Shown here in pieces: positions 1 to 64,000 of a stretch of DNA of 64,000 bases. This DNA is from Scenedesmus sp. PABB004 (lineage: Eukaryota), in contig JABVCE010000027.1 in NCBI GenBank assembly GCA_014905635.1, forward strand, positions 248,001-312,000, in the 5' to 3' direction. The notes under the pieces were generated by a model. It ran no database searches, was not told the DNA's origin, and saw only the letters and a list, made by a program, of their open reading frames with translations. Position 1 is the first letter of the stretch. Each line of letters opens with the position of its first letter. A program made the position numbers and the translations under genes.

Positions 1-131
1 CGGCGCGCGCGCCCCTGGGGCGCGGCTGCTGCTGCGCCGCCCCGCCCGCGCCGCCGCTGCCGCCGCCCGCGCCCGCGCGCCGTGCCGCGCACGCCCCGTC
101 ACCGCCGCCCTCTCTGCGCACGCACGCGCAG

Positions 132-708
132 GGAGCACAAGGGCCACCTCACGCGCGCCGACCTGGTCGAGGGCCTGCGCGTCGCGACGCCGTCCGCGTT
201 TGCCGCGCTGCACTCGAGCGGCAGCCTCGAGAGCGAGCTCGACGAGGAGTTTGCCGCGCTGGACGCCAACGGCGACGGCGTGGTCACGCTCGAAGAGTTC
301 CGCGCCGCGCTCTCGCTCGGGCCGGACGGCCTGCCGCAGCTCCTGGGGGGCGCGCCGCCGGCGGCGGCGCCCGCCGCGGCGGCAGCGGCGCGCCGGCGCG
401 CTCGCCGCTCGGGCCGCGCGGCGCGGCGCCGCCGGGCACGGACCAGGCGGGGCCGCCGAGCCGCGGCGCCGCCGCAGTGCACGCGTCGGCGCACTGAACG
501 CTCCCACGCCGAGAGGGCGGCGCGCACGCACGCGCGGCCTGCGGGGGGGGGGGGCGAAAGGGACCAGCGCGCATGCGCTGCGAACGCAACGAGATTTTGG
601 CACCGCAAACCCGCACCGCCACCCTTCGCCGACCTTGTTGCTCGCGAACGCCCACCCCCCTGTGTGCGACCTGCTGCGTGCCATTCACGCACGCCCGAGG
701 GCGCTTGA
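132..708 (+). CDS. EF-hand calcium-binding protein, 3' exon only (gene starts upstream of the window; possibly a CDPK-like C-terminus)
   Basis: Acceptor CAG ends at 131. The exon encodes a canonical EF-hand loop DANGDGVVTLEEF (262-300). The stop is uncertain: 708 in the ORF frame, or 497 if a base is missing near 380. Confidence 0.6.
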
Positions 709-1302
709 TTTCTCCCCCCTGAAAAACGCATTTCCGCCGCACTGCGGCCTGCGCGCGTGCCGAGCGGCGGCGTGCTGTTCGCGCAGCTGGTGACGCACGC
801 CCGGCGCGCGTGCAAAGTGTCCCGTTCGATCGCTCTCGTCGCCAGCTTTGCATCGGCCGGCCGAGCGGCGGCTGGGCGGCGCTTACGGACCGCCCCGCGG
901 CGGCGCCGCTTGGGCTTGGGCCTGCGCGCTGTCGCGCGCTGTCGCGCGGAGGCAGGTCACGGCAGGTCGCCGCCGCGCCTCTCACAGCCCCTCCCGACCC
1001 GCCCCGTCGTAATCAAGCGCACCGTGATCACGACCGCGGCCACAGAGACGCACGCAAGCACCTTCGCGTCTCGCTCGCCTCGCCGACCCGACCCTCCGCC
1101 GCGCGTGTCGTCCCCCAGCGGCCTAGAAGCAGAGCCGGCCTCGCCTGCGTGCGCGCCGAGCCGAAGCGCGCGCCGGGTCGCCAACTCACTCGGCGGAGCA
1201 GCAGCAGCAGCCCCCCCCCGCCGCGCAGAGCGCGCGCGAGGGGCGCCACTCCGTCGCTAGCTGCCTCCCGGAACCTCGCTTGTCGCCCGAGACCGGCGCC
1301 GC

Positions 1303-3877
1303 ATGAAGGCCAGCGGCGGCGGCGACGGACTCGGCCCGCAGCGCTGCTGCGAGCGCCGCCCGCCTCTGCGGTGGGCGCTCGGCGCAGCCGCGCTCGTGGC
1401 GTGCGTGGTGGGCGTGGCAGTGCTCATCGCCTACGCCGTGCGCCAGTCGCGCGCGGCGCCCGCGCTCGCCACCGGCGCCGGCAGCACCGCCGCCACCGCT
1501 GGCGCAGAGGCGGCCAGCCTCGGCGCGAGCCTCGGCGCCGGCCGTGGCGCCGCCAGCGGCGGCCGCTGGGCCGCGCTGCCGCCCCCCGACAGCGCCGCGG
1601 CGGACGCGCTGCTCGCCGACCCGGCGTCGCCCGAGTGGCTGCGGCAGCTCTACACGTACCAGCGGGACGCCCTGGTCATAACGCCCGCGCTGACCGAGGC
1701 CTTCCTGCAGCTGCTCGCCGAGCAGCTGCCCGCCGCGGCGCCCGCCGCGCCCGCAGCGCCCACAGCGGCGCCGGCGCGGCGCCCGCTCGCGGCGCGGCCG
1801 GGCGCGGCGGCGGCGGCGCCGCCGGCCCTCGACCTCGCGCCCTTTGTGCGCGTCGCTGCCGACGTGCTGGCCTACCTCCGCAGCGCGCGCAGCACGGCGC
1901 TGCTGCCGCTGCTGCGCGAGTTTGCCGCGAGCGGCGTGCTCGCCCTCGACGGCACCGACCCGGACGCCCTGCAGCAGGCGCGCGGCGCGCCCGCGCGCCG
2001 CCCCCGCCGCGCGCGGCCGTGGCGCGAGCGCGGCCGGCCGCCCCGGCTCGTCCCTCACGCTCGCCCCTCCTGCCCGCCTGCCCGCGCTCGCGCGCGCAGG
2101 AGGTGCACGCGCTGCTGGACGTGGGCGCGCTGAGCGCCTGGTTTGTCGCTCGGGCCGGCGCGGCGGCGGAGGCCGGCGCCGCCGTCGCCCTGTCGTCCGC
2201 CGCCGCGGGGGGCGGCGGCGCGCGGCGCCTGCGGCGGCTGGCCGGCGCCGCCGTGGCGCGCGAGCTGCGGCAGGGCTCGACCGAGGCGCTCACAGACCAG
2301 CTGCTCGGCCAGATGGGGAGCGCCCCCGACGACGTGGCGCCGTCCGCCGCGGCCGCGGCCGCGCCGCTGCCGCCGGCGGCGACGCGCCCGCGCAGCCCGG
2401 CGCGGCGCCCGCCGCGGCGCCCGGCGCGGCGCCCGGCGCGCCGGACGGCAGCCTCGTTGCCCAGGTGTGCGCGGCGACGCCATTCGCGCCGGGCGGGCTC
2501 GCCGGCGTGCTGCCGTTTGGCGTGGCCTGCCCCGCGGCGGCGGCGGCGCCGCCGCGCTTCTACGACGACGGCGGCGTCGCGTTCACGCCCGTGGTGAGCC
2601 GCCGCCAAGCCGCTCGTGCCGTTGTGCCGCGCCCGCCGCCGCGCCGCGCCCGCCGCCGCGCCGCGCCCGCCGCCGCGCCGCGACCGCCACCGCGCCCGCG
2701 CCCGCCGCTGCACCCGCCGCGCCTCCCCCGCCTCACGCGCCTCCCCCCCCAAATCAATTCCCCGCCCAGGTCATCCCGCTCGTCTTTCACGTCCTTCGCT
2801 TCGTCGTCGACGCGCCGGTGAACCGCTTCCTCGCCACCGACGCGCCGGCGCCGCCGCCGGGGCCGGCGCCGCGCATGGCGCTGCCGCCGCTGTTCAACGC
2901 GTCCGCGCCCGCGCGCCTGGTCGAGGTCGCGAACCGGCTGTTTGGCGGCACGGGCGTGCAGTTTACGCTCGGCGAGGTGCGGGCTGACCCGAGCATTCAT
3001 GCGTACCTGGGCCTTGACTCGCGCGAGGCCTGGCAGGCCTGCACCTACAACGAGCTCGCCGGCCCCGCGGCGGCGGGCCTCGACTGCCTGCGCCGCCTCG
3101 CCGCGTCGCCGGGGGTCGCCGAGACGGTGACGGGCGGCCGCGGCGTGAACGTGATCGTCTCGGGCAGCAAGGAGGTGCGCCGCCGGCGTTGGCTCTGCGT
3201 GCCTCGCGCGCCCGGCCCGGGGCTGGCGCCCGCTCCGCGGCGCCGACGCCTGCGCCAACGCCCGCCCCCGCGCCCGCGCGCCGCCGCAGGACCCGTGCTA
3301 CTGCGGCGCGGGCGCGTGCCGCACGATGACGCGCGGCCTGTGTGGCGCGCGGGGCCCCTGGTTCCTGCGTGACCGGTCGCCGGGGTGGAGCGAGGGCTCG
3401 CCGGCGGACAACTGGGTGCAGATCTCGTGGGACGTGCTCGACCCGGCGGGCCTCAACGCGCCGGCGCGCTGGGACGGCGGCGGCGCGGTGCTCGCGCACG
3501 AGCTCGGCCACTTCCTCGGCGTGCTTCACCCGCACGAGGGCGGCTGCGAGAACGGGCCGACCGTCGGCGACGGCGTCGCCGACACGCCCGGCAGCCTGCC
3601 GCTCTCGGCGTACGAGGCGCGGCTCGGGCCGTCGGCCGTCGCCGACCTCGCCGGCTGGTGCGCCGACCTGCGCACCGGCAGGGCGCCGCCGGCGGCGTCA
3701 CTCTCGCGCTACTCAAGCTGCCCCGGCAACCAGACCGACAGCGTGCTCAACGTGGAGTCGTACACACCCGACGCGTGCGCCATGATGCTCACGCCTGGCC
3801 AGGTGTCGCGCATGCAGTGGGCCATTGCCGCGTTCCGCCCCAAGCTCATGGCCGCGCACGCCGAGCCGGCGGGCTGA
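1303..3877 (+). CDS. Zinc metalloprotease, peptidase M43 (pappalysin/ulilysin-like) with N-terminal membrane anchor
   Basis: Hydrophobic WALGAAALVACVVGVAVLIAYAV segment; VIPLVFHVL; zinc motif HELGHFLGVLH (3497-3529); GDGVADTP; LTPGQVSRM. Introns 1978-2099 (GC-AG), ~2594-2769 and 3175-3289. Apparent -1 frameshift near 2370. Confidence 0.8.
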
Positions 3878-4219
3878 GCGGCGGGGCCGGGGCCGCGGCC
3901 GCGGCGGCGCGCGCGCCGCGGAGCGCTGGGGGCACAGGGGCGAGTGGGGGGCTGAGCTGCGCGCGCCGCATCCATCCATCCAGCTGACGTGATCACGCTC
4001 AGCATGGCACTGACCCTTCACTGCATTGCCTCCGCTAGAACGGCCCGCTTGAACGCAGCGCGCACTGCAGCTGCCGGCGCTCGCACATCGGGCTCCCCCC
4101 TTCACTGCCGTCCGGTTTTGCGAGAGAAGCTAAAAACTGCTGTTGAACCCTTGGCGCGGGCTGCGAGAACGAAACGCAATTGCACATCACCGTCGTCGCT
4201 GGCGATGGCAGGGTAACAA

Positions 4220-4224
4220 TTACA
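4220..4224 (-). promoter_or_regulatory. TGTAA polyadenylation signal of the CHD-like gene
   Basis: TTACA on +, about 30 nt past the TGA at 4253. TGTAA is the established chlorophyte poly(A) signal. Confidence 0.55.
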
Positions 4225-4252
4225 ACTGCCCGCCGGCGCGCGCCGCCGCCGC

Positions 4253-4749
4253 TCAGGGCGGCGCCGCGGGCGGCTGCTGCCGCCGCTGCTGCCCGGCCGC
4301 CGCCGCGAGCTGCGCCAGCAGAGCCTGCTGCTGCTGCAGCGTGAGGCCGCCCTGCTCCTGCCGCGCGCCGCTCGCCTGCCCCGCCTGGCCCGCCGCCGGC
4401 CGCGCGGCGACCGCCGCTTGCGCGGTAGCCGCGGCTGCAGCGGCCGCCGCCTCGCGCTGGCGTTGCCTCTCTCGCATCAGCAGCTGCTGCAGCTGCGCGG
4501 CCGAGCCCCCGCTGGCCGCCGGCGCCGGCGGCAGGGCTGCCGGCGCCGGCGGCTGGGCTGCCGGCGCCGGCGCCGCGCCGTCGGTGCGCTGCCGCTTCGC
4601 CGCGGCCTGCAGCTTGGCCTGCTGCTGCTGCACCAGCGCCAGCAGCGCGTGCTGGCTGGACAGCGGCTGCGCCGGCGGCTGCTCCTGCGTTTGTGGGGCC
4701 GGCGTGGCGCCGGCGCCGGCGCTCCCCGTCGGAGCTGCGGCTGGAAACG

Positions 4750-4800
<51 letters not shown>

Positions 4801-7800
4801 CCCCGGCCGCCACAGCCGCCTGCTGCCGCTGCGCCTCCACCGCCGCGCGCGCGCGCGCGGCCGCCTGCACCGCCGCCTCGCTGGGCCCTGCCGGCAGGCC
4901 CTGCTGCGCGGCGGCGGGCACGGCGCCGCTGGCCTGCCCGCCCGCGCCCGCCGCGGGCCGCCCGAGCATCACCTGCACCGCGCGGTGCAGCAGCTGCTGC
5001 GCCCGGCGCAGCGCGGCGGCCATGTTTGACGGCGCGGCCGACTGCTCGCGGTCAAAGCCGGCGCAGCGCTCCGCGCCGGGCAGCTCCTGCGGGTGCGCGC
5101 GGCGCGGGCGGCGCGGGGCGCGGGCCGCTCGGCCCGCCGCTCGCCGCCGCGCCGGCGGCGCGCGCTGGCCTTTGTGCTGCACGGCCGCGCCGGGCGGCTC
5201 AAACCAGCCCACCTGGATCAGCATGCACACCAGCGGGTGAGACAGCCCAAACAGGGCGAGCGCGTCGGCCGGCGGCGCGGCGGCCGCGCCGCGCAGCGCC
5301 GCGACCTGCGCAGCGGCGTCGGCGGGCGAGCGCGCAGCGTCAGCGCGCGGCGCCCGCGCCGCTGCCGCCGCCGCGGTCACTGCTGCTGCGGCCGCCGCCG
5401 CCGCCGCACGACAGCCCCCGCCGCCAGGCCGGCCCACCTGGCCCTGGATCTGCTGCCACAGCGCCTCGGGGCTGGCTGCGACCCACTGCTGCCCCGGGAA
5501 GTCGCTCGCGACGGCGACGAACGCCGGCCCCGCCGCGCCGGCGTCGGCGACCGCGCAAGTGTACGCCGCGTCGGCGCCCGGCGACGCGGCGCTCGCGTAG
5601 CGCGCGGCGACGGTGAGGCCGATCGGGTAGATGCGGCTGGCCGTGTGGAAGCCCGGCCGCGCCGGCTCGACCCTGCGCAGCGCGCGGCGCGGCGGGGTGG
5701 GCGCGGCGGCGCGGCAGGGTGGGCGCGGCGGCGCGGCGGGGTGGGCGCTGTGCGCGGCAGGGGGCTCGCGCGAAAGCGCTGCAGCACCCCGCGCCTTCCG
5801 AGCGCCAGCAGCGTGACGTCCTGCGACAGCGTGAGCGGCAGCGCCGGCCGCCCCCCGCCGTCGCGCTGCACGATCGGCAGGCACTCCAGCACTGCGACCT
5901 GCTCCGGCGACAGCGGCGGCGCGACCCCGGCGCCGATGGCGGCCGCCGCGGCGCCGCCAATGCGCAGCTGCGCGGCCGCCGCCGCCGCCTGCAGCTCCGC
6001 CGCGTCCGGCAGCCCCGCGGCGCCCGCGCTGCGCTTGGCCGCCGCGCGCGCGGACTTGCGCTGCGCCTGCACGGCCTGCGCCTGCACGGCCTGCGCAGCC
6101 TGCGCGGCCTGCGCGGCCTGCGCGGCCTGCGTCGGCTGCAGCAGGATGAGCTGCGGGCCCTGCGCCGGCATCATGCCCATGGCCATCAGCTGCTGCAGCT
6201 GCTGCAGCTGCCCCGGCTGAAGCACCACCACGCCCTGCGGCACCGCGGCGGCGCCACCGCGCCCGCCGGCGCGCCCGCCGCCGCGCCCGCCGCCGCCGCG
6301 GCCGCCGCCGCGGCCGCCGCCGCGCGGCTTGCCGCCGGCCGCGCCGCCCGGCGCCGCGCCGCCCGGCGCCGCGCCGCCCGGCGCCGCGCCGCCCGGCGGC
6401 GCGCTCAGCGCCTTGCGTGCCGCGGCGGCCAGGGCCTTGCAGCGCTTGCCAATGAGCTTCAGCTCGGGCGCCCAGTCTGGCAGCAGGCCCGCCTCGGCCG
6501 ACGCGCTCGGCTTGCGCGCCTTGGGCGCCGGCGCGGCCGCGGCGACGGCGGGGTCGGTCGCCGCGGCCTTGAGCGGCAGCGCCTCGTCCTGCGCGGCGCG
6601 GCGGCGGCGGGCGCCAGGCGGGGCGGCAGGTGAGCGCGCGCGCGGCGCAGGGCAGTGGGCGCGCGGCGGTGCACGACGCGCGCGCGGGCGGCGAACGGCG
6701 AGCAGCGGCGCCGCCCCTCCCTCAACCGACACACACCTCAAAGATGGCGCTCCAGCTGCCGAAGCCGTGCTTGAGCACGCCGGCCACGAGGCCTTCGTCC
6801 TGCGCCACGCCCCACCAGGCCGGCAGGTCGCGCGGCCGCGGCGCCGAGCGCAGCGCGTCGCCGAGCGACCCGCCGGTCGCCGACGCGCGCGCCGCCGCCG
6901 CCCGCAGCGTGGTGATGAGCTCGATGCGCTCCGCCAGGCGCGACGCCGTGCCCGCGGTCAGCACCTGCGGCGACGCGGCGGCGGCGGCGGTCGCGGTCGG
7001 GCCGCTGCGGACGGCGGGCAGGGTGCGGCGCCGGGCCGCGGCGGGTGGCGTGCGGCCAAGGGCGCACCGTGCCCTTGGGCGTGGGGACGGCCGCCGCCTC
7101 GCCGCCGCCGCTCGCGGCGCCGTCGGCCGGCGCGGCCTCGCCGGCCTCCCCGGCGGCGGGCGCGCCCCCGCCGCTCGTGGCGGGCGCGGGGCGGCGGCGG
7201 CGGCGGCCGCGGCCGCCGCCGCATCGCCGGGGCCCGGCATCGCCGTCGCGACGGCCGCCGCCGCGGCCTTGCGCTCCTCGGCGCGCTTGCGGCTGATGCA
7301 GACGACGCAGTCGCAGCTCGGGTTGTGCACGTTGCGCGGCTTCGGCGCGAGGCCGGCCGCCGCCGCGGCGCTTGCGGCAGCGGCAAACTGGGACATCTCG
7401 TCCAGCAGCTCCTTGAGCGTGGCGGTGAGCTCGGGCCTGCTCAGGCGCGAGAGGTGCTGCCCCTGGAGGCCCTCCGCGCCGGGCCAGGCGTCCCAGTCCA
7501 GCTCGGCGGCCGCGGCGGCCGCGGCGGCGGCGTCCGAGCCCGCCGCGGCGAGCGCCGCGGCGTCCAGGCCGAGCGGCGCGGGAGGGCCCCAGGCGTTGAC
7601 CAGGGACAGGAGCTCGTTGCGCGCGCGCTTGGTGACCTTGCCGGTGCCGGCCTGCGGGGCAGGCAGGCGGCCACGCGGCGGCGGCGGCGGCCGGCGCGGC
7701 GGGGCGGGGCGCGCGTGTGGGAGGCCGCCGCGCGGCGGCGCGGGGCCGGGCGGCCGACAGCTGCGAGAGCTGAGCGCCGCGCCCACGCGCCCGCCGATCC

Positions 7801-7934
7801 GACCGCTCCTCCGCCCTCGCCGCACCTCGTCGTCCATGCCCAGGGCCACGTGGTCGGCGTAGCGCCAGCTCGGCTTGTGCGCGCGCCGGCGCCCGCCGCC
7901 GCCGTCGGCGTCGCCGCCCGCGTCGCCGCCCGCG

Positions 7935-7967
<33 letters not shown>

Positions 7968-10900
7968 GCGTCGCCGATGAACTGCGCGGCCTCCTCCAGG
8001 ATGCGGGAGACCTCGCCGCCCCAGCCGCGGCCGCCGCCGCGGCCGCGGCCGCGCCCGCGCCCGCGGCCGCCGGCGCCCCAGCGCGGCAGCGTCGCCGGTG
8101 CCGCGCGGCCGCCGCCGGCCTCCCACCAGCCGCCGCCGCCGCCGTCGTCCTCGTCGTCGCCCTCCTCGCTGCCGCCGTCGCCGGGCCCTGCGTCCAGGTC
8201 GGCCAGGGCCAGCTCCTCGTCGTCTGAGAGGGCGCCCAGGTCGGTGATCAGGCCGTCCAGCGCGTCGTCGCCGCCCTCGCCCAGCGCCAGGCGCGGCGTG
8301 CCGGGCGCGCTGCCGCCGAGCGCGGCCGCGGCCGCGGCGGCCGCGTCCGCCGCGCAGCCCAGCACGCCGGCGCCGGGCTCGCCGGCCACGCCGAGCGTCC
8401 GCGCCGCGGCGGCGGCGCGCGCGGCGGAGGCCGCGTCGGGCGCGCCGGCGGCGGCGGCGCCGCCCGGGCCGCCGCCCTCCTGCGGCATCAGCAGGCCAAG
8501 CGCGTCCGCGAGCGCCACCGCCTGGCCCAGGAACTCACAGAGCCGCCGCACGCGCCGGCTCAGCGCGTCGGCGGGCGGCCACGCGCGGTCGCACGCGTCC
8601 GCGCAGCTCCCGGCGGCCGGCCGCTCGGCGCCGCCGTCCGGCGACGCGCGCCGGCTGCCGCCGTCGCCGTCAGACGCCGCCGAGCTGTCCCCCTGCCTGC
8701 TCGGCGCCGCAGGTGAGCCCGGCGCGTCGCCGCCGGCGGCGGGGCCCGGCGAGCCCGCGGCCGAGCCTGGCTCCGAGCGCACCGCCGCCTTGGCCACGTC
8801 CGGCGGCTTGGACTCAGGCGCGGGGTGGTAGCCCTGCGAGCGGGGAGCGCAGCAGCGACACGGCGGGGTGAGAGCGGTGCAGCGCCGCTGTGCCCCGCGC
8901 TGACGCTCCACGCCCGCTCTTCAACGCGGCGCGGCGCCGGCCGAGGGCGTCGAGAGACGCCCTACAAACTCAACCAGATCGCGAGCGCGACCGGCGCGGG
9001 TGCCATGCGGGCTGCAGCGAGGCTGTCCATCAGCAGGACATCTGCGGCCTGGTGCCTCGCGCCCGCGGTCCGCGCGCCCCTGATCAGCGGCGCTCCAGTG
9101 CTCCAACAGGCTCAGCAGTTGGCGCAGCAGCCGGACGCGTCGTGCGGCGTCGCACAGCGACCGCGCGGCGCAGCAGCAGCGCGCTGTGTCCGCGCGATGG
9201 CGGCGAGCGCGGCGGGGCCGGCGGCTGCTGGTGCGGCGGGCCGTGCACGCAGGACCTTCCCCGGCGTCCTGCCCCCGCCTGACGCGCTCCGCGCCGCCGC
9301 AGGTGCCGCGCCGGCGCCCGCGCCGCCCGCGCGGCTGGTGCTCGTGGTGGCCGTCGCGCTGCTCGACGCGCGCGGGCGCGTCCTGCTCGCGCAGCGCCCC
9401 GCCGGCAAGGCCATGGCGGGGCTGTGGGAGTTCCCCGGCGGCAAGGTGCGGGGCGGGCGCGGGCACGCGCGGCGCGAGCAACCCGCGAGTCCCCCGCGCG
9501 CGCAGCGGCGCGACCCCGCCGCCACGGGTGCCTGCCGCCGCCAGGTCGACCCGGGCGAGACCCCTGAGGCAGCGCTCGTGCGGGAGCTGGCAGAGGAGCT
9601 GAGCATAGAGGTCCGGCGCCTGCTGGGCTGGCGGCGTGGGCCGGGAGCGAGGGCTGCGGCGGCCAGGGCCGCCGCAGCGCGAGCGCCTGCTGCGCCGCCC
9701 GCCTGCTGCGGCACGCGCAGGTCGAGCCGCGCGACCTGCAGCCGCTCACGTTTGCGTCGCACAGCTACGATTCGTTCCACCTGCTGATGCCGCTGTATGG
9801 TGCGCGCCCTGCTGCCGCGCCCTGCTGCGCCGCGCCGCCCTGCCCGGCCGACGCGCCGCTGCCCCCCCCCCGCCCCCAGTCTGCCGGCGCTGGCGCGGCG
9901 AGCCGCACGGCGCCGAGGGCCAGGCGCTGGCGTGGGCGAGCGGCCGGGGCCTGGGCGACTTCGCGATGCCCGCAGCAGACCTGCCGCTGCTAGCGCCGGT
10001 CGTGGCGGCCATGGCGGCGAGCGGCGCCGGCGTGTGACCGTGACCCTCGGCAGCGTTACCGCCGACGCCGGCCGCGGGCGGCGCGCGCCACAGATGGCGG
10101 GGCGCGCCGCCGTCCGGCTGCTGCTGCTGCCTCTGCCCGCGCCGCTGCCGCTGCAGCGGCGGGCCGGCGGCCAGGGCCTGCTACTGTTGCTCCCGCGCCG
10201 CCGCGCGCCAGAGCAGCTCGCCCAGCGACGCGGTGTGCCGGCTCCCCAGCAGCGCCCGGAGCGGCGTCGCGCTCGGCGGCGGCGGCTGCAGCGCGGCGCG
10301 CAGCTCGTGGCAGGAGGCGCAGCCCCGCGGCGCGACGCCCTCGGCCGCCGCCGTACCGAACAGCTGGCGCTGCTTGTGCTGCGGGTGGCGCCCGGGGCGG
10401 GCCGGGGTGCAGCGGCAGCAGCAGCAGATCGGTCAGCCCGGGGGCCCCAGCGCGCGGTGGCGCCTGCCCGAGCGCTGCGCCGCCCGGGGTCGCACTTTGG
10501 GGTTCTTCTTGCAGTACACGAACAGCTTTCCCCGCCGCCTCGCGACGTAGCAGAACTCGCAGATGCGCTTCACGGCCGCGCGGACCTTCATCGCCTCCCC
10601 GCCGGCGCCCCCGGGGCGGCGGGCTAGGGCCAGGCGGGTGCGTCGGCCGGGCAAGCGCTGGCGCTGCTGAGGCTGCCCGGCGGCGCGCGGCGGTGGCGGC
10701 AGCGGCCGGCGGCAGCGATCGCGGGCTGTGCGTGTGTCGCGTGCAGCGAGAGGGGAGAGCGCTGATGGCGGCGGCGGGCGTGCGCCGTGCATGTGTGCGC
10801 GGCGCAACACAAACGAACGGCACACGCCGCGCTGAGCCCGAATGAACCGCGCGTGCCCTGAACCCAGCGCGCTGAACCCACCTGCAGCCCCACGTCGAGG

Positions 10901-12123
10901 CTCGCGTCGCGGCGCACGGCGTCGTAGTTTGCGAAGCCGTGGCGGTGCAGGCCCACCAGCAGCGCGACGTCCGCCTCGACGTCCCACCACGGCGCGGGCG
11001 CCGACTCGGGCGGCAGCGTCGCCACGAGCGCGCGCAGGATGCCGCCCACCGCCTCACTCGCCAGCAGCGCGGGCATGGCCGCCTGGAAGTCCGACACCGC
11101 CGCGAGCCGCCGCACGATGCCCTTGGCGGCGCCCTCGAGCTGCGCGGCGCGGCGCGGCTCGGCGCGGCGGCAGGGTCGGCGAGGGCCGGGCGCGCGCGCC
11201 CCGCCGCGCCGCGCCAGCCGCCGGGGCGTCGTGCTCTCACGTTGGCGTAGGGCGCGCCCGGCGTGGACACGAGCCCCCGCTCGGCGATGGGCGCCATGAG
11301 CCGCGCCAGCAGCGCGCGGTCGGCGCGCCCCGGCAGCAGGCCCTGCAGCTCGCCCAGCAGGTGCCACGCCGCGTCCTCGACGTCGCCCGGGCCGTGCGCA
11401 AAGCCGCGCAGCGAGCCCGACAGCGCGGCGTGGATCTGAGGTGCGGCGGCGGTGGCGGCGGCGGCAGCAGCGTGGGGCGTCACCGCGGCACGCAGTCGCT
11501 GCCGCCGCCGCCGCTGCCAGCCGCCGCCGCGCCGCACCTCCTTCCAGCGCCCCACGCCCCACGCGATGAGCTGGCGCTTCAGCGCGTCGCGCTCGGCCGC
11601 CCGCCACGGCAGCCGGCGGCGCTGCGCGGCGTGGCGCGCGGGCGGGCGCGGCGCGGCGCGGTGCGCGCGCGCGTACGGGGCCGCTCCGCCGCCGACGGCG
11701 GCGCTGCCGCGCCGGCGCGGCTGCCGCTGGCGCCGCGCGCACCACGTGGTGGCCGACCTTCGGCTTGGCCAGCTGCAGCCCCGCCACGCCCGCGACGACG
11801 CCCGCCGCCTCGAGCTCGTTGCGCCAGCGGTACTGGCCGCGGTGCACGTCCTTGAACAGCTGCTTGGCCTCGTCTCTGCGCGCGCCGCGCGGCGCAACTG
11901 ACGACTGCGGTCGCTGCTGCCCGGCGGGCCGCCGCCGCCCGGCGGGCCGCCGCGCACCTGTACACGCCCACGAGGCGGTTGATGCGCATCTGCCGCTCCG
12001 AGTCCCGCCCGCCCTTGCCGCCCTGCACGGCGGGCGCGCACTTCCCGTGGCGCGCTGCAGCAGCGGCCGCCGCCGCCGCCGCTGCTCGCGGCGCGGCCGC
12101 ACCTGCTGCACGTCCTGATCCAT
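4253..12123 (-). CDS. CHD6-9/Kismet-like C-terminal-region protein: two SANT/SLIDE-type units plus FYRN/FYRC domain and polyQ tail; no chromodomain or ATPase
   Basis: Motifs in the same order as the CHD7 C-terminus: LPWRAAERDALKRQLIAWGVGRWKE, PWWDVEADVALLVGLHRHGFANYDAVRRD, WPPADALSRRVRRL, TASRLAERIELITTLR, LPAWWGVAQDEGLVAGVLKHGFGSWSAIFE. FYR motifs: GFHTASRIYPIG...YTCAV...SPEALW...LFGLSHPLVCMLIQELPGAERC. A phase-0 intron at 8834-10881 joins the two halves. The start ATG at 12123 is tentative; probable frameshift near 7190. Confidence 0.7.
4751..4798 (-). repeat. (CAG)16 polyglutamine repeat in the CHD-like gene
   Basis: 16 perfect CTG units on +. Confidence 0.95.
9005..10037 (+). CDS. mutT: Nudix hydrolase, MutT/8-oxo-dGTP diphosphatase-like, probable organellar transit peptide
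   Basis: VLLAQRPAGKAMAGLWEFPGGK|VDPGETPEAALVRELAEEL (Nudix box), then PLTFASHSYDSFHLLMPLY|VCRRWRGEPHGAEGQALAW. Introns 9446-9544, 9611-9720 and 9800-9879. Confidence 0.9.
10181..10591 (-). CDS. MRPL36: Ribosomal protein bL36 (mitochondrial type, with C-terminal extension)
   Basis: MKVRAAVKRICEFCYVARRRGKLFVYCKKNPK|HKQRQ zinc-ribbon signature; GT-AG intron 10379-10495; TAG at 10181-10183. Confidence 0.9.
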
Positions 12124-12488
12124 CGATGCGGGCTGCACGGGTGCGGGGAACAGCCCCCAGGGCGCGGCCATGGGGCACCGGCGGCGCGCCGCGCCTCGCC
12201 GTGCGTGCGGGCGGCGCACGGTCCCGCCCGAGCCGCCGGCAAGCCGGGTAGCGGCGTCCGGCCAGACAGTTGTGATGCCGGCCGCGGCGTGCGCCCGGCA
12301 AATGACCGTCAAGCGCCTGACGACGGTTCAAGCGCACGCTCGCGCTCACCCGCGCCGCGCCGGTCCCCGCTGCCCCACTCTCCGCCACCGCCGCAATCCC
12401 GCCCCCGCTTCACGACCCGTGCGCTGCGCCTGGCCACTGGCACGCCCCGCGAGTGAGAGCAGCAGGCGCCGCCGCCGGCAAAACGTCG

Positions 12489-13877
12489 ATGTCCGGCGAC
12501 GCAGAGGCCCTGCTGGCCGGCTCGGACTCGGACGAGCACACCCATTACTCGCACCGCTCTCCCTGGCTTCGTGCGTTCGTCCTGGGTGAGGCGCCGCAGG
12601 CGCGCGCGCCGCACACGCCGGCAGCCGCCGCCGCACACGCCGCCGCCGCCGCCGCAGCACAGGCGCTGCCGCCGCCGAGCCGCCGCGCCGCCGCCGCACC
12701 GCCGCAGGCGCCAATGACGGCCTGGTGTCGGTGGCGTCGCTTATGCTGGGTGCGCCGCGCACGCCGCGCCGCGCCCGCCGGCCCGCACGGCCGCCGGCGA
12801 GCTGCTGACGCTGACGCCGCGCGCCGCCGCGACCGCCGCCGCCGCCGCAGGCGTCGGCGCGGGGTCGCCCGACCTGCGCATGATGCAGCTGTCGGGCGTG
12901 GCGGGCCTCGTCGCAGGCGGTGCGCCCCGCGGCGGCTGCTCGGCGCTCGCTCGGCGGCCGCACCCGCCGCGGCTCAGCCGCCCGGCCGCCGCCCCCCGCC
13001 CGCCGCCCGCCGCCCGCTGCCCGCCGTTGCGGCGCAGCGCTGAGCATGGCGTGCGGGGAGTACATCAGCGTCGCGAGCCAGCGCGACACCGAGGAGGCCG
13101 ACATTGAGAAGGAGCGCCAGGAGCAGCGCAAGGGCCCCGCGGCGCGCGCGAGGGAGCTGGACGAGCTCACGCAGATTTATGTTGACGTGAGGGAGAGAGG
13201 GAGCGAGGGAGGGAGGGAGGGAGGGAGGGGGGCAACGGGGGCGACGGGGGCGACGGGGGAGCGCGAGGGAGCGAGAGGGCCGCCGCCTGGCAGCGCCGCC
13301 GCCGACGTGCAGCCGGCGCCGCGCGCTCGCCTCACGCCGCGCCCGCCGCCGCGTCCGCCGCGCCCGCCGCCGCAGCGCGGCCTGAGCGCGCCGCTCGCGC
13401 GTCAGGTGGCGGAGGAGCTGACCGCGCGCGACGTGATCCGCGCGCACGCGCGCGACGAGCTCGGCGTCGACATGGACGCACTGGCAAACCCCCTGCAGGC
13501 GCGCGGGGGCGTGCCTGCGGGCGCGCGGGCCGGCGGCGGCGCCGGGGCAGCAGCACCGCGGGGCGGCGCCCGCGACGCGCGCGCGCGCGCCCGCCCGCCC
13601 GCCCGCCCGCGCGCAGGCGAGCGTGACGTCGGCGCTGGCGTTCAGCATCGGCGCCGCGGTGCCGCTCCTGGCGGGCGCATTTGTCGCCGACCCGCAGACG
13701 CGCATGGCCGCCGTCGCGGCGGCGGCGGTCGTGGCGCTCGCGCTGTTTGGCGCCGTCGGCGCCGGGCTCGGCGGCGCGTCGCTGCCGCGCGGCGCGCTGC
13801 GCGTGCTGCTGGGCGGCGGGCTGGCGATGGCGCTGACCTGGGGCGTGGGCGCTGTGTTCGGCGTCACGCCCGCGTGA
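12489..13877 (+). CDS. VIT1: VIT1/CCC1 family vacuolar iron/manganese transporter
   Basis: WLRAFVLG|ANDGLVSVASLMLG, ALSMACGEYISVASQRDTEEAD, AHARDELG, NPLQ|ASVTSALAFSIGAAVPLL; five introns. Confidence 0.92.
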
Positions 13878-14429
13878 TCCGGGCGGCAGCCGGGGCCTCG
13901 TCGCGGCGCCAGTGCGCTGCGGCCGGGTTTGGCGTCCGGGCGGCTGGGACTGGGTAGCTGCACTGCCGCAGGCTCGCTGCCGCACTGCGCGTGACGCGCT
14001 GTAGCACGTGACGTCGCAGAGGGAGGGGAATTTGTTCGGCCCCACTTTTTGGGGGAGCGGCGTGCCGTGCGCTCGCAGGCGCCGTGATTCTTGCGCGTGG
14101 GCGGCTCGGAGCGCGCGCTATCGGCATCGGCCGTGAAGCTTGAGTTGGTTTCACCGTCTCGTCTCGCGGGCCCGTGCAGGCCGCCGTTTCAGCAGCAAAT
14201 GAGCAGTCCAACGTTCCCCTCCTCACACACGCGCACGCCAATACCAGTGTCGCAGACGCCGACGCCCCAGCCCGCCCTACCTACACAGAGGGCGCTGCGC
14301 GCCGCGCTGCAGCGGGGGGCACGCGGCGCGCGCGGCGCCGCGGCCCACAGAGGGCGGCACCGCGGCGCCAGCGCGCGCGCGCGCGCGGCCTGTTTATTGT
14401 CTGCTGCAGACGCGGCGCGCTCAGCGCGC

Positions 14430-16451
14430 TCAGCGCGAGAGCCAGTCGGACGTGTCCAGGTCGCCTGCGCGCGACGCGCGCGTGCGGGGGCGGGGCGGCG
14501 GTGAGCTCGGCGCGCGCGCCACGGGGCCCCGCCGCCCGCCGCGCCGCGCCCTGCCTCAACCCTAAACTCAACACCTAAACCCTTGAACCCTCAACCCTTG
14601 AACCTTAAAAACCCTGCCGCCGCGGCGCGCCCCGCCGCACCGATGGTCGTGCGCATGAGCTTGCCGAAGAGCTCCGGCACGGTCGACGCGGAGGGCAGGC
14701 CGGCCTCCTCCATGACCTCAGGGTTCAGCCCCCGCAGGCCCGCGACGTAGAGCGGGTCGGGCAGGTTGGGCAGCAGCGTCGCGAGGCCCGCCGCGACGCG
14801 CTCGAGCGCGCTGCCCGCGGGCGCGCCCGCGCCGCCCGGCGCGGCGCCGGGCAGCGCGGTCACGTTGACGCGCGGGACCTCGGCGAGGCTCGTGAGGTTG
14901 AGCGCCGCCATCGCGGCCTCGACGTCGGCGAGCTCCAGCCCCGCCGACGCGAGGCGGGAGGTGAGGTTGAGCTTCTCGACCTGCTCCGTCAGGTTGAGCT
15001 TGCCCAGCTCCGCCACCTCCGCGCGGGGGAGGCCCTGCAGCGCGGCGCCGACCTTGAGCTTCTGCAGCGCCTGCAGCTCGGGCGTGACGACCGCAAACAC
15101 GGGCGCCGGGCCGACCGCGCCGGGCGCGGCGTCGGCGCCGCGGCTGCCGCCGCCAAAGCTGGGCGTGATGCGCTCGAGCAGCGACTCGGTGCGGGAGATG
15201 TCGACCTCCTCGGCGCGCGCGCGCGCGCGGCTCAGCGCGTCCTGCGCGGACGCGGCGGCGCGCGGCCGGCGGGCGCGGCGCGTGGGCATTGTGCGGGGGG
15301 GGGGGGGGGGGCGGGGCTGCCGCTGTGGTGCCCGCGCGCGGTGCCCGCGCGCTGCGGTGCGTGGCGGCGCGCTGTGGTGCGTGGCGTGCTGTGCGTGGCG
15401 CGCCTGGATGTCACTGAGCGTGAGGTTGAGGCCGGGCAGGGGCGTGTCGGGCACCGCGTCAGGGTCCTTGGGGTCCACTGCGGAGCAGGAGGGGAGGGAG
15501 GGGAGGGCGGGCGGGGCGGCGGCAGCAGCCGCGTCAGGCGGCCGGCGCGCGGCTGCGCCGTGGGGCGCCCTGACGGCCAGCGCGGCGCATCCCGTGCGCG
15601 CGGCGGGGGCGCGACTCACCGCACCACGTGTGGTCCTTGTTGGCCACCTGCGCGGCGGCGGCGGCGCGCGCGCGCGCGGGCGAGTGGGCGGCTGAGCGGG
15701 GCTGCGTGTGGGCCCCGCCGCAGCGGCGGCCGGGCGCCGCCGGGCGGCGGCGGCACGCGCGCACGCCGCGCGCGTGCCGCGCCGCGCGCGCACCTTGCCG
15801 CTCGCGCAGGTGGAGCAGCTGCGGCTGGTGTGGAAGGCGCCGGTGATGTAGGCGGTGCGGCTGGAGCACATCTTGCAGGCCACGCCTACAAAGCCGGCCT
15901 CGGCGCGCACCGAGACCTGGTAGTGCCCAGCGGGGCAGGTGCACGCGGAGCGGTCGCGCGACGGCTGCGTGCCGGCGGGGCACTTGAGGCACTCGGAGCT
16001 CAGCACGGAGCCGCCGGGCGCGATGTCAGTGTCGGCGGAGCACTTGAGGCACAGGCCGTCGTTGCCCTTGCCGGCGTAGCCGGGCGCGCACTCTGGCGGG
16101 TTCAAGGCGAGTTTCGGGCGGGCGGTGGCGGCGGCGGCGCGTGAGGGGTGCGGGGCGCGCGGGGCGGCGGCGCGGCGCAGGGCTGCGGCCGCGCGCGCCT
16201 GTGTTGTGCCCCGCGCGCGCGCGCCCGCACTCACCGCACTTGGCGCGGCTGGTGCCCTGCGAGGTGAGCTGGTACCCGGTGCCGCAGTCGTCGCAGACGA
16301 TGGTGGGCGAGCGGCGCGTGGTGGGCAGGGAGATGCAGCCGCGCTTGCGGCAGCCGTTGTACGAGGAGCGCTCGGGGCACAGCTCCGCGCCGAGCGCCGC
16401 CGACAGCGCCAGCGCGGCCAGGAGGCCGGCAACCAGCTGGAAGCGCGCCAT
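14430..16451 (-). CDS. Secreted cysteine-rich protein (TNFR/GCC2-GCC3-like Cys repeats) with helical C-terminal region
   Basis: Signal peptide MARFQLVAGLLAALALSAALG; repeated CxxC-P-x-G motifs (ECAPGY, CLKCPAGT, CTCPAGHY). Last short exon GDLDTSDWLSR* follows an intron with its donor at 14640. Confidence 0.65.
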
Positions 16452-17126
16452 CGCGCTCCGCCTGGGCGCGCCCGGGCGGCGGGCGGGGCAGGGGCGCGTG
16501 AGGGAGGCCGGGCGCGCAGCTGCAGGCGGCGCCGCCTGTACTGCACGCCCGGCGCGGGCGTGCGGGCCGGCGGGCAGCGGAGGCGCCTGAAACTGGCGGT
16601 GCGCTGCACCCGCGCCGCCCGCGACGCTCTGGCAGGCCGCGGGCGGCGCGGCGCTGCGAGTACTGCGCATTCCATGGCCCCGCCCGCGCGCCCCGGGGCG
16701 CTGCGCCCGCGCGAGCGGTCGCGACCGCGCAGCAGTGCGCTGCGCTGCATTACCCACCTTTGCAGCAGGGCGTGCGGGCGCCGGGCTGTGCGCGGGCGCG
16801 CGGGGTGGACCGGGCGGGACTGCTGTGCGCGGGAGGGGTGGCTATGTGCAGGCGTGGCTATACAGGGGCGATGTACATGCCGGGCGCCACGCAGGGGCGC
16901 GCCTTGAGGCCGGGAGGGCGCGAACTGCTCGGTGGCAGAAAAACAACAACACCGCCACCCGCTTTTTCGGCCGCGCCTCCTGCGCACTGCTCTCCACTCG
17001 CTCGTCTCACGTCGCTCCGAGCTCGGTGGCGGTGCGCGCGCACCCAGGGCACCAGATCTGCCTCGCCGGCGCGCGAGCGTGCGCCGTCCGCCGCCCCGGG
17101 CACCGCGTTCTGTCCGCGCCGCTGTC

Positions 17127-19757
17127 ATGCAGACACGCGCCATGCAGCTGCAGCGCAGCGCGACCGGCGCCCGCGCGGGCGCGGCCCTGGCGCCCGCGCC
17201 GCGCCCGGCGCGCGTGTTCCAGGTGCGCGCCTGGGCTGGGAGCGTGGAGACAGGCGCGCCGCAGACGCAATTGGCCCGCGCGCGGCAGCGGCGGCTGCGG
17301 CAAGCGTCCGCGGCGGCCCGGCGCGCTCGGCAGCGGCGCTGCTCGCTCGCCCGGGCGCCCGCGCCGGCGCCCGCCCCTGTCGCCGCCGGCCGGTCACCCG
17401 CACCGCCGCCGCCGCCGCCGCCGCAGCCCGCCCGCGCCGCGGCCGGCAGCAGCAGCGCGCCGGCGCCGTCGCCGCGGGCCGCGCCGCGGCGCGCCGCGGC
17501 CGCGCCGTCGCCGCGCCGCGCGCCGCGGCGCGCCGTCGCCGCCGCCGCGTCCGGCGCGGCCGCGGCGCCGCGCGGCGACTTCCGCAGCAAGCCGCCGGGC
17601 GAGGTCAACGTCCTCGTCGTTGGCCCGACCGGCTACATCGGCCGGTGCGCGGGCACGTCAACGCCCCGCCCCACTTCCCCCCCTCGGGCGCCAGCGCCGG
17701 CGCTCAGCCAGCCCCCCGCGCCTCGCCCGCGCGCCCCGGCGCAGGTTTGTGACGCGGGAGCTGATCGAGCGCGGCTACAACGTGACCGCCTTTGCGCGCG
17801 AGGCGGCGGGCATCAAGGGCAAGATGCGCAAGGAGGACACGATCAAGGCAAGGCCGGGGGGCAGCGCGGCGGCGCGGGGCGCAGCGTACGGGGCAGCGCG
17901 GAAGCCGCGCAGGGGGCAGCGCGGCGGGCAGGGCAGCACAGCGGGAGGGGCCCGCCGCCGCCGCCGCCACTGCCGCCGCCGCCGCGCGCCCACGCCGCCG
18001 CCCGTGGCCGCCCGCCGCGCTGCCCCCTCGCTCCGCTCCCTCCCCGGCGGCGGCGCGCAGGAGTTCCCGGGCGCCAAGGTTGTCTTTGGCGACGTGACGG
18101 ACCCGGCGAGCCTCGCGGCGACCGCGTTCGGGCAGCCCGTGGACGTCGTCGTGTCGTGCCTCGCGAGCCGCACCGGCGGCAAGAAGGACAGCTGGCTGGT
18201 AGACTACCAGGTGGGTGCACGCGGGCGGGCGGGGCTTGCCGCGGGGGCCTGCGCCGGCGGCCGCGGCGCGCCGAGGGAAGGCCCCGCCGCGGCGCCGCCC
18301 ACGCCGTGCGCCGCGCCGGCGACGCCGCGCCGCGCCGCGCCTCAGGCGACCAAGAACGTGCTCGACGCGGCGCGCGCCGCGGGCGCGGGGCACTTTGTGC
18401 TGCTGAGCGCCATCTGCGTGCAGAAGCCGCTGCTTGAGTTCCAGCGGGCCAAGCTGAAGCTCGAGGCCGACCTGCAGGCGCGGCGGCGGCGCGCGGCGCG
18501 GCGCGGCGCGGCGCGGCGCGCGGCGCGCGGGGAGCGGGGCGGCGGGGGGGAGCGGCCCGCCGCGCCCGGCCGATGCCCCCCCCCCCCGTCCGCGTGTGGC
18601 CCGCAGGCCGCGGGCGACATCACTTACTCGATCGTCCGGCCGACCGCGTTCTTCAAGTCGCTCGCGGGCCAGGCGCGGCGCGGCGCGGCGCGCCGCCGGG
18701 GACGCGCGCCCGCGGCGCGCCGGGGGGTGTGAGCCGCTCGCGCCGCCGCCGGCGGCGCGTGCCGCGCAGATTGAGCTGGTGAAGCAGGGCAAGCCGTACG
18801 TGATGTTTGGGGACGGCAAGCTCGCGGCGTGCAAGCCCATCAGCGAGCGCGACCTCGCTCGCTTCATGGCCGACTGCATCACGCGTGAGAGACGGCGCGG
18901 CCGCAGCGGCGGCGGCGCGCGCGGGCGCAGGGCGAGGGCTCGCGCCCCGGCATGGCAGCGCGCGGCGGGGGCGCGGGCGCGGGCGCGCCGAGCGCCGCCG
19001 CCGAGCCTGCCGCCGAGCGCCGCGGCCGCCGAGCGCCGCACCGGCCGCCGCGCCGCAGAGGCGGACAAGGTGAACAAGGTGCTGCCGATCGGCGGCCCCG
19101 GCGGCGCGCTGACCGCCAAGGACCAGGCAGACATACTCTTCAGGCGCGGCCCAGCGCACAACGGCCTGGCGCGCCGGGCGCGCTGCGCTCGCAGCCCCAG
19201 CCCGCGCGCGGGGGCTCACCCCCCCCCCCCCGCCGCGCGCCCGCCCGCCGCCGCCGCCGCCCGTGCCGCCTGTGCCGGCGCGGCGCGCAGGCTGACGGGG
19301 CTGCCGCCAAAGTACTTCCCAGTCCCGCTCGCGCTCATGGACGGCGTGATCGGGATCTTTGACTTCCTGGCAAAGCTCTTCCCCGCGCTCGAGGTGCGAG
19401 AGGCGCGCCCGCGCGCGCCGCGGCAGCGACGCCGCGGCAGCGACGGCGTGGCTCCTCCCCGCGCGCGGGCGGGGGCGCGCGCGGCGCGCGGCGGAGGGAG
19501 GGGCCGGCGCCGACCCCCGGCCGCGCTCGCCGCCGCCGCGCGCGCAGGACTCGGCCGAGTTTGGCCGCATCGGGCGATACTACGCGGCCGAGAGCATGCT
19601 GGTCTGGGACGAGTCGCGCCAGGCGTACGACGCCGACGCGACGCCCGGGTACGGCACCGACACGCTCGAGGCCTTCTTTGACAAGGCGCTGCGCGAGGGC
19701 CTCAAGGGCCAGGAGCTCGGCGACCAGGCCGTCTTCGGCGTCGGCGTCGGCGAGTGA
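17127..19757 (+). CDS. DVR: Divinyl (proto)chlorophyllide a 8-vinyl reductase (NADPH-type), chloroplastic
   Basis: VLVVGPTGYIGR, VDVVVSCLASRTGGKKDSWLVDYQ, HFVLLSAICVQKPLLEFQRAKLKLE, YSIVRPTAFFKSL, EFGRIGRYYAAESML, GQELGDQAVF; transit-peptide-like N-terminus. Confidence 0.95.
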
Positions 19758-20894
19758 GGACGAGTCGGAGGGCCTCACCTGGGAGGAGCTGGAGAAGGAG
19801 GCGGTGCGGGCGCAGGAGGGCGCAGGCGCGGCGCGCGGTGGGGAAGGGGGCGGGCGCGGGCGGGAGGCGGGCGCGAAGCGGCGGCCGCGGCCGCGACCCC
19901 GCCGGAGCAGGAGGACAGCGGCGGGAAGCTGGCGCGCGCGAGCGTCTCCCCTGTACATTGGGGTGGGGCGGGGCGGCAGCGGGCGGTTGCTGGCGGGGCG
20001 GACGCGGCGGGGCGGGGTGCGGCGCGGCGCCGCCGCCGGCGTGCAAACCCCGCGGCGCGGCTGACCGGGCCGCGCACAGTTCTCGGAGCCAGCCCCGTGG
20101 GTGTGTGCCAGACAGCCTCGCCGCCGCAGCGGCCGCCGCGCAGAGCTCCCGGTCCGGCGGCGGCGGCGGCGGCGGCGCAGCAGCGCGCTCGGCCAGCGCG
20201 CCGCGCGTGCGCGAGCTGCCGCGCGGCACGGCGGTGGTCAACCTGCTGGGCACGGCCGGCGAGGAGAAGCCGCCCGGCGCGAGTGGGCGAGAGGCGCCGG
20301 CGACCGCGGCCCTGTCTGCCGCTGCGGCCTGGAGGCCAGGGACGACAGCCTCGCCTCGCTAGACAGCACCGCCGACAGCGCCCCCGCCGGCGCCGGGAGC
20401 GGCAGCGCCGCGTCGCTGGTCGTCGGCACCGCGCCCGCCGCGGGCGGCAGCTTTGGCGCCACGCCGCCGCGCAGCAAGCTGTTCCCCCGCTTCTTCAGCA
20501 GGCTGGCCGACCCGCCGACGCTGCCGGTGGTGGTGCAGGCGTCTGAGCGAGAGCGAGCGAGCGGGGCGGCGGCAAACTCGTCGACCGCGCTGCGCCGCCG
20601 CGCTGCGCCGCCGCCGGCCGCACCGCCCACGCCGTCCGTGCGGCGCGCACACCGCTCTCGCTCCACGCCCTCGAGCGCCCTGCGACCGCGCCAGCCGCTG
20701 GGCAGCCTCAGCAGTCGCTCGCACGCGCACCCGGCCAGCAGGCAGCGCGCTCGAGCAGTCGGGCCGCAGCTCGCCCCACAACTCGGCTCGTGCGACTACC
20801 TCCTCATCGCGCGCGCTTGAGCACTAGCATGGCGCGCGGGCCGCGGAGCAGCAGCAGCCGGGGGCCACAGCCGGCCGGCCCCGCCTGAGCCGCG

Positions 20895-21749
20895 ATGCTG
20901 GGCAGCCTCCGGGCGGGCCAGGCGCGACGGACGGGCCCGCCGCCGGGCCCGCGCCCGCCGCGGCCCGCCGCCGGCGCCGCCGCGGCCGCTGCTGTGGCCG
21001 TCGCCGCCCGGCGGCGGCGCGGCGCGCACGTGGCCGACTACGCCCGCGGACTCGGCGAGCTGGTGGAGCAGCAGCGCCTGCCGGAGGCGGTGGAGCTGCT
21101 GGAGGGCTGGCTCGACGGCGGCGAGCGCCGACCGCACGCGCTGTCGGCCGCCGAGCTGCTCGAGGGTGCGCGCCGGGCGGGCGCCCTGCTCTCGGCGGCC
21201 GCCGCCCCTGCGGCGAGCAGCGAGCGGCGATGCAGCGGCGCGCGCCGCCGCTGAGCCGCCGCGCGGCCGGCCGCGCCGCCCGCTGCCCGCCCCGCAGCGC
21301 TCTGCGAGCAGGGGCGCCATGACACCGCGTGGCGGCTCGTCCGCCGCCTGACCGGGAACAAGACGCGGCTGCCGCTGACGGCGCTGCACCGGCTGCTGAA
21401 GCTCGCGGGCCAGGTGCGCAGCCGCGGCGGGCGTGCGGCGCCCCCGTGCACGCCCGCCGCCGACCGGCTCCGCCGCCGACCGCGCCGCTCGCGCGCTCCC
21501 CGCCGCCCCGCCGCGCTGCCGCGCCGCCGCAGCACGGCGCCGTGGGCGACGTCCTGGCGGTGTACGGCCACCAGGCGGCGATGTACGGCTTTGCCAGCGT
21601 GGCGGTGCAGACGACGCTCATCCACGCCCTGCTCAAGGCGGACGGCCGCGGCGCGCCGGGCGGGCCGGCCGCGTACGAGGCGTGGGCGCGCCTGCGGCGC
21701 AGCCGCGCGCAGCTCGACGCGCACGCGCTGCTCGCCGGTGCGCGCGCGC

Positions 21750-21799
<50 letters not shown>

Positions 21800-23154
21800 A
21801 GCGGCGCACGGGCGCGGGCGGGCCTGGTCGGGCGCCGGCGGCAGCGCCGCCGCAGGGTGCGTCGCGGCGCCCGGCCGACGCACGCGCGCCGCCGCCGCCG
21901 CCGTGCCGCGCAGGCATGCACGCGTGCGTGGGCGTCGGCCGCGTGGCCGAGGCGGAGGCGCTGCTGGAGCGGCTGCGCGAGGTCGCGGGCGCGGTCGCAT
22001 GGCCAGTCGTCAGCGGGCACAACCTGCTCATAAAGGCACGCCGCCCTGGCCCGCCGCGCCCTGGCCCGCCCGCGCGTGGGCGCGCCGCCCCGCCCCCGCA
22101 GCGCCCCCTGCGCTCACCGCCGCCGCCGCGGCGCCGCCGTGCGCCGCAGGCGCACGCGCGCGCGCGCAACCCCGAGGCCGCGCGCCGCGCGTTTGCGGGG
22201 CTCAAGGCGCGCGGTCTGGCGCCAGACGCCGTGACCTACAACACGCTGCTCTCGAGCTTTGTCGCGGCGGGCGAGCCGCTGCGCGCGCGCGCGGTGCTGG
22301 ACAAGATGCGGCGCGAGCGGGTGCGGGCGCGGCGCGCGGCGCGGCGCGGCGCGACTGCGGGCCGCGCGGCCGCGGCGCGCCGGCGCCGGCGCCGGCGAGG
22401 GGCGGCGGGGAAGGTGGAGGCGGAGCATGGTGGTGGCCGACGCCGCGCCGCGCCGCGCCGCGCCGCGGCAGGTCGCGCCGGACGTGTGGAGCTACACGAC
22501 GCTGCTGCTGGGCCTCGGCCGCGCGGGGCGGCTGGGCGAGATGCGGCAGGCGTTGGATGACATGCACGCGGCTGGCGTGCAGCCCAACGCGGTGAGCTTT
22601 ACGCGGGCCGCCGCTCGGGCGCGAGCGCACGCGCCCGGGCCTGCCCGCCGACGTGCCCGGCGCCCGGCGGCCGCCGCAGGCCACGTACGCCGCGGCCCTG
22701 GACGGCTACGCCTCTGCCGGCGACATGGCGGCCGCGCATGCGGTCATGGAGGAGCTGCTGCAGCTGGCGGCGCGGCAGCGCCTCGCGGGGCAGCCGGAGC
22801 AGCAGGACGAGCAGGCGGGGCAGTTGCAGCAGCGAGAACCGCTGGAGCAGCGGCTGGCGGAGCAGCCGCCGGAGCAGCAGCTGCGCGAGCTCGAGGCGCT
22901 GCTGCCGCCGCCTGGCCCGCCGCGCCCCCAGTCGCCGGCAGTGGCGGCGGCGGCGGCGTGCGCCTGAGCAGGCGCATGCTGCGCCAGCTGTACAACACGC
23001 TGATCAAAGGCCACCTGCGCCTGGCTGCGCAGGGCGCGCCGGCGGTGGCGCGCTGGGGCGGGGGCGCGGGCGGCGAGAGCTGGCTGCAGCAGCAGCTGCG
23101 GCTCGCCGACGCGCAGCAGCAGCCGCAGCAGCAGCAGTTGCAGCAGCCGCCACC

Positions 23155-23211
<57 letters not shown>

Positions 23212-24403
23212 GCCACCGCAGCAGGAGCATCAGCAGCAGCAGGCGCAGTTGCAGCCGCCGCCGCGGCCGCCGGGCGCGCCGGCGCCGGGGTCGTACGACG
23301 CCGCGCTCGGCGTGCTGGCGGCCATGGCGGCCGCGGGCGTCGCGCCGGGCGTGGACACGTACACGCTGTTCATCTCCCACGCGGTGCAGGCCGGCGACCA
23401 CGCCGCGCTGCCGGCGCTGCTCGGCGCGCTGTCGGCCGCGGGGCTGCCGCCCGACCAGGTGCTGCTGACCAGCCTGCTCAAGGTCTCGGGCCAGGCGGGC
23501 GACCACGTCGCCGCGCTGGAGGTGTTTGACGCCCTCATCGCTGCCGTCGGCGCCCCGGGCGGCGCCCAGGGCGGCGGCGACGGCGGCGGCGGCGGCGCCG
23601 CCGCTGACGGCAGCAAGCTCGCGACCGCCGTCGCGGCCGCGGCCGCCGCAGCAGCGGCGGAACGGGCGGAGCTCGCCGAGGCGAGCGCTCAGGGGCGGGA
23701 GCTGCTGCAGCAGCAGGGGCAGTTGTTAGGCAGCCTAACAGGCAGCGGCGAGAGCAGCAACGGCGGCAGCGGCGGAAACAGCAGCAGCCCCCAGAGCAGC
23801 CGCCGGCGCGCCTCGCCGCCGGCGGCGCCGCTGAGCGCCGCCGCGGGGCCGGACGCGGCCGCCTGGAACGCGCTCGCGGCGGCGCTCGCGGCGGCGGGCC
23901 GCCTCGCCGACGCGGCGGCCGCCGTCGAGCGCGGCGTCGCGGCGGCCGCGGCGGCGGGCGCGGCTGAGCCGCCGGTCGCGGGCTTTGCCGCGCTGCTGCG
24001 CGGCCAGCGCGCCGCGGGCGCCAAGGCCGACGCGGTGCGCGCGCTGCGCCGCTTCCTGTCCCTCGGCGGCCGCCCGGGGCGCGTGATGTGCAACGACGTC
24101 ATCGCCCTCTGCCTGCGCGACGGCGACCCGCGCACCGCGCGCCAGGTCGTGCGCGCGATGGCGCTCACCGGCGCGCTGAGCGACGCAGAGGTCGGCAGCT
24201 ACCTCGCCTGGTTTGCGCGCTGGGAGGCGCGGCGCGCCGCGGCCGCCGCCGACGGCGGCGGCGCCGCCGCGCGCGCGCCGGGCGGCGGCAGCGCGCCCGG
24301 CAGCAGCGGCGGCGCGCCGCCGGGCAGCAGCGGCCAGGCGGTCGCGATGGAGCGGCTGCGCTGGTTTCTGGGCCTGCCATCGAGTTATTATGCGGACAGC
24401 TGA
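20895..24403 (+). CDS. Pentatricopeptide repeat (PPR) protein, probably organellar
   Basis: Tandem 35-aa motifs: GLAPDAVTYNTLLSSFVAAG, VAPDVWSYTTLLLGLGRAG, GVQPNA|ATYAAALDGYASAG, GVAPGVDTYTLFISHAVQAG, PPDQVLLTSLLKVSGQAG. Apparent -1 frameshift near 22910; start tentative. Confidence 0.85.
23156..23209 (+). repeat. (CAG)18 polyglutamine repeat in the PPR gene
   Basis: 18 perfect CAG units. Confidence 0.95.
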
Positions 24404-24580
24404 GTGCGCTGCTGTGCTGCGCGCTGCGCGCTGCCAGCGAGCCGCGCGCGCGCGGCTGCATGAGCTGAACCGGCCGCGCGCGCGCGTGTGACGGCCACCG
24501 CTCGCGCGATTACCCACGCCCGCCGCGCAGCATGCGCCCGCCGCGGTCAGCCGTCACAGCGCAGCATGCGCCCGCCGCGG

Positions 24581-26372
24581 TCAGCCGTCGGGCAGCTCCA
24601 GCGCAAACGCGCCGAGCGCGCCGTTGCGATAGTCACACAGCAGCCGCACACCAGCCTGCTCGCGGTCGCCGCCAAACACCTGCGCGCGCGCACACACGGC
24701 GGCGGGCGGGCGGGCGGGCGGGCGGCGCGGGCGTCTGGGCGCGCGCACCGCGGCCGCCGAGCGCCTGCCGCCCTGCCCGGCGCCGGCGCCGGCCCCGCCG
24801 CGCCGCGCCTGGCCGGCCACGTGCGCGACAAAGTCCTCCCCGCTCGCGCCGCGGGGGTCGAGGCCGTAGCGGCGCGCGAGCGCGGCCAGCGGCGCCGCGC
24901 CGCGCGGGAGGGCCTTGACGCGGATCACGAGCGCCGCGGCGACGAGGCTCGCGACGTAGCTCGCCTCGCCGATGTCGTTGCACATGGCGAGGCGCTGCGC
25001 GGCGGTCTGGTCGACGAATGAGGCGGGGATGATGCCGGGTGCGTCCAGCAGGTCAACCTCGCCGCCCAGGCGCACCCAGCTGGCGGGGCGGCGCGGCGGG
25101 TGCGGGCGCGGACGCGCGTGAGCGCGGGGGGCGCGCGGCGCAGGCGCGCGGAGGGCGGCGCGGGCGGCGCGGGCGCGCACCGCAGCACGCGCGTCACGCC
25201 CGGCCGCGCCGCGCTGTCGACGACGCGCCGCCCGAGCAGGCGGTTGATGAGCGCCGACTTGCCTGGCGCGCCGGGGCGGGGCGCGGGCGGCGCGCGGGCT
25301 CAGGCGCGGGGCTCGGGCCCTGGGCCGGCTTGGTCAGCGGGCGGGGCGTGCCGCCCCGCCGCCGCCGCCGCCGCCGCGTCGCACCGATGTTTGGGAAGCC
25401 GATGACGCAGCAGCGCACGGGGCGCGGCGCGAGGCCGCGCCGCGCGCGCTTGGCGTTGATGTGGTCGCTCAGCTTGACCGCCGCGCGGCGCAGCGCGTGG
25501 ACGCCGGCGCCGTTCTTGCCGTCGGTCCAAAAAACGTGCGACGGCAGCGCCGGCGGCCCCTCGTCCGGCTGCTGCTCCGGCTGCTGCTCCTGCCGCTGCT
25601 CCTGCAGCAGGTGCTGCTGCTCCTGCTGCTGCTGCTGCTGCCCGCCGTCGCCGGCCGCGGCCGCCGCCGCGGCCGCCTTTCGCCGCGCCGACGCCGCGCG
25701 CTTCGCTGCGGCGGCCGCCGCCGCGGCTGCGGCCTCGGCGGTGAACGCCCGGTCCCAGGCGGCCCTGTCCGCGCTGCTGATCATGTCGCAGCGGTTGACC
25801 ACCACCAGGCGCGGCTTGCCGCCGATCCACAGCGGCACCTGCGGAGCGCGCCGCGCGGTGAGCGGCTGCTGGCAGCGGGCTGGCCGCGCGCCCGCCGCGC
25901 CGCCGCCGCTGCGGCGTGGCGCGCCAGCTCGCCGCCGGCGGGGCCAAGGCCCTGGCCGTCCTGCAACACGCGCCTGGGGGTGGCAGGTGGACTGCGGGAT
26001 GCGCGCGTCGCGGACCTCGAGCACCAGGTCCACCATTTTCAGCTGCTCCTTGAGCTGCCGCTCCGCGCGCGCGATGTGCCCGGGATACCACTGCAACGTG
26101 TGACACTGGAACGACGCGTCCGCGGCGTCCGCGGCCTCCACGGCCTCGGGGGCGGGCGCCGGCACATCGACGACGCGCTTCGGCGCGCGCCGCTGCGCGC
26201 TGCCGGGGCGCTGCTTGGTCGAGGCGGCGAAGATGGGTGTACTGCGTCCGCGCACAGGCTGCCGGGCTGCGCCGCGCGCCGCCGGGCCGCCGCCGGGCGC
26301 CGACGGCCGGCGCCGCTGCGGCGGCGCCGCTGCCGCCGCTCGCCGCGTCGGCAGGGAGCACTGCATGGCCAT
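24581..26372 (-). CDS. rbgA: RbgA/YlqF circularly permuted ribosome-biogenesis GTPase (DAR GTPase), probably chloroplastic
   Basis: [19 protein letters not shown]4 VNRCD, G1 GFPNIG|KSALIN, G2 RPGVTR, G3 LLDAPGII. Confidence 0.93.
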
Positions 26373-26559
26373 GGTGCGCGGTGCTGCGCGGAGTGCGGCG
26401 CTGGAACGCCTCCTGGATGGGCGAGCGCGCCGCTGCGGCAGTGACGGCGCTCGTTCGTTGAGCCCTCCGGCGCGGAGGCTGCACGGCCCCGCCGCAGCTC
26501 GCTGCCCCTCTCACTCCCGCCCTCCTGCCCCCCTCCCTCCGCTGCCAGCCTGCCGCGCC

Positions 26560-27746
26560 ATGGCTGGTTCCACGCCAACGGCGCCCCGCGTGCGGCTGCT
26601 GCGGCTGGCGGGGCTCGACATACTGCGCCAGCTGCAGCTCGAGGAGGCCCTCCTGCGCGCCACGGGCGCCAACTGGTTCCTGATCAACGACGGCGTGCCG
26701 TCGCCGGCGATCGTGATGGGCATCTCGGGGTGCGGCGGCACGGCGCGCCGCTGCCGCCGCCGCCGCGCTGCTGCCGCCGGGTGGCGCCGCGCCGGCCCGA
26801 CACCGCGCCCCGCCCGCCGGTCCTCCCCGCCAGGCAGGTCTCAGAGCTCATCGACGTGCCCGCGGCGCGCGCGCAGCGGCTGCGCGTGATCAAGCGCTTC
26901 ACCGGCGGCGGCACGGTCGTGGTCGACCGCGGCACGCTGCTCACCGCGCTCATCTTGCAGGACGGCGCGGTGCCGGGGCTGGAGTGCTTTCCCATGCCCA
27001 TCATGCGCTGGACGGAGGCCTTCTACGCTGGCGTCTTTGCCGGCCACGGGCAGTTCGCGCTGCGCGAGCATGGTGCGGCCGCCGGCGGCGGCGGCGCCAT
27101 GCCGGCGGCGCCGGCGGCGCGCTGGCGGCCGGCTCTGACCCGGCCCGCCCGCGCCGCCGCCGCCGCCGTGCGCTGGGGCGCTGGCGGCGCGCAGACTACG
27201 TGTTTGGCGGCCGCAAGTTTGGGGGCAACGCGCAGGCCATCACCAGCCGGCGCTGGCTGCACCACACCAGCCTGCTCTGGGACTTTGACCCCGCCAACAT
27301 GGCGGCGCTGACCAACCCGGCGAAGCAGCCCAAGTACCGCGGGGTGGGCGGCGCCCCCCGCGGCGCCCCGCGGCGCCGCAGCGCGGCGCGGCGCGGCGGC
27401 GCCCGCCGCCCGTCGCCGCGGGCGGGCCGCCGCGCACGCGCACGCGCGCCCCCTGCGCGCCGCAGGGCCGCGAGCATGGCTCGTTCCTGGTGAAGCTCAA
27501 GCACGTGCTGCCCAGCCGCGCCGCGCTGGTGGAGACCCTGGTCGCCAACGCGGCCGCGCACTTCGACCTGCAGGCGCGGCCGCGCCCCCTGGCCGCCCTC
27601 CGCCCCGCCGCGCCGGCGCCCCCGCGCCGATGGGCTCGCCCGCGCGCCGACGCGCGCAGGAGGCGTCGCTGGAGGAGGCGAGCGAGGCGCTGCAGCGGCA
27701 CTACCTGAAGGCAAACAAAGTCATCGACCTCTCCAGCAGCCCCTGA
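26560..27746 (+). CDS. LPLA: Lipoate-protein ligase A family (BPL/LPL catalytic domain)
   Basis: QLQLEEALLR, AIVMGISG, VIKRFTGGGTVVVD, RKFGGNAQ, WLHHTSLLWDF, PAKQPKYR; four introns. Confidence 0.88.
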
Positions 27747-27808
27747 CCTGGTGGCCTCCACTCGCCCGACACAACTCACCAGCTGCGCCACGCCGCGGCG
27801 CCACCACC

Positions 27809-28196
27809 TCGCGCTGCTGGCCGCGGCCGCGGGTGCGCGCGCGGGCTGCCGGCAGCGTGGGCGCCGCGCCGCCTCGCTGCCGCCCCCTGACCGCACGCGC
27901 CGCCGCTGCCCGCGCGTGCGCAGCGGCCGCCGCCGCGGGCGACTGGCCGCGCCCGCCGCACGACCAGCACGCCGCGCTGGCGCGGTGGCTGGCGCACAAG
28001 GCCGACTGGGGCAGCCTGGCGACGCTGACGCCGGACGGCGGTGCCGCGCTCGGGTGCGCAGCTGCGCTGCCCCCGCACGGCCCCCTGCGGCCGACCCGGC
28101 AGCGCGTGCTCAACGGCAGCAGCAGGGAGGCAGTAGCGCGAGGCAGCAGCGCCCACCGCCCACCCGCGCGCGCGCGCGGGCGCGGCGGCGGCCTGA
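27809..28196 (+). pseudogene. Truncated, internally deleted copy of the CREG gene
   Basis: Near-identical to the reverse complement of 34919-~34570 (end of exon 1, intron 1, exon DWPRPPHDQHAALARWLAHKADWGSLATL), fused at ~28150 to the CREG 3' end. It lacks the ATG and about 800 nt of central exons. Confidence 0.85.
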
Positions 28197-28955
28197 CGCG
28201 GCCGGCGGCGCGATGCGGCCAGGCCTGGCGTGGCCCGCGTGGCAGGAGGCGCGGCGTGGGGGGCGTGGGCATGGGCACCGCGTGCGCCTGCGGGCTGCTG
28301 CTGCACTGCGCGGCGCGGCGGCGGCGCGCGCGCACACGCCGCAGCGCGCCACGGCCCCTCCTCATCGGCTCGCCGCCGCACGCCCCCAGGGCGGTGGCGC
28401 TGTGCGCGTGTGCATGCGTTGTGCGCGTGCTGGTGCTGCGCGCCGCTGGCGGCCCGGGGCAACGCCGTTGACCGACTGCGACGCGCGCGCTGCACGGGCG
28501 GCGGCGCGCAGGCCACGGCGGCCCGCCGCGCTGCGCACGCAGCGGCTTGGCAGCCCAGGGGCGCGGTGTTCGCGCCCCAGGCGACCAGGGCGCGCGAAAA
28601 TCGGGCGTCACCGGTCGGCGCGCTCGCGCCGCCCCCGATCACTGCCGCGCCCGGCGCCCAGCAGGCGCCCGCCCGCCGCCAGCGTGCCGCCGGCGGCGCG
28701 ACGCAGCGTTCACGCGGGCAGGCGGGCGCAAACGCGGCGGTCCGCCCTCGGGGCGATCCTGCGCGGCATGTCCAAATCGCGGCAGGATGCGGCCGCTCAA
28801 GCGCTGGCGCGCCCCCGCCGCGCCCAGACCCACCGCTCGACGCTCCGGCCGCAGACGACAGCCCGCAGACGACAGCCCGCAGCGACGCGCCACACGCCCC
28901 CACCGCCCAGGCCAGGGCCGCCGAGGCCGCTCCCAGTCGATCGCGGCGCGTGGCG
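27809..28955. repeat. Left arm of a long inverted duplication (pairs with 32978-34919)
   Basis: For example 28590-28620 GCGCGCGAAAATCGGGCGTCACCGGTCGGCG is the reverse complement of ~33300-33330; similarity is continuous with scattered substitutions and small indels. Confidence 0.9.
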
Positions 28956-29334
28956 CGGCTCATTCGGTGCATGCCGCCGTCCTAGCGCGGCCCCAATCCC
29001 GTCCGGCGCCCCAGGTGCGCGCGCGGCGCCTTCTGCTCCGCCCATCTCCGCCATCCGCGTGCCGCGCGCACGGCCCCGCGGCGCAGCGCCGCCCGCTTCG
29101 GCGCCGGCCGTCGAGCGCGGCTGAGCACCGAGCGGCCACCAGCGCGGGGCGCTGGCGCGTGGACCGGCGTTGGCGGGCCCCAGGCCCGGCGCCGCGGTTC
29201 CCGGCGGCCGCCCGCCCCTGCGGCGTCCCGGGCGCCTGTTCGCGCTCAGAGCGCCGCCCGGCGCTGGCGCCCGGCCCGCAGGCGCCTAGCTCTTGATGTG
29301 CCAGGGGCCTCCCGCCTGCTCCGCGGTCGCTGCC

Positions 29335-31583
29335 ATGAGCGCGCCCGGCAATGCGACGGTAAGGCGGCGCCGGCGCGGCGTGGCGCGACGACGGGGGCTG
29401 CGGACCCCCGCGGCGGCGGGGCGGGCAGCAGATGCTGGCGTCCACACGTTCGGCCGCCCACGCCCACCCACGCCCGCCGCCGCGCCGCCCCGCGGGGACG
29501 CCCCGGCGCGACGCAGGAGCCCATCTTCGGGCGGCGCATCGTGTTCTTCGGCGCCGCGGAGGACGTGAACGAGCCGACGCTGCTGTCGCTGTTCAGCCGC
29601 CACGGCGATGTCACCGGCCTCTTCCTAGTCCGCTCCGCGCTGGGCCTGCCCAGCGGCTGCGGCTACGTCACGCTGGCGACCGCAGCGGCGGCGCGCGGCG
29701 CGATGGCGGCGCTGCAGGGCAGCGCCGAGTGCGCGGAGCCGGGCGGCAAGCTCGGCCTGCTGATCGTCGACCGCGCCGCGAGCGCCGACGGCGGCGCCGA
29801 GCAGCAGCAGCAGCAGCAGCCCGGCGACGGCAGCGGCGCGTCGACGCCCGTATCCAAGGACGGCCGCACGGTGAGCGGGCGGCGCGCGCGGGAGGTGCAG
29901 GCGCGCGGGCGGCGGCGCGCCTCCCGCGCGCGCCGCCCCACCTCACCCGCGCCCGGCCCGCCGCCCCGCCCCCGCGCGCCGCAGGTCTTTTTCACCAAGG
30001 TCCCGCCGACCGTGACGGCGCACCAGCTCATCCAGCTCTTCACCGCGTGCGGTGAGGTGGTGCACGTGGAGCTCTTCACGCCCTGGCCCGGCGCCAAGAT
30101 CAGCAAGGGCTGCGGGCTCGTCGAGTTTGCGCGCCCCGACGCGGCGGCCGCGGCGGTGCAGAGCCTGCACCAGGCCTTCACCTGGCCGCACAGCCACAGC
30201 CACCTCGTGGTGGAGTGGGTCGACGCCAAGCGGCAGGCCAACAACCGCGCAACCAAGCTCAGCAAGGCCGCCGCGGCGGGCGGCGACGGCGCGCTGCGGC
30301 GCTGCCTCACGGTGCCGGCGCAGCAGCGCGACGCCGGGGCGGGCCCGGCGGGCTCCAGCCCCGGCGCGAGCATGGCGCAGCTCGCCGCGGCGGCGGCGGC
30401 GCAGAGCCGCAGCTGCCCGCTCCCGCGCGCGGGCATGCCCGGCTGGCCCGCCGGGCTGCCCTGGGCGCCCGCGTACGCGGCGAGCGGGGCGCTGCCGCAG
30501 GTGTCGGAGCACGGCCCGCTCGCGTACTTCCCGCTGCAGCATGCGGCGGTGACGCACGCGGCGGTGCAGCGGCAGGGCAGCGGCGACGGCCCGACCTACT
30601 GGTGGGCGCTGCAGCAGCAGCCCGGCAGCGCCGGCTCGAGCGCCGCGAGCAACGCGGCGAGCGGGTACGAGAGCAGCCTCGGCATGGCCTTTGCCAGCAG
30701 CACCGTGAGCAACGCGAGCAGCGGCCCGCTCCCCGGGACGCTCAGCCCCGGCGACGCCTCGGCCGCGAGCCTCGCGTGCATGCAGCAGCAGCAGGCCGGC
30801 GACTACGGCACCGGCGGCTGCCAGAGCCCCAACGCAGGCGGCGGCGGCGGCGAGCCGGCGCTGGCCATCGCCGCCGCGGCAGCGCTCGGCGCGGGGCGCG
30901 CCGACCCGATGTGGGCGCACCTGCAGCAGCAGAACATCATGCTCCTGCAGCCCATGGGCAACCCGGTCGAGGAGCACCACGGCGGCGGCGGCGGCACGCG
31001 CGTGCTGCTGCCCTCCACGACGGCCGGCTTTGTGCAGGAGCGCCAGGCGCTGCAGATGGCCGCTGCCGGCGGCGGCCTGGTGCCCGCGACGAGCGGGGCG
31101 ATGCTGATGATGCAGCAGCACCAGCGGCAGCAGCATGCGGCGACCATGCAGCGCCAGGCGGCGCAGCAGCAGCAGTACATCTATGCCGCAGGCGGCGCGG
31201 GCCTGTACCAGCACGCCGGCGCGCGCCTGCCGCCGCAGCAGCAGATGCAGCAGCAGCAGCAGATGCAGCAGCAGCAGCAGGTGCAGTGGTGGGGCCAGGC
31301 GCCGGCGGTGCCGGCGCCGGCGCCGGCGCCCGAGGCGGTGATGACCGTGCCGCTGACCGGCCGGCAGCTGCAGGTCATGTCGAGCGTGCTGCCCGAGGTG
31401 CCGCGCCTGTCCGGCGCGAGTGCGTGCCTCACCGCCGCGCTGGGCGGCGGCGGCGTGCAGCTCATGATCACCGGCCCGCCGGCCGAGGTCAGCGCGGCGC
31501 ACGGCGCCGTGGGCATGATGCTGCTCAAGCTCGGCGTGGACGAGCCGCTGGCGATGCCCGCGCTGCACCAGCAGGCGGCGTGA
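29335..31583 (+). CDS. RNA-binding protein with two RRMs (CELF/Bruno-like), a Q-rich linker and a possible C-terminal KH-like fold
   Basis: RRM1 LLSLFSRHGDV...PSGCGYV; RRM2 VFFTKVP...LFTACGEV...SKGCGLVEF...LVVEWVD; introns 29359-29516 and 29871-29984. Confidence 0.8.
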
Positions 31584-32977
31584 GCGCGAGCGCGCGCTTG
31601 GCGCCCGCGCCCGCGGGCACGCGCGGCCGGCCGGCCCTCGGCTGGCGGCGTGAGCGTTCGCGCGCGCGTTTATTGTTCAATGAGGCCCCGCACTGCCCGC
31701 ACACTGCCCGGCCCGGCGACTGCCGTGCGCCCTCCTCGCAAGCACGCCACGTGCTGGACGCATGCCTGCCCGCATCTCTCTTGCGCCTGCCGACCCCAAA
31801 AAGGCTCGCCCCTAGTCGGCAGCCCCGCGCCGCCCCACTGCGTTGTGTGGGGCGCGCGCGCGCCAGTGGCGGCGCGCCTGTTGGTTTGGGTGGGTGGCGA
31901 GCCCGCCCGCGCGCACAAACGCGCCATCGGCGCGGCGGCATTTGAGCGATCCGAGCCGTGAGCGCGCGTGATGACGGTGTGGGCCGGCCGCGCGCGCATG
32001 CGGGCCGCGCCCGCGCCGGCTGCCGGCCGCCGGCTGCCGGCGGGGATGATGGACCGATGGCGTGTGACCCAGCCACGAAACTGGAACTGGAATCAAGCAT
32101 GCATGCAAATTGAGGACAAGGCGCCGCGCGGCGGACGGAGCCCGTCGCCGCGCGGCCGCCGACGCCGGTCTGGCGGGCAGGGGCAGGCAGCAGCAGGGGT
32201 GACGGATGCTGATGCGGGCGGGCGGGCGGGTGAGGATGAGGATGATGGCGACCCGCCGCGGTGCGGCGGCGCGCTGCTGTCGCACGGAGCGCAGCACCCT
32301 GTTTGCCCTGGCTGGCTGGCTGGCGTGTTGAATCAATAAAGGAACGGGTCGACGGCGGCGAGTCCAAGAATATAAGCTGCCCCTGCGCAGCGGTGGCGGA
32401 GCTCTCCCAACCTGCTTGTTTTCGGCCCTTGCTCGCGCGCCTGTTTGCGCATGCTGCGCTGTCCCGTGTTGCGCGCGCCCCACACGCATCACACTCTGCT
32501 CCTGCCTGCCCGCACGCCCTCCCTCCCCGCGCGCGCGCCCCGTAAGTATGGGACCTGTGAGTATGGGGCGGTTCGAGGACCTTGAACCGCGAGCGAGCAA
32601 AGAAACTGTGCTGATCTTTGAAGGGGGCGGCGCCGCGCTGCTGCCCTTTGCGGCGGCACGGCGAGCGCGCGCCGCCGCCCCCGACGTCGGTGAGCGAGAA
32701 CGCCGAGGCGCGCTCCTGAGCTGCGCCCAGGATGATGATGCGAGATGGGGCTTTTGGGCTTTGGGCACACGCTGGTGTTGCTGCCCCTGGCCGGCCCAGC
32801 CAGCGATGCTTGAACACCCGCACGGAAGAAGAACGCATGCTGAGCGCGTGTGGACAACATGCTAATGGGGGGGAGCGCTGCTGCTCATCCATAATCATGC
32901 ATCATGGAAACGAATGGCTGTGGGCTTCCTCCGAGTAACGCGGCCACATCCCTCAGCACCCACGTCCGCCGCCCGCC

Positions 32978-34919
32978 CGCCACGCGCCGCGATCGACTGG
33001 TAGCGGCCTTGGCGGCCCCGGCCTGGGCGGTGGGGGCGTGTGGGGCGTCGCTGCGGGCTGTCGTCTGCGGCCTGAGCGTCGCGCGGTGGGTCTGGGCGCG
33101 GCGGGGGCGGGGGCGCGCCAGCGCTTGAGCGGCCACATCCTGCCGCGATTTGGACATGCCGCGCAGGATCGCCCCGAGGGCGGACCGCCGCGTTTGCGCC
33201 CGCCTGCCTGCGTGAACGCTCCGTCGCGCCGCCGGCGGCACGCTGGCGGCGGGCGGGCGCCTGCTGGGCGCCGGCGCGGCGGTGATCGGGGGCAGAGCGC
33301 GCCGACCGGTGACGCCCGATTTTCGCGCGCCCTGGTCGCCTGGGGCGCGAACACCGCGCCCCTGGGCTGCCAAGCCGCTGCGTGCGCAGCGCGGCGGGCC
33401 GCCGTGGCCTGCGCGCCGCCGCCCGTGCAGCGCGCGCGTCGCAGTCAGTCAACGGCGTTGCCCCGGGCCGCCAGCGGCGCGCAGCACCGGCACGCGCACA
33501 GCGCGCATGCATGCACACGCGCACAGCGCCACCGCCCTGGGGGCGTGCGGCGGCGAGCCGATGAGGCGGGGGCCGTGGCGCGCTGCGGCGTGTGCGCGCG
33601 CGCCGCCGCCGCGCAGTGCAGCAGCAGCCCGCCGGCGCGCGCGGTGGCCACACCCACGCCCCACGCCGCGCCCCCCACGCGGGCCACGCCAGGCCTGGCC
33701 GCCGCGCGCCGCCCGCCACGTCAGGCCGCCGCCGCGCCCGCGCGCGCGCGCCGGTGGGCGGTGGGCGCGGGGCGGGAGGGCGCGGGGCGGCTGGGCGCGG
33801 GGCGCGGGTCGGCCGCGTAGAACTCTTGGGCCGGAATGACGGCCATGCCGCCGTAAAACGACAGCAGGTGCACCTCCTGCACGTGCAGCTCCCACATGGT
33901 GAAGCCATGGTCGGCCGGCCACCCGCGCATCGCTGGGTGGCGGGAGAAGAGCGCGGCCGCCGCGGCGTCCGCGTCGGCGCCGCCCGGCACGCGCGCCATG
34001 CGGCCGAGCACTGCGATCTTGGCGCAGGTGGGGTCCTGCGGCGCGGGGAGGCCGGGCGCGCGCTCGGGCGCCTGCCCGCCCTGCCGCCCGCACGCGGCCG
34101 GGCCCTGACGCCGGCCGCTGGCGGGCGCCCTGCCGTGCGGACCGGCCGCGGCGCGGCGGCGGCGCTGCGAGCCCTGCGGCTGGCGCGGCGCGCGTGGGTC
34201 CTCACCTCCGGGTCGGTCGTGTCGCAGCCCCCCGGCAGCAGCTGCGCCTCGGCAATCGTGAGCGTGCACTGCGGGTGCGCCTGCGCGCGCGAGCGGCAGC
34301 GGCAGCGCGCGGCGCGGCGGCGGCTCGCCGTGCGGCGCCGCCCCGGCCCGGCTGCGGTGGGCGGGCGCGTGAACGCTGCGTGGCCGGGTGGCCGGCCCGC
34401 GCACCTCGACGTTCCTCCCCGTCTCGTCCATCGGCGTCAGATAGAAAAACAGGCGGCCGGACGGGTCGTCGCGCGCGCCGTCGCTCACGCTCACCACGCC
34501 GCTGCGGCGGCGGCGAGCGGCGCGTTGGCTGTCAGGCGCGCGAGCCCTCGCCGCGCGCCGCCCGCGTCGTGCCTCCCTGCTGCTGCCTCCTGCTGCGCCG
34601 TGCCGCTGCCGTCGAGCACGTGCTGCCGGGTGGGCCGCAGGGGGGCCGTGCGGGGGCAGCGCAGCTTGCGCACCCGAGCGCGGCGCCGCCGTCCGGCGTC
34701 AGCGTCGCCAGGCTGCCCCAGTCGGCCTTGTGCGCCAGCCACCGCGCCAGCGCGGCGTGCTGGTCGTGCGGCGGGCGCGGCCAGTCGCCCGCGGCGGCCG
34801 CCGCTGCGCACGCGGCCGGCAGCGGCGGCGCGTGCGGTCAGGGGGCGGCGGCGCGGCGGCGCGGCGCCCACGCTGCCGGCAGCCCGCGCGCGCACCCGCG
34901 GCCGCGGCCAGCAGCGCGA
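32978..34919. repeat. Right arm (source copy) of the inverted duplication, comprising CREG and its downstream flank
   Basis: Reverse-complement match to 27809-28955, except ~33769-34569, which is absent from the left arm. Confidence 0.85.
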
Positions 34920-34935
34920 TGCGCAGAGCGCGCAT
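33721..34935 (-). CDS. CREG1: CREG family protein (pyridoxamine-phosphate-oxidase-like split barrel), signal peptide
   Basis: ARWLAHKADWGSLATL, VSVSDG...SGRLFFYLTPMD, CTLTIAEAQ, DPE|DPTCAKIAVLG, LFSRHPAMRGWPADHGF, FYGG; four introns. Confidence 0.9.
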
Positions 34936-35118
34936 GGGCGCCGGCGCAGGCAGCGTGCTGGCGCACGTGCGCGCGGTTGGCGCGGCGGTCGCTGGTGCGC
35001 GCCGTCGATCGCCGCGGGTGTGCCGAGAGCGGGCTCTGAGGCCGCAGCAGGAGAGCGTCAAGGTTCTGTATGCCTCAAAAGACCAGCGCGTGTCTCAGCG
35101 CTGAGCCACAAAGCCCCG

Positions 35119-35619
35119 TCACGCGCCGCCGCCCAGCGCGCCGAGCGCGCGCAGCAGCTCGGCAAAGTCGGGCGGCAGCTCGCTGTCAAACTCCAGCCGC
35201 TCGCCCGTGCGCGGGTGCGTGAAGCTCAGCGTGCGCGCGTGCAGCGCGGGCCGCGCGAACGACTCGAGCGCGGCCCGCGCACCCGGCGCGAGGCTCGCGC
35301 GCTTGCCGGCCACCACGCGCGCCGCGGCGGCGTGTCCGGGACCGTAGAGATCATCTCCCAGCAGCGCGTGGCCGATGTGCCGCGCGTGCACCCTGCGCGC
35401 CGGCGGGTGCGGGCGGTGGTGGTGGTGCGGTCGCGGCCGGCCGCGCTCGCACGCGGCGCCCCGCGGCGCGCCGCGCGGCCTCACCGGATCTGGTGCGTGC
35501 GCCCCGTCTCCAGCCGCCACTGCACCAGCGCCGCGCCGCCGCCGGCGAGCACCTGCGGGGCGCCGACGGGGCCGCTGGGCGGGGGCCGGCGCCCGCGCTG
35601 TCTCCGCGCGCACGCGCGC

Positions 35620-35672
<53 letters not shown>

Positions 35673-36019
35673 AGCGGCGCGGCGGCGTTGGCGTGCTGCC
35701 GCACCTGCAGCACCTCGTAGTTGCTCGCCGCCGGCCGGCCGCGCGCGCAGCCGTACGGCGCGGCCGCCATGCGCAGCCGGTTGCCGGGGTCGCGGGCCAC
35801 GTTCGTCACGACGCGCGCGCGCCGCGGCGCCGGCGTGCCGGCGGTGACCGAGGCGTACACGCGGCCCACGCTGCGCGCCTTGAACTGCGCGCACAGGTGC
35901 GCGTGCGCCGCGTCTGTCTTGGCCACGACCATGAGCCCGCTGGTGCCGCGGTCGAGGCGGTGCACGATGCCGGGGCGCAGGATGCCCCGCGACCCGCCGC
36001 CGCCGTTGCCGCCGCCCGG

Positions 36020-36054
<35 letters not shown>

Positions 36055-37356
36055 TGCTGCTGCTGCTGCTGCTGCTGCTCAGACCGCTCCTGCTCGGATC
36101 GCCGCCGCCGCCGCCGGCGGGGCTGCCTGCTGCAGCCCCCGCTCCGCCGGCGCCCCAGCTGGCGCTGCTGCTGCTCGACCGGCCGCTGGCGCGGCCGCCG
36201 TCCTCGCCCTCGTCCTCCTCGCCCTCCTCGCCCTCCTCGCCCTCTGCCAGCTCGTCATCGCCCAGCACGCCGCCCAGCACGCCGCCGCCCGGCAGCAGCC
36301 CGCCGCCGGCCGGGCTGCCGAGCGCGACCTCGCACGCGGGCAGGCCGCAGTGGCCCAGCAGCGCGTTCACGAGCGTGCCCGTCGCGTGGCCGGGGGAGAG
36401 GTGCACCACCATGCCCGCCGCCTGCGCGCCCAGGGTCGGCAGCGCGGCGGCGCGGCGGCGGCGGTGGGAGGCTCATCGGTGGCGCGGCGCGCGTGCACGA
36501 GCACGCCGCGGAGCGCGCGCGTCAGAGCAGCCCCAGTTTGAATGCTGGCGGCTGCAACAAATGACAGTCATTGACTGTCATTTTTGGTTCACCTTGTTCA
36601 CCACGATGACCTCATCGTCCTCATAGACCACGTCCAGCGGTATGGCCTCGGGGATGGCCTGCGCGCGGCGGCAGCGCGACCTCGTCGGCGCGCGCGGCGG
36701 CGCGCGCCGCGCTGGCCGCGCGGCGGCGAGCGCGGCGTGGCGGCGCGGCCGCTGCTCGGCGCCGTGCGTCGCGCGACCGGCCGCCGCCGGCAGCGGCTGC
36801 GGCGCGCGCGCGCGCGCGCGCACCGTGCACGGCTCCGGCGGCAGCAGCGCGACCGCGACGCGCTCGCCGCCGCGCATCGCGTGCGCGGGCTTGGTCACGG
36901 GCGCGCCGTTGACCGACACCAGGCCCGCCCGGATGCTGGCCGCGATCTTGGCCCGGCTTGCGGCCGGCAGCTGGGCGGCCAGGAAGGCATCGAGCCGCAG
37001 CTTGCCCTGCGCGGCGGGCGCGCGGCGCTCGGCGCTGGGCGGCAACGCGGCGGCGTGGCCGCGCCGCGACGGGGCATGCTGCCGCTGCTGCCCCGCACCT
37101 TGGCGCCGGCCGCGTCCTGCAGCGCCACGTGGAACGTGCCCGCCGGCTGCGGCTCGAGCCCCGCCGCCAGCTGCGCGGCCGACAGGCCCGTCCCCGCGCC
37201 CGCCGCGCTGGCGCGGGCGCCGCAGCGCTGCGCCGCCGCGCCCGGCGCGCCCGGCTGAGCTGCCGCCGCCGCCGGCCACGGCAGCCAGCAGCGCCGCAGC
37301 GCCGCCGGGCGGCGCGCCGCCAGCAGGCAGGCGCCGCGCGCCGCCGCGCGCAGCAT
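35119..37356 (-). CDS. rluD: RluD/RluA-family RNA pseudouridine synthase with S4 domain, organellar
   Basis: S4 RLDAFLAAQLPAASRAKI; LDVVYEDDEVIVVNK|AAGMVVH; catalytic RPGIVHRLDRGTSGLMVVAK; LETGRTHQIR|VH; RPALHARTLSFTHP. Confidence 0.92.
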
Positions 37357-37803
37357 GCGGCCGGCCGGCCGGCAGCAGCGGCGTGCCGGCCGGCAGCGGC
37401 GGCGCGTGGGGGGAGCGCACGCGGCGGCGGCAGATTCGTGCAGCAGTGGCGTGGTGGTCGCGCGGCGGTGAGCCTGGCGGGAGAGTGTGGCGACCGACGG
37501 CCGGCGGCGCCGGAGGTTGAGGTCCACGGCTGCGGCGGCTCGGCGCGTAACTAACAACCGCGTCTCCAGGCCCCCACGGCCCGCCTGCAGATGCAGTGGC
37601 AATACCTGAACACGCCGGGCATCCATCCACCACGCGTGCACGCAGGACCGCATTGAGCGCCGCTGCTGCCGCCGCCAGCGCGCCGTCGGGCCGCGACAGA
37701 GCCCCCAGGGCCGGCGAGACGGCGGGCCGATCTCCGCCGCCCGCCTGAGCACGCCACGGGCATCAGCCATGGGCGGGCGTGCGCGCAGCGGCTCCCCGGC
37801 GGC

Positions 37804-42274
<4,471 letters not shown>

Positions 42275-42298
42275 TGAGGCAGCCGGGCAGCAGTCGAC

Positions 42299-45200
42299 AT
42301 GCGGGCCGTCGACGCGCTCCGCGGCGCGGGCGCGGACGTGGTCAGCAAGCGCGCCGGCGCCGGCGCCAAGGACGCGGCGGGCGCGCTCTGGGCGCCAGCG
42401 CCCGCCGGCGATGCGAGCCAGCACGACCAGCGCGCTGCGGGCGGCGGCGCGCTGCCGGGCGACCCGCTGCTGATCGTGGCGCAGCAGGTGGGGCGGGCGC
42501 CAGGCTCGCGCGCGCCCGCCAGGCTCGCGCGCCCGCCGGCCCCGGCCGGCGCCCTAGGGCCCCTGGATCGCGCGGGCAGGGGCGGGAGGGTTGGCGCGAC
42601 CGCGCTCGCGCCCTGGCCGGCGTACTGGCGCCTCGCGCGCCACCTGGGCGGCGGGGCGGGGCGGCGATGCCGGGCGCGCGCTGGAGCAACAATGCGGGCC
42701 GCCCGGCGCCCGCCCTGCCGGGGCGGCGCGGCCACCGCCTCACCGCGCCGCCGCCGACGCGCCGGTCGGCCCGCAGGCCGTCGCCGCGCGCTGGCTGGGC
42801 CTGGACGACCTGCTCGCAGCTCGCTGCGTCTGCCGGGAGTGGCGCGCGCGCCTGGGCACGGCCTTCTGCGCCACGCTGCGCCTGCCGCACAGCCTGTGGC
42901 ACGAGGCGGGCGGCAGTGGCCGCCTCGCGGCGGCCGTGCGCGGCGCGGCGGCCGCGTACGCGGGCGCGCCGGCGCTGCTGCTCGACGCGGCGCCCGGCGC
43001 CGCGCGGCCGGGGCTGCCGCCGGGCCTGTGGGCGCCGCTGGCGGACGCGCTCAACCCCTGGCTCGCCCACGACGGCGGCACGCCACGCTGCGTGCACCTG
43101 CGGCTGCACGCGCCGCCGTCGCCGGCGCGGCTCGAGGCGCTCTGCCAGCTCGGCGCGCTGCGCGCGCTGCAGCTGTCGCACACGAGCCAGTCGCTGTACA
43201 GCCGCCACCTGGCCGCGCTGGCGGGGCTCACGCAGCTGCAGGCGCTCGCGCTCGCGCTGCACCACCCCCGCCTCGACCTGCGGGGCCTCGCGCACCAGCG
43301 CACGCGGCGCGTGCCGCTGCGCGGCGACTGCCTCAGCGCGCTGGTGGGGCTCACGCGCCTGGAGATGGTCAGCCGGGGGCCCACAGGTGTGTGCGTGCGT
43401 GCGCGCGCACGCACAGCGGCGCGCGGCTGCCGCAGCCTGGCAGCCGGCCACAGCCCGCGTTCCGCGTGGCGACGCGCGGCGTTGCCCAGCCCGCCCTGCC
43501 GCCGCCGCCCGCCTGCCCCTGGCCGCCCGCCCCGCAGGCGAGCTGCTGCCCGACTCGATCGCCGCGTTCAGCGCGCCCGCGTGCCTGGCGGCGCTGTCGG
43601 GGCTGCGCGTGCTGGCCATAAGCGAGGCTGCGCTGCCGGGGCCGCAGCCCGCCACGGCCTGGCTCGCGCCGCTGGCACGCCTGCAGCACCTCCAGCTGGT
43701 GCAGGCGGACGATGCCAGCAAGGCGCGTGGCGCGCGGGGGCGGGCGAGCGGCGCGGCGGGGAGCGGCGCCGGCGCGGGCGGCGGCCTCGCGGGCGGCCTG
43801 TTTGGCGCCGGCGGCGGCTTCGGCGCGCTCGCGGCGGCCGCCGCCGCGGCGGGGCGCGGCGCGACGGGCGAGCAGCTGCTGGCGCAGCAGCAGCAGCTGC
43901 AGGCGCTCCTCCCAGGGCTGCAGGTCACCGCCGGCGCGCCGCGCGCGGGCGGCGCCGGCGGTGCTGCCGCGCCGGCTGCGCCCGCGGCCGGCCACGGCTC
44001 GGCGGCACAGCACGCGGCGCACCACCACGGCGGCGGCGGCGGCGGTGCGCCGCCGCTGCCGCAACCGGGCGGCGCCGGCGGCGCCGCCGCGCCGCCGCCG
44101 GGCAGCAGTGGCAGCGCGAGCGAGTGCGAGGCGGGCGCGGAGCCGCCGCCGCTGCCGGCGCTCGACCTCGCGGCCTGCCTGCCGGGCCTGTCGTCGCTGC
44201 ACGTCGCCAACCTCGCGGGCGAGCGGCTGGTCAATCTCCGCGTGCCGTGCGGGCTCACGCGGCTCGCGCTGCACCTCTCAAACCCCTGCCCCGGCGCGGT
44301 CACGGGCGAGCAGCTCGCCGCGGTCGTGCTGCAGGCGGCGCCGCGGCTCGCGTCGCTCGAGCTCGGGCTGGGCCTGCGCTTCAGCCTCAGCGGCGGCGTC
44401 ATGCGCGGGCTGAAGCGCGGCCTCAAGGCACTGCGCCACCTCACGCTGATCGAGGGCACGCAGGACCACCTCGAGGGGCTCGGCTGCTGGTGCAACCTGC
44501 GCCGCCTGGAGCTCATCGAGGGCCGCTGCTCCGTGCCGCTGCGCGGGCTGTACGAGCTCAGCATGCGCGCCGCGATGGGCCGCACGCCCGGGAGCCTGCG
44601 CTACGTGGGGCACGTGCGCCACCTCGAGGAGCTCGCGGGCCGCCTCGGCGGCGCGCTGCACGAGCTGCGGCTCGACAGCCTCGCCGGCCTCGGCGCACCG
44701 AGCCGCGCCGGCGGCGTGCTCTCCGTCGGCGTCGGCGCCGCCGGCGCCGGCGCCGGCGCGGCCGACGAGCAGCCGGCGAGCCCGTCCTCCGGCAGCGACG
44801 GCGGCAGCGACGGCGGCAGCGACGGCGGCGACGAGCCGCCGCCGCCCGCGCCGCTCGCGCAGCTGAGCGCGCTCACGCGGCTCGAGCTGGTCGGCGAGCG
44901 CCTGGGGCAGCTCGAGCCGTGCGCCGCAGCGGTGCTGGGCGGGCTGCGCCAGCTGGTCGAGCTGGAGATCTCCAGCCCCGAGCCCTGGCTCGCGCCGGAG
45001 CTGGGCGTCAAAGAGCAGCTCGCCTGGCTGCGCGGCCTGCCGCAGCTGCGCACGCTCCGCCTCGGCGGCGTCCTGGCGGGGCGCAGCCGGCTCGCGCCGC
45101 CCGGCGGCGGCGACGCGCGCGCGGTGGGCGTGCCGGGCGCCGCCGCCGCGGGCAAGGGCGGCGGCGGCGGCGGCGGCGGCGCGCCCCCCGTGCCGGCGGT

Positions 45201-45408
45201 GAAGGGCCTCGGCAACGGCCTCGCCTGCAGCGGGGCCAAGGCCGCGGCGGTCGCGGCGGCGGCGGCGGCGCTGCAGCCGGCCGCGGTCGTGGGCGCGGCC
45301 GACCCCGCCGCCGCGGCGGCGCGCGACCTCGCCGCGTCGGCCGCGCTCGAGGAGCTGCGGCGCTGGCTGTGCCAGATGCTGCCCGTGTGCCGCGTGTGGC
45401 TGGACTGA
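42299..45408 (+). CDS. F-box-like / leucine-rich repeat protein
   Basis: LPGDPLLIVAQQ|AVAARWLGLDDLLAARCVCREWR (F-box-like), followed by many LxxLxxLxL repeats; introns 42488-42776 and ~43387-43537. Confidence 0.7.
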
Positions 45409-45709
45409 GCGGCGGCCGCTCGTCTTCTTTCGGACCGATAGCGTGCGTTGCGAGGGGCCGCGCCGCCGCGCAGCGGGCGGCCGGTTGGCTGCTGCGGGCC
45501 CTGAGGCAGCAGCGGCCGCGTGCGAGACCCGCCGGTAAAACGCCGTCGCTAGCGCTGCAGCCAGGGTGGCAGCCCGGCGGCACTGCCGCACCCGCGGCTA
45601 TCCCTTCGCTTGCAGACCGTGGCGGCAGCAGCAGGGGCGAGCGGCCAACAGCACGCGCGCCCAGCAGCGGCGGCGGGAGTCCGCGACCGCTGCGCGCCGC
45701 ACGCCCGGC

Positions 45710-47218
45710 ATGGCCAGCTCCGCCGTCGTGCACACGCATGCGGGCATGATGAGGGGTCCGCACGGGGGGCCAGCGGGAGGGGCCACGCGACGCTGGCGCG
45801 GCGCGGCGCTGGCCGCCGCTGTCGCTGTCTGCGTCGCCGTGGCAGCGGAGCTCTCACGGCCCGACCTGCTGCTGGTGGGACCGATCACGGTCGACCTCGC
45901 CGACGGCGGCACGTCTCCGGGTGGCGCAACTTCGTATGCGGCTGCCCTGGGCGCCGCGCTCGGCGCCCGCGCGTGCGTGGTGACCGTGGCGGGGCCCGAC
46001 GCCGACCTGTCCGTATTTGGCCGCGCCGGCGTCGTTGTTGTGCCGGCGGCGCAGACACTGACTTTTCAGCACTCTTCGACCTGGTTTGGGCACGCACGCA
46101 AGCTTCGCGTTACAGCCAACCCCAACATCACCCTCACCGCGGCCCACGTGCCGCTTCGCTGCCGCGCTGCGCGCGTCGTGCTCCTCGGACCGCTCACGGC
46201 CCACGACGTCGACGCGCGCTCGTTCGCACGCCCGCCAGGTGTGCAGACGCGGTGGCCGCAGCCCCGGCCTGGCTGCTCGGCAGGCGGCCCTGGCGCGGCC
46301 CCTGACTCCGGCCGCGCCCGCGGACCGCCGCCGCCGCAGGGCTCTGGGGCGCCCTGCTCGCCCGCGGGCAGCTGGTCGGCCTCATGGGGCAGGGCCTCCA
46401 GCGAGACCTCGCCCCGGACGGCAAGGTGCTGCCGCGGCCGGCGCCAAACCCGCAGCTCCTGGTGCGCGCGCACCGCGCCGCGCCGCGGGGCGCCGCGCCG
46501 CCGGGGGCGCCGCCGCCGACGGCGCGCTCGCCGCGCCGCGCGCTCGCGCGCAGGAGGGCCTGGGGCCGCGCGTGTCGCTCTTCCTGTCTGACATAGAGAC
46601 CGCGACATGGTCGGCCGAGCAGCTCGCGGCGGTCGCGGCGGCGGCCGCGCGCGTGGTCGTGACGGAGGGCGAGCGCGGCGCGGTGCTGCTGGCGCGGGAC
46701 GGCTCGTCCTCGCGCATCCCTGCCGTGCAGGTGCGCCGGCGGCCGCACCGGGCGGCGCGCGGCGGCGGCGGCGGCGGCGGCCCCGCGCGGGCGGCGGCGC
46801 GCCGCGCTGGGCCCACGCCGCCGCGCCGCGCGCTGCGCAGCTCGACCGCGCCGTGGACACCAACGGCGCGGGCGACACGTTTGCGACTGCGTACATGCTG
46901 GCGCTGCTGCGGCGGGACGCGGACCCCGGCGCGACCGCGAGCTGGGCGGCGAGCCGCGCGGTGCTGCAGCCGCAGGCCTGCAAGCCCGCGTGCGCGGCGG
47001 CGCGCGTCGCCGCGCCGGCGCCCGGCGGGCTGCCGCGCCTCGGCGACGCGGAGCGCCTCGCGCTCGCGGCGCGCGCGCTCGCCGACGCGCTGGCGGCGGG
47101 GCCGCGCGCGGCGCTGCGCGGCTCGGGCTGGGCGCGCGCGGCGGCGGGGCTGCTCGACGCGCTCGCGGGGCGCGCGCGCAGCGGCGACGCGGGGCGCGGC
47201 GCGGGTGCAGAGCTGTGA
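45710..47218 (+). CDS. PfkB/ribokinase family carbohydrate kinase with hydrophobic N-terminal segment
   Basis: LLVGPITVD, PGGATSYAA, VVVTEGERGAVL, DTNGAGDTFATAY signature; three introns; start tentative. Confidence 0.85.
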
Positions 47219-47806
47219 GTGACGTGGGTGCTCTCCCCCCTCCCCAGCGGCCAGGTATTGCACCACCATCTCTGTATCTTGGAGAGGGCAGCAGCAGAGT
47301 CACTCTGCAGGAGAGTGACTGTGCCAGAGTCGGCCGGGGTGCCAACCCTGATGGGCCGCTTTGACGCGCGCGCCGCGGCGCATTGCCGGCGGCGCCGGCG
47401 ACAGCGCAGCAGCACCGTCTGTGTGCTCGAAATTCGAGCTGTGTGCGTCTTCCCTGTTCCCACCCTCTCGTCTCTCCGTCGAGGGTAATTGATAGCGGCG
47501 CGCGCGGTCTGCGGCGCCCGAGCGCAGCGCCGCACGGCCTGCGGCGGCGGCGCCCGGCGCAGCGGGCTGCGCCGGCCGGACCCCCACCGGCCTGCCGTGC
47601 TCACGCGGCGGGGCGCACGGGCATGCGCCGCCGCCGCCGCCGTCGCGGCTCGCCGCGCCTTGTGCCCTGCTGCCGTCGCCCGCCCGCCCGCGCTGCCCGG
47701 GCCCGTCCAGCCGCGCCCACACTCGCCGCGCCGTTCATCGCGACGCCCGCGCCGCAGCCGCGCGCGCGACCGCAGTCGCAGCAGCAGCAGGCCGCCGCAA
47801 GGCGCC

Positions 47807-48997
47807 ATGCTCAACGCGCTGGCCCCCGGCCGGGCCGGCCTCGCCGCCGGTGTCGCGGCGCCGGCCCGCGCAGGTGGGCGCGCGGGCCGCGAATGCGCGC
47901 GCCGGCGGCCTGGCATCGGGCCGCCCGCCCACGCGCGCGCCGGCGCACCCGCAGGCCGCGCGACGGTGGTGCTGGTGCAGGCGAAGCAGGTGGACCGCAA
48001 GCAGCGCACGCAGAAGCGTCACCTGCGCCTGCGGCGGAAGGTGCGGCCGGGGCCCCCACCACACGGCATCGCCGGCCGCCAGCGCGCCGCGGCGCCCCGG
48101 ATTGGGCGTCGCCGATGGCGCACGAGCCCCAGCGCGACCCCAGGCCGCTCCCGGCACAGGCCGCGGGCGCGCCGGCGCGGCGCGGCGGGCGCGGCGGCAG
48201 CACCGCCGCCGCTGCTCACGCGCCACTCGCGCCGCCGCGCCCCGCAGCTCGCCGGCACCCCCGAGCGGCCTCGCCTGGCGGTGTTCCGGTCCAACCAGCA
48301 CATCTACGCGCAGGTGCGGGCGGGCGCAGCAGCGCCGGGGGCGGCGGCGGCGGGCCGGGAGCACAGCCGCGCCTGGCAGGCAGCTGGCGCGGTCGCCGCT
48401 GCTGCTCAGGCAGCAGCGCCGCGGCTGGCGCACGGGGCATGCTCGCTCACCGCATCGCCCCGCTCGTGGCGCGCCGCGCGGGGCGCAGGTGATTGACGAC
48501 GAGGCCGGCGCGACGCTGGTCGCGGCCTCGACGCTGACCGCCGACGTCAAGGGCGCGGTGGAGAGCGGCGCCAACATCGTGAGCCGCGCGCGGCTGGCGC
48601 ACACAACGGCGGCGGCGGCTGGCAGTCCGGCGGTCTGGCGGCCGGCAGCGCAGCGGACGGCAGCCCTCACACGGCCGTCCCGCTCACGCGGCCGCGCCCG
48701 TCCGCGCGCCCCCCGCGCAGGCCGCCGCCGAGGCTGTGGGCAAGAAGGTCGCGGAGCTGTGCGCTGCCAAGCAGATCTCCAAGGTCTGCTTTGACCGCGG
48801 CGGCTTCACGTACCACGGCCGCGTGCAGGTGCGCCGCGGCAGCGCGGCGCCGGGCGCCAGGCGTGGACGGAAGGGCCCCGCGCGCTATGCTGGCCGGGAC
48901 GGCCCGCACGCCACGCGCTCACTGCCGCCGTCGCCCCTCCGCCGCGCCGCCGCAGGCGCTGGCCGACGCCGCGCGCGAGGCGGGCCTGCAGTTCTGA
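47807..48997 (+). CDS. PRPL18: 50S ribosomal protein L18, chloroplastic
   Basis: [62 protein letters not shown]; transit peptide. Confidence 0.95.
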
Positions 48998-49229
48998 GGC
49001 GGGCGCTGCGCGAGCACTTGCGGGGCGGCGGGGCGGGGCGGGCGGGCGTGCGCAGCGGCGCACTGCAGCGTGTGTTCGGTGGGGCGCGGAGGGCGGCCTC
49101 GCGGCCGACTGACCGGTGGTGACAGACTCTGACGCCTGGGGACAGACGGGCCGGCGCGGCTCGTCGGTTGCACAGGCGCCGCGCCGCCTGCCGCCGCCGC
49201 GCCGCCGCCCCCGCTCGCGCGCGGAGCGC

Positions 49230-49820
49230 CTAGCCAGCATCCGAGCCGGCGTCGCCCTCGGCCGCGCCGACCAGTGCGAGGACGTCGGCGTGCGCCCGCA
49301 GCCGCTGCGCCGCGTTGGCCGCCGCGACCGCGCAGGCGAGCGCCGAGCGGAACTCCGCCTGCGCCTGCCGCACCGGCGCCGGCGGCAGCGCGCAGAACCA
49401 GGTCACCGGGTCGGGCTGCGCCGGCGGCTTTTGTGCCTGCTGCGACTGCTGCTGCGGCTCCTGCTGCTGCTGCGGCTCCTCCTGCTGCTGCGGCGCTTTC
49501 CGCTGCCGCAGCTGCGACTCCTCCTGCTGCGGCTCCTCCTGCTCCTGCTCCTGCAGCTGTGACAGCTCAAAGCCGTCGTAGAGGCCGTCCGGGTCGTCCG
49601 GCGGCAGCAGGCGCAGCGTGGCCGACGCCGCCGCGGCGCCAGGGTAGCGCTGCTGCCCGAGCGAGGCGCCCAGCGCGTACTTGCTGCGCGCCAGCGCGAG
49701 GTGCCCCGCCTTGAGAGAGGCGGCCAGGTCCTCCTGGGCGACCAGGAAGTCGTCGAGCGCCTGCAGGGCGGCAAAGAAGGCCGCCTCGCTGCGCGGCGCG
49801 GGCGCTGCCGGCGGCGGCAT
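49230..49820 (-). CDS. VMA22: Vacuolar ATPase assembly protein VMA22/CCDC115 (intronless)
   Basis: LKAGHLALARSKYALG and DPVTWFCALPPAPVRQAQAEF match the two conserved CCDC115 blocks. Confidence 0.8.
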   Translation of the reverse strand: MPPPAAPAPRSEAAFFAALQALDDFLVAQEDLAASLKAGHLALARSKYALGASLGQQRYPGAAAASATLRLLPPDDPDGLYDGFELSQLQEQEQEEPQQEESQLRQRKAPQQQEEPQQQQEPQQQSQQAQKPPAQPDPVTWFCALPPAPVRQAQAEFRSALACAVAAANAAQRLRAHADVLALVGAAEGDAGSDAG

Positions 49821-50176
49821 GCCGGATGCCAGCAGCGGGCTGCTGGGGCGTCTCGGCGAGCGGGGAAACGTGTGGCAGGACGGGCGGGCCCGCTGCGGCC
49901 CCTCGCGCCGCCGTGGCGGAAGGCCGACGGGCGACCGAGCGCGGTTTTTCTCCGCTGCCGCGGCGGCACCTGTTCAATGCTGGCATCGCTCACAGGCCCC
50001 CAGCGATCTGGTCTGCCGCACGCACCGCCGCACGCTGATCGCCGCACCGCACGCGCCGCTGCTGTCGCCACTGCAGCCGTTCGCGCGCCGGCCGCGCCTC
50101 GCAGGCCTCCGCGCCGCCGCCACCAGTGCTCCTGCTGCCGCCGCCGCCGCCGCCGCCGGCGGCGCGGCCGGGCGGC

Positions 50177-50774
50177 ATGGCGCCGCGGCGGCGCGCGCCG
50201 CCGCCGCGCGGCCAGCAGCAGCCGGTCGCCTGGCTGCCCGCCAGCGTGACGCTCGCGGCGCTCACGGCAGCGCTGGGCGTCACGCTGTTTGTCGGCGCGC
50301 ACGTGCCGGAGCCGTACATGGTGCGCGGCGGCGCGGCGCGGCGCGGCGCGGCGGGCCGGCCGCCCCGACCGCAGCGGCCGCTGCGCCAACCGCCAACCGC
50401 CGCGCGGCGCTTGCTTGCAGGACGAGCCCTTCCACGTGCCCATGGCGCAGCGCTACTGTGCGGGCCGCCTCCGCGAGTGGGACCCCAAGGTCACCACCTT
50501 CCCCGGGCTGTACGTGCTGGGCGCGGCGTACGCGTGGGCGTCGGCCGCCGCGCTCGGCTGGGCGACGGGCGCGGGCCTGGTGAGGTCGCGCGAGCGCGCA
50601 GCGGCAGCGGCGGCCCGCGCCGCAGCGCGCCGCAGCTGCGCTGACCGCGCCCCGCGCCGGCGCGTGCGGCGCCGCAGGAGCTCACGTGCTCGGGCCCCTT
50701 CCTGCGCAGCCTCAACGCGCTGCTCTGGGTGGCCACGCTGCAGCTGGCCTACGCGACGAGCCGCGAGCTGCAGC

Positions 50775-50805
<31 letters not shown>

Positions 50806-51997
50806 GGGCGCCGGGCGCGCGCGCGCGCCGCCCGAGGCCGCGCAGGCCGCGCGCGCGGCGGGCGTCGCGGCGGTCGTGGCGCTGCTGCCCAGCCACGCCT
50901 TCTTCGCGTTCCTCTTCTACACCGACGTCCCCTCCCTCCTCTTTGTCCTGTTGACGGCGCTGCTGCTCGCGCGCCGCGCGCCCTGGGCGGCCGCGGGCGC
51001 GGGCGCCGCGGCGGTCGCGATGCGGCAGACCAACGCGGTGTGGGTCGCGTTCCTCGCCGGCGCCGCGGCGCTGCGCGACGTGCTGCCCGCCGCGCGGCGG
51101 CGCGGCGGCGGGGGCGCGCCGCCGTGCGGCGCCGCGCGCGAGCTCGCCGCGCTCGTCGCCGCGGCGTGGGCGGCGCGCGCGCGCCTCGGCGCCGACTATG
51201 CGCCGCTGCTCGCGCTGTGCGCCGCGTTTGGGGCCTTTGTGGTGGTCAACCGCGGCGTCACGGTCGGCGACCGCGACGCGCACGCGCCGGTGCTGCACCT
51301 GATGCAGCCCCTCTACTGCGCCCTGTTCACCGCGGCCGCCGCGGCGCCGCTGCTGCCGGCCGCCGCGCTCGCGCGCGCCGGCGCGGCGGCGGCCGCGGCG
51401 TCGCCCGCGCGCGCCGCCGCCGCGGCGGCCGCGACCGTCGCGCTCACCGCGGGCGTCGCGGCGCGGTACAGCCTGGCGCACCCCTACCTGCTGGCTGACA
51501 ACCGGCACTATACATTTTACCTCTGGCGCCGCCTGCTCGACCGCGGGCCGGCCGCGCGCCTCGCGCTCGCGCCGGCGTACGCCGCGGCCGCGGCCGCGCT
51601 CGGCGCGGGCCTCGCGGCGGCGCAGCACTGGCTCTGGGTCGCCGGCTTTGCTGCCGCGACGGTCGCCACGCTCGCGCCGGCGTGGCTGCTCGAGCTCAGG
51701 CGCGGCGCCGGGGCGCGGGGGCGCGCCCCGCCGGCCGCCTCGGCGCGCCGCGCGCCGCGACTGACGCCGCGCCGTCCGTCACCGCGTCCGCCGCCGCCGC
51801 ACTGCTGCTCCGCCTCAACTCCCAGGTACTTCACGGCGCCCTTTGCGCTCGCGGTGCTGCACCTGCCGCCGCCGCCGCCGCGCGCGGCCGCGGCCGTGGC
51901 GGCCGCCTTCCTGGCGGTCAACGCCGCCACGCTGTGGGTCTTTGCGCGCCGCCCGTTCACGTGGGGCGACGGCAGCGTCGCGCGGTTCATGTGGTGA
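50177..51997 (+). CDS. ALG10: Dolichyl-P-Glc alpha-1,2-glucosyltransferase (ALG10/DIE2)
   Basis: VPEPYM|DEPFHVPMAQRYC, WDPKVTTFPGLY, FLFYTDVPS, RQTNAVW, HPYLLADNRHYTFYLWRR, LLELR|YF, C-terminal RFMW. Confidence 0.95.
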
Positions 51998-52271
51998 ACG
52001 CGCGCTGCTGCGCCACAGCGCAGGCGCGCGGCAGCTGCGCGGGCAGGGCGTCGCGACGGCTGGTAACGGCGGGCGCCTGGCTTTGGCGCGCCCCGCGCGC
52101 CGCGGTCAGACAGAGGGCACCGCTGCCACGCCGCCGCTCCAGGCACGCGCACCCGGCCCGCACCCGCAGCCCCCGGCAACCGCCGCAGCGCCGCCGGCAG
52201 CGGCAGCAGCGGCGCCCGCCCCGCACCCGCGGCGCCGCGCGGCGGCGCCGCCCGCGGCCTGCGCCCGCAGC

Positions 52272-53553
52272 ATGGACTGGGTGGCGCTGGTGGGCGGGCT
52301 GCTGATCGGGTACCTTCTCTTTGCCATCTGGCGCGCGTGGCGGGACGCGCGCGCGCCGCCGCCGCCGCCGGCCAAGTGGGAGATCGGCGACATCACGGGC
52401 GCCACGCTCGCCGGCCACAACGGCTACGACTGGTCCAAGCCCACGCTGCTGGCGGTGCGGGGGGTGGTGTATGATGTCTCGACGCGCAACGACCTCTACG
52501 GCCCTGGTGCGCCCCGCCCCGGGCGCGCGGGAGGGCGCGGCGGCAAGAGGGTGCTCACACATAGCGAAGGGAGCGCGCGCAGCGGCGCCGGCGGCGCCGG
52601 CGGCCCGCGGCGGCGCGCGGCAGCGCTTGCAGCGGCGGCCGGCCGCGGCCACTGCAACCGCCGGCCGCGCGCGACCGCCGCCCGCCGCCGCCGCCGCCGC
52701 CGCCGCCGCGTCCGCGTGCAGGCAAGCCGCTCAACGTGTATGCGGGCCGGGAGTGCGCGCGCGCGCTGGCCAAGGACTCGGCCGCCGCCGACGACTGCAG
52801 CGCCGACCTGTCCGGCTGCAGCGACGCGGAGCTCGCGCGCCTGGAGGAGCAGGCGCGGCGCATCGCGGCCGAGTTTGACGAGGTCGGCAAGGTGCGCCCC
52901 GGCGCGAGCGCGAGCGCTCGCAGGGCGGGCAGGCGGTGGACGCGGGCCGGGGCCCGGCGGCGCGCGGGCGACCCGGCCCGCCCACTCTGGCGCGCGCGCG
53001 CGCGCAGGTGGTGCCGATGCGCGACGTGACGCCCGAGGAGCTCGCGGCGCACGACGGCAGCGACCCCGGGCGCCCAATGCTCATCAGCATACGCGGCGTC
53101 GTGTTTGACGTGAGCAGCGGCAAGCAGTTCTACGGCCCAGACGGTGCGCCCGCCCCGCCGCCGCAAGCGCGGGGAGCTGCGCTGCGGCTTGCCACAGGCG
53201 CCGCGCCGCGGCGGGCCCGCGCCCCGGCCGGCGCGCCCGCGGCCTGCGCGCGCGCCGCGGCGCGCCCGCAGCAGCCCCCGACGCGCCGCGCCGCGCCGCC
53301 GCCACGGCGCACCGCGCGCCCCTGCCGCCCAGGCATCTATCCGTTTGCGGGGCGCGAGGTCGCGCGCGCGTTTGCGCTCATCAGCACGGACCTCAAGGAC
53401 TGCACTGACGACCTGTCGGGGCTGGGCGCAATGGAGCTCGACGCGCTGCGCGACTGGGAGGCCAAGTTCAATTCCAAGTACCCCATCGTGGGCCGCCTGG
53501 TGCAGGCCGGGACGAAGGCCGAGGCCAAGGCCGGCGGCAAGGCGGCGGGGTGA
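52272..53553 (+). CDS. Membrane-associated progesterone-receptor (MAPR) family protein with two tandem cytochrome b5-like heme/steroid-binding domains
   Basis: N-terminal TM helix; domain 1 LLAVRGVVYDVS...LYGP|GKPLNVYAGRECARALAK; domain 2 LISIRGVVFDVSSGKQFYGPD|GIYPFAGREVARA...WEAKFNSKYPIVG. Confidence 0.88.
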
Positions 53554-54168
53554 CGCCCCACCTGCGACCCCCCGGGCGCGCGCGCGGCGGTCGCGGGGCT
53601 GCGGCCCGCGCGCGCTGGGCTGCAGGGCTGGGCAGGGCTGGCCTGGGCCTGGTCGCGGCGCCGGCGGCGGGCGGTGGCGGCGGCGGCGGCAGCGGCGCGG
53701 TTGCAACCAACGCGGGCGTGCGTCACCACCACTCGAGCGCGACGGGCGCGCGCGCGCGGCGCGGGCAGCTGCTGGCAGCGACGAGCCGCGTCCGGGGGGG
53801 CGGCCTGGACCCTGTGGAGCCCGCTGGTGAAGGCGATCGGCCGCACCGGGCTTCCCACCAGGCTGGGCTGGCCTGCAGCCCAACGGCGACCGACCGCTTC
53901 CGCCGTTGTTCAGGCCCGCATCTCCCCCGGCCGCTCCGCCCATCGCGCAGGCACTCCGGAGCCCCTCCCGCACCAGACCGAGCACGAGGCGCCGCACGAG
54001 CCGTGCTCTTCATCGCGCCCGTGGGAACTCGCGGCCACCATCGCCCCGGCCCGCTGCACAGCCGTCGAAACGCCCTGTGAGCGGGCGCGTCATGGTCGAC
54101 AAGTGATAGGCCTCATGAGACAGTCCAGCATGCCCGGCGGCGGTCGCGCAGGCGGGCGGCACGGCGGG

Positions 54169-57100
54169 ATGCCGCTCCGGCGCGCCCGCCCTGCGGCCCT
54201 GTGGGTTGCGTTGGCGCTCCTGTTGGCGCTCCTGGCTCATGCGAGCGCCATGTCAGAGTCCTGGGTCGTGCGGGTGACGTCGGCGGACAAGCTGCCCAAG
54301 GTGCGCTCCCCGCCTCTCCCGGCCTGCCCCGGCCCGCTGCCCGCGCCGGCCCGCGGGGCATATCGACGTGCATTCCCGCGGTACCGGCACCGCTGGGGCC
54401 CCGCGGCGCGCCCGGGCGGCGGCGGCACCGGCGGCTCGGGACAGCAGCGGCCGCCCGGTGCCGCCGCGCCGCCGCCTCGCGCGGCCGCGTGACGCGCCGC
54501 CGCCCGCCCGCCCGCGTCCACCAGGTGGCGGCGGCGTACCGGCGCAATGGCTTCAAGGTCGTGCACAGCCGCGCGCGGCCGATGCCCCACCTGGTCGTCT
54601 TGCCGCCGGCGGGCGGCGGCGCCGGCGGCGGCGCGGTCGCGGCCGCGGCGGGCCAGACCAGCAGCGCCGCCCTCGCCTGGGTCCCAGGCGCGCCCTGGCC
54701 CGGCTACTTTGCGCAGCTCTCGCCCGGCGGCGACGACCCGCCCGCCGGCGCGCGCGGCGCCGCGCCCAGCGGCGCGCCGCGCCGCGCGGCCGACCTGGTG
54801 CGGCCGACCTTTGTCGCGCCCCCGCCGGCGGGCGCCCGCGCGGCCGCCGCGGCCGCGGCCGACGCGGCGGTCGCCGCGGCGCTGCGGGGCGTGGACGGCG
54901 TGATCGATGCGGAGCGCAGCCAGCCGATGTATCTGCTCCGCGACCCGCCGCACCCGCCGGGCCTGGCCGCGCGGCGCCGCGGCCTGCGCGGCGCGGCGCC
55001 GGCGGCGTCCTGCCCCGTGCCGACGTCGGGCAACCCCGACATCGCCGCCGGCACGGGCACGGTGCGCGGCGCGCGTGGCGCGCGGGCACGCCGGCGCGCT
55101 CCGCCGCGCGGCAGCAAGCCCGCCGCGCACACTCTCTCCCCCTCTCCCTCCTCACTCCTCATTCCCCCCGCGCCGCCGCCGCCGCCGCCGCCGCCGCGGC
55201 CAGGTGTCTGAGGGCGCGCCGTACGGCGTGCGCATGCTGCAGGCGGACCACCCGGACGTGATTGCGCTGAGCCGCAACTTCAAGCAGAAGGTCCTCTTCT
55301 GTGTCATTGATGTGCGTGGGGGAGGAGGGTTTGAAAGGGGAGGGTTTAGGGGAGGGTTTGAAAGGGGAGGGTTTAGAGGGGAAGGCGAGCAGACACGCGG
55401 GACGGGCGGGGCGGGGTGGAAGGCGGGCGCAGGCGCCGGCGGGGCGCAGGGCGCGCGCGCGCGCTCGCGCCGCCGACGCCGACGCTGCCCGCGCCGCCGC
55501 CGCTCCGCGCGCCGCAGACGGGGCTCGACCGCACCAACCCCGAGTTTGACCCGGCGACCACGTCCGGCTGCAGCCCCGGCGTGCCGCACAGCGACGGCAC
55601 GCCCGCGCAGTGCACCAACGAGTGGTCGGCGGACCAGAACGGCCACGGTGCGCGGCGCCGCGCCCGCTGTGCCGCGCCGCGGCGCGCCGCGCGCGCCCGG
55701 CGGCGGCGGCGACGGCAGCGGCGCGCGCGCGCGCATTGACTGACGCCCTCCCGCCGGCGCGGCGCGGCGCGGCGCTGCAGGCACGCACACGAGCGGCACG
55801 ATCGCCGCGCGGCGCGACGGCCGCGGCATCGTCGGCGTGTCGGCCGAGGGCGCGCAGCTCTACCAGTGAGCGGCGCCGCGCGCGGCCGCCGCGCGCCGCC
55901 GCTGCCCCGCCCCCGCGCTCCCCCGCCCGCCCACACGCTCTCACACACACGCGCTGACACCAATCCGCCCGCCCGCCCGCCGCCGCCGCCGCCGCCGCCG
56001 CGGCGCATCAGCTACAACATCTTTGGGAGCGCCGCGTCGTTCGGCGACGTCGACTTTATCGCCGCGTGGGACGCGTGCGAGACCGAGCTCGACGCGCGGC
56101 GCGCCGCGAGCGGCGTGGCCGACATGCGGCTGGTCATCTCCATGTCCATCGGCGGCGGCGGGCAGACGGCCGCGGTCTCGCAGGCGCTCGCGCTGCTCGC
56201 GGCGCGCCGGTCCGACGTGCTGCTCGTCGCCGCGGCGGGCAACGGCAACTCGTCGGCGCTCTCCTACCCCGCCGCCGCGCCGGAGGTTGTGTCCGTCGCG
56301 TCGGTCGACTGGGACGGCCGGCGCAGCTGGTTCTCGCAGTACAATGCAGACGTGGAGTGGGCCGCGCCCGGCACGGGTGCGCGCGCCGCGCCCGCGCCCG
56401 CGCCCGCACCCGCCGCGCTGTGCCGCGCGCGCGGCGCGCCGCGCCGCGCGTGGAGCGCTCTCCCTCTCGCTCGCTCGCGCGCCGCCGCGCCTCGCTCGGT
56501 CGCACGCGCTCACGGCCACCGCGCGCTCGCGCCCTGCTCCCCATCGCGGCGCAGGCGTGCTGAGCACGTTCCCCATGAGCATGGTTGGCAGCTACGCCGT
56601 GGCGCCGCTGCTCGACCTGTCGCCCTTCACGCCCCCCGCCGACGCGCCCGACGCGCTCACCAACCCGCCCGCGCTCGTCATAGGGGGGAGCGGCACCGGG
56701 ACGGTGTCGGGGGCAGTCGTGGACTGCGGGCTCGGCGCGGCGACGTGCGCCGGCGCGACCGGCAAGATCTGCCTCCTCCAGCGCGGCGGCAACATCTTCT
56801 TTTGCGACAAGGCGCGCTTGCGCCTGCGCCCGCGCTCGTGCCTGCGCCCACGCCTGTGCCCGCGCGGCCGCGCTTGCGCGCCTGCGCTTGCGCGCCCGCC
56901 CGCTCCCGCCCCGCCCGCTCCCGCGCGGCGCCGACGCCGCTGACGCCGCCGCGTGCCGGCGCGTCGCCGCCGCAGGTGCGCGCCTGCCTTGCCGGCGGCG
57001 GCATCGGCGCGTTGATCTACGGCCGCATCGACCAGGACGTGTGCGAGCAGGTCTCCGGCGCGACGCTCATCTCGTCCGGCTGCCAGGCGCCCGCCGGCGG

Positions 57101-59173
57101 CGCGTGGCCGGTCGTGCTGACCGCCGCGCGGCGGCAGGGCGAGCTGATCCGGGACTGGGTCGCGGCCAACCCGAGCGCGGTGCTCACGCTGCGCACGGGC
57201 AGCGCCACCAGCAGCCTGGAGATCATGAGCGGCACGAGCATGTGAGCGTCATGACGGGCTCTGTTTGTTGTTATTGTTGTCATTGCTTTTTCGTTTGACC
57301 GTTGACCGACGGGCGCGCTCGCGCGGCGCCCGCCCTCTCCGTCGCGCCGCCCGCTGACCGCGCCCTGCCTCCTGCCTCCTGCCACCCTCCCCCGCCTCCC
57401 CACCGCAGGGCCACGCCCGGCGCCGCGGCGGTGGCGGGGCTCGTGTGGAGCGCGCACACCGACTGCTCCGCGGCCGAGCTGCGCGCGGCGATCTCGGCGA
57501 GCGCCCGCGACGCCGGCGCGCCGGGGCGGGACGACGAGTATGGGTCGGGCATCGTGCAGGCGCTCGCGGCGCACCAGTACCTGAACGCAAACCCCTGCGT
57601 GGGGCCCAACACCGACTGCGCAGGCGCGTGGGGGCCCTGGTCGGCGTGCGCGCCCGACAACGGCGTGTGCGGGCCGGGCAACGCGGCCGCGACGTTCGCG
57701 GTGACGCGCCCCGCGGCCGGCACGGGCGCGCCGTGCGCGGCGGCCGCCGGCGCGACGCGCACGCAGCGCTGCGACGGCCCGCCCTGCCCGCGCAACTGCA
57801 CTGGCGCGTGGACCACGGCGCCCTGCGACAAGCCGTGCGGCGGCGGCTGGGCCGTGAGCACTTACCGCGTGCTGTCCCCTGCGGTCGCCGGCGGCCTGCC
57901 GTGCGAGGCGGCCGACGGCGACGTCAAAGCGGACACCTGCAACGCCAACCCCTGCCCGCGCAACTGCACGGGCGCGTGGACCACGGCGCCCTGCGACGCG
58001 TCGTGCGGCAGCGGCTCGGCGGTGAGCACGTACCTCGTGCAGTCGCCCGCGGTCGCCGGCGGCGCGCCGTGCGAGGCGGCCAACGGCACGACGCGCACGC
58101 AGCGCTGCGAGGCCGCGCCGTGCCCGCGCAACTGCACGGGCGCGTGGACCACGGGCCCCTGCGACGCGTCGTGCGGCGCCGGCTCGGCGGTGAGCACGTT
58201 CCGCGTGGTCGTCCCCGCGGCGCCGGGCGGCGCGCCGTGCGAGGCGGCCGACGGCGCCGTCCGGACGGACGCCTGCAACGCCGCGCCCTGCCTCGTGGTG
58301 AGGGAGGACGCCTTTGCCGCCGTGTCGGGGCGCTGGACCACGCTGTCGCCCGCAGCCAACGACGAGGGCGCGATCGTCGCGCTCTCCGCCGGCGCGGCCA
58401 AGTCGGGCGCGACGCTGCTGCTCGCGTCGGGCGCGCCCGCGGGCGGCGGCGGCGGCGGCAACGGCAGCGCCCCGGGCGCCGGCGGGCGCGCGGCCGCGTC
58501 GCCGGGGCGCCCCCGCGACGCGCCGGCGCTGACGCTGAGCTACCTGAGCAAGCCTGGCTTTGTGGGGCAGGACTCGTTCACCTACACGGTCACAGACGCC
58601 CAGGGCGTCACCGCGACCGCGCGCGCGGTCATCACCGTGTCGCCCGCGCCGTGCACGGCGTCCGCGTGCGCCGCGAGCGGCCGCGCCTGCGCGCCCGCGA
58701 CGGGCGCGTGCGACTGCGACGCGCCGGGCACCGGCCTCGCGCTGGCGTTCGTCGCCAACCCCAGCGTCGCGGGCCGCGGCGCGACGCCGCTCGTCGCGGC
58801 GTGCCGCTTCCCGGCCCCCGCGCTCGCGCCGTCGCTGGCGTCCGCGGCGGGCGTGGCCGCGCCGGCCAACGCGCGCGCCAACGTGAGCTTCACGCTCGGC
58901 GGCGACGGCGCCTGCGCGCCGTCCGCGGCGCCGGTCGCGGCCGCGCGCTTCCGCCGCCTCGGCACCTGCCCCGACCCCGCGACCGGCGACGCGCCGGCGG
59001 CGCTGCCCGCGGCGCCCTGGCGCGCGTCGGCGACGCCACCGCTCGGCGCGGGCGGCTGTGCCGGTGGCGTGTACACATACGTGGTGCGCACGCCGAGCAA
59101 GCCGGGCTGCTACCAGCTGCGGCTCCGCCTCGCGGACGGCACGTGGCTCAACGCCGCGCTCCACGTGGCGTGA
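54169..59173 (+). CDS. Secreted subtilisin-like serine protease (S8) with PA insert, four TSP1-like repeats, bacterial Ig-like domain, Cys-rich module and PxKF-like C-terminus
   Basis: Signal peptide; catalytic triad VLFCVID|TGLD, NGH|GTHTSGTIAA, SGTSM|ATP; oxyanion VAAAGNG; PA domain GKICLLQRGG...FCDK; start could be 54115. Confidence 0.9.
57613..58290 (+). repeat. Four ~168-nt tandem coding repeats (spondin-type TSP1 domains)
   Basis: Repeated CxGAW...CDxxCGxG...GGxPCEAAxG...CxxxPCP; nucleotide repeat CCGCGCAACTGCACxGGCGCGTGGACCACG at ~57788, 57956 and 58124. Confidence 0.9.
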
Positions 59174-60500
59174 GGGAGCCGACGGCGTGCGCCGGGCGAC
59201 GGCCGCCTGCGCCTGCGCCGCTCGGCCGCGCGGAACGACGGCGGCGCCGGCTGCGCGGCCGCCGCAGCACAGCTGGGGGCCCCACTTTAGAGGGGGGCTC
59301 CACTTCAGAGGGCTCCACGTGAGGTGGCAGTCGTCAAGATCACTGACCAGCACTGCTTTGCCACGCCCTCTTGCACGAGGGCGCGCGAATTTGCACGCCC
59401 ACGATTGCCGCGCAGCGGCTTCGCGGCCGCGCCCGGCACTGCTGGCATTGCTGTCTGAAAACAGGGAACACTAACACCTAACACCTAGCAGCGTAAGAAG
59501 CGCAGGCGGTTGAGAACGAGGGAGGGGTGAGGGGGGTGAGGGGGCGGGGCGCGGCGCGGGCGGCGCAGGGCAGCCCCCTTTGCCGCGGACGCCAGCGGCC
59601 GCGCCTGGCACTCGACGCGCGCTCGCCCGTGCACTCCACTTGGTGCAGGCATTGCGCCCCGCGGCGTCGGCGCGCGGCAACCGAGGAGGCTCAGCTGGTT
59701 AGCTGTGGAGGTGCACAGGGTCGACGGCATGGTCACGGCGCTCCAACCCAAGCGACAGCTGGGGCTTTGCTTGCAGATGCGCACACGCGCACATTCACTC
59801 ACCCACACACACCCCTCACGCTCAGCCTCTGGCACGCGCACCTCCCCGCACACAGCACTGGCTCGGCGCAGCACTGAAAGACGCACGGCCGGTGTGCGTG
59901 CGTGAGCGGCCGTCTCGCTCTGATCAGCACGGCGCGCGCGTGCACACGCGCGCGTGACAGGTTGCACAGCGCGGCGCCGCCCTGCTGTGATCGCGGCAGT
60001 GCGTGCGAGCGGCCGCCTTTGCTTTGATCGCATTGCTTGCTTGCTTTCATCTGCGCCCGAGGGGGGCGGAACGCGCGCGGGCAGCGCTGGCGGGGGAGGG
60101 GGGGGCGTGGCCTGGTTGGTCGGCGGCTGCGGTAGGTCGGGCGCGTGGCCGGCTCTCTGGGTAACGCGCAAAGCGCGACGCGCAATGCGTTTTTTACACA
60201 CAGCAGCGCCGTTCGTTCGTTCGTTCCCTCGAGCCGGGCGGCGCACAGGCGCGCGCCCCAACCATGGCATGCGCGTCACACCCGAGCCGCCCCGTCTCCC
60301 CGTCCCCATGCAATGCCGGCGCGCGCGCCGGGCCAGTCAGAGCGTGCACGTGCAGCGCGTCAACGTGCCCACGTGTCACCCCCATCCCCTGCGAGCCGTG
60401 CGTTGCGTTGCACCCCCCGTCGCCGCTCCCGAGGCTCGCCGCGCCCCCGGTCGGGTGGGCGTGCCCTGCAGGGTTTGCGGCGCCCAGCCCCGTGCCCCCC

Positions 60501-60584
60501 GAGCCCCGAGCCCCGAGCCCTGAGCCCTGAGCCCCGAGCCCTGAGCCCCGAGCCCCGAGCCCCGAGCCCTGAGCCCCGAGCCCT
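60501..60584. repeat. 12 tandem GAGCCC(C/T) heptamers, resembling a GC-shifted CCCTAAA telomere repeat
   Basis: Direct count; abuts the synaptotagmin-like stop codon. Confidence 0.85.
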
Positions 60585-60882
60585 AGGCCCAGTAGGGCAG
60601 GAACTCAATCTCCAGCTCCAGCCGCCCCTGCGACCCGCCCGCCCCCAGGGGGTACGTCTCGTGCACGTACCCCGCCTGCTCCGCGCCCGTCCAGCGCGAG
60701 ACCTGGCGGCTGGCGATGATGTCGGAGACCGCGAGCGTCAGGCTGCCAAGCGTGTCGTCGAGCGCGAGGCCCGGCAGCACGACAGACACCTCCAGCGTGT
60801 CCTGCAAGCGGCGCGCGCGGGGGCGGGCGTGGGGGGCGCGCGGCGGGGTGGGGAGAGGGCGCCGAGGGCGGCGGGCCCTGGA

Positions 60883-60915
<33 letters not shown>

Positions 60916-61505
60916 GCGCGCCCGCTCACCCCTCAACCCTAAACCCCGCCCCGCAGCCGCCCCTAAACCCCGCCCTAAACCCCGCCCCACACCCCTAAAC
61001 CCCGCCCCCGCACCGTGTTGTTGACGTCGTACAGCGTGAACTTGTTGTCCCGGCTCCACCGCGGCGCGTTGCTCTTGAGCGGCGGCGTCTTGTGCGTCTG
61101 CGGCTTGCTGCCCTTGCCGCCCGTCAGCTTGACCTGCGCGCCGCACGGGACGCGGCGGCGCGGCGGCGCGGCGGCGCGGCGGCGCGACGCGGGGGTGTGA
61201 GGCGTGGGCCGGCGCCGCGCCGCGCGGGCGGCGCCGGGGCAGCGCGCGGCCCGCGGGTCGGTGGGGCCAGCCCCGGCCATAAACCCTGTCCCCCGCCCCT
61301 CCTAAAACCCACCGAGACAAAGTTGGTGAGCTTGTCGTTCGCGCCGGGCCCCCCCAGGTCGTGGCCGCGGATCACGCCCACCAGCAGCAGGCCCCGCGTG
61401 GCCGACAGAATCTCCTCGCCTGCGCGTGCGGGCGGGTGGGGCGGTGTGGGCGTGTGGGTGCGTGGGCGTGGATTGTGGGTGGTGGGCGTGTGCGGTGGGG
61501 GGGGA

Positions 61506-61542
<37 letters not shown>

Positions 61543-63770
61543 GCTCGCTGCACTGCGCAGCACAGATGCGGACGCGGCCCGTCCCACCCCGGCGAGCCCC
61601 CGCAGCCCCTCCCCAGCGGCGGTGCAGCGCCCCGCGGCGCGCCACCCCGCGCGCCGCGCGCCCAGGCAGCGCCGCGCCCACCCGCGATGTTCTCGACGGC
61701 GCGGTACTGCAGGCCCAGCTTGACCCACCCCTCGCCCTGGCCCTGCGACGCGGGCGCGGCGGGCAGGCGCGGCGCGGGCGGGCGCGGGCGCGGCGGGGGC
61801 CGCGTCGGCGGCTGCCGCGCGCGGCCGGCGCGCGGCTGCGCAGGCGCACGCCGGCCTCCTCACGCCTCACGCCTCCCTCCGCCCACCACACCCAGCCACC
61901 ACCCACCCACCCAAACACACGCACACCCACACCCATCCACGCACGCACCGGGCCGCCGAGGTTGGTCCACTCCCCGCGCCCCAGGGGCACCCAGAACTCG
62001 TCCTCCAGCCCCTCCTCGGAGATGAACTGGCTCAGCGGGATGGCGCTGCGGCCCATAAACTCCTTGGAGCCCTGCGGGGGTGTGGGCGGGCGGGCGGGTG
62101 GGTGTTTTGAGGGCACATAGGGCAGCAAGGGCGAGCAGCGGCGCGCAGCGGCGCGCGCGCGCCGCGAGCGGCCAGCCCTGCGCTCCCCTCCCCCCCCCCC
62201 ACCCACCCACCCACCCACACCCACGCCCACGCCCACCCACACCCGCCCACAAAACCCAACACGCGCGCGCACCTTGAGGCTGGCCACGTCCTTGAGCCCC
62301 GCCAGGCTCGTGACGTTGACTGGGTCGTAGTCAAAGCACTCCAGGCGCAGCACCGTGTCCTTTTCGAGCACGGGCAGGTACTTGACCTGGGGGGGGAGGG
62401 CGGTTCAGGGCCAGGGTCGTAGTAGGGCGGTTTAGGGCGGTTTAACGTGGCGGCGGGGTTTTAGGAGCGGCTCGGGCGGCGGCGGGGTTGTGGGGAATTT
62501 TTTTTTGGGGGGGGGGGGGGGGGGGGCGGCGGGCGGGCTGCGCGGCCGCGGGCCTCCTCCCGCGCGGCGGCGCGGCCGGCGGCGCGCGCGCCGCGGCGCG
62601 CGGCCAAACGAACAGCCACCCTCCCTGCGCCGCCGCCGCCGCCGCGCCCCGAGCACCCTAAGCCCCGTGGTCGCGCGCACCTCGTCCCAGACGGGCGCGA
62701 GGTTGTTGCTGATCACGCGCGTCGCGGCGCGGTAGTCGTCGGTGGTGAAGATCTCAACGAACGGGTCGCTCTTGCCTGTGCGTGTTTGGTCGGGTGCGGG
62801 GGGGGGGGGGGGGGGGGGGAGAGGGAGAGAGAGAGAGAGAGAGGGAGAGAGAGAGAGAGGGGGAGAGAGAGAGGGAGAGAGAGAGAGGGAGAGAGGGAGA
62901 GAGGGAGAGAGGGAGAGAGGGAGAGAGGGAGAGAGAGAGGGAGAGGCGCGCGCGGCGCCGCAGGGCGGGGCACACGGGGGAGGCGGGGCGGGGCGCGGCG
63001 GGGCTCAAGGAGGGGGGCCGCGGGGCGCGGCGCACCCATGGAGTCGTACGAGTTGAGCTCCTTGGCGCAGATGACGTGGACCTGGTGGTGGGTGTGGGTG
63101 TGTGTGTGTGTGTGGGGGGGGGTGTTAGGGTTGAGGGTTGAGGGGGTTGAGAGGGTTGAGGGCCCGCGGGGGGTCGGGACGCAGGAGCGGGGCGGCGCAG
63201 CCCGCGCGGCGCGGCGCCTGCACCGCCCCCCTCGCCGCACCCGGCGGGGCGCCCCCCCTGCTCCGCCCCCGAGCCCCGGCGCGCACGACGGCGCGCGGCG
63301 CCGCCGCCGCCCCTGCGCCCCTAAACCCCGCGCCCCTAAGCCCCGCGCGCCTTGATGACGCCCTGCTGGCGGCCGTTGAGGCGCTCGACCTCCAGGTCCA
63401 CCGCGGGGTCGTCGACGGGCATGACGCCGTCCCAGCTCAGGATGGGCACCTGCGGTGTGTGGGTGTGGGGATGTGGGGGTGTGGGGGTGGTGGGGGTGTG
63501 GGGGCGTGCATGGGTGTGAGGGGGGGGGAGCGATGGAGTGTGCATGTGCGCGCGGTGGTGCATGCACGGGCGTGTGTGGCCCGTCGCCGCCGCCGCAGCT
63601 CCGCAGCGCCTCAGCCGAGCCCCAGCCCTGAACCCGTCACGCCCAAACCCCTCCCCTGAGCCCTTAACCCCTTGGGCCCGCACCGTGACGCGCTTGGGCC
63701 AGAGCAGCATGCCCACGATGACCTGCTGCACGATCATGTCCACAAAGCTCACGATCGGCACCGTCACAAT
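60583..63770 (-). CDS. Synaptotagmin-like SMP + two C2 domain protein, 3' part (5' exons lie beyond the window)
   Basis: End of SMP domain IVGMLLWPKRVT|VPI; C2A VHVICAKEL...DSM|GKSDPFVEI...NNLAPVWDE...LECFDYD...FMGRSAIPL; C2B GLLLVGVIRGHDL...DDTLGSLTLAVSDI...GRLELEIEF. Confidence 0.88.
62819..62945. repeat. (GA)n purine microsatellite preceded by a poly-G run, intronic
   Basis: Directly visible. Confidence 0.9.
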
Positions 63771-64000
63771 CTGCGACGGGGTTTAGCGGCGGCGGGGTTT
63801 AGCGGGGTTGGGCGGAGCTTAGCGGGGTTGAGCCCCCGGGGGCCGCGCGCGCTGAGGGGGGGGGGGGGGGGGGGGCGGCGGCGCGGCGCGGCGCGCCCGC
63901 CGGGCAAGCACCGACGCCCCGCAGCGGGCGCGCGCCGCCCCGGCGCCGCGCGGCGGCCAACCTTAAACCCCGGGCCCCTGCGCGCGCCTCCTAAACCCCA

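Follow-up and report, generated by a model that had tools for sequence, protein, structure and literature searches.

The 2048-nt gap at 8834–10881 of the analysed 64 000-nt stretch of Scenedesmus sp. PABB004 DNA (the window) is probably a single intron belonging to one minus-strand gene, which extends from 12171 to 4253, with an L36 gene and a MutT gene inside it; we put the probability of this reading at roughly 70%. In relatives, the two host halves are observed to be collinear and continuous in domain structure, and from this we infer the splice from 10882 to 8833.

Gap boundaries and gene content

On the minus strand, an exon with last base 10882 ends in the codons GAC GTG GGG CTG CAG and is followed by a donor (CAG/GTGGGT, slash at the exon boundary). 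The next host-like block has its first base at 8833 and opens, after ctcgcag, with GGC TAC CAC CCC GCG CCT GAG TCC AAG (GYHPAPESK). Both boundaries fall between codons (phase 0), and the intervening 2048 nt are bounded by exact GT/AG sites with matching phases. The initial annotation had placed these two exon ends and their phases correctly to the base, and the antisense MutT gene and the sense, intron-containing L36 gene that it described in the gap are confirmed at 9005–10037 and 10591–10181. The genes are packed nearly end to end, with 171, 143 and 290 nt of non-genic DNA in the gap. The introns between host exons 1–6 have lengths of 80, 82, 136, 102 and 101 nt and a further host intron (6736–6589) has 148 nt; the ten other introns measured in the host, L36 and MutT genes range from 80 to 148 nt, so the 2048-nt gap is ∼14–25 times the local norm and the size contrast noted earlier is real. 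A repeat search showed only GC-rich low-complexity matches, with neither a duplication nor an inverted repeat on the two sides of the gap, and Rfam (E ≤ 0.1) and tRNA scans of 8300–11400 gave no match. The sequence TGTAA occurs at three minus-strand and no plus-strand sites in the 64 kb, against ∼2.9 expected per strand, and cannot be used for placing 3′ ends. The features are listed in Table 1.

Table 1. Host gene parts, nested genes and alternative exons, in window positions.
Feature	Positions	Strand	Basis
Host exon 1, ATG 12171	12103..12171	-	Exact mapping of deposited 296-aa protein P0049
Host exon 2, bounds ±1–2 nt at split codon	11957..12022	-	P0049 mapping
Host exon 3	11758..11874	-	P0049 mapping
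Host exon 4, SANT-like RRRLPWRAAERDALKRQLIAWGVGRWKE	11538..11621	-	P0049 mapping; blastp
Host exon 5	11241..11435	-	P0049 mapping, homologue matches
Host exon 6, donor CAG/GTGGGT	10882..11139	-	P0049 mapping, Pfam, codon GC
Proposed host intron 6, GT...CAG	8834..10881	-	Splice sites read in sequence; junction inferred from homology
Rival terminal exon of deposited model: acceptor AG 10727-10726, 33-aa tail, stop 10626-10624	10624..10725	-	
Nested gene 1, mitochondrial-type ribosomal protein bL36m, 97 aa	10181..10591	-, same strand as host	Sequence, Pfam, solved relative
L36 parts: ATG 10591; exon 1 10591-10496; intron 10495-10379 (117 nt); exon 2 10378-10181		-	
Nested gene 2, MutT/Nudix hydrolase, 247 aa, 4 exons	9005..10037	+, antisense to host	Sequence, Pfam, solved relatives
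MutT parts: exons 9005-9445, 9545-9610, 9721-9799, 9880-10037; ATG 9005, stop 10035-10037		+	
Candidate first exon for downstream block: ATG 9030 or 9006, donor CCG/GTCGCG, 158-nt intron	8992..9030	-	
Host downstream coding block, one open frame, starts GYHPAPESK	6737..8833	-	Sequence, homologues, Pfam
Host 3′ part: exon from 6588 (DEALPLK..LPDWAPELKLIGKRCKAL), stop 4255-4253, TGTAA 4224	4253..6588	-	

The L36 product scores 54.7 bits with Pfam Ribosomal_L36 (PF00444; cut-off 26.1), and its best solved relative is bL36m of 6xyw (103-aa chain, match at residues 1–32). With its zinc-ribbon domain above the cut-off and a plant-type C-terminal extension, the protein is classed, by sequence, as a bL36 of the mitochondrial type. 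The MutT gene has introns of 99, 110 and 80 nt and a CDS of 744 nt that is in frame with one stop only, the terminal one. Its product scores 47.9 bits with Pfam NUDIX (PF00293; cut-off 21.1); the best solved relative is 3hhj, named 'Mutator mutT protein' (E = 7e-14), and the top solved matches are named MutT. The Nudix box, taken as GX5EX7REUXEEXGU, reads by eye as GKVDPGETPEAALVRELAEELSI across exons 1 and 2, with S replacing the last G; domain score and box together characterize a predicted Nudix hydrolase. Both genes lie wholly inside 8834–10881, between host exon 6 and the GYH exon, and as far as sequence goes neither uses host exons. Each has an ATG, a stop, an in-frame spliced CDS and family matches above the cut-offs, as expected of complete, independent coding units.

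Among the host parts, exon 4 has blastp matches to seven long homologues (E = 5e-9 to 6e-5). The end of exon 6 is the first part of a Chd1-type HTH (WWDVEADVALLVGLHRHGFANYDAVRRDASL, ∼10986–10891) that matches PF23588 (HTH_CHD1_Hrp3) at profile positions 21–52 of 83; its 24.8 bits narrowly miss the cut-off of 27, since the exon end cuts the match at position 52. The downstream block contains the WP helix AWPPADALSRRVRRLCEFLGQAVAL at ∼8584–8498 and ends with a second HTH (..WWGVAQDEGLVAGVLKHGFGSWSAIFE/GTGTGT), which provides the other of the two PF23588 copies in the window (29.2 bits, above the cut-off). GC content by codon position is 0.83/0.50/0.98 in exon 6 and 0.81/0.72/0.94 at 8833–8490. 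One or more in-frame introns are likely within the block, after ...GMDDE/GTGCGG near 7826. An FYRN match (∼5668–5543, 25.4 bits, cut-off 24) lies in the 3′ part, followed from ∼5530 by an FYRC match of 17.8 bits against a cut-off of 21, on the unspliced frame. The second halves alone (8450–8833 and 6391–6588) gave no PF23588 match at E ≤ 10, and PF23078 (HTH_CHD6-9) was not detected at E ≤ 1 when the frame of the window itself was searched. In a search upstream for SNF2 or chromo parts, none of 80 minus-strand ORFs (≥90 aa, 12000–34000) matched any Pfam family at E ≤ 1e-4.

Continuity and family of the host protein

An exhaustive homologue search with the downstream block yielded 48 relatives. 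In ten of these (P0002, P0008, P0019, P0020, P0027, P0028, P0032, P0034, P0036 and P0037), exons 4, 5 and 6, the WP helix and the second HTH are found in that order on one protein. The exon-6 match and the WP helix are 35–114 residues apart in the collinear homologues and would be ∼89 apart in the window if spliced. Relatives with both halves are distant, at 22–50% identity. Metagenome contig L001 carries an uninterrupted 939-aa ORF (338–3157) with a SANT-like part, WWDGTCDFFLLYGVYRHGFGNF, YAWPRPEDLTDRVRRV ∼100 aa later and then the second HTH, and contig L003 has the same single-ORF arrangement. The initial annotation had left it to a search of related algae whether the host halves form one polypeptide; in the ten homologues and both contigs their counterparts do.

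A family profile built from 11 homologue segments was used to test which continuation of exon 6 fits. Exon 6 joined to the GYH exon aligns as one domain with 82.4 bits over profile positions 1–144, compared with 58.0 bits for exon 6 alone and 23.0 bits (positions 107–144) for the GYH exon alone. The other continuations leave the score close to that of exon 6 alone: 58.3 bits with the deposited tail, 59.1 bits with L36 exon 2 and 56.3 bits with read-through of the donor. All 12 family members compared have the WP-helix residues P327, L332 and R335. When module 1, from its HTH to the WP helix, was aligned by hhalign with module 2, from its HTH to the last helix, the two matched at 98.3% probability (E = 1e-14). 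On these comparisons, the WP helix is identified as the closing helix of the Chd1-type SLIDE-like domain begun in exon 6. The earlier proposals that a W-P...L..R..RL helix completes the WW..D..LL.G...HG motif, and that both blocks belong to one protein family architecture with a conserved domain cut by the gap, are thus borne out by the homologues and the profile.

The downstream frame is open from 8920 but has its first ATG only at 8488, and the conserved codons of GYH and of the WP helix, together with the GC3 periodicity, are all found ahead of it. Four of the five close relatives (P0010, P0011, P0013 and P0043) have Q/GYH at the same point; since Q/GYH corresponds to the CAG acceptor read through, the intron position is common to them and the window. 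These close relatives (with P0006 as the fifth) are exon-sized fragments, uninformative on upstream sequence or a long intron.

The host protein is predicted to be related to the C-terminal region of CHD proteins but to lack the helicase, with two tandem Chd1-like SANT/SLIDE-type modules followed by FYRN/FYRC. In a fold search, module 2 of the P0002 model (residues 361–566) aligned structurally with the Chd1 DNA-binding domain (9gd3, Z = 14.4, r.m.s.d. 3.2, 173 aligned) and with human CHD4 SANT-SLIDE (Z = 12.3). Module 1 (residues 113–354) gave only weak rows (Z = 3–5) in a list filled by module 2 and the FYR part, and its fold assignment therefore rests on hhalign and not on a direct structural match. 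By sequence, the family profile matches chains of the Chd1 DNA-binding domain (E = 8e-9) and the FYR domain of TBRG1 (E = 2e-42). Compared with the Chd1 DNA-binding domain (2xb0, 3ted, 5j70) and CHD4 SANT-SLIDE (8d4y), the host family carries two such modules. TBRG1 (2wzo) and the KMT2 methyltransferases share FYRN/FYRC with the family but not its combination of CHD-type SANT/SLIDE modules and FYR with no catalytic domain.

The initial annotation had taken the motif from CHD7-type proteins. The resemblance holds for the predicted C-terminal SANT/SLIDE-type modules and the motif, but the 80 upstream minus-strand ORFs gave no SNF2 or chromo part and the annotated start is at 12171; a CHD6-9/CHD7-type remodeller is defined by an SNF2 ATPase (SNF2-rel_dom and Helicase_C) and tandem chromodomains, and the host was rejected as one. 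The true CHD enzymes P0034, P0036, P0042 and P0050 have Chromo, SNF2, SANT/SLIDE modules and FYRN/FYRC, whereas the host, without Chromo and SNF2, resembles the helicase-less members P0002, P0019, P0020, P0027, P0028 and P0048.

Alternative readings of the gap

If the gap is a single intron, RNA polymerase II would have to transcribe past the promoter, splice sites and 3′-end signals of L36 and also cross the convergent MutT unit, and the spliceosome would then have to join the donor at 10882 to the acceptor at 8834 to give the full-length protein. Against this reading stand the length of the intron relative to the ten others measured and the 3′-end signals that a same-strand nested L36 gene brings into the host pre-mRNA. 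The compactness of the genome (39.8 Mb, 1.3% repeats, as given in an excerpt of PMC12571836) also weighs against a 2-kb intron. A two-gene alternative with ordinary introns of 156 and 158 nt is, furthermore, self-consistent.

In that alternative nothing is nested. A gene fission would have left an upstream gene of exons 1–6, a 156-nt intron and a 33-aa tail to 10624, as in the deposited Scenedesmus sp. PABB004 protein (P0049, 296 aa, 'hypothetical protein'), which splices 10882 to 10725, and a downstream gene with its own promoter, head-to-head with MutT, whose mini-exon is spliced over 158 nt to 8833. The acceptor at 10726 with its 33-aa tail is a rival that the initial annotation did not contain. 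We consider fission unlikely. The HTH and the closing helix of a conserved SLIDE-like domain would end up in different genes although both parts are still conserved, and the two-part protein is a single polypeptide in all ten homologues and in the L001 and L003 ORFs. The deposited annotation did choose the 10726 acceptor, both introns would be of normal size and the tail, with a GC3 of 0.91, is not clearly non-coding; nevertheless, the tail is unlike any homologue and adds just 0.3 bits to the family profile. Its stop lies only 32 nt from the L36 ATG, too close for a 3′ UTR, a poly(A) site and the L36 promoter to fit in between, and any exon-6 transcript must therefore run into the L36 unit. 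When all eight minus-strand ATGs in the gap and the phase-0 GT donors were enumerated, 8992–9030 was the only plausible independent first exon outside the L36 frame. A phase-0 ATG...GT mini-exon thus exists, and GTC donors occur elsewhere at the locus, but this one overlaps the MutT start codon in antisense and has no coding bias (10 of 13 codons end in G or C by hand count). Database searches also found no annotated downstream protein: none with the second HTH among proteins of 150–2000 aa, where the sole match was the distant transcriptome CHD P0050, and none with the 703-aa downstream block among proteins of 1232–3515 aa. This would fit a gene predictor failing to find a start for the block.

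Gallaher and co-workers are said to have described polycistronic loci in green algae in 2021. Under the deposited model, a same-strand L36 ORF so soon after the upstream stop looks superficially like a bicistron, but the upstream ORF here, at 296 aa, contains numerous internal ATGs that disfavour leaky scanning, and homology has it continuing beyond L36.

Somewhat less likely than fission is one gene with two outputs, namely a full-length mRNA through the 2048-nt intron and a truncated SANT-only isoform of ∼296–330 aa, the latter from host transcripts caught upstream of or within the L36 unit, spliced to 10726 or 10379 and ending at the L36 3′ site. Splicing from 10882 to either acceptor keeps the reading frame, a one-in-three chance for frame compatibility alone, and 10726 was picked by the annotation pipeline. 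Human nested genes and intronic L1s offer a precedent: upstream of the nested unit, they subject host transcripts to 'forced exonization' and cryptic polyadenylation, as an excerpt of PMC3192792 describes. However, neither tail raises the profile score appreciably above that of exon 6 alone, that is, neither is conserved, and the truncated protein would end in half a domain. The initial annotation was right that the donor and the L36 exon-2 acceptor (exon from 10378) are both in phase 0, and the switch that it built on them is frame-compatible; the profile gained nothing from it. An extension of this idea, that the sense-nested L36 unit gates the host between a full two-module chromatin reader with FYR and a SANT-only truncation (through 10726 or L36 exon 2), is more doubtful again; the outcome would depend on polymerase and spliceosome getting past the promoter, acceptors and 3′-end site of L36. 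If real, such a gate would tie chromatin-factor dosage to how active a mitoribosomal gene and a convergent MutT gene are.

The exceptional intron size could also point to a misplaced L36–MutT segment in the assembly or to a decaying host gene broken by insertion, its halves now relics. This is very improbable: open frames, GC3 of 0.94–0.98 and family-invariant residues are kept in both halves, the boundaries are exact GT/AG sites with matching phase, the gap ends have no flanking repeats or duplications and the assembly consists of 77 contigs with an N50 of 1.3 Mb, according to an excerpt of PMC12571836. Returning to the single-intron reading, the deposited 296-aa model would be either a prediction artefact or a truncated by-product.

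Nesting in other genomes and meaning of the locus

Intron 22 of human F8 holds F8A (antisense) and F8B (sense), and intron 27b of human NF1 holds OMG, EVI2A and EVI2B. In these animal cases, as proposed here, the intron of a larger gene encloses whole genes, each with its own start and stop, through which the host is transcribed, and F8 intron 22 likewise has one sense and one antisense nested gene. The present locus differs in that the host intron measures just 2 kb and is largely filled by the two genes, in a compact algal genome of 78.5% GC with typical introns of ∼100 nt, and in that neither predicted nested gene draws on host exons. About 63% of human nested genes are antisense (stated in an excerpt of PMC3192792), so that the sense-nested L36 has the less common orientation. 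A literature search on nested genes in Chlamydomonas and other green algae gave, among the papers listed, none on green-algal nesting. The nesting would not be ancient, because contigs L001 and L003 have no intron at this point. Searches for L36 or MutT in seven metagenome loci, of which L001, L002 and L003 were informative, gave no match better than E = 0.08, and none of the 239 matches of a separate metagenome pattern scan was confirmed.

Read as a single intron, the locus adds a further case to an ordinary, already known type of gene nesting, and none of these findings overturns current understanding. It corrects a public gene model, in that the deposited 296-aa protein is most likely to be the 5′ quarter of a protein of ∼2000 aa, the rest of which is seemingly unannotated. 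It also documents a little-described eukaryotic family with two Chd1-like SANT/SLIDE modules and FYRN/FYRC, with or without the CHD motor. Finally, with three genes in both orientations within 2 kb, including a nested gene that carries same-strand splice and 3′-end signals, it would offer a small test case for transcription and splicing across nested genes in a compact, extremely GC-rich alga.

The gap and the two genes within it

Two genes lie between the host-like exons, in a gap at 8834–10881 that is the proposed sixth intron of a minus-strand host gene. Reading of the minus strand places the boundaries exactly where the initial annotation had put them, at 10882 and 8833, with phase 0 at both and a gap length of 2048 nt. 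The G+C content of the window is ∼80%, and a database protein with 100% identity assigns it to Scenedesmus sp. PABB004; for the genome of Scenedesmus sp. PABB004, the available excerpt of PMC12571836 gives 39.8 Mb, 77 contigs, 78.5% GC, 7,092 genes and 1.3% repeats. Features are listed in the table.

Features of the host gene and of the gap (window positions)
Feature	Positions	Strand	Basis
Deposited protein P0049, six exons (host exons 1–6)	12171 to 10882	minus	mapping of P0049 on window
Upstream boundary, exon end ...DVGLQ, CAG/GTGGGT	last exon base 10882	minus	sequence read
Deposited terminal exon	donor 10882; acceptor AG 10727–10726; stop 10626–10624	minus	P0049 mapping
bL36 gene, 2 exons	10591–10496, 10378–10181	minus (host's strand)	in-frame CDS, Pfam
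MutT/Nudix gene, 4 exons	9005–9445, 9545–9610, 9721–9799, 9880–10037	plus	in-frame CDS, Pfam
Downstream boundary, ...ctcgcag/ then GYHPAPESK	first base 8833	minus	sequence read
Downstream block, open frame	8833 to 6737	minus	frame read
Chd1-type HTH PF23588, copy 1	end of exon 6	minus	Pfam positions 21–52 of 83, 24.8 bits
Chd1-type HTH PF23588, copy 2	6737–6850	minus	Pfam positions 19–44, 29.2 bits

The MutT gene (introns of 99, 110 and 80 nt) encodes 247 residues with a single stop at the end and matches Pfam NUDIX with 47.9 bits; its closest solved structures carry the name MutT (3hhj, E 7e-14). The bL36 gene encodes 97 residues and matches Ribosomal_L36 with 54.7 bits. Its top solved match, the bL36m chain of 6xyw (103 residues; residues 1–32 aligned), likewise has an N-terminal L36 fold followed by a C-terminal extension. 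The L36 intron (10379–10495, minus strand) is 117 nt long, a multiple of three, retains an exon-like high third-position GC and is betrayed as noncoding by one in-frame TGA only; where a genome reaches 80% GC, exons are poorly predicted by open frames and GC3 alone. The two genes are convergent, with stop codons 143 nt apart, and leave only 171 (8834–9004), 143 (10038–10180) and 290 nt (10592–10881) of nongenic DNA, in which RNA-family and tRNA scans found nothing.

Proposed continuity of the host gene across the gap

We favor a single host gene across the gap, with a probability of about 0.7 based on sequence comparison; five lines of evidence were counted for it. In 10 of the 48 relatives of the downstream block recovered by exhaustive search, exons 4, 5 and 6, the WP helix (W-P...L..R..RL) and the second HTH are collinear in one polypeptide, with 35–114 residues from the exon-6 match to the WP helix compared with ∼89 expected in a spliced window product. 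All of these parts lie inside a single uninterrupted 939-residue ORF in metagenome contig L001, and likewise in L003. A family profile was made from 11 segments of homologues. Against it, a join of exon 6 with the GYH exon (the coding block starting at 8833) aligns as one domain (82.4 bits, profile positions 1–144), compared with 58.0 bits for exon 6 alone, 58.3 with the deposited tail, 56.3 with read-through, 59.1 with L36 exon 2 and 23.0 for the GYH exon alone (positions 107–144). All 12 aligned family members share the P, L and R of the WP helix without change, and hhalign equates the HTH1-to-WP-helix segment with that from HTH2 to the last helix (98.3% probability). The WP helix is predicted, from alignment, model and the Chd1 superposition given below, to close a folded unit. 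The AlphaFold model of homologue P0002 has a mean pLDDT of 69.6, with about 90 at this helix. Furthermore, Q/GYH occurs at the same spot in four of five close relatives, which we read as the footprint of a CAG acceptor.

As a fifth line, the downstream block cannot start alone in frame, since no in-frame ATG is present from the stop at 8921–8923 to 8488 and conserved codons lie upstream of 8488, including GYH and the WP helix (about 8584–8498), with clear GC3 periodicity (GC by codon position 0.81/0.72/0.94). We consider improbable the alternative that there are two separate genes, the upstream one being the deposited model. The deposited splice uses an intron of normal size (156 nt) and its 33-residue tail (PAIAAAGRCRHRR...APAWP) has a GC3 of 0.91, but the tail has no homologue, resembles nothing in the family profile and stops 32 nt from the L36 ATG. 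The downstream gene would then need its own start; the gap has eight ATGs on the minus strand, and outside the L36 frame only those at 9030 and 9006 open a plausible phase-0 mini-exon (donor CCG/GTCGCG at 8991, intron of 158 nt), which overlaps the start codon of MutT on the opposite strand. Coexistence of full-length and truncated isoforms is less probable still. It gains plausibility from human nested genes, which, in the portion of PMC3192792 available, force host transcripts into exonization and cryptic polyadenylation a short way ahead of the nested unit; of the switch through the L36 exon-2 acceptor suggested in the initial annotation, the frame compatibility was confirmed, and that part only. 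Misassembly or decay is very unlikely, and a repeat search found no repeats bracketing the gap.

Domains and relatives of the host

Downstream, the single-gene reading resumes at 6588 beyond a 148 nt intron and continues through FYRN/FYRC (Pfam) to the stop at 4255–4253; introns between exons 1–6 measure 80, 82, 136, 102 and 101 nt. The 2.1 kb frame 8833–6737 is unlikely to be a single exon. The ORFs of relatives part company just past ...RYADHV, where the window has GAG/GTGCGG, with CAG ahead of AGTGKVTKRARNELL (7650–7826, minus strand), which suggests an in-frame intron of ∼170 nt, open by chance, within this interval. Eighteen consecutive glutamines (CAG repeat; 4700–4800, minus strand) lie in the C-terminal low-complexity region, and long Ala/Gly/Arg-rich tracts across the gene swamped word-based protein searches.

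The host product would combine two SANT/SLIDE-like DNA-binding modules with an FYR domain, a domain content supported by sequence matches. Both PF23588 matches stop short at an exon end. Module 2 of the P0002 model (361–566) superposes on the Chd1 DNA-binding domain (best 9gd3, Z 14.4, r.m.s.d. 3.2, 173 residues), and the family profile finds Chd1 DNA-binding domains (E 8e-9) and the TBRG1 FYR domain (E 2e-42) by sequence. By analogy with Chd1, the protein may act as a chromatin or DNA-binding factor. Long relatives contain two HTH_CHD1, HTH_CHD6-9 and FYRN/FYRC, and P0034, P0036, P0042 and P0050 additionally carry Chromo, SNF2 and Helicase_C. The host itself is not a CHD enzyme, since no SNF2 or chromo domain was found upstream (none of 80 minus-strand ORFs at 12–34 kb matched any Pfam family at E ≤ 1e-4) and the plus-strand space there is taken by a VIT-family (vacuolar iron transporter-like) gene; it belongs with helicase-less proteins related to the CHD tail. 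The VIT-family gene (12884–13957, plus strand) is head-to-head with the host 5' end and must contain at least one intron, as VIT1 matches fall in two frames (64.4 and 56.0 bits). A first metagenome scan yielded no close relatives and a second only distant intronless ones: L001 (338–3157) and L003 (569–2953), both plus strand and 65% GC, hold both modules in one ORF that ends without FYRN/FYRC, so the FYR tail is not universal in the family.

Proposed nested arrangement and annotation

A promoter near 12200 would drive host transcription through exon 6 and the same-strand L36 unit, then against the MutT unit to the GYH exon and the stop at 4253. The spliceosome would excise 10881–8834 as a single intron, as homology suggests, while L36 and MutT, judging from their complete ORFs, would each be expressed from a short stretch of intron DNA upstream of the gene. 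TGTAA is the usual chlorophyte poly(A) signal. It occurs three times on the minus strand of the 64 kb (4224, 46114 and 60198) and not on the plus strand (about 2.9 expected by chance per strand), the copy at 4224 lying 29 nt past the host stop codon; most genes in the window must use another signal.

Genes nested in introns, sense or antisense, are a familiar feature of animal genomes. The nearest textbook parallel is F8 intron 22, which, like the host gap, holds one sense and one antisense nested gene. In humans, about 63% of such genes lie antisense to the host, according to the portion of PMC3192792 available. A thin literature search gave no paper on green-algal nesting among the matches listed, which does not imply its absence. 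The gap with L36 and MutT would add one more case of a known arrangement, though in an unusual genome. In PABB004 it brings along a likely annotation error: the deposited 'hypothetical protein HT031_005917' (296 residues; 10624–12171, minus strand) is probably truncated, and a database protein search found no deposited protein for the much larger downstream part at 8833–4253.
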